NCBI GenBank assembly: GCA_951406725.2
Contig: OX597822.1
Span: 113,708,001 to 113,772,000 of the forward strand
Length of the DNA stretch: 64,000 nt
Source: Octopus vulgaris
Taxonomy: Eukaryota
Direction: 5' to 3'
Shown here in pieces: positions 1-64,000 of this stretch (positions are counted from its first letter, which is position 1; each line of letters begins with the position of its first letter). The translations under genes were made by a program, and so were the position numbers. The notes under the pieces are model-generated. The model did not search any database. It saw only the letters and a list, made by a program, of their open reading frames with translations, and was not told the origin of the DNA.

Positions 1-2
1 TT

Positions 3-515
3 CCACACAAAGAATGTTACAAGTACCTAGGCATAGACAAAAATGTATCATATGAAGGGACCCGAGAATATTACACCAGACTTAGGAAAATATGGCAGTC
101 GGAACTCTCCTCTTACAACAACACAATATCCCACAATGCATTTGCAGTACCAGAGCTGATTCCAACATTTTGGATACTTGATTGGTCTGGAGAGGAAATC
201 CATTCCATAGATATCAAAACCCGCAAAATTCTGACAACAACTGGGAACTTCCACAGAAACAGTGATGTTGACAGGTTCTACCTAAGGAAAAATGAAGGTG
301 GTAGAGGCCTGAAATCAGTGCAGACGGCCTTCGAATGCCGTATGGTATCACTCAGGCATTATCTAATAAACAACAGCAGCCAAAATAAATATATAAATGC
401 AGTGCTGAAAAGTGAAGTGAGCAACGTTGTATACAGCGCGTGTGGCTTATTTGTAAAAAAATATGACCACCTCCAAATAGAACAATATCTGTTTCAACAC
501 ACAATTTCACATTAG
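3..515 (+). mobile_element. Non-LTR retrotransposon RT thumb fragment, R4/Dong-like (RLE superfamily); runs off the window start
   Basis: Frame +3 is open from base 3: ECYKYLGI...YYTRLRKIWQSELSSYNNTISHNAFAVP...IDIKTRKILTTTGNFHRNSDVDRFYLRKNEGGRGLKSV. The YKYLG, SDVDRxY and EGGRGL motifs are typical of R4/Dong RTs. Confidence 0.8.
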
Positions 516-751
516 AAATCTTGCAAAACAAATACATCAATGTAAGAATTAATATATTGGTTCTAAGCATATTATTCAATAAAGTTGGAGCGCCAATGTT
601 AGATGACAATGAGATGACGCTGGCAGTAAAGTGTCCTCCCTTGAATTCCTCATGGCTCATTACATACAACCGCAATACAGGTCATGTGTAAATTTATATA
701 CGGCGTCTGTATAACTTAACATGAAGAATGACATATTTCAGTTTACGACTA

Positions 752-1267
752 TCGTAAATCTTCGAGTATAGTACACCCTTGAGTATAAATCGCAGGGGAC
801 TTTTAAGGAGCTATACTTCTGAGAAACCTAAACCTTGTGTATAATACGCACCCCTTCTCTAACTTGAGTCGTGCGTAATTAATCCAGCATCACCTAGTCG
901 AACAAACACTTCCGCTCATGCGTAATACAATAATGGTGATGTTCTTAACTGTTATATGGGAATGTAAAAAATGTTTGCAAATTGTTTTTGTTACATGTTA
1001 TTCTGTGTTCTGAATACATTTATTTTAATAAATGTTGCTCACTGCAAGTTATGGGTGATTCTTGTATGACTTCATTGCTTTCAGGCTTAGCTTAAGGTAT
1101 TTTCGCACACGAAATGCGTCTGAATAAACATTGCCGGACAGCAAATAGAGACTCGGACCTTGCTTAGAAAATATTTTTCATTTTTAACCTCGCATACAGT
1201 ACGCACTAGTGATTTTGACCTTTAAATTTTGGGGAAAAAAGTGCGGATTATGCTCGAGGATTTACGG
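752..1267. mobile_element. Non-autonomous Tc1/mariner-superfamily (Tc2-like) DNA transposon / MITE
   Basis: Imperfect TIRs (tcgtaaatcttcgagtata ... tatgctcgaggatttacgg) with TA on both sides (750-751, 1268-1269); no ORF. Confidence 0.65.
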
Positions 1268-2553
1268 TAAGTATAAATTTGTAATGAATATTTAAAATAG
1301 ATATAAACTTATAACTCATGGTACATCAATCAATCAGTCGTTGTATGTATGCATATATTGCTGTACACTTCTTTTTTTGTAGGTCAACTAAAGTCATTCT
1401 AAACGATCTGGAACCGCACTGACGAAATTGCAAGACAAGGACCCAAATTTGTGGCCAAAACTTTCGATTTGGTCACTATTAATCGTTTCAATGGTTTAAT
1501 CAGTGAACTTTATCCTTAAGAAATTCGAAAATATTAATACAGTATTTTCTCGCTATTTATACAGACAAAACAAATAGATGCGGGTAGATGGCAGAATCGG
1601 AAGAAACTCGCACATAATATTTTGTGATATTTGGTTACGTCCCAGTAATATTCTAAGTTCAAATCCTGTACAGGCTTTAACTTTAATTCAATTAAACAAA
1701 TACTGAGATTGACAGTGTGGCCTTGAATAAAGAGACCCGGTATAGCCATAGGCCAATGATGGACCCAGCCAAATAATACAGATATCAAGATCAGAATTAT
1801 AGATACAATGACAATTATAATTTCATATTGTTCTTAACGACGTCTTTCATGTACGATTTGCTGACATTTCAAAAATTAATGACACGGATGCGTGTCTAGC
1901 AAAACTCTTTATTGAATGGGAGGGAGTTGCTCGCTAAATTTGATCTGGTGGAACTTACCTAGCGTATAATGAGCCGGCATGATATCAAATATCAGAACAG
2001 CGAAGGTCTGTCTTCAAAGCAAACTGCCAGGCTGCAGTCATTTCATTTACGGGAGATAAAAACACTGACCCTAATTATAGTAGGCTGCCTTTCGTTGAAA
2101 GAAGCAAAACCCATCAAAAATGAACATTACGTGATTACAACAGAGATGAAGATTAAGAACAAGTGTAGGCCATATGTACTGACAAGTGTTACATCTATAC
2201 ATGTATTGCGTCGACAACAATCCTGCTGACAAGCACAGAGAAAATTTCTTACAAAAGGGACAGTCGCGTGGAAAGAATGTTATCAATTGAGTAGCAACCC
2301 CCGTGGAGACCGTAGCTTGTCCAACACGTCTCGCTATTTCCCATCTGTAACTACAACGAGATCCTGCTGCGACAGTGTATGCTTATGAGGACCAACCTAG
2401 GGGAGATTAGACTTGGCTGGCATACAATCAGGTGTAACCGATGAGTGGGTGTGTATACATGCATACATACATACATATGAGCATGTGTATTTGTCTCTGT
2501 ATTTCCCTCTCTCTCTCTATCTATTTATCTATCTGTCTATTCATCTGTATTTC

Positions 2554-2603
<50 letters not shown>

Positions 2604-2931
2604 TATACATATATATATATACACATAAAATGTCTGTTTACATGTAATTGTGTATATATAAATGTGTGATTGTATATAATGGTATGTATATATTAGTTTT
2701 AAAATTTGGCACAAAGCCAGCAATTTCAAGGGAGTATATAAATCGATTACATTGACCTTGTTGCTCTACTGGTACTTACTTTATCGACCCCAAAACGATG
2801 AAAAAGTCGACCTCAATATAAGCGATTTACCCCTCCCCCTACAATTCATGATATTAATCTGAAACTATTATTATTATTATTATTGCTCGCTAAATTTGTA
2901 GCTTTTGTTATTGCTATTGTTGTTATTATTC

Positions 2932-3142
2932 TTTTCTACTCTAGGCACAAGGCCCAAAATTTTGGAGAAGGGAGCTAGTCGATTAGAGCGACCCCAGTAT
3001 GCAACTGGTACCTAATTTATCGACCCCGAAAGGATGAAAGGCAAAGTCGACCTCGGCGGAATTTGAACTCAGAACGTAACGGCAGACGAAATACGTCTAC
3101 GCATTTCGCCCGGCGTGGTAACGTTTCTGCCAGCTCACCGCC
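2932..3142 (-). mobile_element. tRNA-derived SINE, family A (central GCCTTTCATCCTTTCGGGGTCGATAAATTAAGTACCAG, MetaSINE-like domain)
   Basis: A-box-like TGGCAGAAACGTTA and B-box GTTCAAATTCC on the minus strand; many near-identical copies in the window. Confidence 0.85.
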
Positions 3143-3165
3143 TTATTGTTGTTATTATTATTAAA

Positions 3166-3735
3166 GCGGCGAGCTGGCAGAAACGTTACCACGCCGGGCG
3201 AAATGCGTAGCCATATTTCGTCTGCCGTTACGTTCTGAGTTCAAATTCCGCCGAGGTCGACTTTGCCTTTCATCCTTTCGGGGTCGATAAATTAAGTACC
3301 AGTTACGCACTGAGGTCGATGTAATCAACTTAATCCGTTTGTCTGTCCTTGTTTGTCCTCCCTGTGTTTAGCCCCTTGTGGGTAGTAAAGAAATAGGTAT
3401 TTCGTCTGCCGCTACGTTCTGAGTTCAAACTCCGCCGAGGTCGACTTTGTCTTTCATCCTTTCGGGGTCGATTAAATAAGTACCAGTTGCACACTGGGGC
3501 TGATATAATCGACTTAATTTGTTTGTCTTTGTTTGTCCTCTCTGTGATTGGCCCCTTGTGGGTAGTAAAGAAATAGGTATTTCACCCGTCGTTGCGTTCT
3601 GAGTTCAAATTCCGCCGAGGTCGATTTTGCCTTTTATCCTTTCGGGGTAAATTAAGTACCAGTGAAACACTGGGGTCGATGGAATCGACTAGTCTCCTCC
3701 AGCAAAATTTCAGGCCTTGTGCCTTTAGTAAAAAG
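3166..3735 (+). mobile_element. SINE family A with three tandem internal units
   Basis: Head gcggcgagctggcag followed by repeated units joined at aaagaaataggtatttc (about 3388-3404 and 3568-3583). Confidence 0.85.
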
Positions 3736-3749
3736 GATTTTTTTTTTAG

Positions 3750-4030
3750 CCCAGGTTTTGTTGGAGTTCCAAAGTCCTGGAGTCTTGCATGCGTAGCAGG
3801 TTGGTTGCCTGCACTACAGTACCATGCTATCTGTTTTCTTCAACTATCAAATACTTTCCTGGTTATTCTGGTTGGGCCAAGGAGGCAAACCTTTTGTAAC
3901 AGTTCCAATGAGCACTTTATTGCGATTTCCTTTATATTCCTCTTGATACCTTCTGATACTGTCCCCAAGGAACCAAAAATAATTGGCACTATCTTTATCT
4001 TCTTTTTCCATAGTCAGGCTATTTCTTGAG
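3750..4030 (-). mobile_element. 3' end of an R4/Dong-like LINE (restriction-like endonuclease tail plus 3' UTR)
   Basis: Minus frame reads EIA*LWKKKIKIVPIIFGSLGTVSEGIKRNIKEIAIKCSLELLQKVCLLGPTRITRKVFDS*, matching the VPIVIGALG...LQK..LLGTARILRKVL tail of RLE elements; a T-run at 3738-3748 would be its poly(A). Confidence 0.7.
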
Positions 4031-4710
4031 TGGCGGATTAGGCTTGCTATGTGGCTCCTAATGCGCAAACATGATCTTAGGTTATGCCACCTGCAACGAT
4101 TTCTAGACGGTGAACGTGTGTGGGCTTCGTTTGTGAAGCTCGTCTTTCCGCAGCTCCTCTCCTTGACGGAGCTGCAGTCCTAAGTGAAGAAAAGACCGAG
4201 ACTGGGCGCCTGGCACTTAGAATGTTGTCAGGCGCTCACAGCCCTCTACCAGTCGGGCAATGGGATCGGTGGATGTTCCGCTTTAGAAATTTATAGAGAA
4301 TTAGTGACAGGGAAGTGCGACGACGTTCTCGGGGGGACTCTGGGTGCCGAGAAGAACTAACTGGCTAGTCTGTTCCAGAGGCATTCCATTCGGGATCTAT
4401 CATGGATAATTTCCAGATGCCCTTGGCTTGGTAGTGCTACCGGTTCGAGATAACTCTACATGCACAGATGCGCTTTCAGACGGGCTTGTCCGAATTGCGC
4501 GCTGAGAGACGAAACCATTTTGCAAGCCCTCGTTCAGTGTCCGGGCATTGCTGACTTGTGAGGTTATGTCGGACAGCTACTGTCACATGTGGGATGGATC
4601 CGTCTGTTGGCCGAGTATGCAGTGATTATCGCACTGCCGCCCTCCTTCAATCTGGCAGTTTTCCTTGCCTGGTGGTGTGGCGAAAGAGGTCGTTTGGTGG
4701 ACAAGGCTGA
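4030..4710 (+). mobile_element. Decayed L1/Tx1-like LINE ORF2 C-terminal fragment (zf-RVT)
   Basis: GC-richer block. Translations include WLLMRKHDLRLCHLQRFLDGERVW and ACPNCALRDETILQALVQCPGIADL*GYV, a CxxC...ET...CP...LW zinc-knuckle pattern, with stops and frameshifts. Confidence 0.6.
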
Positions 4711-5782
4711 AAGGCATTAGTCAATAAATTAAGTAATCGACTAGTCCCTCTCCCCTAAAATTTCAGGCCTTATGCCTCTAGTAGAAAGGATAATTTCCGT
4801 ACTTTCTTTAAAGATTTTGAAGTCGAATCCAAACAAAACCAGCCCCATATTTTCAACTTCACACTGACTATAAACTATAATGTCAAAGGTTGTTGTTAAT
4901 TATTATATTTAAGACAGCGGCTGAAATATTGGTTTCAAAATGTTCGGGGAGGGAAAAATCGATTACGTTGATCCCAGTCCTCAAGTGGCACTTATTTTAT
5001 CGACCCCGAAAGGATGAAAGACAAAGTTGACCTCGGCAGCATTTAAGCTCAGAACGTAGAGACGGACGAAATGCTGCTAAGTATTTTTTTCCGGCGTGCT
5101 AACGATTCTGCCAGCTCGCCGCCCTTAAACAGCGGCTAAAATATTACATGAACTAAAGAAATCATTTTCGAACAGTGAGAATATTCTTTAATTCGAGAAG
5201 TTGAAAGCATAGCTGAGCTAAAATCGACAAGCAATTTTTTTAATATTTAGGGGTTTTTTTTTTGGTTTTTTGTTATTTTATTTTTTTGCATATATTACTT
5301 GATTATGAGAGTTAAAATGAACTGATAAACCGATTCTAATGTCCAATGTTCACATTTAATTAGTAGCACTTTCCCGAAAAATACTTTTTAATGGATGAGT
5401 TTGCTTATCTGTACAGTTTGTGGCTGTTGTTGGATCACTGTAAAATTGGTATTGCATTGTTTTATTTTGTATTTATTCCTTTATTGGCCACAGGGGGCTA
5501 AACATAGAGGGGAAAAACAAGAACGGACAAAGGGATTAAGTCGATTACATCGACCCCAGTGCGTAACTGATACTTATTTAATCGACCAGGAAAGGATGAA
5601 AGGCAAAGTCGACCTTGGCGGAATTTGAACTCAGAACGTAGTATTGTTTTATTTTGTATTGCCGCTATCCTGCACAGTACTGTGCTGTGTTTTACCGTAG
5701 AAATGCTTTACTGTTTATTACTGTACAAATGCGTTTAAAAAGCAGAGAACTGTTGATTTATTGTACAGGTGTTCCTATCTCG

Positions 5783-6120
5783 GTGAAGGCGCATGGCTCA
5801 GTGGTTAGAGCGCCGAGCTTGCGATCGTGAGGTTGTGAGCTCAAATCCCAGACCGGGCTGCGTGTTATGTTCTTGAGCAAGACACTTTATTTCACGTTGG
5901 TCCAGTTCACTCAGCTGTAGAAATGAGTTGTAACATCACTGGTGTCAAGCTGTATCGGCCTCTTTGCCTTTCCCTTGGATAACATCGGTGGCGTGGAGAG
6001 GGGAGGCCGGTATCCATGGGCGACTGCTGGTCTTCCATAAACAACATTGCCCGGACTTGTGCCTGGGAGGGTAACTTTCTAGGTGCAATACCACGGTCAG
6101 TCATGACCGAAGGGGGTCTC
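5783..6120 (+). mobile_element. tRNA-derived SINE related to family B
   Basis: Head ggcgcatggctcagtggttagagcg with a B-box-like segment, followed by ttcttgagcaagacactttatttcacgttg shared with other copies. Confidence 0.75.
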
Positions 6121-6644
6121 AATATTACTATCTCAGAGCAAATACAAACTTTTAGCGACTACAACACTTTTTTTTTTTTTTAGAATAGCGCGTTATTAGG
6201 TGGAAATTTGCATAAATGTGTTGATTAAAGCGGTATTTAACGGCCACTCTGAATGATATACATGAATTTTATTGGGTGCCAAATTCCAATTTAATCTGAA
6301 TCAACATGATGAACCCCGAACAACTGGCACTCCGGCGGTTAGGACGGCGAGGGCTCCAGTTGATCCGATCTACAGATCGGCCTGCTCGTGAAATTAACGT
6401 GCAAGTGGTTGAGTACACTTAACGTAGTTCTAAGGGAGAACCAGCGTCGCACAGAATGTGACAAGGCTGGCCTTTTGAAATGCATGTATTACACATTTGT
6501 TTTTTTACCAGCTGAGTGGACTGAAGCAACGTGAAATAAAGTGTCTTGGTCGAGGATACAACGCACCACCGGGAATCGAAATCAAGACCATACGATCGTG
6601 AGTCGAACAGCCTAACCACTAGATCAATGCAATTATATTTCAAT

Positions 6645-7042
6645 GGGATGGAAGCACTCCGTCGATTACGACGACGAGGGTTCCGGTTGATCCGAATCAA
6701 CGGAACAGCCTGCTCGTGAAATTAACGTGTAAGTGGCTGAGCACTCCACAGACACGTGTACCCTTAACATAGTTCTCGGGGATATTCAGCGTGACACAGA
6801 GAGTGACAAGGCCGGCCCCTTTGAAATACAGGTACAACAGAAACAGGAAGTAAGAGTGAGAGAAAGTTGTGGTGAAAAAGTACAGCAGGGATCACCACCA
6901 TCCCCTGCCGGAGCCTCGTGGAACTTTAGGTGTTTTCGCTCAATAAACACTCACAACGCCCGGTCTGGGAATCGAAACCGCGATCCTATGACCGCGAGTC
7001 CGCTGCCTTAACCACTGGGCCACTGGGCCATTGCGCCTCCAC
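6645..7042 (-). mobile_element. tRNA-derived SINE, family B, full length
   Basis: Minus-strand head gtggaggcgcaatggcccagtggttagg; TSD tatatttcaat at 6634-6644 and 7043-7053; an older related copy lies adjacent at about 6325-6620. Confidence 0.85.
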
Positions 7043-8202
7043 TATATTTCAATATGTGAAAATTAAAGAGCTTCGGAATTAATTTAAAGTTGACTGCGCA
7101 GAAGAAGAAAGGCAATCGATAAATCGATAACCCGACAGAATCCTACAAACACTTGAAGATCCTATTCTAAAGAATATTTAAATGTAATCGAAAATAGACT
7201 TGTGTCTGCCTATCAGTGTCCACATTATTATACATAACTTGTTAGCTGCTGCTGTTGTTGTTTAGCCTTAGATTAACCATTTACGAACAGAAGATATTCC
7301 AGCCATGACCTTTCCGGCGTTTTGCTTATCGTGGCCAACATTTTCCTACGTGTCTTCACTTTTTCAAGACTGATAGCTTTGATTTGAGAAAATATAGTTC
7401 CTTTTTTCTAGCAAAGCAAGAAACTGTTTGTTTGTTTGTTTTGTTTTTTCTTTTTGAGGGTTTTATTTTATTTTTAGGAGGCAAATAATCGATTGAGTAC
7501 TTTATTAGTGTTAATTTTACTGAGCCCCAAAATATGGAAGTTGACTCAGTGGGATTTGAACTCACAAATACTGGGAGATACGTAAACCGAAATACCGCAA
7601 GGCATTTTATCCAACGCTCTCCCGAGTCTGCCAATACTCTACCCCTTACCATGATACTTCTGTAATTCAATACTTGTTGGTGAAATAAATTAAGCTTATA
7701 CCTAAAACTGCAATTTGCAACAAACGATATTGGATGTTAAAGAAAGTAAAAAAGAGAAGAAGCTCAATAGAGTCGCAGAACATTTGTTTCTCACGAATAA
7801 AGAAAAGAACAAAAGCTAGTTGATGTAGACTTCTGATTGTGTTTTATGGAATGGATGCCACATTTTGGCTTCCTGCAGGGGAGTTGTTAAATTGTCTCTC
7901 GTCAAGCGAAGCAGACAAAAAATGTAATTCGTTTTGAATAGGTAGAAGAATTGATATTTGTGTGGGTTCCTAACTTTTCTGATCGCTCTCCAAACACGTA
8001 CATGGCAACTTCATTGTCTGCGACACCCCATCGAGGAATGCAGGCTCTGCCGAAGAAACTATTCTGAATGATGAAATCATAATGATGTACAGGTGGATTG
8101 TAGAGTACAAAGCTTTGCACATCGCTCAGGTCCGCAGAAACACTTACAATACATACATGTATGTATGTACATGTGTATGCATGTATGTATGTATGTACAT
8201 AC

Positions 8203-8265
<63 letters not shown>

Positions 8266-8467
8266 TATATATACATATATATAAGTATATTTACATATAT
8301 ATATATATATAAGTATATATACATTTATATGTATATATATATGTATAAGTATATATACATATATATATATATATATATACATATATATATAAGTATATAT
8401 ACATATATATAAGTATATATACATATATATATATATATAGTATATATATACATATATATATATATAT

Positions 8468-8539
<72 letters not shown>

Positions 8540-8544
8540 TATAT

Positions 8545-8583
<39 letters not shown>

Positions 8584-8895
8584 CCCAGACGTATAGCTAA
8601 AAGTATATAAGCAGATGAAAGTCTTTAGCATTCACCGTGCTCATATTTTCCCTTTCTACATATAAACCTTAACCATAATTCTAATAAACGGTAATGCCGC
8701 TGGAAATCAAGATAATTTCTTATGCTTTTGAAACTCAGTCTCCCGAATTAGTTTTCTTTAAGTTTTTTCATCTTAAAGTGAGTTCATCGGAACATTTGAT
8801 TATATTCGCTTCAGAATATGAGTTTTCTTTCTTCAGTTGCAGTAAAATTAATTTTTGCTTTAATATTTATTGGCGACAGAGGCCGTATTTATACC

Positions 8896-9680
8896 TATTT
8901 CTTTACTACCCACAAGGGGCCAAACACAGTGAGGACAAATAAGGACAGACAAACGGATTAAGTCGATTATATTGACCCCAGTGTGTAACTGGTACTTAAT
9001 TTATCGACGCCCGGAAGGATGAAAGGCAAAGTCAACCTTGGCGGAATTTGAACTCAGAACGTAGCGGCAGACGAAATACCTATTTCTTTACTACTCACAA
9101 GGGGCCAAACACAGAGAGGACAAACAAGGGCAGACAAACGGATTAAGTCGATTACATCGACCCCAGTGCGTAATTGGTACTTATTTAATTGACCCCGAAA
9201 GGATGAAAGGCAAAGTCGACCTTGGCTGAATTTGAACTCAGAACGTAGCGGCAGACGAAATACCTATTTCTTTACTACTCACAAGGGGCCAAACACAGAG
9301 AGGACAAACAAGGGCAGACAAACGAATTAAGTCGATTACATCGACCCCAGTGCGTAATTGGTACTTATTTAATCGACCACGAAAGGATGAAAGGCAAAGT
9401 CGACCTTGGCTGAATTTGAACTCAGAACGTAGCAGCAGACGAAATACCTATTTCTTTACTACTCACGAGGGGCCAAACACAGAGAGGACAAACAAGGGCA
9501 GACAAACGGATTAAGTCGATTACATCGACCCCAGTCCGTAACTGGTACTTATTTAATCGACTCCGAAAGGATGAAAGGTAAAGTCGACCTTGGCGGAATT
9601 TGAACTCAGAACGTAACGGCAGACGAAATACGGCTACGCAATTCGCCCGGCGTGCTAACGTTTCTGCCAGCTCGCCGCCT
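8896..9680 (-). mobile_element. SINE family A concatemer: one head plus four ~184-bp units
   Basis: The unit junction cctatttctttact recurs at about 8894, 9079, 9263 and 9447; TSD ccgtatttatacc at 8883-8895 and 9685-9697. Confidence 0.85.
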
Positions 9681-9942
9681 TAGACCGTATTTATACCGAG
9701 AGGTAATATCGATCCCCACTTAATCTGCGTGTTGTTAGAACAAATTATATTTCTCTTACCATAAGAGAAACTCTCATGCTGACTTTTGCTGCAACCGAAA
9801 CCACCAGATCACGTGATTTCGACCATCCTTGGTTTTGCCAATGATGGACGCTCAACTGCTAGAGATAGCAGCGATTCAGCTCCTCACCAACGATATTTAG
9901 AATATGTCAACTTAAATGCATTAAAGGGGCAGGTATGTAATA

Positions 9943-10176
9943 TACCTATTTCTTTATTACCCACAAGGGGCTAAACATAGAGAGAACAAACAAGGACAGA
10001 CATAGATATTAAGTCGATTCCATCGACCCCAGTGTGTGACTGGTACTTAATTTATCGACCCCGAAAGGATGAAAGGCAAAGTCGACCTCGGCGGAATTTG
10101 AACTCACAACGTAACGCAGACGAAATACCGCTAAGCATTTCGCCCGGCGTGCTAACAACTCTGCCAGCTCGCCGCC
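9943..10176 (-). mobile_element. SINE family A
   Basis: Same head, B-box and core; flanked by the duplication atgtaatatacc / atgtaatacacc. Confidence 0.85.
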
Positions 10177-10572
10177 AATGTAATACACCAGTATACTATA
10201 CCGCGGATAATAGCAAAACAACTGAAATAAAATAGATTCAACCAGTTAATCGAATTTACTTTATGAGTGCAGTATACTGTTTTCTTCCGAGACCAATGGC
10301 TGTAAAACATTTCTAATTAATAAATATTCCTAATATCCAGTCATTATTGGGACAACTTATATTTGCTCCAATAATAATATTACACTACCTATATAGATAC
10401 GAATAATCCTTTCCAATCTAAGCTTTCTATGTTGAACATTAACATCTACCGCAGAGCTCCAAACAATCATAAAGGTTAAACGCGCCTAAGAACTTTAATA
10501 CAAACTTGTTTATCCTTATTATTCACACACCTACATACATCTATACATACATTCATAAATACATACATACAT

Positions 10573-10607
<35 letters not shown>

Positions 10608-10789
10608 GTTTCGTCTTCTAGGGTGGACTTCCATGGCGTACAAGTGACCGAGGCCACAAAACCCCGCTGAAACAGGACGCCAGTCCGTAGCAGAGTAAAC
10701 TGGAGCAACCGGAAGCGAAATGTTTTTGCTCAAGAACGTAACATACTGCCCGGTCCGAGATTCGAATCACCAGGATCGAAACACCAGGA

Positions 10790-11100
10790 TCTAGGGTGTT
10801 CTCTTTAAGTGAACATTTTTCTGGTTGAAATACACCGAAAAATGGCGACACAGCAGTCAAAAAATCGTAAATGTAGGGATTTTTATAGAAAAAAAAGCAC
10901 CTTTTTGATGTAAATAATTTTTGGTGTTAACATGGTCCAATTTGAATTTTTTTCTTCTACGGAAGGAAGAGCAAGCCTTCTTCTATCATACTCTCAATTT
11001 TGGTCAACTTGCGCCGCAGAGTCTTGGAGGAGATAGTGTTAGTTGAAGGCTACCAAACCTGCCATACACAGACAACTTCAGCTTTATATAGAGAGAGATT
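10790..11100 (+). mobile_element. Possible Helentron-associated (DINE-1/HINE-like) non-autonomous element, 3' part
   Basis: Ends in caattttggtcaac...ggaggagatag...acacagacaacttcagctttatatagagagagatt, resembling DINE-1-like termini. Recognised by resemblance only. Confidence 0.35.
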
Positions 11101-12339
11101 GTATTATTATATTATATTATATTATATTATATTATATTATATTATATTATATTATACATGAGTGTGTATACATGATATATTCTAGCTTAGTTATATGCTA
11201 AACATATACATAGATATATGTAAACATATATTTACGTAAATATTAAAGTGAAGGTGAAATGAAATAATATACACAAGACGATGCTTTCCTTTTTTCCACA
11301 AAGTATGGAGACTGCTTCCTGGATCAGAAGTAGATTCCTTATGGAAAGTGTTAACGGCTTAAAAGAATCACTTTCTTTCCTGGCCGTTCTATTTTCCGAG
11401 AATTATTTCTGTCTGGTAATATAATTGAACAGTGTGTACACGCGTGGACAATTATGCAGAACTTGAGATAAATATTATCATTAGAATGACATTGGCATGC
11501 GCCACCACGTCATTTCTTGGAGAAGCAGTCGTTTCCCTCCACAGATATTTTGCTTAATTTAAGTTTTGTACACAAGCAGAAGAATGAGACTGGTTGTAGG
11601 CTTTTGTGTACTTCTTTTACTGAACCTGGTATGTTTACATAAAACACACAAATGTTGTTTTTTACAGTGTTTATTTATACGAAGACGAGTGTCTTTAGGT
11701 ACAATTACATCTAAGTGTATAACATTTTATTCATCATATCATTGCATGCGAATGTATATATGTATGTACGTGTGTATGTATGTATGTATATATGTGTGTA
11801 TGTATGTATGTTTGTATATATGTGTGTATGTATGTATGTATGTTTGTATATATGTATGTATGTATGTATGTGTGCATGTATGTATGTATGTATGTATGTA
11901 TGTATGTATGTATGTATGTATGTACGTGTGTGTATTTGTACGTGTGTGTGTGTTTACGTACGTAAGCGTTGTTCAAAAAGCATAATGAACGAAATTAGGA
12001 ATGGAGAGATGAAAAAAGAAGAGCACATCTTACACATGTTGGTTTAGATAGAAACTAAAACTAAAGCACTTTGTTTTAATAATATGCATCTACTGTTTGG
12101 ATTTAATTAGTCACAGGCTACCAAGTTGAAAATATTTTTTCCCTTTTTTTTAATGACTAAAACTCGGAAGATAAATAAAAGCACCGAAAAGTAAAACTTC
12201 TTCCACTGTTATGTCTTTACCTCAACCAAACTAATATTTATCACCCTAAAATAATTTGTCTCAGAGTTTTATACAAATCGATGCTTTTGTCTGTCTTTGG
12301 CCGCTTTTTGTGCCCAATTTCGCAAGAGTGCTATGATTT

Positions 12340-12569
12340 AATTCTTTATTGTCCACAAGGGGCTAAACATAGAAGGGACAAACAAGGATAGACAAAGGAA
12401 CTAAGTCGATTATATCGACCCCAATATGTAACTTGTACTTAATTTATCGACCCCGAAAGGATGAAAGGCAAAGTCGACCTCGGTGGAATTTGAACTCAGA
12501 ACGTAACGGCAGACGAAATACGGCTACGCATTTCGCCCGGCGTGCTAACAACTCTGCCAGCTCGCCACC
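12340..12569 (-). mobile_element. SINE family A
   Basis: Family A head and core; flanking gtgctatgattt duplication. Confidence 0.85.
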
Positions 12570-13083
12570 TTATGTGTGCTATGATTTTATTTCAGTGCAG
12601 CTGACAAAATTATGAGGAAGATATTTTGCTGATATAAAAAAGGTGAGAAAAAAATTGCCTGTATCCTGTCACCAACGTTCCTGGCAAAGACATCCAATTA
12701 ATCAGTCCATCGAGGAAATAAGTCATGACAATGAAAGCCCTCACAATTATTTATGATGAAAGATCAGACTCAAATTCAGTTTCAACAATGTTTACCGCCT
12801 GCCCAATATCATAAGCCATACCATGTCCTCTTTACCTCCATCATGGATATACGCTTCAATAAAACAAATATCAGTCGTATACTAGGGGACTATCAATCCT
12901 CTGTGCTCCTAATTTCATGCCAGCAGTCGCCGAGCACCGTAGAACTAGTGGTGGGTCCCAATATAGAAAACAAACAAAATGAGACAACAATCTAACCTCT
13001 TCATGGTTACTCATTCTGCTAAAAATAGCAACCATGTCTCTCTATAAAAAGCAGGATATATTAGATAATATAGTTCTTAAACA

Positions 13084-13470
13084 AAGGCGGCGAGCTGGCA
13101 GAAACGTTAGCACGTCAGACGGTATTTTGTCTGTCGTTACGTTCTAAGTTCAAATTCCGCCGAGGTCGACTTTGCCTTTCATCCTTTCGGGGTCGATTAA
13201 ATAAGTACCAGTTACACACTGGGGTCGATATAATCGATTTAATCCGTTTGTCTGTCCTTGTTTGTCCCCTCTATGTTTAGCCCCTTGTGGTTAGTAAAGA
13301 AATAGGTATTTCGTCTGTCTTTACGTTCTGAGTTCAAATTCCGCCGAGGTCGACTTTGCTTTTCATCGTTTCGGGATCGATAAATTAAATACCAGTTGCG
13401 TACTGGGATCGATGTAATCGACTGGTCCCCTCTCCAAAAATTTCGGGCCTTATGCCTAGAGTAGAAAAGT
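13084..13470 (+). mobile_element. SINE family A dimer
   Basis: 16-bp TSD atatagttcttaaaca at 13068-13083 and 13471-13486. Confidence 0.85.
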
Positions 13471-14124
13471 ATATAGTTCTTAAACACTGATCATAAAGTA
13501 AAACTAAAACATCTTTGAACATAAGTGTGCTCGACCAAATCTGTCCTCTGACTGAACAACAACGATAACGTTTATGTTTAGTGGAAAGGAAAACGATACA
13601 AAAACGAAATAAAAATCAAAATATCCCATTTCTCTCCCCAAAAAACAATAATATTTGTGCCTTATCTAAAGGGTACCAATATATTGCAGCAAGTTGTGTC
13701 TGCCATAACAAAAATATAAATTCAGAAAAACCAAGTCTATTAGCCCATTTTCTATTCCGAATTGAAGCCAATTGTCTTTGGACAAAATATTGGATTCAAA
13801 TTTTGGCAAAAAGGCCAGCAATTTGCGGGAATGGGATAAGTCGATTGGTACTTATTTTATCGATCTCAAAAAGATGTATGCTTAAGTCGACCACGGATGA
13901 TAAAGACAGACAAAATGCCGCTATGCATTTTACCCGCCGTACTAACGATTTTAGCAGTTCAATGCCCTGACTTTGGATAAAGATTGTTTAATCTAACTTC
14001 TCGCAATGAATGTTTATACTTTATTTAATCAACGAGTTCCGCAAATAAAAAAGCAATGAAATGTTTGGTTGGCTCAATTCACGAACCGTAATGAATCTTG
14101 GTTGAAATCGTTCTACACTACTTG

Positions 14125-14749
14125 TTTTTTTTTTTGGTTGTTTTGTTCCTTCTCGAGCCATGCCTGGCTCATAAGGGCCGGTTTCCTGGTTTCCTTGGTG
14201 TATAGGTTCCCCACCTGGACGGGACGCCGGTTCGTCGCAGGTGAGCTGCAAGATGCAGGGGGAAAGAGTGAGAGAAAGTTGTGGCGAAAGAGTCAGCAGA
14301 AGTTCGCCATTATTTTCTGCCAGAGCCGCGTGGAGCTTAGGTGTTTCGCGCATAAACACACACATCACCCGGTCTGAGATTCTATATTGGTGGGTCCCAA
14401 TATAGAAAGCAAACAAAATGAGACAACAATCTAACTTCTTCATGGTTACTCATTCTGCTAAAAATAGCAGCCATGTCTCTCTATAAAAAGTAGGATATAT
14501 TAGATATATAGTTCTTAAACAAAGGCGGCGAGCTGGCAGAAACGTTAGCACGTCAGACGGTATTTTGTCTGTCGTTACGTTCTAAGTTCAAATTCCGCCG
14601 AGGTCGACTTTGCCTTTCATCCTTTCGGGGTCGATTAAATAAGTACCAGTTACACACTGGGGTCGATATAATCGATTTAATCCGTTTGTCTGTCCTTGTT
14701 TGTCCCCTCTATGTTTAGCTGCTCTAACCACTAGGCCATGTGCCTCCAC
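14125..14749 (-). mobile_element. Family-B-type SINE interrupted by a ~330-bp copy of 12949-13281
   Basis: SINE head at 14720-14749 and body at 14125-14380; the intervening 14388-14719 is a near-identical direct copy of 12949-13281. Confidence 0.8.
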
Positions 14750-15318
14750 TCTTCTCTACTTCATAAATATCCGTCGTATATGTTAAGATATCTCGGTAAG
14801 GTTTCTTTCTATACAGACGTACATAACCTAACCGTCCGATCAGTAAGTTCATTTTAACTGACAAAGATTTTTATGTTGACCTCATTATGACGTTACTTAA
14901 TACACATTCCCCGCAACATACAATACAAACAAAATCAATATCTTCAAATTCATATGGCAGAAAGCAGAGAAGAGGTTGCCAATTTAAGCTTATCGTTTTC
15001 TAGTCGATAATATAAGTATCATACTTCACTGATAAAAACCACTTGAGCCCTATTAGCTTAGCCCTGCGCACGCTAAGTTGAAACGAAAACAATGTCTGTT
15101 AAGGCTATTATAGCAAGCGTCTTCCGAATTTCCTTCTGCTGGTGGAAGTAGAAATGTTTAGGCCGACTTTGACAGCGTTGCGGCATGAGAACTAGCACTG
15201 TACCACGACAGATGGTGGCTGGTATAATAAGCCTTCCATATATTACTTAACCTTAGATTTATCTTTAAAATTGTATACTACTACTACAAAGAACACATCA
15301 CTTATTTAATCAAACGAC

Positions 15319-15355
<37 letters not shown>

Positions 15356-15589
15356 TGCTTTTAAGCAACACAATTTTAAACCACATTATACGTTATTTGA
15401 AATACCGCTTTTAAGAAGACTTATCACTTATCCAGTCAAGCATTCCGATATGTTCAGGGAATTCAGACACAATTATATATGTGTGTAGTTATATGCAAGG
15501 AATAATTCGTGCGTCTGATGACGTTATATAAATAATGGGATTCACTCAATTGTAATGGCCAACGCTAAATGAATACGCACATACATACA

Positions 15590-15630
<41 letters not shown>

Positions 15631-15835
15631 TAAAAATATATATATATATATAAATTTATAAGTATAAATTTAAATAATCTTTTAAATTTTAACTTCAAAT
15701 TTAAATAATTTAAATTTTGAATTTTATATTTTATATATTTTGTATATTATATTAATTAATTTTATTTCTATGTATTCGTTTATGTTTTTCACTGTTTGAT
15801 TTGCCTAATAGTGGTTTTATCTCTAATTTAATATA

Positions 15836-15871
<36 letters not shown>

Positions 15872-15873
15872 TG

Positions 15874-15938
<65 letters not shown>

Positions 15939-15951
15939 ATATATATTTGTA

Positions 15952-16004
<53 letters not shown>

Positions 16005-16248
16005 ATTGATTGACTGATTGTGAATGATATGTTTATATATTCACATATATATATAGAGAGAGAGAATACTGTTGAATTAGATACTTAAATTGCAGCACCT
16101 TGCTAGGTCGGTATAATCCGAACACCTATACAATATTAATTGAATATTGAATATCAAGACTCCGTGTATATTGCATATTTTGAGTTCAATTGTTGTTGTG
16201 AATATGCTAAGGAAATGGTTGTATCCTTTATGTTTTAAATCCATGCGG

Positions 16249-16331
16249 TCATCTGATGAGAACCGTTTCTTTCAAATGATGTTAAGTTTTCATTAATCGA
16301 TTAAAGGAGCCGTTTGAAACGGCCGTAATGA
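16249..16331 (+). ncRNA. Type I hammerhead ribozyme motif
   Basis: Stem I TCAT/ATGA; core CTGATGA 16253-16259; stem II GAAC/GTTT extended by GTTTCTTT/AAAGGAGC; GAAA 16316-16319; palindromic stem III AC-GGCC-GT; GUA cleavage triplet; (TA)n begins about 16348. Confidence 0.7.
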
Positions 16332-16345
16332 ATTGACACCTGTAC

Positions 16346-16426
<81 letters not shown>

Positions 16427-16589
16427 CATTGCTATATGTATATACACACATATGGCCTATTACGTTGTGTGTTATTCTCGGAGAATTCATGGTGGCTATC
16501 ATTTGACGTCTATTTTTCAGTGCGTCGTGAGGCGCAGGCCAAGCCCTTGTTACAATTATGTATATAATTATAAAATATTTATACATTAT

Positions 16590-16772
16590 ATAAAGGGCAG
16601 ACAAACGGATTAAGTCGATTATATCGGGCCCCAGTGCGTAACTGGTACTTAATTTATCGACCCTGAAAGGATGAAAGGCAAAGTCGACCTCGGCGGAATT
16701 TGAACTCAGAATGTAGCGACGGGTGAAATACCGCTAGGCATTTCGCCCGGCGTGCTAACGTTTCTGCCAGCT
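16590..16772 (-). mobile_element. SINE family A (partial)
   Basis: Family A core and head on the minus strand. Confidence 0.8.
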
Positions 16773-16786
16773 ATATATATATATAT

Positions 16787-17073
16787 ATCATCATCATCAT
16801 TATCATCTTTGTTCAGCGTCCGCTTTCCATGCTTGCATGGGTTGGACGGTTCAACTGGGGTCTGGGAAGCCAGAAGGCTGCACCAGGCCCAGTCTGATCT
16901 GGCAATGTTTCAACGGCTGGATGCCCTTCCTAACGCCAACCACTCCGTGAGTGTATTGGGTGTTTTTTACGTGCCACCGGCACAGGTGCGAGACGAAGTT
17001 GGCAAACGGCCACGATTGGATGGTGCTTTTTACGTGCCACCGGCACAGGAGCCAGGCGAGGCTGGCAACGGCC
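16787..17073 (-). mobile_element. SINE/LINE-tail repeat with (GAT)n tail
   Basis: (CAT)n at 16787-16807 followed by ggctggatgcccttcctaacgcc and an internal duplication of ttttacgtgccaccggcacagg. Confidence 0.55.
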
Positions 17074-17221
17074 TCATATATATATATATATATATATACG
17101 CACACATAGATCGACGTAAATATGTACACACAGCGAATCCTGCAACAGAAGCCGAACACTAAACAGTGTAGAACTCTATGTAGAACTGCACAAAGAACTC
17201 ATTCCAAAAGAGATATACATA

Positions 17222-17436
17222 CGAGGAAGTGCTGAAAAGTTTCTAGCTTTGGTAAAAGAAAATACAGTAGGGACAGCTAATTATAATTTTGTTCAACATA
17301 TTCCCCTCTCAGATTCAAACACTTATTGCAGCGGTTCCTTAGTTTTTCTAACCCTGTAAAAGAACTCGGAAGGTGGGGCCTTCAACGAGGCCCTTTGCGA
17401 TACCTTTAAAGCCAGGTACTTTGCTGCGCCCCTTCG
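17222..17436. mobile_element. Mariner-type MITE
   Basis: TA-flanked imperfect TIRs cgaggaagtgctgaaaagtttctagcttt / aaagccaggtactttgctgcgccccttcg. Confidence 0.6.
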
Positions 17437-17668
17437 TATGTATACACATATACATCTGTCCTTCTATCAAACTACCTATCAGTCTATCTCTTTATTCATC
17501 TATCTATTTATCGAGCTAGCGAACAAAATGTCTCCCTTCTCACCTAACTATTTATCTACTTATACTGCTATGTAAAGTCTTTTGTCATGTTAACCCATTT
17601 GGACATCTTACTAATGATAGTATCCGAACAGTTAGAACAGAATAATGGGGAATGTTTATTTAATTTTT

Positions 17669-17737
<69 letters not shown>

Positions 17738-17830
17738 ACAATTGAGGGTAAAATTAATTAGTTATTAATCAATTTCACCAAGTAGTGTTCAGTATGTAAA
17801 AGGACCATTTAAGGCGAATTCAAAATATTA

Positions 17831-18314
17831 TATTATATAATTAGGGCTTAGTAAAGTAAATTACTTTGCCACATACTGAACTTTCTAGAAATAGCAGCCA
17901 AAAAGTTTTTTAGCCATTTCCACCACGTGGGTGGAAGGGGAGAGAGCAGGAATCTTCGCTTGCGCATTTTGAATTTGTTAGTACTGGCAGTCTGAGCGTG
18001 TTCATCTGAGGTGATACGTCGCCGAAGGGTATGTTCTTCCTTTTAGTGCTTCCAAATCCAAATTAAGAAATGTTGAGCTGACGAAAGAAATGCTGAGTTT
18101 ATTTGGCTAATCTAGAAACGTTAACGTTCTCAAATGATCTTTGTACTTGTGATATTTTTCTGTTTTTACCTCCATACCTTCGTGAGTTATTTATGAGTAA
18201 ACATTATCTGAGAGAAATTTTCTTAAAGTGGTGGAAATGGCTAAAAAACTTTTTGGCTGCTATTTCTAGAAAGTTCAGTATGTGGCAAAGTAATTTACTT
18301 TACTAAGCCCTAAT

Positions 18315-18323
<9 letters not shown>
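17831..18323. mobile_element. Fold-back insertion in (TA)n with ~95-bp inverted arms, probable Penelope-like pLTR derivative
   Basis: 17831-17926 is the reverse complement of 18228-18323; flanked by (TA)n; contains an HHR at 18073-18133. Confidence 0.7.
18073..18133 (+). ncRNA. Type I hammerhead ribozyme motif
   Basis: Stem I TTGAG/CTCAA; CTGACGA 18078-18084; stem II AGA/TCT with a mismatched first pair; GAAA 18115-18118; palindromic stem III ACG-TTAA-CGT; GUU triplet. Confidence 0.65.
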
Positions 18324-18392
<69 letters not shown>

Positions 18393-18939
18393 GCTGAGCA
18401 TTCCACAGACACGTGTACCCCTAACGTAATTCTCAGGGAGATTCAGTGTGACACAAAGTGTGACAAGGCTAGTCCTTTTGAAATACAGTTACCACTCATT
18501 TTTTGGCAGCTGAGTGGACTGGAGCAACGTGAAATAAAGTGTCTTGCTCAAGAACACAACGCTTCACCGGGAATCGAATTCACATCCTTATGATCATGAG
18601 CCGAATGCCCTAAACACTAAGCCACGCGCCCTCACACACACACACACCTATATATATATACTACACTACACTACACTACACCATACGACATTACACATCA
18701 CATCATACATACATACACACGTCCAGACCTTTCATACGCACATACATACTCTCTCATACACACACGCACCCTTATGTTGGGGCGAGGTCATTTGACCTTG
18801 TTATCTCCCCTACTATCCCTCTTGCGTCTAACGTCTGATCTCTGACTTCTGGCCGAAATCAGACCGCCATGTTGATTCGTTAGCTCCTGCACGCAATTTT
18901 TTTCTCTCCTTGTTTCTCTCCGTGTTTCTTTTCTGTGTA

Positions 18940-18977
18940 TCTTTCTGTTGAAGAGCGTAGGCTCGAAACGTAAAAGA
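18940..18977 (+). ncRNA. Minimal hammerhead-like motif with CUGUUGA core variant
   Basis: TCTTT-CTGTTGA-A-GAGC-GTAG-GCTC-GAAA-C-GTA-AAAGA; a related copy lies at 51782-51817 (-). Confidence 0.55.
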
Positions 18978-19073
18978 CTTGTTTTATTTCTATTCCTGAG
19001 CGCCATACTAATACAATTGTTTGTTTGTACTCCACCTGCCTTCGTCTTTTGTTTATTTTCGTAAAGCTTCCTG

Positions 19074-19176
<103 letters not shown>

Positions 19177-19291
19177 GGATAATAAAAATAATGGTTTACA
19201 CCTGGTAGCTCACTGGTAAAGCACAATCACTTTCACAGCGGTATATGGCAAATGAAAGACGGAAGATGGAATATACAAGAATTTATTATTA

Positions 19292-19397
19292 ATCACGACA
19301 ATTGTTTCGACACATGTAGCATCGATTCCTCTTGGGTGGGACACTCAACAACTGGTTCAGGAGCATCCGGTGGTGCAGATGTATCTCGTCGGGTGAT
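19292..19397 (-). ncRNA. Type I hammerhead motif (U4C change) with large loop 2
   Basis: Minus strand: ATCAC-CCGACGA-GATACAT...ATGTGTC-GAAA-C-AATT-GTC-GTGAT. The host insertion has short inverted ends at about 19243-19265 and 20031-20054. Confidence 0.65.
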
Positions 19398-20814
19398 ATA
19401 TAAATGCAACTCGTTAAAATAACTGTTCTGCAATGTAACTTGCCGTTTTGTAGAAACAAAAGCAACCAGACGGAAGAAATATCTTCATTTATATAGAAGT
19501 TCAAAAATAAAATCACAGATGGTAAAAAGAGAAACGAACGCGCAATCCAGCGAGAAAAGTATCTAAAATAACTGTTAACAGATATGGATGTATAAACGCC
19601 CTCGGGCAAGGCCACTCGCTCATACAAGCATCCGCAAAAGTGTGAGCATACGCACACGTGAGCTTTGCTGCACTCATGATCAACAAAGCGAGTTAGCTAT
19701 CTAATTGGTGTTTGTAAGAATGGGAAGGTTAAAAGCAAACTGAAGTCATCCATACCTTAAAATAAATTAAATTAAGTTGACGGTTTCTCAAAATTCATTC
19801 CCATTGCATTGTGCGAAAGTACATTTATATGCGTGTAGGCATCTCGAGAGTCGGTCAGAAATTCTATTAATGATCTTTTTTCGTTAGTTCACAGAATAGA
19901 CAGGGATTCCTCGGAACAGAGAGACATCTTCTGGAAATTGTATTGTATGGTTTCGCGTACCTTACGATGGACTGATTAATGCTGTACTTCGTTTTATCCT
20001 CCTTCAGTCGCCATACAAAATCTGCCAAATCTTCTATCTTTCATTTGCCATATATATATGACGTGCTTCTTTCAGTTTCAGTCTACCATGGTCGGGCCGA
20101 GATTATAGTAGAAGACACTCATCTAAGGTACCACGCAGTGGAACTGAACCCGGAAACAAACTTCTTACCACACAGCCACACGGCACCTAAATCGAGCAAA
20201 TTATAAATAACAATGGAATATTTACTGACTGGGATCACAATACTAAGAGTGGACTAAAATTTGTTGTAAATTTCGTGCTGACTGGGGTTTTATGTTTTCC
20301 CTGACAGCTTATTCAACCAATCTGGTTAAATAAGGTGCCAGCGGAACTCGAAACAATAACATAAACAGAAAATACAAATGTGAAACCTTCCCTCTTTACA
20401 CTGGCTTTTAAACACACACACACACACATAAACACATACACACATCTTCCATCAGATATCAGAAAGACAACAAGAAATTTCCAAGCTCAGTGATATCGAG
20501 TATAGATAAAATCCCAAACACATCTAACACAGCGACTGAAGTAAGTATTGCACTCCCCAAAATGTCCATCTACTCATATCCCGAATATGGTCGTCAAACC
20601 AGATGTCACATTAGCGTCCTAGGAATTAGTGATCACGCTTGCGTGGGAGTTAATTCCGGGCAGAAGCGAGACGTGTTTTGGAGAACATAAGAATAATGGA
20701 AAATGGAAACAAACGCTCAAGATGCTATTTAAATCATCTATGTCATCATATCACCGACATATGTTTCGATAGATGCATTAAAATAAATGTCTTATTCATG
20801 CACACTGTTATTTA

Positions 20815-20905
20815 TATCCTCCCTGATAAGAGTGATGCATTGTACCACATTTTTCATCCTCTCGGATTTATTTTAATGCATCTATCGAAACATATGTCGG
20901 TGATA
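20815..20905 (+). ncRNA. Degenerate type I hammerhead motif inside fold-back element 20681-20971
   Basis: CTGATAA 20823-20829; stem II GA..GATGCAT/ATGCATC..TC; GAAA 20887-20890; C-ATAT-GTC; 3' stem I GGTGATA; inverted arms about 20681-20788 and 20866-20971. Confidence 0.6.
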
Positions 20906-21026
20906 TGGCGGTATAAATGATTTAAATAACATCTTGAGCGTTTGTCGCCATTTTCCATTACTCTTGTGTCTATATATATAGATATATGTATGTGTGTATT
21001 TATTATATATATAATATATATATATA

Positions 21027-21189
21027 GGCGCAGGAGTGGCTGTGTGGTAGTAGCTTGCTAACCAACCACATGGTTCCGGGTTCAGTCCACTGCGTGGCAT
21101 CTTGGGCAAATGTCTTCTGCTATAGCCCCGGGCCGACCAATGCCTTGTGAGTGGATTTGGTTGACGGAAACTGAAAGAAGCCTGTCGTA

Positions 21190-21248
<59 letters not shown>

Positions 21249-21463
21249 GTGTGTGTATATGTCTGTGTTTGTTCCCCTAGCATTGCTTGACAACCGATGC
21301 TGGTGTGTTTACGTCCCCGCCACTTAGCGGTTCGGCAAAACAGACCGATAGAATAAGTACCGAGCTTACAAAGAATAAGTCCCGGGGTCGATTTGCTCAA
21401 CTAAAGGCGGTGCTCCAGCATGGCCGCAGTCAAATGACTGAAACAAGTAAAATAGTAAAAGAG
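21027..21463 (+). mobile_element. tRNA-derived SINE, family C, with internal (TA)n/(TG)n tract
   Basis: Head ggcgcaggagtggctgtgtggtag; tail ggcggtgctccagcatggccgcagtcaaatgactgaaacaagtaaaa. Further copies at about 26415-26782 (-), 45285-45645 (-), 55930-56322 (+), 59762-60192 (-) and 62292-62702 (+). Confidence 0.85.
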
Positions 21464-21841
21464 TAATATAGTAGTCATAATAATAGTAATCCTTGGATGG
21501 AATTTATAAATATTTTAATGCATCACTACACGCGTTTCCACAAATCACACGTTTCTTACGATCATAGTCCGTATGACTATTTCTGAATTCATTAAGGAGG
21601 TGCCTGGTGTGGTTGAGGTCAAACAAAAGACTTGTACTACCCATCCTGTCATCTGCATACTCAAATATCAAAATAAGTCCATCACCACCACACACACCTC
21701 CATCTCCTTATAGCTACCATTCCTTCCTCTCTTTCCATCACCTTCTACTCCTCCCCGCCAAATACATACACAAATGCCCACATATCCCAATCAACCTTTT
21801 CATTGGTGAAAATTAATAAGCAACCCTCAGTTAAACATCCG

Positions 21842-21991
21842 TTAATGCCATATCGCCTGAAGAAACGAATGCATGAGCATCATCTACCCGATGTCCATGG
21901 ATACTACGAATTGGACTGTAATCATCCCAGGAATACGGTCTATGACCTCAAGAAAATGTGATTTGTTGAAACGCGTGTACTGATGCATTAA
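21842..21991 (+). ncRNA. Type I hammerhead motif with ~90-nt loop 2, in a fold-back element at (TTA)n
   Basis: TTAATGC...ATCGC-CTGAAGA(21857-21863)-AACGAAT...ATTTGTT-GAAA(21968-21971)-C-GCGT-GTA-(C)TGATGCATTAA. The inverted arm 21481-21574 preserves the G that restores stem I. Confidence 0.7.
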
Positions 21992-22015
21992 AATATTTAT
22001 AAATTCCATCCAAGG

Positions 22016-22078
<63 letters not shown>

Positions 22079-22242
22079 GCTATTATTATTATTACTGTAT
22101 TTAACCTACATTATACCGGCACAGCTCAGTCCGACCCCAAAAGCTAGTATTGCCAGTTGGCATCATTAGGCTGTAGCCGGAATAATAAAACAGGAGCTCT
22201 TATATGCGTATTCAAAACGTTTCCCGTTAACGAGCATAAAGG

Positions 22243-22274
<32 letters not shown>

Positions 22275-22474
22275 TTATGTATTTATGTATGTATGTATGT
22301 ATGTATGTATGTATGCATATATATACTTGTGTATATATATATATGTGAGTGTGTGTGTAGGTGTGTGTAGGTAGGTATTTTGAAGAGGAAGACCACTTGA
22401 TAAATGCCAAGAAACAGCAATTGATGTACTTCTGGTGTTTTTTGTCTACCCCTTCTATGGCCACACAATCGCGG

Positions 22475-22571
<97 letters not shown>

Positions 22572-23208
22572 CGTAGGTGTGGCACTGTGTGGTACGCAGT
22601 TTGGTTCCCAGCCACAGTTCCGGGTTCAGTTTCACTGCGTGGCACATTTGTCAAATGTTATTTACTGTAGCCGGTTTATATCTGAACTGGCATCCAACTT
22701 CACAAATTTGTGTTTAAGGTACGGTCCTTCCCTAGATATACTCGAATATCGGAAATAATGGATACCTACTTTTTCGATAATATTTCTACCTGAAGGGGTT
22801 GGTTTAAAACTGAGCAACTGAAATAATGCTAGCCTTTTTGATTGGCTTTATTGAAAAATGCAGATGTTAGTCTGTGTTTTTCTAAAATGTTTAAATCTCC
22901 GTTTGTTTTTGGAGGGATTTTTCTATCTTGTTTATGTTCCCTTTACAGTGTTTCGTCTGACATTTTCTCAAATTGTTTTAAGGTGGCATTTCTGAGCCAC
23001 AATTTGAACGTAGAATTCTTACCTCACTACATTGTGTGTTGTTTTCAACACATTATATTGTTCGGCGGAACAACATAGCATTCGTTTAAAGGAAATTAAG
23101 CTGTATGTTGATTATACTTGGAATCAGCAGTGGTTTTCGGATTGAATTCATCAGTTATTTTATTTACAATTTTAAACTATTTTTTAAGTAATAGACTATG
23201 TCATTCAT

Positions 23209-23470
23209 GTGGAGGCGCTTGGCTTAGTGGTTAGGGTGTCAGCATCATGATCGTAAGATTGTGGTTTCGATTCCTGGACCAGGCGATGCGTTGTGTTCTT
23301 GAGCAAAACACTTCATTTCACATTGCACCAGTTCACTCAGCGGGGAAAAATGAGTAACGCTGCGATGGACTGGTGTCCCGTCCAGCTGGGGAACACATAC
23401 ACCATAGAAACCGGGAAACCGGGCCCATGAGCCTGGCTAGGCTTGAAAAGGGCGCATTTATTTATTATAT
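23209..23470 (+). mobile_element. tRNA-derived SINE related to family B
   Basis: Head gtggaggcgcttggcttagtggttaggg; B-box gtttcgattcc; TSD tatgtcattcat. Confidence 0.8.
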
Positions 23471-23760
23471 TTATGTCATTCATACGTTTTAAAGATCGTT
23501 AACCTCATAAACAAGATAAAATCATTAGATCCAAGAATTGAATCCGAGTAGTTAATTCCCTTCACCAGAAACACACTTCGCCCATAATTCTGATTAAATA
23601 TATATTGATCTGCTTTATTGTAGCTGCTTAGAAGTAATATTATTTTATTATTCATTATTTTTTTTAAAAACTCTCTGGAAATTTTGCGTGCCCGTGAGAT
23701 ATCTGTAGGAATTGGTTAACATGTAACTATTGTGTTGGTTTTAGTTTGCATCTTAGTATA

Positions 23761-24144
23761 TGGAAGCACTCCGTCGGTTACGACGATGAGGGTTCCGGTT
23801 GATCCGAATCAACGGAACAGCCTGCTCGTGAAATTAATGTGTAAGTGGCTGAGCACTCTACAGACACGTGTACCCTTAACGTAGTTCTCGGGGATATTCA
23901 GCGTGACACAGAGAGTGACAAGGCCGGCCCTTTGAAATACAGGTACAACAGAAACAGGAAGTAAGAGTGAGAGAAAGTTGTGGTGAAAGAGTACAGCAGG
24001 GATCACCACCATCCCCTGCCGGAGCCTCGTGGAGCTTTAGGTGTTTTCGCTCAATAAACACTTACAACGCCCGGTCTGGGAATCGAAACCGCGATCCTAT
24101 GACCGCGAGTCCGCTGCCCAAACCACTGGGCCATTGCGCCTCCA
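23761..24144 (-). mobile_element. SINE family B, full length
   Basis: Near-identical to 6645-7042; TSD catcttagtata. Confidence 0.85.
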
Positions 24145-24662
24145 TCTTAGTATAAAGGAGACGGTGATTATGTAGTGCTGTGAAAAGAAAAGAAAACACA
24201 GAACGTAAAGAACGCGTGCTTTTGTCTTATTGCACACGTTGTGAGTCCATTGTATGTTAAGTCAATGTAGCAAGTCAGTCTTCAAATATCGCCACCTAGA
24301 GAGATTACACGATATTAGCAGATGACAATGTTTTTTGTATTTGGAAATAACAAAGAAGAGAGCATGTTTCTCGGTTGAGGGTCAGAAAATTTGGCATGCA
24401 GTGATGCACATTCAGCCTCAACATACATACAACGTGCGTACTAACACACATGACAGCTATTGTAAACTTAAATGGAATTTCATTCTTATACGCACACTTA
24501 GAAAGTTTCAATCGGGCATGCACGGATATATACCATGTGTGTTTCTTGTATGTATTTCAGCACAACACTGTTATCCCGTGTGTACATGTTTTTGTGTGCG
24601 TGTATATGTATATTTATGTCTGTGTATGTATGTATATATATGGATATATATATATATGCATT

Positions 24663-24711
<49 letters not shown>

Positions 24712-27199
24712 TTTATATATATATATATATATACATAGATATATGTATATATATATACAGTAATATGTGTGTGTATTATACACACAATATATATTATGTC
24801 TATATAATGCATATTTACACGCGCACACATATATGTGTATTATGTATGTATGCATGTATGTATGTATGCATGTATGTGTGTGTGTGTGTGTATGTATGTA
24901 CGTGTGCGTGTATATGTACGCAGGCATGGATGGCCGTTTAGTTAAGAAGTTTATATGGCAATCCTGAGATCACGAACTCGATGCTATTTCATGACATCTT
25001 AGGTAAATATTGCTATTCTAGCCTAAGGTTGGCCCAAACTTTCTACCTGGTATTGAGTACTGTGTACCAAATCTGTAATTCAAGGAGTTATCTTTGTCGC
25101 ACACTGTGATTCTGCCTCAAAATTGTGTTAAAAATGCACGTACCTGTGGAATACTCAACCATTCACACAATAATAAGCTGCCGGACGAGATAGTGAAGAT
25201 TCCGACGACCGCTCGGTTCAAAGTCTCTCTTGACCAGAAATGGCCTGAACTCTTTGCATGACCTACTGAACATAACTGTACATAACTCCCTGTCCCCCTA
25301 CATGGCCTTGCTTTTGCTTTTTGAGCCAATAAAAATTGAATTGAATTGAATTGAATATGCTTAAAAGATGACAGTTAGAGAATCTTACTTCAATCTTACT
25401 CTGCCATCATGATATCACTCTTATACGACCAACTATATATTGCATGTCTAGATTAAAGGACATCATTTTTCTGACTTGAATCTTAAGTCAACACTTGGCA
25501 TGATTTTGGCTGCTATTATCGATTTCATATTAGGACAACAGGACAAGCTAATTACCACGATACGTTAGTTAAAGATTTTATTATAAAGGTGTTGTACAAG
25601 GAAATGTTTATCGAGAAGGTTCATGAATTTTACTCCTGCATTAGTTTAAAATTCGAGGAGAAAAAGTGTGAACTGCATAAATTTCCAGGACACATTCCTA
25701 GATTTTTCTTTTTATGCGAGTGGGATATAGAAGATCTGATTCTTAAAGTCGCTATTTCCCCGAATCCTGTTATAGTAGGATACAACCTCTTCAAAAATAT
25801 TTTAGAAAATGATAAATAAAATATCTTATGACTCACATTAGAGATAAAATTTCTGCAAAATATAGCGAAGGGTGTATTAGATTGGTGGAAGATGGAACTA
25901 ACTGAAAGAGGGAAAATTTTGAAACTCCTGCTGGCCTGTGGACTCCTTCTGTTTGGAAGGAACTAAGAGATAGAAAACTTTAATATAAAACCTAACACTT
26001 TAGTATGATTTGGTCGTCTTATTTTTTATGGGAGTGGGGTTGTGTGCCAACGGTAAAAGAGGATTTTGTGCAATGAAGCCGATTCACTGCTATAAACAAA
26101 TTCATAACCGGGTACCTTTCAGTAGGTGTGTTTTTCTCATATGATTGCCACCGACAGTATGATTATTTTTCAAGTACAATGGTGTTGAGGCTTCGATGGA
26201 GTGTACAAATTTAATGGACGGGAAAACCTAGCAAGCAGGTGGCTTAGAACTTAACAACAATGCTTCAATCGTCTGTCCAGTGTGCAGTAAAGAGGGCCAC
26301 TGGTTAAAATTCTTCAGATGTCACCTTGGTGTTTTTGAGTCGTAAAGTGGACTGATATAGATCAGAGAGTAATCACACTCGAAATCTAAGGGACATCCAT
26401 CATACATAGTCTTTCATTCTTTTACTTGTTTTAGTCATCAGATTGCGGCCATGCTGAGGCAGTACCTTGAAAACTTTTAGTCGAACGAATCGACCGCAGT
26501 ACGTTTTTTTAACCTAGTACTTTTTCTACCGGTCTCTTTTGCCGAACCGCTAAGTTACGGAACATAAGCACACTAGCACCAATTGTCAAGCGGTGTTGGG
26601 GGACAAACGCAGACACAAAGACACACACACATACATATACGACGGATTTCTTTCAGTCTCCTTTTACCAAATCTACTCACAAGGTTTTGGTCGGCATGAG
26701 GCCATAATAGACGACACTTCGGTGGGATTGAACCCGGAGCCATGTCAACTGGAAAGCAAATTTCTTACCACACAGCCACGCCTTCCACGGTATTCAGCTT
26801 TATGAATCTCACGACAGACGGATTTGGTTGATACAGGATTGGTTAGATGGTGGTTTAGCCATGCTATCACTTTCGCTGCCGTAATTCGATGGTTTTTAGA
26901 CACAAAACGTTCTACTATTCAAGTGTCTCTTTCTGTGAGTTTTGTCTTCTGACCATGCTAACATGAATGTACCTCTCTAAATATTCAAAAGTAATTCAGT
27001 ATTTTCAGTGATTGAAGCTCTGCAATTCTCGCTCCAACAATTTGTTCTCTTAGGAAATCAGATAGGTCACGCATTTTAACTTATATAAATATATATATTT
27101 GTAAATAAAGGAAAACAGAGAGTCATGTCACGAAATACATGTCCTGCATGATGCATATGAATACACATATACAGAGTAGAGAAGTTTTGAATTTGTCAT

Positions 27200-28340
27200 A
27201 TTGTGTGTAGAACATGCTTGAAAATTTTCGCCCCTGTAGACCGCATCAGTTCGCACGTACTGCGCGCTTGTCGAATTTTCGTTTTCATGCAAAATGACTG
27301 TGCAGAGATATTGCATAAGCTTTGACAAAAGCTTGGTGTTACTCAAACTCAAACCATCCAGAACGTTCAGTAGACCTTTGGCAATGATGCCATTGGCAAA
27401 ACTCAGATCAAGGAGTTGTACAACTGCTTCAGACATGGCCGCACCTGTGGGGAGCGGGCACGTTCAGGTAGGCCTTCCACAAACCAAAACGAGGAGCCGA
27501 TTGAGAAGGTCTGGCGAATAGTCATGGAAGACCATCGTGTAACAATCCAGGAAATTGCTCATGAAGTGGGAATAAGCACAGAATCAGTGCATTCCATCTT
27601 AACATAGAATTTGTGCATGCAGAAGGTGTCGGTGTAATTCTCCAAGGTGCTAGCGAGGCAGCAGAAACGACTACGCATAGAAACCGCTCAGGACATGGCT
27701 AGGCTGTGAAGCCATGACCTAGATTTCATGAAGACCATTATCACTGGTAATGAACCATGGGTTTTTGGTTACGACCTAGAAACCAAGTTCCAGTCCTCCC
27801 AATGGAAGCATCCGTCATCACCAATGCCCAAAAGAGCACAACAGGTTCGCAGCAATGTGAAGGAAAATTTAACCTGTTTCTTTGAATCACGTGGTATTGC
27901 GGATTATGAATACGCACCGCAAGGCCAAACAGTCAACAAGGAATGCTAACTGGAGGTTATATGTCGCCTTTGTGATGCTTTGCGTCGAAAGCGATCGGAC
28001 ATAAGGGCGGCGAAGAATTGGCAACTTCACCACGACCATGCGAGTGCTCATTCCACCCACATAATCCAACTTTCCTGGTCAAGAACAACACACCATTTGT
28101 TCGACCGGCTCCCGACTCTCCTAATGTGGCACCGTGTGACTTCTGGCTCTTCCTGAAATGGAATACCACGCTGAAAAAGAAGCGATTTGAGTCGCGAGAG
28201 GAAATCATGAGAACAAAGACGTCGGAGCTCCATCATTCAAGAGAAGGCAGAATTACTGGGAGAAGTGTGTCAACTCCCAACGGCAGTATTATGTAGATGA
28301 TTGGACAAAACTATTCCCAAAGGTCGGATAACTTTTGATA
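27200..28340 (+). pseudogene. Decayed mariner (DD34D) transposase / element
   Basis: QRYCISF...RSGRPST...VTIQEIAHEVGISTESVHSILT, IITGNEPWVFGYDLETKFQSSQW, WQLHHDHASAH and PDSPNVAPCDFWLF, with stops and frameshifts; TIR-like end ggtcggataacttttga followed by TA. Confidence 0.85.
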
Positions 28341-28434
28341 TTTGTGTGTGTGTATGTGTGTGTGTGCGTGCATGTATGTGTGTGTATGTGAGTCTGCTTA
28401 TAGATATATATGTATGTATGTATATATATATATA

Positions 28435-29320
28435 CGAGATTTGATCAATAAGTATCCTGATTGTTACTATAGTAACGAAGCTAGAGCACGCAGTGTGGCG
28501 CTACTCGGCAAAAATTGCCCTTGAACTCTGCTGCGCACTAAGTTTTAACGTTCTAGTTCACTTCCGCTGTTTGCAGCAGTGGTTGGAAAGAACGTGTGCA
28601 GTGTGTGATCGTCGCATTGACCATGATAGAGAAAGTTGTCGTGGCGATACCTCCTCAGAGGCCTACACAAAGTTGCAGAAAGTGTATGGAGAGGAGTGTA
28701 TGAGCCGCACACAAGTGTAAGAGTGGTCCAGACCTTTCCAAGATGAACGAAGAAATGTCGATATTGACGAATGTTCTAGGAGACCGCAACCAGCAGGACT
28801 GAGAAAAACATCGCATATGTGCGTGTAGCTGTGAGGGAAATCGTCGAATCATAATCCATAAGTTATCAGGGGATGTCCAGGTTAGTAACTGTCAGTTCAG
28901 TCCATTAACACTGAAGATTTAGATATGAGACTCGCGTCTACCAAGTTTGTGCCCAAACTACTTTCAGCAGACCAAAAAGACACCTGGATTTCAGTTGCAC
29001 AAGATCTCCTTGATTGTATGGAGAACGATGTAAACTTATTGAAAACTTTGTGTAGGCCTCTGAACAGGTATCACCAGGCATTTGGCAAAATTTGATGCAG
29101 ATTCTCTGCTCAACTTTTTCTGTCATGGCCAACGCGGCGATCACACGCTACACACCTTCCATCCATGCACTGTTGTAAACAGCTGAAGTGAGCTAAAATG
29201 TTAACCCTTATTGCACTTGCACAGCAGAGTTTAAGGTCAATTTGTGCGAAGCGACTTCACTTTGCGTGCTTTTGCTTCGTTACTATGGCAACAGTCCGGA
29301 TACATATTGATCAGACCATG
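28435..29320. mobile_element. Mariner-derived non-autonomous element built from two left ends
   Basis: TA-flanked TIRs cgagatttgatcaataagtatcc / ggatacatattgatcagaccatg. The transposase N-terminus (MTEKVEQRICIKFCQ..GDTCSEAYTK) is on the minus strand at about 29040-29126, and a deleted version (GDTSSEAYTKLQKVYGEECMSRTQV) is on the plus strand at about 28623-28720. Confidence 0.75.
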
Positions 29321-29371
29321 TACGTACATATACAATATATAAATATGTAAATATGTGTGTGTGTATATATA

Positions 29372-29412
<41 letters not shown>

Positions 29413-29518
29413 CATATATATATGCAAGAAAAAATGGAGGAAAATAGGAAGAAGTTGGTCGTTTGCGCTAGTAAGCCATTAATTTAATTAATTAAAACAG
29501 AAAAGTGGTAGTAATAGT

Positions 29519-29572
29519 ACATTTATGATCGTTTCCGTTTACCTCTTGTAGTGGGAGACATCATCAGAATGC
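29519..29572 (-). ncRNA. Type I hammerhead motif
   Basis: Minus strand: GCATT-CTGATGA-TGT...ACG-GAAA-C-GATC-ATA-AATGT, with a stem III C/A mismatch and palindromic loop GATC. Confidence 0.6.
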
Positions 29573-29796
29573 ATAGTCATATGTAGAGGTAAGAAGAGCG
29601 AAAGGCATAGGAATCCATTGGTAATGAGATTGAAGACAAAGAATGGTGACTCTTACATTATAGTAGATTTCATTGTTGATAATTCTATTGCGAAGTAGAT
29701 GAATAATAAATATTTAAAAAATATAAAGAAATATATAAATATATAAAAATACATATATATAGGAAACATATAAATATATAATATATAAGGGTTTTT

Positions 29797-29878
29797 TTTC
29801 CCTGATGAAGAAGTAATTATCGTGATGCACCCTCGTGCATTAAATACGGTAATGAACCGCTGAAATGGCCATAGGGAA
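29797..29878 (+). ncRNA. Type I hammerhead motif in an AT-rich fold-back (arms about 29702-29790 and 29995-30078)
   Basis: TTTCC-CTGATGA(29802-29808)-AG...CT-GAAA(29862-29865)-T-GGCC-ATA-GGGAA; loop 2 holds two hairpins (ATGCAC/GTGCAT and CGGT/ACCG). Confidence 0.65.
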
Positions 29879-30408
29879 TGTAAATATGGTTTCTTATTTT
29901 TTGCTTGGACACTGACTTTTCATAATGGGTTTTCCCTTATCTTAAAAAGTAATTTACAATCGAAAAAATTTCTAAACGATGAACTTTTATCTTACCTTAT
30001 ATATTATATATTTATATGTTTCCTGTATATATGTATTTTTATATTTTTATATATTTATATTTTTATATATTTATTATTCTACATGTTATAATGTTAAAAT
30101 ATATTTTTTAGTCGCTAAATTATTAATCATTAACTTTTAACCTTATTCACACATTTTGTTTATATTTTTCTTATATGCTTGTATTGATGAATTATGTTTC
30201 ATCCTCTGTGATTTTATGCATCTATATTCTATGTGTAAGAAAAAGTATTATGTGATTAAATGTTCGAGATTTAAAATGCTACGTGGATGACCTTATATTT
30301 GTTTGTTCTGCAACCATAGATAAACTATATTTGTCTCATTTAATTGAGCACTTCTATAGCAGTCTTATTAAACACTTTGTTCCTGATAAGAAACAATCAC
30401 TTTATTAT

Positions 30409-30479
<71 letters not shown>

Positions 30480-30621
30480 TACATATATACATATATATAT
30501 AGAGAGAGAGAGACAGGGAGAGAGGAGAGAGAGGGAGAGAGAGAGAGCGGTGCGAAACTGAGTATTACTATTTTGGTTGATAACTGATGAAGAATTAGAG
30601 ACCGTCTTTGTCGTATATATC

Positions 30622-30730
30622 TCAGTCGTTTATTTACAATGCATTTTCCATTTAGTATATGTGTGTATGTGTGTGTGTGTGTGTGTATACATATACATAT
30701 ATATATCCATATATATATATACATATATAT

Positions 30731-30774
<44 letters not shown>

Positions 30775-30882
30775 ATATATATATATATATATGGATATAT
30801 ATATGGATATATATATGTATATGTATACACACACACATACACACATATACTAAATGGAAAATGCATTGTAAATAAACGACTG
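30622..30882. repeat. Palindrome centred on a (TA)n-rich microsatellite
   Basis: tcagtcgtttatttacaatgcattttccatttagtatatgtgtg is mirrored at about 30840-30882. Confidence 0.8.
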
Positions 30883-30924
<42 letters not shown>

Positions 30925-30979
30925 ATATGTATATATATATGTATACATATATATATATATATATCCACATATATATATA

Positions 30980-31012
<33 letters not shown>

Positions 31013-31045
31013 ATACATATATATATATATATATATATGTGTATG

Positions 31046-31113
<68 letters not shown>

Positions 31114-31972
31114 CATACACGATCTACGAGCATATTTGTATGCGTGTGTGTGTATGTGTGTGTGTGTGCGTGTGTGTGTGTAAAGCATTTAAAAAGCTAT
31201 TCATAGATGTAAAAACGCAGTGTTCAACAGTTGCTAGATTTATGAGGGGAAAGCAAAATGGCCGTGCCGGCACAATATGAAGTCATCTCGCAACCATTTG
31301 TATTACATCGAAGAACGAGACAAAGCCAAGCAACTGACATGTGTTAGAAATTGAAAAAAAGTTAAGTTGTGCATACAGTCATGGTACATGCTAATGATTG
31401 ACTGCATGATATTTCTCACAGTATGTTGACAAAATCGTAACCGTATGGGGATAATTATACAGAAGGTTCTATAGTCGCTAAAATAGAGGCGCTCAGACAG
31501 TGAGAGACAATTATTAAAATGCTTCACTGAAGTTAGCAAATATTTCTTTACTAAACAAAAGAAAAAAAAACTAAACAGTTGTTTAGTAAAAAACTGAATT
31601 TATTGATAAAACCAATTTGAAAAAAGTTCTCGATAATTTGCAAGTATTGACGTAGGGGTAACAATATTTATAAGAATGTTTATTATCGAATAAAAAAAAT
31701 CTTTATTATCGAATAGAAAAACCTTTGTTTAACATATTTCTTGCAGCTTACTTATTCTATCAAAGCTTATCATGCAAACGTTGCTACGTTTCTCATTGCT
31801 GATTGAGAAAGTTACGAATACGTAATGAATGATTGGAAATATTGATTAATAAAAAGGTTACCTGTATGTTGTCAGTGTGTTATTACTGGCAGGATGGCGT
31901 TTCCAAAATACACTCATAAATGCTTCAACATACAGTTTTCCATCAAGTCTATTGCCAACCCAAGGTTATAAT

Positions 31973-32022
<50 letters not shown>

Positions 32023-32311
32023 ATAATAAGTGTAGGTGGCATATCAGTGGGTATATATTTATAAAAAAAGAAGTTTGAAAACGCCACTATATAAGATAAA
32101 TTTTAATTTTCTTAGAGATTTTACATGTTTCTGTTCTTTTTGAAAAAACGAACCTTATCAATATAAGTATTTTCATACTTACAGCCAACGAATCTAGTCA
32201 ACGCACAAGACAGCCATTATGCTCCCCACCACAAAATACCACCACGCGGACTCTATTGAGACTAGTAAGAAACAATTATGAACTTTTTTATTACACTTAA
32301 CTTTTTAAAAT

Positions 32312-32367
32312 ATTTTTGATAAGGTTCGTTTTTTCAAGAGGAACCGAAAAACCGAAACATGTAAAAT
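32312..32367 (+). ncRNA. Hammerhead motif with U3-A8 covariant core, in fold-back element 32052-32430
   Basis: ATTT-TTGATAA(32316-32322)-GGTT...AACC-GAAA-C-AT-GTA-AAAT; the inverted arm carries a second copy at about 32118-32164 (-). Confidence 0.6.
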
Positions 32368-32420
32368 CTCCGAGAAAATTAAAATTAATATTATATAGTG
32401 GCGTTTTCAAACTTCTTTTT

Positions 32421-32497
<77 letters not shown>

Positions 32498-32527
32498 CAT
32501 ATAAGAGGGAAATTAAATTTAAATTTA

Positions 32528-32582
<55 letters not shown>

Positions 32583-32586
<4 letters not shown>

Positions 32587-33849
32587 CTGAATAAAAAGTA
32601 AGCAACGTTTTGAAATATGAAATTTATCACAATATATTTCAACAACGCAGAAATTTTATTCATCAAAATAAGTACCATTACAATCAACACATTCTTGCCA
32701 ACGAGTTACAAGTTTGTTTATTCCGGTGACATAAAAATCTGGAGTTCTGGAGCTGATGGACGTTTTAAACGCACTTTCAGCATCAGTTTGATTTTTGAAC
32801 TCCTCTCGCAGGAAACCATCAAGGTGCTTGAAAAAGTGGTAGTCGGCAGGAGAAAGATCTGGGGATTAAGCTGGGCGGGGAACAATTTCGTGGCAAACTT
32901 CCCTCAATTTCTGGAGCGTCGTTATGAAACGTAGGGTCGAGCATTGTCATGGAGAATGAGTGGCCTTCTGTTGACCAGTCTGGGACGGAGGAGTAGCAGT
33001 TTTTCGTTCACTTTGGCAAATTCATGGCAATATATTTCTGCAGTAATGGATTTTCCGGGTTTTAAGAAGTCGTTGTGGATAAGTCCAGCAGTACATCACC
33101 AATCACCATAATCTTCTTTTTGAAGACCTCGGGTTTAGGGAAGGTTTTCGGTGCTTCATTTTGATCCAGCTACTACGAAGAGAGTTTTTTTATTATTGTA
33201 CAGAATCCACTTTTTCATTGCAAGTTACGGTCGAGAAATGGATCGGTATGGTTACGGAGAAAAAGCGGCGACGAGCAAATTTCATGTTTGCACATTTTCT
33301 GATTTTCATTCAAATCGTGTGGTGCCCATTTGTCGAGCTTTTTTGATTTTCCGATCGCATGCAAATGGTTGCAGGCAGTTTTCTGGCTAACTTGAAATTC
33401 ATTTGCCAGTTCTAGTTTTACGTGGAACTTTCTCAATGGCAGTCTTTAATTGACCGTCATCGATGATAGATGGGCGTCCACTACGCTCGCGATCTTCAAG
33501 GTTTGGGTCTCTACTGTGAACTCGTTTAAACCATTTTCGAGCTGACCACTCACTAGTCATTTCCTCACCAAACGTTTCGTTGAGATCGCGAGTAATTTCA
33601 GCTGCTTTACATCCTTTTTTGAAGTTGAATAACAAAATTGCTCGAATCTCGCGCTTTGACAGTTCCACTTCAGATGATTATAACAAATGTGAAAAAAAAT
33701 CAATGTTAATTTATTGATGCATTTGGGCAAGTCTGTGTCTGTATTATCAGACAAATGCAAAAAAAAAACGCTTAAAAGAAATTCAAAACTCTGCAAAAAT
33801 CCGGTACAATTTCTTCGTGGTTCAAAACGTTGCTTACTTTTTACTCAAC

Positions 33850-33852
<3 letters not shown>
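32583..33852 (-). mobile_element. Near full-length decayed mariner (Hsmar1/SETMAR-like transposase) inserted in (TA)n
   Basis: TIRs aggctgaataaaaagtaagcaacgttttgaa / ttcaaaacgttgcttactttttactcaacct, about 1.27 kb apart. ORF pieces MELSKREIRAILLFNFKKGCKAAE...LEDRERSGRPS and HLHAIGKSKKLDKWAPHDLNENQK are frameshifted. Confidence 0.9.
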
Positions 33853-33912
<60 letters not shown>

Positions 33913-34699
33913 GCACATACACACACACACACACACACACAGATACACAGATAAGAGAAATGAGAGAATACATGTTTAGTCTATTTGTTAATTCCATTTG
34001 TAATCTATGTTGGGTTGCATAAGCGATGTATACAGTCGTTCTACACCTAATATTGTTTTCATTTTTATTAAGCTTTCTTCCTAAAGTGTCTTGCGTAATA
34101 GAATATTTACTCAATACCATAGCAACGTATTATAACTCTTTTAATAATTTGATCCTAAAAATTATAATTTTTTTCTGTGATTTTCTGTAGAAGGCATTTG
34201 TATCAATGTGCTCTTTAATTGGGTGTGTGCAGTTTGCGAATGCTGCTGCCAATACAAGATCTGCTACATTCATCAAAAATTATAAGGGGACTCGTAAGTA
34301 TATTCAAATATTTCGATAACTTCTAAAGGAGATTCGGCGACCAAGCTGCAGCTCAAAAACACTTTCGAAGACTCCATTGGTTCCAAAACATCAGAATTCT
34401 AGGCTACCGAATAAATTTGTTTCTTGTTGGCATAACTTTGTGCATTCAGTAAACAAATATGAATTTTATGTACATGTGTGTGTGTGTGTGTGTGTGTATA
34501 ATTTTACGTGTACATGTATGTTTATATTGTACTGTAGTAGTATTTAACAGAGTTGTTCTTTAATTCATAATAAAGTCAGTATATATTAGAATTAAGTTAT
34601 ATAAAGTAATTCTAGTTATGGAAAAATCAATGGATTTAAAGTATTTTAAAGTTTTAAATGTTAGGCTTAAACATAGACGTATGAATAGGTGTGGCTATG

Positions 34700-34761
<62 letters not shown>

Positions 34762-34820
34762 TATACATATATATATATGTGTGTGTGTGTGTGAATGTAA
34801 TATGTGACAATTATTCGGTA

Positions 34821-34890
34821 GCCATGATAAAACTCCGAGTTTCGGATGCCGAGGTGGAAATCCACGCCGCCATCTCTTCAGTTATTTGGC
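34821..34890 (-). ncRNA. Type I hammerhead motif in hairpin 34794-34983
   Basis: Minus strand: GCCA..ATAA-CTGAAGA-GATG...CATC(C)-GAAA-CT-CGG-AGTT-TTAT..TGGC. Confidence 0.6.
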
Positions 34891-35106
34891 CATCGGAAAA
34901 ATGCCATTTTCCGATGGCCAGATAACTGAAGAGATGGCGGCGTGGATTTCCATGGCTACCGAATAATTGTCACATATTACATTTATAGATAAATTCCTCT
35001 ATTTACATAATATCGAGGTCCCTTTCTCTTGTTGTCTTACCATTTTTATTAGTAATATATATATATATATATATATATATACTTATTATTTGTATATTGA
35101 ATATAT

Positions 35107-35133
35107 GTGTGTGTACGTATAAGTGTGACTATA

Positions 35134-35183
<50 letters not shown>

Positions 35184-35210
35184 TATAGTCACACTTATAC
35201 GTACACACAC
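35107..35210. repeat. Perfect palindrome around (TA)n
   Basis: gtgtgtgtacgtataagtgtgactatattaa-(TA)n-ttaatatagtcacacttatacgtacacacac. Confidence 0.85.
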
Positions 35211-36222
35211 GATAAAATAAGTACCAGTTGAATACTGGGGTTGATGTAATCGACTTACCCCGTCCCTCGAAATTGCTAGCCTTGTACCAAAGTTTGAAAT
35301 CAATACATTATTATTTGCATGTGTCGATTGAATGTATGTGCGCGCTTTTGTAACAAACGTGGGAGAAATAAATCGAATGATATTATTAGAAATGGAGAGA
35401 AAGGGGGAGAGAGAGTGAAAGAGAGAAGAGTTAATGCTTGGGGTTAAAAGGTCACTAAATGAGAGAATTAGCAAGAAAAAGTGAGAAGAGAAGGAATATA
35501 GAATAGAGTTGGTAAATAAAATAAAGCAAATAAAGCAAATGAAATTTTTAAAATTATTAAATTGAGAGAGAACAATGGTAGAGTTAGTACGTTAGTAGAT
35601 CTTAATTCCTTCCTCAACATCCAAAGGTGTTTAATGAACTATGGATTAAAAATGATCAAAAATAAAAGGTTCTGAATTAATAAAGTCAGCAGCAGTCAAT
35701 ATCATTATAGTCATCATTCAACGGAAAATGCTGGATGATTAGATCGAAAATAGCTATTTTTAAATGTATTACCTGAAAAAAATTAATTTTTTTTTAATTA
35801 ACGATACAAATAAAGTACTATAAAAATTACTTTAGTCTTCCTGTTTAATTCTCTATATTTTTTCGTTTTGTCTATATCATTGTGGTTTTCCGATTCAATA
35901 ATGGATTAATAGCTCCAGCTAATATTTACGCTGTTTTTATTATCCTTTATCCTGTCACAATATTTCACTCATGTCTTCTCTCTCCATATTATTATTCAAA
36001 TATTTTTACACTTTTAAATAGAGAACCAAACTTATTTTTATATGCTATTTAGTACTAAGGAGAATAGCCTCTCACAATCCATGAATAACAAACTATACAT
36101 TATAAACTCTAGTTATAAAAGTATGAATTATAAGCTATAAATTAGATATTTTGAATTCGTGCCATTAAATTGTTATCCAACTAATCCTTAAATACAGCGG
36201 AGATAATCATACCTGATTTATA

Positions 36223-36428
36223 AGGCGGCGAGCTGGCAGAACCGTTAGCACGCCGGGCGAAATGCGTAACCGTATTTCGTCTGCCGTTACGTCGACTTTG
36301 CCCTTCATCCTTTCGGGGTCGATAAATTAAGTACAAGTTACGCACTGGGGTCAATGTAATCGACTTAATCCGTTTCTCTGTCCTTGTTTGTCCCCTCTAT
36401 GTTTAGCCCCTTGTGGGCAATAAAGAAA
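36223..36428 (+). mobile_element. SINE family A with the B-box segment deleted
   Basis: gttac|gtcgac junction removes the B-box; flanking agataatcatacc duplication; a further family A copy lies at about 36850-37190. Confidence 0.8.
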
Positions 36429-37536
36429 CAGATAATCATACCAGATTTATAAAACATAATCTATTTAATTTGTTTCGACTTTTTGCATTCAGAGTTCAAA
36501 TCCGGCCGACTGGCTATGATCTTTTCGTTAACGATAAAAAAAAAAAAAGTACCAGCTTATGGAGGTAGATATGCAGAACTACTAGACTACCGATCGAAAT
36601 ACCTTGCGATATCTGTTCGAACTTTTTGTTTTCTGAAAAAAACTCTTTCAACAACATTGATGGCACATTAGTGTCAAATTGAACTTAAGAATGCGGCCAT
36701 TCCCTTGGATTAGCATCGGGAGTATGGAGAGGGTAAACTTGCATACATGGACAACTACTAGACTTTCTCAAAAGAAAAGACAAGATAATCTCAATGGCGA
36801 ATATTATTGTATTTTGAAAACGTTTAAATTAATATTAATTGTTGAGTTACGGCGGTGAACCGGCGGGATTGTTAGCACGCCAGGTAAGATAATTAGCGGT
36901 ATTTCGTCTGTCGTTACGTTCTGAGTTCAAATTCCGCCGAGGTTGACTTTGCCTTTCATTCTTTCGGGGTCGATTAAAATAAGTACCAGTTGCGCACTGG
37001 GGTCGATATAATCGACTTAACCCCTTTGTCTGTCCTTGTTTGTCCCCACTGTGTTTAGCCGTGATCGACTTAGTCTTTCATCCTTTCGGGCACGATAAAA
37101 TAAGTACTAGCTGAGCGCTGGGGTCGAGGTAATCAACTTACCTCCTACCCCGAAATTGCTGGCCTTGTGCCAAAATTTTAAGCCAATATTAATTGTTGAG
37201 TTAATGCCATCTTCTCCTCGCTGCATAAGTATTTCTTAGACTTTTAATACCCATTGCGTATTGTTTGTTACCTTCATAAAAAAAAAAAATCAACTTCCAT
37301 TTTGATAGAGATGTTCCCACAGACTGAAACTAATCAAGAGGAAATATCACCGTAAAAGGAAAATTTAAATGGGAGTTCATCCCAAAATTAATATAGATTT
37401 AATTCATACATAGATTAGATAATTAAGCGTCCTTATGAGGATGTGTGCTTAACTGAATATTTAGTCCCTGTTGCTCTTCCTATTAGATATGGAGTATCTG
37501 AAAGAATTTTTTACTGAATACATACATACATATATA

Positions 37537-37603
<67 letters not shown>

Positions 37604-37689
37604 TTTATTTAAAGCAGCAGAAAATTCAAAAAACCTGTTATCTGAGTTTCCCGTTGCCGTTCACGAGGAAAGGAAGGAAAGAAGGAGGA

Positions 37690-37722
37690 TTTAACGTTTC
37701 GAGCAGAGCTCTTCGTCAGAAA
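37690..37722 (-). ncRNA. Minimal type I hammerhead motif
   Basis: Minus strand: TTT-CTGACGA-A-GAGC-TCT-GCTC-GAAA-C-GTT-AAA (palindrome AACGTT), inside a ~190-bp insert in (TA)n. Confidence 0.7.
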
Positions 37723-37790
37723 CATAGAAAAAGGAAAGATCCAAGGAAGGGAAGACGGAGAAAGAAAATCGCCAACGATACACACGCGGT

Positions 37791-37849
<59 letters not shown>

Positions 37850-38268
37850 TTCTTATATGGATACACACTGTCGATAAGCTAGTAGCGGCTGTATTTGTCC
37901 TGAAATAATATCTCACGGGTTGTTGTGTTAAAAGCACAACAATAAATATCAGTGAGAGACGAAAATTCATCCCAGCAGCGTCCAGCGAGAACGTGAGATG
38001 CATTTCAGCTTTTGGGGTCCTTTTCAATAGTAGGTACTTGTAGCCATCCACAAGCTAGGCCGACAATTCGTCGTCTCTTACACAGGAAAATGTGAATAAA
38101 ACATTCACAGACGTTACGAATAGCCAGTCGGCTGAATAAAAATCCATTAAAACAGTTGTTAAAATAGCTATCTATGTATTATACTAAATGTATACTCACT
38201 GACAACTGGCCAGTTACTGCAATATTTATTCTAAGATGCGGCGCAACATGGTCCTGCGATATATATTC

Positions 38269-38322
<54 letters not shown>

Positions 38323-38353
38323 TATTATATATATATATATATTATATATATAT

Positions 38354-38403
<50 letters not shown>

Positions 38404-40094
38404 AGTCAGTAAATGGTGGGGTTGTGTTAACCGCACGCGGAGAAATGATAGGAGGGGAAAAATTATAATAAGGCAGAATGCTAAATTGAAAATGAATTCT
38501 AATAAAAATGGGTGTATGGAAAATTAAAAAAATATAAATAAAATTATAAATATATGTATATACACACACGCACACTCATATTATGTACATTATGTACCCT
38601 ATATTTTCATGTGTTTGTGTATGCATGTAGTGCATGTATGTATGTAGCGTAATGATAGTTTTTCAAATCGTTTTAAATTGTAAAAAATTGAAATCTACGC
38701 AACCCGAGTTTCCGTAAGAGCGTAATTACAGTCCGTATCCGGAAATAATGGTTGTACTTTACAATTTCTGTAAGTGCAAAATTCCGTGACCTGAGGTAGC
38801 CCTAACGCGGGGGTGGCACGCATGTATTTTTCTCTATTTCACTTACTTGGCAACTTAAACCAACAAGAAAACCTTCAAGTGATCTCTCGATAAAAGAATA
38901 AATTCTAGAAATAGCGACTAAATCACACATGAAATCACACCCTATCTATTAAAACAGAGAAGGACACATTGGATAATGTAACCTAAATTAGTTAAAAACC
39001 ACAAATTTGTCAACCATTGCCTATATTTGTAATATTTATAATTTATAGTGCGTTTATGATTTCTCGTATGTTAGGAATAATGCATGTTAAAGAATCCTTA
39101 ACGCACCAAAAGACAGAAGAGAGACCAGAGAAGAAACATAAAGCTGTTAGTAGAATATTTTTGCTAAGATCTTGCCTTGATTTTATTATAACGTACAGAG
39201 GACTTTTAAGACTGGTGGAACTGATTCGCCAGATTTCTTTTAATTTAGACGTTGAATAATATCAAACCACTGTGTAAACATTAAATATTTTCTCTTCTCG
39301 CTGTTTCAGTCAGAAATAAAACAATTCAGCGAAGAAAGACCAAAAATATATTCGCAAACAAGGTAAAGATGTTGGTTAATTGAAGAAAGGAATAAAAGTT
39401 GGCGGAACTAGCAGATGAATGGAGGTGGGGTGAAAGACAAAAGTAACACAAATGTGTATTTGTGTGAGAAAGCCAAAGAATAGGTCGGATCTCAGAAGAC
39501 AGCATCGTGTTTCTGGGATAATATATCGACGTAGCTATTGTTGTTCGACAGCCTTTTAAAATGACATTCTTGAAAACCCCTACCATTCCATCAAACACTC
39601 GGCAACTAGCTTCATTTCCGTCCATTGATCTGTCGTATATAAACACAGCTTTATTTTCTTTCTATTCTCCATTCTACAGATAATGTTATGCCGACACTTA
39701 CTCCCTGCTGTCAATGAATTTATCCTTCTTGGAACGGCAAGAATACGAGAATACGAAATATGGTAACGGCATTGCTTTTAAGTAAACATCTAAAAACGGA
39801 TCACACCAACCGTCCGTCCATTCCCACACAACTTAATACACATTACTGCCTCGGTGGTTGTAGAGTGATGTTGTGGCTTGTACCCACATTAGCCCAGGCG
39901 GTGCAGACTTATTATAAAAGGCATTCTAGCTGTCTTTTCGGGCATAATTTATATTACTCTATGTTGTCTTACATGTTCTTCCTTGTAGGATGTAGTTTAG
40001 TTGAAGAAAAGTGTGGCTGCTATTTTCAGCACGTCTAGTGACCGCGAAGTGTGCTGTATGTGAAGAGCTTCATAGACAAATATAAACAGATATA

Positions 40095-40359
40095 CAGTAA
40101 TCCCTCGCCATATCGTGTTTCACCTATCGCGGTTCACCTATCGCGGTTCACCTATCGTGCTTCACCTATCGCGGTTTATTATTTAAGCGTACGTCGATCC
40201 CTCCGGGGTGTTGTTTTGTACTTATAATAAGATAAATATATACAAATTATAAAGATAATTAATAAATATATACAGTACAATACTGTTTCTACTTCGCGGA
40301 TTTTCACCTGTCGCGGTGGGGTTTGGAACGTAACACCCGCGATAATCGAGGGATAGCTG
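40095..40359. mobile_element. Tigger/pogo-type MITE with a 14-bp internal tandem repeat
   Basis: TA-CAGTAATCCCTCG...CGAGGGATAGCTG-TA; ttcacctatcgcgg occurs four times at about 40119-40174. Confidence 0.7.
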
Positions 40360-40869
40360 TATTCAAATATAATACAAATATAATGTGTTTGTGATTGTGT
40401 GTCTATGTGTAAAAGTGTGTCTATGTGAATGTGCTTTTTTGCATGTATAAGTGTCTGTGTGTATGTGTGTGCATGTGTCTGTGTGTGTGTCTGTGCATGT
40501 GTATGTGTTCGTCGATTACAGAATGTGACACCTCATTCAGTCTTTTCCCAAATCTTTTCAACAGTTCCTGGGGAAATGGAAATATGGAGACACGTGGGGA
40601 AATAGATTGTTTTAGACTGCCATGCTCATCGTGGAAACCGATACAGCCTTGTGAGTGAGTGGATTTGGTAGACGGAAATTGAAAAAAGTCCGTCATATAT
40701 ATGTGTATATATATATTACGGAGATGTACTTGCATAGCAAGTGACCTGATCTGCGATCGTGTACTGAAACAAAAACAATTGCAGCGTGGAAGGTGTTTAT
40801 AAACCATTTAAAAACACAGAAAAACCGTTAGATTCACCTCAACATTTCAATTTAATCTGTCTAAATATT

Positions 40870-41234
40870 TTCCTTTCTACTCTAGGCACAAGGCCAGAAA
40901 TTTTGGGGGAGGGAGCCAATCGATTAGACAGACCCCAGTACGTAACTGATACTTAATTTGTAGATCCCAAAAGGATGAAAGTCGGCCTCGGCGGAATTTG
41001 AACTCAGAACGTAAAGACAGACGAAATACCTATTTCTTTACTACCCACAAGGGGCTAAACACAGAGAGGACAAACAAGGACAGACAAAGGGGATTAAGTC
41101 GATTATATCGACCCCAGTGAATAACTGGTACTTAATTTATCGACCCCGAAAGGATGAACTCAGAAAGTAACGGCTGGCGAAATACCGCTAAGCATTTCGC
41201 CCGGCGCGCTAACGTTTCTGCCAGCTCGCTGCCT
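40870..41234 (-). mobile_element. SINE family A dimer
   Basis: Family A head at about 41170-41234, unit junction at about 41030; a partial copy in the opposite orientation lies at 41266-41371. Confidence 0.8.
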
Positions 41235-41379
41235 TCAGCCAAAATATTTTCGTCGTTTTGAGACCGCGGCCTGGCAGTAACGTTAACACGACAGGCGAAA
41301 TGCTTCGCTGTATTTTGTCTGCTGCTACGTTCTGAGTTCAAATTCCGCCGAGGTCGACTTTGCCTTTCATTCAACCGAA

Positions 41380-42720
41380 TAGGACATAAGAGTTTTGACA
41401 GCTGGTCTTGAACAGTAACATAGTTCGAGGACTTCCAAATTTTGTAGCAACATAAATGAGTGCTCCTACTTTCAGTTACGGATTTTGAGCAGGAACAGCC
41501 GGGTGCTGAAGAGAATTGAGAATCTCTGTCGGATATCTGGCAGTATCGTTAACGTCAAAGTCGGCGTTGCCTTGAACCATCTGGATTGGGTTGCTACGTG
41601 TTGAATGATGGCGGTATTTGGCGGCGAGCTGGCAGAAACGTTAGCACGCCGGGCGAAATGCTTAGCGGTATTTCGTCTGCCGTTATGTTGTGAGTTCAAA
41701 TTCCGCCGAGGTCGACTTTGCCTTTCATCCTTTCGGGGTCGATAAATTAAGTACCAGTTACGCACTGGGGTCGATGTAATCGACTTAATACCTATGTCTG
41801 TCCTTGTTTGTCCCCTCTGTGTCTAGTCCCTTGTGGGCAATAAAGAAATAGGTATTTATATATTGCACAATGTCATTTTTGGAAGCCAGAATTGCACGTT
41901 CGCAAATTAAAAAAAAAACGCAGAACTGAAGACGCCTCCGAAAGGGAGGACGCCACGTCGAAAACGGCAAAGGAGTAGGGGCCGAAACCTCCTGATGATG
42001 TCTTTAGCCACTGGATCCTATAAAGGAGCTGTTGAGGTAGCGAACCACGTCGTTGGAATTCTTCCCATGATTTCTATAATTCTGTGACTCCCAACAGAAG
42101 TAAAAGCATTTTTTAATCTGTGAAACGAAACTTAGGTTGGTAGAAAGATTATATATTTCCTTTCGTCTCCGAATACAGAAATCTTGGAGGCATGCTCTCA
42201 ACTTAGTAGCAGGAATGCCTCTTGGAATAACTGGAAGATTTTGCTTAAATCACCAGCGAGCAAGACTGATTCCACACAGGAAGGATTAGCCTGATATACC
42301 CGTGTAAAGTATGACGAAGAGCCTTAAGTTTATTGTGTTCTCGTTTCATACTTTGCTTTCATCTGCTTCAAAACTTCTGTCAGTCCAGATTTCTTCCTAG
42401 TTTGCACACAACACTGTCACTGTGTGCAAGGTTGAGTGGTGACTTAAAAGTAGAAGGCGCAATTGTACCATCTGTTTCCGAAGTTGCTGTAATTTTAGAT
42501 GAGACCACTGCCGTATAACAATTTGGTTGAATGAATGAAATTGTTGACAAAATTCGGCCGATAAAAAAAAGTTTTTATGGTGCTCCACAAGAAACATCAA
42601 GCAAAACTTATTAATTCTACTCATCTGGAGCCAAGAGTCATTCATTTTGGTGGAAATACTGTTCCAGTGTTGAATAACAGCTGGTTGCTTGAAGGATCTT
42701 GTGACAGAGGGTGGCAGCAG
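41380..42720 (-). pseudogene. Helitron Rep-Hel PIF1-family helicase fossil, interrupted by a family A SINE (41620-41855)
   Basis: Collinear minus-strand motifs AVVSSKITAT..GTIAPSTFKSPLNLAHS, VLLAGD../LPVIPRGIPATKLRACL...LSTNL, ICERAILASKNDIVQYIN and RYPTEILNSLQHPAVPAQNP*LKVG match Helitron helicase motifs. Confidence 0.8.
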
Positions 42721-42960
42721 CAGTGCATACTACAACTAGCAATCCATGCAGTTCAATACCATAGCCTGCTATGATAGTATACCACTTGCAATGAAGATCA
42801 CTACTTCGTTATATATGGCAGGGATAAATATTAGGTGTGCATTTTCGTTTTAATTCTATTGCATGATACACGATGTCCATTCAAAATGTGACCGCGTGTG
42901 TACCGTTGGCGATTTTTTTTTCCTCCGTCTCCCCTTTCTTTGGATCTTTCCTTTTCCTTT

Positions 42961-42995
42961 GTTTCTGACGAAGAGCTCTGCTCGAAACATTAAAC
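42961..42995 (+). ncRNA. Minimal type I hammerhead motif (same family as 37690-37722)
   Basis: GTTT-CTGACGA-A-GAGC-TCT-GCTC-GAAA-C-ATT-AAAC, with a G>A change in stem III; 42888-43015 is homologous to 37665-37795. Confidence 0.65.
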
Positions 42996-43082
42996 CCTCC
43001 TTCTTTCCTTCTTTCCTGAGCGTCCAATAATACTATACTTGTTCCACGTCCTCGCGTTGTTGTGTTTTCTCTTTGTGTTTTC

Positions 43083-43284
43083 ATGATGTATGTATAATAT
43101 AGAAATTACATTGTGTATATATATATATATATATATATATAAGAGAACAAAGTGTACGTACGCCGCTCAGCCGAAATTGTGAGGATGATCCGGTTCTTGA
43201 CTGAAGATTAAAGGCTTCGAATGACCTGTCCGTGTTTTTTGTATCACCTAGTTGTCCGGATGTTTTGCGTTCTTGTTCCATTTC

Positions 43285-43357
<73 letters not shown>

Positions 43358-43500
43358 CGAAATGGAACAAGAACGCAAAACATCCGGACAACTAGGTGAT
43401 ACAAAAAACACGGACGGGTCATTCGAAGCCTTTAATCTTCAGTCAAGAACCGGAATCATCCTCACAATTTCGGCTGAGCGGCGTACGTACACTTTGTTCT

Positions 43501-43564
<64 letters not shown>

Positions 43565-43590
43565 ATAATTTCTATATTATACATACATCA
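43083..43590. repeat. ~500-bp near-perfect palindrome centred on (TA)n(TC)n(TA)n
   Basis: 43141-43285 is the reverse complement of 43358-43503 with about two differences; the outer flanks 43083-43108 and 43566-43590 are also inverted. Confidence 0.9.
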
Positions 43591-43812
43591 TATCGTATAG
43601 GTTTCAAAGGCCACCAATTTTAGTGGGAGGGGTTAGTCAATTTTAATTATTTGACCGACCACAGAAGGATGAAAAACAACTCCGACATCGGTGGAAATTG
43701 AACTCAGGAGGTTAGTCCGAGAAAATGGCGCTAATCATTTTGCCCGACACGCTAATGATTCTGTCAGCGCTTGCCACTACCTTACGCGTATATATATGTA
43801 TGAATGTATGTA

Positions 43813-43860
<48 letters not shown>

Positions 43861-44073
43861 CATATATATACACATATATAAATATACATATATATATGTA
43901 TATGCATATGTATACTTATATACATATGCATATATATATACATACATACATATATATATATATATAACCACGTGTATTACATATATACATAAACAGTAGA
44001 ATTTCGGCTTTCGAACAACTCTGATCACGAATAAATCATACTTATCTCCTGTCTTTCTCATATTCATTTAATA

Positions 44074-44131
44074 CAGTAGCACCTCGGCTTACGAATGCCT
44101 CTGATCACAAATAAATCGTGCTTTATATATG

Positions 44132-44194
<63 letters not shown>

Positions 44195-44241
44195 CACGAT
44201 CTATTCGCGATCAGAGTTGTTCGAAAACCGAGGTACTACTG
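44074..44241. mobile_element. Tigger-type MITE whose interior is mostly (TA)n; an extra solo TIR starts at 43994
   Basis: TA-CAGTAGCACCTCGGCTTACGAA...TTCGAAAACCGAGGTACTACTG-TA. Confidence 0.65.
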
Positions 44242-44318
44242 TATTATATGTATATATATATATATATATATCATATATATTATATATGTAACATATATAT
44301 ACATATATATACATATAC

Positions 44319-44378
<60 letters not shown>

Positions 44379-44840
44379 ACAAAATAACAATTAATAAATA
44401 AAACATATGCATATATACACACATATATGTACGTACCTACATCTATATGTATATATACATGCATATATGGGTACAGGACACCAAAAAAACGTCGAACACA
44501 ATGAGAAACTAAAACATAAACACAAAACCAAGGAAATGGACATTTTTCTTAAACAACGAAAAAACAGAGTACAAGACATACAACTACAAGGAACTTTCCC
44601 CTTCTTCAGCCGCCTCTGCTTCATCTACTCCACGTTTTATATTCATGATATACACTATATATTATACATATGGAAACTGTAACATGCATACGTACATACA
44701 CGCATGCATGCACATATAGCACACATGCAAAACTCGGTAACCATATATTTATATATATATATGAATGTATGTATGTATGTATGTATGTATGTATGTATGT
44801 ATGTATGTATGTATGAATGTACGTATATATATATGTGTAT

Positions 44841-44873
<33 letters not shown>

Positions 44874-45708
44874 CATATATATATACATATATATATATAT
44901 ACATATATATATACATATATATACATATATATGTATGTGTGTGTGTTTATCACATATAGAGAAAGACAGTGTGTAGAATATATGTATATAAAGGTATGTG
45001 TTTGAGTGTGAAGAATATACACTCATGCATACGCATACACGCACACGCACATATGTATGTATGTGCGTGTGTGTACGTATGTATGTATGTATGTATGTTT
45101 TTATGTATGTTTGTAGGAATATTTAGGAAATATACGAAATGCACAAGGAACAAAATGAACAGAACAAAATTATTGAAGATGCTGTAACATCATAGGGAAA
45201 TACAAAGCATAATTTTATATAACATCAATACAGAGAACATCTCAATGGATATCATATTTAACTATGCAAAAAATATCTCATATTTTTCTTGTTTTAGTCA
45301 TTACAATGCGGCTATGCCGAGGCAACTCCTTGAACAAGTTTTCGTCGAATGAATCGACCCCAGTACTTATTTCTTTAGGCCTGGGTACTTATTCTGCGGG
45401 ACGTAAACACACCAGCACTGGTTGTCAAGCAGTGGCAGGGAATAAACACAGACATAAACAAAGACACACTCACACACACATATATACGACGGGATTCTTT
45501 CGGTTTCCGTTCACCAAATCCAATCACAAAGTTTTAGTCAGCTCGAGGCTATGGTAGAAGACACTTGCCCAGGGTGCCACGCAGTGGGACTGAACCCGGA
45601 ACCATGTGGTTGGGAAGCAAGCTTCTTACCACACGACCACGCCGGTGCAAATATATAAAATATGTAAATATATAAAACATATTATACAAAATGTATTATG
45701 TATATATA

Positions 45709-45743
<35 letters not shown>

Positions 45744-45793
45744 GATAGATAGATATATACATATATATATATATATATATAGATAGTATGTAT

Positions 45794-45887
<94 letters not shown>

Positions 45888-45889
45888 AT

Positions 45890-45928
<39 letters not shown>

Positions 45929-45993
45929 TACATATATACATATATATATAGCATATATATATATACATATATATATATATACATATATGTATA

Positions 45994-46081
<88 letters not shown>

Positions 46082-46199
46082 TACACACACACACACACAG
46101 AACATATAAAGTTAACACAAAATTGTTAATTTCATTTACCTGTGATAGAAGACAGGTGAGTTTGATATTGTTGAGGCGTGGACAGAGGTGGGATTGATA

Positions 46200-46875
46200 A
46201 CTGGTCAACTTATGCTAGTGGAACTTTCTTTTTCCTTTCTATCCACCCGTAGAAGTCTGGTGAGACGGAGAGCGCACTGGTTCTTCAATATTATCAACAT
46301 GCCTAACAGCTCCAGCATGGTCGGGACCAACTGGCTTAAAGAATGAACCGAGGTTTGGTTGTTTGCTACTTAATGCTGTTTCCGCATAATGAGACCGCTT
46401 AAGACACTAAGATACTGGACACTAGTGTCTGTTGAGAAATCAGTGTACACAATGACTCCATAAATTGTTTCCATTGCCATCTTCTGTGTCTTCAAACCAG
46501 GTTTTGCCATTGTCTTCTGTGATATCTTTCCACCGCCTTCTCAAACTCCTTGCTTCGAATCAAACCGTATTCCAACTCCAGAATGTACGAAAGTGTTTTT
46601 TTCCTGTAAACACGGCCAGAGTGACAGTCTTCAGTACCTGCCAAGAAGTCGTTAAATTTATTGCAGACTTGAGACATGTTCGTGATGTTCCTCACGGCTT
46701 TGTGTTTTCGTGTGTCTTCCCTAAAATCATTCTCTTTCATCACTGAGAACTTTGTTCAAACATCTTCATCGGTGTAATCCGTTGAAGGCTACAGTGACAT
46801 CTTGATCCAGTGGCGAAACGGTCGATGTAATATTGGTTAGCAGGAACATGCAAATTTCTTGATAATTTATACACT
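46200..46875 (-). pseudogene. pogo/Tigger DDE_1 transposase C-terminal fossil
   Basis: CMFLLTNITSTVSPLDQDVTVAF resembles the FLPPNTTSLIQPLDQGVI motif; downstream frames are broken. Confidence 0.55.
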
Positions 46876-46997
46876 GCGAGAATAAAACTCGAAAAAAAAA
46901 CTTATAAAATACGTGAATACTGAACTCCGATTTCTTAGAATGGTTACAATGTACCAGTAACTGGTGAACTATATATTTCAAATTCAAGTAGATATAC

Positions 46998-47062
<65 letters not shown>

Positions 47063-47112
47063 TAAAAGAGTAAAAAAACTACAGAAGGCTTGTGTTATAA
47101 GGTTAAAAAATA

Positions 47113-47177
<65 letters not shown>

Positions 47178-47326
47178 GATATGTATTTCAGAGTAGATGT
47201 GCTAACCTCCCCCACTACCTCTAACTTTAAAAGATGCATATCGTCAACGTTGGCACGGTAAAAAAAAAAAAAACTTTAAAACGTTTCTTACATGTGTGTG
47301 TACATATATGTATATATGTACACATA

Positions 47327-47360
<34 letters not shown>

Positions 47361-47585
47361 TGCGCGCATACACTTTCATGAAGGACATAGACACACACGC
47401 AAACAGATGTGTGTTCAGCCTCAAGACGAGGTGAAATTTCTTACACGTGAACATTAAAAATAAATCTCATTCAAAAATATGAGAAAAAAATTATTAATAG
47501 ATTTTTTTTTCTTACACCAAGTTACGAGAACTTACACAAACCAACACCGATTATCAAGAAGTACGAGACGAACACTGAAATGCAG

Positions 47586-47626
<41 letters not shown>

Positions 47627-47641
47627 TATACAGACACACTC

Positions 47642-47676
<35 letters not shown>

Positions 47677-47866
47677 CGCACATATACAGACACACTCACA
47701 CACACACACACACGTGAGTGTGTGGTGTTTGTGTATGTGTGTGTGTGTTTGTATGTGTGTGAGAGAGAGAGAGAGAAAGAGAGAGCGTGTGTGTGTGTGT
47801 GTCAACCAAATTCACTCAGAAGGCACTATTCGGCATCTACCTTATATGCAAAGTAGCTTTGTGCAC

Positions 47867-47934
<68 letters not shown>

Positions 47935-48003
47935 ATATAGGATAAAAAAAATTTTCGGGAAAAAAGTTATCAATGGCCAGCATATCAAAAAATGCCTTTA
48001 AAG

Positions 48004-48042
<39 letters not shown>

Positions 48043-48059
48043 CGTATGTGTTTATGAAA

Positions 48060-48800
48060 CCTCTCTTCTTAACATTATAACAAACCAGTCTGGTTTTCTA
48101 TCAAATTCCTTGCCTCCCATTGTTACTCTTGAAGGAATATCGTTTGGCTCTAACTTAGCGGTTTTCAAGGACTGAGATTTCAAGGTTGACCAAATGCGTT
48201 AACCAAACAACAACAGTGCTATTTTCTATTCACAGCAATGTTTGATAGTAAAACAAAAGGGATTAACGAAATATTCAGAAGATAAATCTTGTTTAACCTA
48301 AACTTTACTGCTAAATTTCTAGGATTTGAAAACGTATACTATGTCTCTTGGAGTATCAGAATGATAAACAAGTAATGATTCCAGCTTTAAACCCCAAGTG
48401 CCATATGCCCCAAACAACAATGTCAGACGATCTTTCGCTGGTTTACACTCTGGTAATTTTTATTCTCTTTTAACATAAAAGTTTTAATAAAAATACCAGA
48501 CATTCATTTACCCTAAAAAATTAGAATAATGAATATTTACTTCTTTCTATAATGCTCTTCAATTGTTCTGGAAATTCCGTTGCAGGTTACATATCTCAAC
48601 ATACTGATTCCCCTGTTAAAGAATGGGGGTTAAACCGTTTCTTAGACCTTTAAAACCATCCAGGAAGAGCAACAAACTTTTGAGTGCCTTTGTAGCCAGC
48701 TTTTAAAAAATCTTAAGACTTTTACATTGGAAAGTAGCGAAAGACAGTGAAATATGCTCTATCCAAACACACAACAAAATTTCATATTCTCCAAGATTTT
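48060..48800 (-). pseudogene. Tigger/pogo transposase fossil (CENP-B-type HTH to DDE_1)
   Basis: KFVALPGWF*RSKKRFNPHSLTGES...ATEFPEQLKSIIE and KPAKDRLTLLFGAYGTWGLKLESLLVYHSDTPR match Tigger motifs GWF.RFKKR and KDRLTLL.G.NA.G..KLKPL..Y.S.NPR. Confidence 0.75.
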
Positions 48801-49549
48801 ACCACACGTACCATTTAATATAGAAGCGTTATGCTCACTAGAATTTTGCATAGTAAATCTTATTTTGTTCCATACATTCATAATGATTTTTAAGATTGAT
48901 AAGTGCTAATGATTCCACATCAACACTCTTTTTTTCACCTGTTCTTTTGATAAACTTTAGTTTGATATCTAATGATATTGCTTTACACTTACGGGACACG
49001 GGAGCTAATAAGAGTACTGAATTTTGTTTTAATTACAGTACGTTAAGAAATTAAGAAATTGTTATACTAGTAATAGGATGTAGCACATGTAAAAACTCCA
49101 GACTTCAAAAACAAAGTGTGACTGATTGATTGTTTTCTTCTCTGCGCCTGAATAAAGCAACGAGATGGTTCTTTATTAGGCGGTTCGTATTCAAGCAGAA
49201 AATTCCGAAAGTGAAGCAAACAATGAGAATGAGGAAAGGCTCGTGATTTTGGCAGTTGAATAGCAGCAATATTAAGCATTTCGCTAAGGGGCGAATTGGC
49301 AGAATCATTAGCACAGAGGGCAAAATGCTTAGCGGCATTTCGTCCATCTTTACATTCTGAGTTCAAATTCCGCCGAAGTCAACTTTGCTTTCAAACTTTC
49401 TGGGTCGATAAAATAAGTACCGGTTGAGCCCGAACTTGCTAGTCTGGTGTCAAAATTTGAAATCAATACAAGCATTTCGTTAAAACGAAGTTTCGTTCAT
49501 AAAGGTAACACAAAACGAAATACTTGCGTATATATGCATGAATATGTGT

Positions 49550-49609
<60 letters not shown>

Positions 49610-49655
49610 ACAAGTCAAGATAGAAAATGCTAAAATAATTTTATATAGAACACTT

Positions 49656-49693
49656 CAGTACCGGTTTCGGTCATTTTGAGACCTTTTCAACTG
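49656..49693 (-). ncRNA. Hammerhead motif with U3-A8 covariant core
   Basis: Minus strand: CAG-TTGAAAA-GGTC-TCAAAAT-GACC-GAAA-C-CG-GTA-CTG (palindrome ACCGGT). Confidence 0.6.
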
Positions 49694-49855
49694 TAACGAT
49701 TAAATAATTAAATTTAGAAAAATTAAAAGAAAAGTTTTTTTAAAGGAATATTTGTATAGTGTTCAAATATAAGGGGCATTTTCCTTGTTTCTGCCTTGCT
49801 CTGTCTCTTTTGTTTACACTTGTGGGTTCGAGGTCGTTGTGAATTCTTGGTAGGG

Positions 49856-49999
49856 AAGAAGAAGAAGAAGAAGGAGAAGAAGAAGAAGAAGAAGAAGAAG
49901 AAGAAGAAGAAGAAGAAGAAGATGATGATGATGATGATGATGATGACGATGTTGATGATGATGAAGAAGAAGGAGAAGGAGAAGGAGGAGAACAAGAAG

Positions 50000-50030
<31 letters not shown>

Positions 50031-50090
50031 CGATGATGATGATGATAATGATGATGATGAAGAAGAAGAAGAAAAAAGAGAAGGAAGAAT
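49856..50090 (+). repeat. Compound (GAA)n/(GAT)n microsatellite
   Basis: Direct reading of the sequence. Confidence 0.95.
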
Positions 50091-50730
50091 ATGAATGAGT
50101 GGAAGTAGTGAGGTGTTGTATGACTTGAAGTTGGCACGTTATGGGTTATAGCTGTGATTGGGTCTGATTTGTAATGGATTCTTTGGAATGTAATATTTGC
50201 GTGTGTATTTGTGTTATTCTAAAGTCGAGGTGTATATATCGTTTGTCGTTGACCCGTTAAGAAGTGGCCTGTATTTTGTAATAAAGAGAGTTTCTTTACT
50301 TATTCGTTGTCTCGAGGTTGTAACGTCCCTGAATTGGTAGAGGGGGAAAATCCTGAAGCTTGGTGTTTTGTTGTTGGCGCAAGTATCTATGTGTTGGCTG
50401 AATGCTATTTTTCTGTTTTGGGGAATTTTTATCTGGGATCTGTGCAGGGCCATTCTTTTACGCAAACTATTTATATATAAGCATGAATATGTGTGCGCAT
50501 ATATATATATATAATTCAAAAACACGTGTAGTAAATAAACATATGAAAATATACTAAATACACAGACGCACATCGATAATGGCCGAAGTTGCGCGTTGCC
50601 CCTCTGGCCGATAACTGAAGAGGACTTGGTGACCTTCTGTATTTTCTGTTCGTCTGGGTATTTAGTATATATTCGCATGTTTATTTACTACACGTGGTTT
50701 TGAATTATATATATGTATATATATGCATAT

Positions 50731-51030
50731 GTGGAGGCGCAATGGCCCAATGATTAGGGCAGCGGACTCGCGGTTGTTGGATCGCGGTTTCGATTCCCAG
50801 ACTGGGCGTTGTGAGTGTTTATTGAGCGAAAACACCTAAAAGCTCCACGAGGCTCCGGCAGGGGGGGAGCGATCCCTGCTGTACTCATCGCCACAACTTT
50901 CTCTCGCTCTTTCTTCTGTTGGCCTGCTCGCTTAGCCAGCGGGGTGGCGTCACTTGAAGGCTAAAACAATGCAAAGCGCATTGTGACCAGCGATGTGTAG
51001 CAACATCTGGTAGCCTGGTCGGTCACGGTG
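50731..51030 (+). mobile_element. SINE with family B head and an alternative tail
   Basis: gtggaggcgcaatggccca...gtttcgattcccag...; flanked by atatatatgcatatg duplication. Confidence 0.8.
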
Positions 51031-51094
51031 ATATATATGCATATGCGGGTACAAGACGTCACGAAACGTGTACAACAAAAATACGAGTACATGG

Positions 51095-51175
51095 AACATG
51101 AACTATTTTTCGAGCAAGAGATACAAATAGAAAACAAGACAAACAACACAAAAAAACCACCCTTCATCAGTTGTT
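51095..51175 (-). ncRNA. Degenerate hammerhead motif
   Basis: Minus strand: AACAA-CTGATGA-A-GGGT...GCTC-GAAA-A-ATAG-TTC-ATGTT. Confidence 0.45.
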
Positions 51176-51600
51176 GGCTGTTTTTTCCACTCTCGTATTT
51201 CGAGCATTTAACAACAAGATACGCTTTCGATAAAAACAATTGCTTCCGCAAAGCAAATTAAATAGAATTTGGCATTTTACGGAAGATCAAAATTGGTAAC
51301 ACAAACAGGACAGTGAAAACAATCAGGAAGGGCTGGTAAGCCTAAACGAGGTTGTGGTGGTGAACGCGTAAATCAAGCTTGGACAGGCGACAGACAAGAA
51401 CACGTCTTCCTTGATCCAGCTACAACGGAGAGAAAGAAACACAAATTAGGAGAAGAAAGATGGCCGATGGTCACGTGAGAGCCACGCGAGCAACGAAGGA
51501 AGAGTGCGGGAGAGAGAGTGAAAGACAGAGAACTGTGAAGGGGAGAGGAAAAATTTGGAGATAGGATATATATATGTGTGTGTGTGTGTGAGTGTGTGTA

Positions 51601-51682
<82 letters not shown>

Positions 51683-51781
51683 GAGACAGACAGACAGACA
51701 TTCACAAAAAATAAAAGACGAAGATAGGTGGTGTAGACATCAAACAGATGTATTAGTTTAACGCTCGGGAAGTGAAAAAGT

Positions 51782-51817
51782 CTTTAACATTTCGAGCCTA
51801 CGCTCTTCCACAGAAAG
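51782..51817 (-). ncRNA. Minimal hammerhead-like motif with CUGUGGA core variant
   Basis: Minus strand: CTTT-CTGTGGA-A-GAGC-GTAG-GCTC-GAAA-T-GTT-AAAG. Confidence 0.5.
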
Positions 51818-51894
51818 GAATACAGAAAGAAACAAGGAGAGAAAATAAAGAATGTGTAGTGGCTAGCGATCTATCATATACATATACACATACG

Positions 51895-51931
<37 letters not shown>

Positions 51932-53577
51932 ATATGTGTGTGTGTGTATATGCATATGTGTTAATATATACACATACAGGTATGTCATTTCTGTTTGTTG
52001 TCTTTTTATTTAATCCTGAAAATATTTATGTAACGCAAGCACTCATTTTTTGCCTGTATGTAGATATGTATGTGTGTGCGTGTATGTATGTATATTATAT
52101 ATATATTTTTTTTTTTGTACTTGTTTCAGTCATTTGACTGCGGCCATGCTGGAGCACCGCCTTTAGAGTGGTGAAAGAGTACAGCAGGGATCACCACCAC
52201 CATCCCTGCCGGAGCCTCGTGGAGCTTTTAGGTGTTTTCGCTCAATAAACACACACAACGCCCGGTCTGGGAATCGAAACCGCGATCCTCCGACCGCAAG
52301 TCCGCTGCCCTAACCACTAGGCCATTGCGCCTCCACATATATATGCATATCATATACATATATGTATTCAAATTTATATATTTTACACATGTATATATTA
52401 TATCTATTAGACATGTGTGTGTGTGTGCGTGTGTGTGTGTGTGTGTGAGTGTGTGTGTGCGTATGTGTCCGTTGTTGGTTAACGATCGGAAAAAGTACTC
52501 AATACACACGTCGTGCGATAGAATTTTGTAGTACTTGTTACATTTTAGTGACCTCAAATCTTCATAAGATTGCTCCTCTAGATTTTTTATCTTAAATATC
52601 TCTAGGTTGGTGGTATATAGAGTAAAAGCGTGAGTGACTGGAGATTTCCCGGGAATGCCGGATTGAGAGAAGTGTTTAATGCAGTTTCTGGGATGAGAGG
52701 CAGAAAAAGCTTGAAGGGAGGAACAGATGTGTTGATTGTATTTACAATATATTTACTGTAAACGTGTGAATTCAATCTTTATATAACTTGTATGTTTAGG
52801 ACGGATTAAAACAGACAAGACATCAATTTAGTCCGTCTACAACAACGAAATGTTACATAATTCACAATTATACAACGCTTACTTTAAATCATTATTTATT
52901 GTTATTTTTAATGTCTTCCATTCTTATTATTTTAGGGAAGTTGGCTTTTCACAAAGTTCCACTTGATGGAATGCCTTTTGTCTTTTGTTTTGTTTTTGCA
53001 ATAATGGATAATTTCAATGGAAATAATTGCTCCCACACAGTTCTTAGGAGAATAATTATTTCGAATAGCTTTGTTTTTGTTTTGGAATATCTTTGCATTT
53101 AGTTTGATGTAATGTGTGAGTGAACATTAATAATTACCGTTTTATTACTCTGTCTTTGATGTGAAATCTTAGAGACGTTTCTTTATGTTAATGATGTATA
53201 AACAGTTTGTTAAATGTATGGCGTGGTGCTTATGTGTGTAGATATATATATACATATATATATAGTCATACTACGTTAATGATATATAAACAGTTTGTTA
53301 AATTGTATAGCGTTTTACACACACACACACATATACATACATATATATATATATGTATGTATATATATATATATGTATGTATATATAAACATAAAGTCAG
53401 AATACATATCCACTCATAATCTTAATCGCAGAATCTGTTGTGTTTCTAACAAAAATAATTAGTTTCAATTAAACAAAACATGGAAGACAGCTAATACAAG
53501 TTCCATATTCAGTAAACATTTATCGCTTCAGGAAGAGGAGCAGCAATTCCAGGAAGAGTTTGACATAGTGTGTGTGT

Positions 53578-53659
<82 letters not shown>

Positions 53660-53959
53660 TCATATGAACCAGTCTGAGACGGAAAAGAGCAACAAACACG
53701 TTAATAGAATCCGGACCATGTATTTTTCTTAATCATCTTCGAGAACCCTCTTCGCAAACCACCAAACATCACGTTGGTTTCACTGGAAACATTCTCACAA
53801 TGATAAAAGAAAAAAAATTAAGATGAAGTAGTATGAGCGTGTGACTATATCAAATGGTCTTCGGGGAAGTATAGAGGAGAAATGGACGGAAGAAAAGACA
53901 AACAGACAGCATCAAGGAATGGAAAAACAAATCTCTAGAAAAAAACCTTAAGCTCTGGT

Positions 53960-54195
53960 ATACCTATTTCTTTATTACCCACAAGGGGCTAAACACAGAG
54001 GGGACAAACAAGGACAGACAAACGGATTAAGTCGATTACATCGACCCCAGTGCATAACTGGTACTTAATTTATCGACCCCGAAAGGATGAAAGGCAAAGT
54101 CGACCTTGGCAGAATTTGAACTCAGAACGTAACGGCAGACGAAATACTACTAAGCATTTCGCCCGGCGTGCTAACGTTTCTGCCAGCTCACCGCC
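53960..54195 (-). mobile_element. SINE family A
   Basis: Family A head and core; flanking gtatacc duplication. Confidence 0.85.
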
Positions 54196-54882
54196 TTTGT
54201 ATACCGTTGTAACAGATCGAAAAGACAGGTGCACAGCATATCTCAATGCCCCAACTTCAGTTCCATCAGGAGTCGAGGACTCAAAATCTCTCGGTTGCTA
54301 TAAGATCACAAATGATCGTCAGATCCACCCTTTCCCACTTTCTCAATTTAGTTCTATCTTTTTATTGCTATTTTTGACTGTGCTATTTTATTTCCGTTAT
54401 GATCTATTGGTCAGTTACTTAATGTCAGCATGTTAATTTATAACTACGTATATAAATATTATCCACGTCGATATCCAACACAGCGAGGTAGTCCACACCA
54501 TTTCTCTGATTGTAAATAAAACCATGAATGAATTAACTGGGAAGATTTCCAATGCAAAAATGACATTGAACATTATAAATATCAATTTACCTTCTTTTGG
54601 TCATAGGTCTACAGAATCATGGCTAAAGAATAAACAAGAGCCACGAATACTATTTCTGTTTGACATGCATATTACTCTCATCTTAAATCTCTAATTCATT
54701 TTTCTGTCTCGTAAAGCCCCCGGGTAACAAAAATAATTCGAAAATGCTTGTAAACGAACCCGTTTTAATTAAACAGAGTGGCGTAGAAGAAATACCATGA
54801 CTAAATCAAGAATTTTCAGATTATTTGACTGAATTGTTTTCTGATATATTTTTCCTATTGTTCCAGTGGTTATTAGTACACT

Positions 54883-55113
54883 GGCGGCGAGCTGGCAGAA
54901 ACGTTAGCGCGTCATGCGAAATGCTTGGCGGTATTTCGTCTGTCGCAACGTTCTGAGTTCAAATTCCGCCAAGGTCGACTTTGCCTTTCATCCTTTCGGG
55001 GTTGATAAATTAAGTACCAGTTACGCACTGGGGTCGATGTAATCGACTTAATACCTATGTCTGTCCTTGTTTGTCCCCTCTATGTTTAGCCCCTTGTGGG
55101 TAATAAAGAAATA
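54883..55113 (+). mobile_element. SINE family A
   Basis: TSD ggttattagtacactgg on both sides. Confidence 0.85.
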
Positions 55114-55718
55114 GGTTATTAGTACACTGGGTATAACACCCATACTACCACATAAGAGATTGAAGATTATTGAAATTCATACTCGCATGTGGGGGAGTGT
55201 TGGTATAGCCAGGTACTATAGCAGAAAACTCCTCATGTGTCGCATAGTATAACTGAACGCGGAACCATGTGGTCCTCATACAAAACTTATTTCCACACAG
55301 GTATGACTATATACGATGCATGCGCACGTGTGTGTGTGTGTGTACATATGTATTAAAGTATACACACACTCACACACATGCACACAACCACACACACACA
55401 CACAAGCTTACAAGCTCACACATATCACACACACGAATATATACACATATATACATACACACATACATTCAATACATTCTTTCTTATTCTAAGCACAAGG
55501 CCCGAAATTTTAGGGGAAAGGGTCAGTCGATTAGATCTACCCCAGTGCGAAACTGGTGCTTTATTTATTGACCCCGAAAGGATGAAAGGCAAAGTCGACC
55601 TCGGCGGAATTTGAACTCAAGATACATTCATTATATTATGGATTCGTTCGTTTTGCGACCGTTTTCCGGTACTAGCACATGTAGATAAATTAATATATAT
55701 ATATATAGAGAGAGAGAG

Positions 55719-55770
<52 letters not shown>

Positions 55771-55870
55771 GGACGGACAGACAGACAGACAGAGAGGGCA
55801 TATATATGTGTGTGAGTATATACATATATATATACATGAGTGTATCCGTGTGTGTGTATGTATATACGTG

Positions 55871-55918
<48 letters not shown>

Positions 55919-56089
55919 GAGGGAGAGAGAGGCGCAGGCGTGGCTGAGTGGTAAGAAGCTTACTTACCAACAACATGGTTCCGTGTTCAGTCCCACTGCG
56001 TGGCACCTTGGCAAGTGTCTTCTACTATAGCTGCGGGCCGACCAATGCCTTGTGAGTGCATTTGGTAGACGGAAACTAAAAGAAGCCCG

Positions 56090-56134
<45 letters not shown>

Positions 56135-56471
56135 GTCTTTATCCCCCACCATCACTTGACAACCAATGTTGGTGTGTTTATGTCCCTGTAACATAGCGAT
56201 TCGGCAAAAGGCACCGATAGAATAAGTACTGGGCTTGCAAAGAATAAGTCCTGGGGTCGATTTGCTCGACTAAAGACGGTGCTCCAGCATGGCCGCAGTC
56301 AAATGACTGAAACAAATAAAAGAACATACAAACATAACTGAAAGACTCCGATATCCAGTGTCCAGGAAATCTTGATAACGGGAATTATCTACATACATAG
56401 ATTGAGAGATTGAGATTTATGTGTGTGTGTGTGTGTATGTGAGTTTGAGTGCGTGCATGTTTGCGTATGCG

Positions 56472-56504
<33 letters not shown>

Positions 56505-56571
56505 TATGTATGCATGTTATGCAAATGAATAAATGAATTTAAATATATATAAATATATATTTATATATATA

Positions 56572-56695
<124 letters not shown>

Positions 56696-56975
56696 AATAT
56701 ATATATATATACACACACACACGTATATATATATATATTCATTTATTTATTTATTTATATATATATGCAAAATGAAGGTGTATATGAGTTTAAATATATG
56801 TGTATATATGCATATATGAATATATTTACGTATATAGACGGCAGTAAACACAGATGAAGGGAGCCACACCCAACTCCCTCATTCACCAAATGTCAGCATA
56901 TCAGAGGGGGTTTCAAATAATGATGGTCTCGAACAACCAACCGTGGTGCCCCAGCATGACCACAGCTTTAAAGAG

Positions 56976-57011
<36 letters not shown>

Positions 57012-57017
<6 letters not shown>

Positions 57018-57233
57018 GACTAAAGCCATCTGAATATGGCTAGGGACAGGGCAGGGTGGTGGGGGTGTTACTGTTGCATTAGCCCCAGGCGAACATCGAT
57101 CACAGAAGGCTCGACACCGTCACGGTGCCCTAGGGTAAGGGCACCGTGACGGTGTCATTATCGATGTATGCAACAGTATACCCACCACCCTGCCCTGTCC
57201 CTAGCCATATATCAGATGGCTTTAGTCCCTTAT
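57012..57233. repeat. GC-rich fold-back hairpin inserted in (TA)n
   Basis: Inverted arms close on gacaccgtcacggtgccct / agggcaccgtgacggtgtc with a 6-nt loop at 57132-57137. Confidence 0.85.
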
Positions 57234-57275
57234 GTTATCGAGCAGTTACTGTCTATATCCCTTTTAGAGAATTAT

Positions 57276-57339
<64 letters not shown>

Positions 57340-57340
57340 A

Positions 57341-57380
<40 letters not shown>

Positions 57381-57513
57381 TATAATCACATATATATACA
57401 TATATATATATACACACACACCTATATATGTACCTATATATGTATGTGTATTGTGTATATATATGCATACAGACATGCATATATGTACATATACATACTA
57501 TATATATATATAC

Positions 57514-57558
<45 letters not shown>

Positions 57559-57901
57559 TTTATGTATGTATATATGTATATATATATATATATGCATATA
57601 CGCATGCATATATAAGTATATATACATACTATATAGGCAAACATATATATATACATTAATGTATAAACACACACGCACATACATTATTTACCAAACATAT
57701 TTCCTACTTTGTTTTCCGTTTTACTGTTTATCATAATTATACTACATATGTACGGATGTGTGTATATATATATATAAATATATATGAATAAAAAATGGAG
57801 TTAACGCAGGTGTAATCAAATATTTTTTCCGTGTTAATTGTTAACAAGGTAAAAATACACTCACCTATATATAAATATATATATATATTTATATATATAT
57901 A

Positions 57902-57954
<53 letters not shown>

Positions 57955-58571
57955 TATATTTATATATTTATATATTTATATTTATATTTATATATATATA
58001 TATATAAATATATATATATATGTATGTATATATATATATATACATGTGTATGTGCGTGTGTATGCGTGTGTGTATGTGTGTGTGTGTAAGCATGTACCCT
58101 CGTGTATATAGATATACACATATAAATATAAATATATAGATAAATAGGGAGATAGAGATAGACACGCATACACACATATATATACATATAAGCGTCTGTA
58201 CACACACATACACACACACACATGTCTGTATGTATCCATAGCATATCTTGTACGAATGTGAAGCTATGTTGCCTAGTGGTTAGTGTGTGCATTTGTTTCC
58301 ATGTCCTGGGGTAGCTACCTTCACAGATCGAATATCTTTCACGTTACCGCAATCAACTCACCTGTAATTGAGCAGCAATCGAATTCTTCCCCAGCCCTCC
58401 CTCCCATCCGGCTCATCCTGGACATTCTTCTGGGCCGACAGTGAAAGGACAAAGTATGCATGCATGCACATCACTACACGGGTACCCAAAACAATTTTAA
58501 AAAAGTATGGTGCATAATCTCAATTTGTACTCGTTTGAGAAGGACAGTAGTTATTTATAAAAGTATATATA

Positions 58572-58774
58572 TATATTATATTAAATTAGAGATAAAACCA
58601 CTATTAGGCAAATCATACAATGAAAAAATATAATTAATTAATATTAATTATATTTTTTTAATAATTTTGTTATATATTTAAATAATATAAATTAAATAAT
58701 CTTATGTATTGGCTTAAGTTTTTCATTGTATGATTTGCCTAATAGTGGTTTTATCTCTAATTTAATATAATATA
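58572..58774. repeat. AT-rich fold-back insertion in (TA)n; the same terminus occurs at about 15797-15835
   Basis: tatattaaattagagataaaaccactattaggcaaatc occurs inverted at 58572-58627 and 58719-58774. Confidence 0.75.
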
Positions 58775-58850
58775 ATATTTTACTATAAAATTGGATTCAA
58801 TCCTAAATCTGATTTTTCCCTGTAAGTTTGGATTTATTCCCTAATATTTC

Positions 58851-58889
<39 letters not shown>

Positions 58890-59157
58890 ATCTATAAGCA
58901 TTCCATGCATGCATATAAATATAAATATCTATATGCATTACATGCATATATATACTTATTAAATATATATTTATATCTATATACGTATATGAATATATAT
59001 GTATGTATGTCTGTATGTATGCATGCATGCATGAATGAATGCGTATACATAAAAATATTTATATTTATATATACAATATACATATTCGTACAACACATAT
59101 ACACTCGTATACATATATATGTGTGTGTGTGTGTGTGTGTAAATATATATTTAGAAG

Positions 59158-59587
<430 letters not shown>

Positions 59588-59676
59588 GTTGCTACATAAA
59601 TACATACATGCATATTTTAATATATATGTAATAAAAACATACAGCATATAGTATCGACATATTTGTGTACGCCAAT

Positions 59677-59709
<33 letters not shown>

Positions 59710-59979
59710 ACATGCATACATACATGCATACATTCATGCATACATACATATATATATATATCTTTTACTCTTTTATATGTTTCAGTTATTTGACTGTAGC
59801 CATGCTGGAGCACCGCCTGCACCGCCTTTAGTCGAAGAAATCGACTCCCAGGACTTATCCTTTGTAAGGCCAGTACTTATTCTATCGGTATTTTTCGGCG
59901 AACCGATAATTTTTCGGGAACATAAACATACCAACATCGATTGTCAAGCGATGGTTGAGGGACAAATAGAGGCACAAAG

Positions 59980-60037
<58 letters not shown>

Positions 60038-60458
60038 GACGGTCTTCTTTCAGTTTCCGTCTACCAAATCCAATCACAAGGCTTTAGTAGACCCAAGGCT
60101 GTAGAAGACACTTGCCCAGGGTGCCACACAGTGGGACTGAACCCGGAAATATATGGTTTGGAGGCAAGCTTACCACAGGTCCGCCTGCGCCTATACCATA
60201 GAAATATATTAGTAGATATATACATACATACATATAATTAGATAGATACATACATACATACATACACCATATACATGTATAAACACACACACATATATCT
60301 ATGACTCACTGTAAATGATGGATAGGTAGATAGATGCATATATGTATGTCTATATATATCTAGTTATATATTATATATATAACATGTACGTGTATATATA
60401 TATATATATATATATACATACATACATACATACATACATACATACATACATACATACA

Positions 60459-60491
<33 letters not shown>

Positions 60492-60526
60492 GTATATATA
60501 TATATAGATATATGTGTGTGTGTACA

Positions 60527-60640
<114 letters not shown>

Positions 60641-60707
60641 CATACATAAATATATATATATATATATATATACATACATATATATATATATATTTATATA
60701 TATGTAT

Positions 60708-60768
<61 letters not shown>

Positions 60769-60872
60769 CATATATTTATGTATGTATATATATATGTATA
60801 CATTATATATATATAGTTGCGAATGCATAAATATAAGACAATGTAAACGAAGACGTATACAGACCTATATAG

Positions 60873-60953
<81 letters not shown>

Positions 60954-61188
60954 TACACACCTATACATAATATAGACACACACACACATGCATATATCCT
61001 GTTACTCGCATCAATGACTCTCGTGACCATTGTCTGTTAATGAGCTGCAGAAGCAAAGACGCGTTTTTAGTCCCAGTTGTCAATGTAAAGTGTTTCCCCA
61101 CAACTTATTATTATTACATAAATGTATGATGCAATGCGGAACGATGACAATTGCAATGGTATGCAGACATGTGTCTGTCAGACCACCA

Positions 61189-61249
<61 letters not shown>

Positions 61250-61317
61250 GAGAGAGAGACAGGGACCTCATTTCTAACATCATTGGCAGATATATATATA
61301 TTTATATATGTTCCTTA

Positions 61318-61918
61318 AGGCGGTGAGCTGGCAGAAGCGTTAGCACGCCGGGCAAAATGCTTAGCAGCATTTCGTCTGCCGCTACGTTCTGAGTTCAAAT
61401 TCCGCCGAGGTCGACTTTGCCTTTCATCCTTTCGGGGTCGATAAATTAAGTATCAGTTATGCACTGGGGTCGATGTAATCGGCTTGATCCCTTTGTCTGT
61501 CCTTGTTTGTCCCCTCTATGTTTAGCCCCTTGTGGGTAGTAAAGAAATAGGTATTTCGTCTGACGTTACGTTCTGAGTTCAAATTCCGCCAAGGTCGACT
61601 TTGCCTTTCATCCTTTCGGGGTAGATAAATTAAGTATCAGTTATGCACTGGGGTCGATGTAATCGGCTTAATCCCTTTGTTTGTCCTTGTTTGTCCCGTC
61701 TGTGTTTAGCCCCTTGTGGGTAGTAAAGAAATAGGTATTTCGTCTGACGTTACGTTCTGAGTTCAAATTCCGCCAAGGTCGACTTTGCCTTTCATCCTTT
61801 CGGGGTAGATAAATTAAGTATCAGTTACGCAATGAGGTCGATGTAATCGGCTTAATCCCTTGGTCTGTCCTTGTTTGTCCCCTCTCTGTGTTTAGCCCCT
61901 TATGGGTAGTAAAGAAAC
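61318..61918 (+). mobile_element. SINE family A concatemer: head plus three units
   Basis: Junctions aaagaaataggtatttcgtc at about 61541-61560 and 61726-61744; the units share private variants (aagtatcag, aatcggctt). Confidence 0.85.
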
Positions 61919-62917
61919 AATATATATATGTTCCTGCTGGTTGCTGTAATCTTTTATCAACGCGCTTTGTTTCGTGTAATCTTGATAGGCTGACGAAACT
62001 AACTTTATATAAACCCGGTTCTAAGTCGAACTTTATTAATATCAATAGTTTTTCTTTTTCTTTTTAGTCTTCTTTCACTCCCGCCTGATTAATACGATTC
62101 TCTGTAATATGCTCTGACATATTTTCTGTTATTCCTTTTTTTTTTCTTTTACTGATTTCAGTCACATGACTGCGGCCATGCTGGAGCACTGCCCTTAAGA
62201 TTTAGTCGATCGTGACGCATCCAGCAATTATTTTTTTAAAGTTTACTCATTTTATCTTGCTTTCTGCCCGACTATTATGTTAGGGAGCATCGTGGAGTGG
62301 CTGTGTGGTAAGTAACTTGCTTACCAACCACATAGTTCCGAGTTCAGTCCCACTGCATAGCACCTTGGGCAAGTGTCTTCTACTATAGCCTCGGGACAAC
62401 CAAAGGCTTGTGAGTGGATTTGGTAGACGGAAACTGAAGGAAGCCCGTCGTATATATGTGTATATATATGTGTGTATGTGTGCGTGTATATGTTTGTGTG
62501 TCTGTGTTTGTCCCCCCAACATCGCTTGACAACCGACGCTGCTGTGTTTACGTCCCCGTAACATAGCGTTTCGGCAAAAGAGACCAATAGAATAAGTACT
62601 AGGCTTACAAAGAATAAGTTTTGGGGTCGATTTGCTCGACTAAAGGCGGTGCTCCATCATGGCCACAGTCAAATGAATGAAACAAGTAAAAGAGTAAAAG
62701 AGAGAACAGAAATACGCACACGCACACATACATATATACGTCAGGCTTCAATACAATTTCCGTCTACCATACTTAACTTCGCTCATATGTCATAAAAGGG
62801 ACTCTTTTATGGCTATAAAAGGAGAAGATAGTTCTCCATGGACTATAAAGGTTGGCAACTTCAGTCTACTGCATTATAAGACAGCTTTTGTGATTGCATT
62901 TGCTAACCTGAATAATC

Positions 62918-63000
<83 letters not shown>

Positions 63001-63099
63001 GATATTTCGGTGTCATTTTTTAAAATATCGTTAAGACTATCGTAAAGAATGTAATTTTCTAAAAGATATCCATGATACCCGGTTCCTTTTTAGAATTTT

Positions 63100-63990
63100 T
63101 TCAATATTTGCGACTTTGTTTTACATATTGCCAGGACATTTGAAGGAAGATACCTTTTTCAAAGTCTTACCATGTACCATTATCTTAGAATCCACACGAG
63201 GCTTTCCAGAGCAGTGCTACAGTTTTACCAATATTTATTGAGGATAAAATATTACATTCCAATGAAGTGTTATCTCTGGGAGTTTAAAGATCATTTTCAC
63301 GATTATGTTACAACATCGAAGACAGCATCGAAGACACCATCATACAAAAGGCCTCTTACCACAAATATTAAATCACTTTAGTCTCTTATCCCAAATACAA
63401 AAGCATTTAGAATAAAACCGTTTGATATTGAATAATTAACTAGTTGTGCGACGGCGCATATAGGTATCCTGGGAGCAAACTCTTTAAAACGATTTTAAAA
63501 GCTGATTGAAAAGTGTATAGTAAACAAAGCAGGAACTGTATATCAGACTCTTTTTTCTTTCTGCTGATCTTAATTGAAACAGATTTTGGACATTTTCCAC
63601 CAATTACAACGCATGCTCTTATCACACATTTTATCACAGGCGTGATGTGTAAATTTATCAAAACAGCAAAATTTTCTATGAATTATTTGTAATGCGTCGT
63701 GATTCACTGAATCAAAGGCCTTAGGGAAGTCGATAAAGCAATGACAGGGGTTAAGTCTCGGCTCAAAACATTCCTTTTGTGGTTGACGAACTGAAAATAT
63801 GTCAATGAGTTCTCGTTCCGCGCAAAATGCTGTGTCTCGGATAAAGTGTCAATGCTTGTGTTGAAACATCGCCATTTCTTTACGAACATTTGCCAAATTT
63901 TGTAATCCATTATAATACATGACCAAAAAATATTTTTCCGGGGTTCCCTTGAGGTAAAATAGGGATGGTTCAAGACAAGAGACACAGAGG
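63100..63990 (-). mobile_element. Decayed RTE-like LINE reverse-transcriptase fragment
   Basis: Minus frame DIFSVRQPQKECFEPRLNPCHCFIDFPKAFDSVNHDAL matches the IF..RQLQEK..E......FID..KAFD.V motif; many stops. Confidence 0.7.
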
Positions 63991-64000
63991 GACAAGAAAT

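What the first reader, a model, noticed from the sequence alone, without database searches (positions are those of the whole stretch)
49656..49693. U3-A8 covariant hammerhead at the 3' end of a Penelope fragment
Seen: the core reads UUGAAAA instead of CUGANGA, with stems I (CAG/CUG), II (GGUC/GACC) and III (ACCGGU, GUA triplet) intact. Established: C3 and G8 form a Watson-Crick tertiary pair in the active hammerhead, and U3-A8 is a tolerated compensatory variant. Inference: a double change at exactly these two positions, also seen in an unrelated insert at 32316, points to selection on catalysis. Standard CUGANGA searches would miss such motifs.
Basis: partly seen in the sequence, partly recalled or inferred. 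Interest (0 to 1): 0.75.

Follow-up and report, generated by a model that had tools for sequence, protein, structure and literature searches.

The report
Known hammerhead variant in Penelope retroelement
This is the normal self-cutting-RNA (hammerhead) motif at the end of a jumping-gene family with over 2,000 copies; its swapped core pair is already published, and sister families with other swaps make it likely that the pair is kept by selection, although cutting is untested.

Summary
The motif is real and at the stated coordinates: a type I hammerhead with a U3-A8 core in the end repeat (pLTR) of a 5'-truncated Neptune-type Penelope-like element (PLE). U3-A8 is the family consensus: 2,197 copies match the flanks, and the first 100 listed all read UUGAAAA. 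It is not new. Cervera and de la Pena 2014 report U3-A8 in schistosome PLE hammerheads, with the same heptamer, and this scan met it before on other DNA. The 32316 insert is not unrelated: it is the end of the sister Neptune family (63% amino-acid identity, 100/100 support), so it probably reflects one inherited change. Better evidence for selection lies elsewhere in the clade: nine ORF-linked families carry U-A (4), A-U (4) or G-C (1) at 3-8, none C-G, with covarying stems. Against strict selection, U·G and C·A lineages also multiplied, 26 of 26 copies run past the cut site, and U3 can pair with A17 and cover the cut site. Best reading: a weak, dimer- or protein-assisted ribozyme; this solo copy is probably inert. 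Cleavage was not tested.

The parts
49656..49693 (-). Type I hammerhead motif: stem I CAG/CUG, core UUGAAAA (U3 49690, A8 49685), stem II GGUC/GACC, GAAA, palindromic stem III ACCGGU, GUA triplet; predicted cut between 49659 and 49658
   Evidence: sequence; Rfam HH9 E 0.0037, below gathering; family consensus
49651..49698 (-). Extended stem I: 49698-49695 can pair with 49654-49651 beyond an A·A mismatch; the window copy has a private A-to-G change at 49653 (U-A becomes U·G)
   Evidence: HH9 alignment
49604..50471 (-). 5'-truncated copy of a Neptune-type PLE: endonuclease end, long 3' UTR/pLTR with hammerhead, ending about 53 bases past the cut site at a (TA)n run, without the optional ~34-base tail
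50217..50471 (-). C-terminal 85 codons of the GIY-YIG endonuclease; 92% identical to sister copy L017 and 97% (71 columns) to the long-ORF copy L244
   Evidence: Pfam GIY-YIG passes its cut-off on the sister ORF (24.3 bits) but finds nothing on this fragment alone
49857..50080 (.). Low-complexity (GAA/GAT)n tract in the 3' UTR, present with variable length in sister copies
49536..49568 (+). Left copy of a 33-base direct repeat ending in (TA)n, likely target-site duplication
50481..50513 (+). Right copy of the same 33-base direct repeat
32312..32367 (+). U3-A8 hammerhead (UUGAUAA) of the sister Neptune family; this copy is damaged by an 8-base duplication before GAAA
32118..32165 (-). Inverted, decayed partner copy of the 32316 hammerhead (back-to-back pLTR fragments typical of PLE insertions)

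Best explanation
This is the family-consensus hammerhead motif of a Neptune-type Penelope-like retrotransposon, and it likely cuts its RNA only weakly, as a pair of copies or with help from the element's protein, with U3-A8 predicted to replace the usual C3-G8 core pair. Shown: the anatomy, the family consensus, the position (3' UTR, and about 155 bases before the ORF1 start codon in a tandem copy), the sister relation to the 32316 family, and Watson-Crick states at 3-8 across the clade. Inferred: two motifs in a tandem transcript pair through ACCGGU to build stem III. A competing U3-A17 pair keeps the rate low. Cutting trims or regulates the element's RNA rather than making the template end, since copies start reverse transcription downstream of an uncut motif. 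Selection acted on active master elements; this truncated solo copy is probably an inert passenger.
For: Consensus: 30 of 30 loci; first 100 of 2,197 flank-matched copies with the core left free; 0 changes at 11 core positions in 38 copies. Contigs of three runs labelled as other organisms and one run of the same label show no variant at 10% or more inside 49656-49693, against 15 variable places outside. Element: C-x4-C-x2-C linker before GIY-YIG, 784-codon open frame in L244, tandem pLTRs in L243. Clade: nine ORF-linked families with U-A 4, A-U 4, G-C 1. In 15 chosen motifs stems I-III and 3-8 covary, 93.3% of cells paired against 63.4% shuffled. Dimer -18.7 kcal/mol against +0.8 for the monomer with a closed stem III. 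Papers: U3-A8 natural and active in vitro (PMC3088659). In an anole PLE hammerhead, single 3/8 mutants are dead, the double is partly rescued, and cleavage needs the protein (PMC11167929).
Against: No cleavage or RNA-end data. A U·G subfamily makes up 10 of the first 100 of 1,491 copies of a young sister family. U·G and C·A retrozyme-like lineages multiplied too (382 and 148 genome matches against controls of 36 and 26). C11.1 differs in 13 of 38 copies of this family (sample enriched for the window's subfamily). 26 of 26 copies run past the cut site. The U3-A17 form is predicted more stable than the active form (-20.9 against -18.7). The tree backbone is unresolved, so as few as two double changes may underlie the clade pattern. 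Rows were picked from pattern hits, so that test is partly circular. In the anole element hammerhead mutants still inserted in vitro.
Confidence: 0.72

Rival explanations
1. The motif is kept as a folded structure (protein-binding or reverse-transcription start signal) and no longer needs to cut. The 3-8 pair is conserved for shape, not chemistry.
For: All 26 copies examined extend past the cut site. U3-A17 can cover the site. Wobble and mismatch lineages multiplied. Hammerhead mutants did not affect insertion in vitro and no RNA-seq ends were seen at the cut site in the anole PLE (PMC11167929).
Against: Catalytic positions (U4, G5, A6, A9, A13, A14, A15.1, U16.1 invariant; G12 nearly so) hold across families whose ORFs are about 40-64% identical, while stems change freely (partly fixed by the search patterns). 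N17 is A, C or U in all 15 rows, as cleavage requires.
Confidence: 0.17
2. U3-A8 is neutral decay of C3-G8 by C-to-T and G-to-A mutation in an AT-rich genome, fixed by chance in one ancestor and inherited.
For: Both changes are transitions towards AT. The two window families are sisters, so one event suffices. Single-change lineages exist.
Against: AT drift does not explain A3-U8 (79 of the first 100 matches of a pattern that allowed A/G at 3 and C/U at 8, hand count), nor G3-C8 nested among A3-U8 families, nor the move from U-A towards C-G in a retrozyme-like clade. The far more numerous minimal-stem-III class in the same genome mostly keeps G8 and, where checked, C3.
Confidence: 0.08
3. One reading: two unrelated elements changed to U3-A8 independently and each is a fully active ribozyme.
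For: The two motifs differ in stems I, II and III. U3-A8 also occurs in retrozyme-like repeats of this genome, so the state may have arisen more than once at a wider scale.
Against: The 32316 motif lies 384-485 bases after a Neptune ORF 61-64% identical to this family's, and the two form one clade at 100/100. The 32316 window copy is damaged.
Confidence: 0.03

Closest known systems
Minimal type I hammerheads in pLTRs of metazoan PLEs, including the U3-A8 variant of Schistosoma mansoni Cercyon elements (Cervera and de la Pena 2014, PMC4209133; read: parts 1-2 of 4 and supplement passages)
   Same: Type I, in the pLTR, short palindromic stem III, G10.1-C11.1, U3-A8 core (about 1,300 hits in S. 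mansoni). The supplement row S. mansoni(4) has the same UUGAAAA heptamer. Dimer model.
   Different: Here stem III has four inner bases (ACCGGU, like the fly and rotifer variants of that paper), there is no extra base after A9, and the carrier is a Neptune-type element. Sister families carry A3-U8 and G3-C8, which I did not see in the parts read.
Hammerhead of the Poseidon element of Anolis carolinensis (Frangieh et al. 2024, PMC11167929; read: parts 1-2 of 4 and passages)
   Same: PLE pLTR hammerhead upstream of the reverse-transcription start. Two 3' ends 30-40 bases apart ('tail'), as here (ends near 64 and 98 bases past the cut). Copies derive from uncut RNA.
   Different: Canonical C3-G8 core and Penelope/Poseidon clade. 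The cut lies inside the ORF there, and in the UTR before ORF1 here. Tested at the bench there, not here.
Natural U3-A8 hammerheads (Perreault et al. 2011, PMC3088659; read: passages)
   Same: States that C3-G8 covaries to U3-A8 in several natural examples and that such variants are active in vitro.
   Different: A survey across all domains of life; the passages read do not tie the variant to Neptune elements or to dimer-dependent motifs.
Neptune clade of endonuclease-bearing PLEs (as described in Craig et al. 2021, PMC8557442; read: passages)
   Same: RT, then C-x(2-5)-C-x2-C linker, then C-terminal GIY-YIG; pLTRs; tandem and inverted copies; optional tail; microsatellite targets; 3' hammerhead.
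   Different: Placement rests on the linker motif and domain order; no tree with named reference Neptunes was built. An upstream overlapping ORF1 is present in L243.

Membership tests
Type I hammerhead ribozyme | Three helices around the core, open at stem I | tested here: met
   (stem III only as a dimer)
Type I hammerhead ribozyme | Core U4 G5 A6 A9, G12 A13 A14, A15.1-U16.1, H17 | tested here: met
Type I hammerhead ribozyme | Watson-Crick pair between positions 3 and 8 | tested here: met
   U3-A8; covaries to A-U and G-C in sister families
Type I hammerhead ribozyme | Rfam gathering score of a hammerhead model | tested here: not met
   HH9 21.2 bits against 52; HH9 models a longer, C3-G8 motif
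Type I hammerhead ribozyme | Self-cleavage after N17 | not testable with these tools
   only contigs were available; they cannot show RNA ends
PLE pLTR (minimal, dimer-type) hammerhead | Located in the pLTR of a PLE, duplicated in tandem copies | tested here: met
   L243 carries it in both pLTRs, 4,386 bases apart
PLE pLTR (minimal, dimer-type) hammerhead | Palindromic 15.2-16.2 region that can pair between two copies | tested here: met
   ACCGGU; middle pair changes to A-U on both sides in 2 of 15 rows; dimer energy
Neptune-clade PLE | RT followed by C-terminal GIY-YIG endonuclease | tested here: met
   Pfam GIY-YIG on the sister ORF; RT motif region with YLDD aligned in L244; no Pfam RT hit on the one 142-aa piece scanned
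Neptune-clade PLE | C-x(2-5)-C-x2-C zinc-finger-like linker | tested here: met
   C-x4-C-x2-C in L004, L015, L017, L244; motif definition from PMC8557442. The motif is shared with Nematis.
Neptune-clade PLE | Phylogenetic placement among reference Neptune RTs, apart from Nematis | not tested
   no named reference sequences were in hand
Non-LTR retrozyme | Non-coding 170-400-base tandem unit | tested here: not met
   the motif is attached to a coding element

The most novel reading that the evidence does not exclude
One Neptune clade in this genome has left the canonical C3-G8 pair and cycled through the other three Watson-Crick pairs (U-A, A-U, G-C), while a retrozyme-like clade shows a stepwise return from U-A towards C-G with a multiplied C·A lineage as sister. 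This would be a natural series that shows how a catalytic tertiary pair changes and how much cutting PLEs need. In the U3-A8/GUA families a U3-A17 pair would act as a built-in brake that the element's protein or dimer pairing releases.
Probability: 0.35. Interest if true: 0.5.

Novelty: new member of a known kind. Interest (0 to 1): 0.27.

Why it matters
The motif itself adds one more family to a published variant. The useful part is the clade: closely related elements with U-A, A-U, G-C and U·G at one tertiary pair, some young with long open frames, give ready-made natural comparisons for the open question of what PLE hammerheads do and whether cutting is needed for transposition. It also shows that CUGANGA descriptors undercount these motifs. 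In the four-base stem III class, U3-A8 matches outnumber C3-G8 by 5,262 to 433, though the much larger minimal class stays canonical.

Tried and rejected
Whole-window Rfam scan: dominated by microsatellite matches to miRNA models; no hammerhead among the 150 rows shown of 452. Folding z-scores: not informative. Expression: no RNA holder listed; contigs cannot show RNA ends. Outgroup with a hammerhead: the metagenome scan gave 15 loci; the closest (L267, 42% identity) ends about 100 bases after its ORF and shows no motif, and two distant PLE contigs (L272, L274) carry C3-G8, so the Neptune tree could not be rooted. The first retrozyme tree was distorted by flanking DNA and was redone on trimmed rows. 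Alignment A3 had one row at wrong coordinates and was redone. The first dimer energy was not computable as drawn and was redone in the strand-swapped form. Automatic family clustering chained two families, so it was not used for counts. Rows dropped before the family count as false ORF-motif links or chance: L111, L132, L159, L190, L198. The 3'-end tally was conditioned on bases past the cut and counts overlapping loci; one search is the unconditioned test. Lunse et al. 2017, Przybilski and Hammann 2007 and Martick and Scott 2006 were not held, so they are known only through citing papers; Lunse et al. may already list A3-U8 or G3-C8 motifs. One supplement file of PMC4209133 could not be searched. 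Searches for A3-U8 or G3-C8 in print listed no natural example, but figures and subscription papers are not covered. The host looks like an octopus to me (recalled impression, unverified); a paper search on that guess gave only PMC8557442.

Full report
Observation. U3 is 49690, A8 is 49685, and the predicted cut is between 49659 and 49658. A structure scan of the window with positions 3 and 8 left free gave three hits: this one, 32316 and one weak AT-rich hit. Rfam on the short stretch aligns it to Hammerhead_HH9 (E 0.0037, 21.2 bits, below gathering). Folding energy is not above shuffles, so the case against chance rests on the family data.

The element. The motif lies near the 3' end of a 5'-truncated insertion (about 49604-50471, minus strand). 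It begins in the last 85 codons of a GIY-YIG endonuclease, ends in (TA)n and is flanked by a 33-base direct repeat. Sister copies show RT, a C-x4-C-x2-C linker and GIY-YIG, the layout of Neptune-type PLEs in PMC8557442 (passages). L244 holds a 784-codon open frame. L243 has the motif in both pLTRs, the upstream one 155 bases before the ORF1 start codon. The window copy is solo and lacks RT.

Consensus test. Of 43 matches to the terminus, 30 were fetched and all 30 read UUGAAAA. A pattern that left the seven core bases free found 2,197 copies (control 0), and the first 100 listed all read UUGAAAA. In 38 copies the 11 core positions show no change, while non-CpG flanks vary at 2.5%. Contigs from four public runs, three labelled as other organisms, show 15 places varying at 10% or more, none inside the motif (suggestive only).

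The 32316 insert is a relative. Its family is also uniformly U3-A8 (30 of 30 fetched of 49 matches), though the window copy carries an 8-base duplication. In L072/L191 and L050/L192 the motif follows, by 485 and 384 bases, a Neptune ORF 61-64% identical to L244. In a 20-row tree of linked ORFs the two families form a clade at 100/100. One inherited change explains both.

What does bear on selection. Genome-wide, for motifs with G after A9 and a four-base stem III, the counts are U3-A8 5,262 (control 45), C3-G8 433 (65), U3·G8 382 (36) and C3·A8 148 (26). A looser pattern with purine at 3 and pyrimidine at 8 gave 2,042 (control 486). By hand count its first 100 are 79 A-U, 9 G-C, 8 A·C and 4 G·U. 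Nine families could be tied to Neptune ORFs: four U-A, four A-U and one G-C, none C-G. The G-C family sits inside an A-U clade (100/99); its ORF-side copy reads G·U, while the inverted partner and two relatives read G-C. In 15 chosen motifs 93.3% of cells pair against 63.4% in shuffles, and position 3-8 shows A-U 6, U-A 6, G-C 2 and U·G 1. The rows were picked from pattern hits and the backbone is unresolved, so the number of independent double changes may be as low as two. The minimal class (GAAACGUH; 28,621 matches, control 3,946) is mostly G8 and, in the loci checked, mostly C3, so U3-A8 does not dominate the genome as a whole.

What speaks against strict selection. A young sister family with many long open frames is U-A in 90 and U·G in 10 of the first 100 of 1,491 copies. 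About 360-base retrozyme-like repeats include multiplied U·G and C·A lineages. Their tree has U-A rows at the base, with C·A and C-G as nested sister clades (98/93), which suggests change one base at a time. In the focal family C11.1 differs in 13 of 38 sampled copies. All 26 copies matched only on the part 5' of the cut continue past it. Most end at one of two points about 34 bases apart, the PLE 'tail' pattern.

Mechanism. Shown by computation: a monomer with closed stem III is unfavourable (+0.8 kcal/mol), whereas a dimer pairing through ACCGGU is at -18.7, and adding U3-A17 gives -20.9. The last is the counterpart of the C3-G17 trap proposed for canonical hammerheads (PMC3884650, passages). 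Inferred: the motif cuts slowly, in tandem transcripts or with protein help, and trims or regulates the RNA rather than fixing the template end. This follows PMC11167929 (parts 1-2 of 4). There, single 3/8 mutants of a PLE hammerhead were inactive, the double was partly rescued, cleavage needed the protein, and insertion in vitro did not need cleavage. Cleavage of this motif is untested.

Known or new. PMC4209133 (parts 1-2 of 4; supplement passages) reports U3-A8 in S. mansoni Cercyon PLE hammerheads, about 1,300 hits, one row with the same heptamer. PMC3088659 (passages) reports natural U3-A8 covariation. Other papers seen: PMC6765202 and PMC7229834 (passages) and bioRxiv 10.64898/2026.07.22.740005 (part 1 of 5). 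Earlier notes of this scan record U3-A8 in this and other genomes and G3-C8 in this genome (unchecked). Searches listed no natural A3-U8 or G3-C8, but Lunse et al. 2017 could not be read.

Verdict. Observation confirmed, interpretation partly supported, a new member of a known kind. Interest 0.27, most of it from the clade-wide series of core pairs rather than from this copy.

Noticed in passing
L197-L226, L141, L233-L239 (e.g. L217:1490-1533 minus): Abundant A3-U8 hammerheads with 2-3-bp stem II and clean stem I, tied to at least four Neptune families; 79 of the first 100 of 2,042 matches. Not found in the paper searches run.
   Followed up: partly
L229:1070-1113 minus, L230:3916-3960, L231, L232: G3-C8 hammerheads nested among A3-U8 Neptune families; only a few copies seen.
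   Followed up: partly
L147-L176, L227, L228: Very young Neptune family (copies about 99% identical, many open frames over 800 codons; 1,491 motif matches). A subfamily has U3·G8 and also lacks the first 3' base of stem I, yet multiplied.
   Followed up: partly
L085, L091-L097, L104, L127-L132, L137, L138: About 360-base retrozyme-like tandem repeats whose tree runs from U3-A8 at the base to nested C3·A8 and C3-G8 clades; the mismatched C·A lineage forms tandem arrays.
   Followed up: partly
L121-L126, L073, L135, L140: Retrozyme-like family with a U3·G8 core and GUU triplet, the commonest sequence among the first 100 U·G matches, next to U3-A8 relatives.
   Followed up: partly
L139:680-1000 (G000:C5 near 125.26 Mb): Tandem array of 31-base units, each a bare hammerhead core without stem I (mostly C3·A8).
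   Followed up: no
L243:950-1060 minus: A copy of the focal family runs directly, about 45 bases past its cut site, into the pLTR of the young family just before that family's hammerhead: one PLE inserted into another or a template switch.
   Followed up: no
L236:4121 minus and 4216 plus: Inverted partner copies of one insertion differ at both core positions (one U3-A8, one A3-U8) with the same stems II and III.
   Followed up: no
window 42965 (+) and 37719 (-): Two canonical C3-G8 minimal hammerheads of another abundant repeat family.
   Followed up: no
window 50497-50726 and 43236-43407: Long inverted repeats bounded by (TA)n, likely back-to-back ends of other mobile elements; the first matched none of the other fetched loci.
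   Followed up: partly
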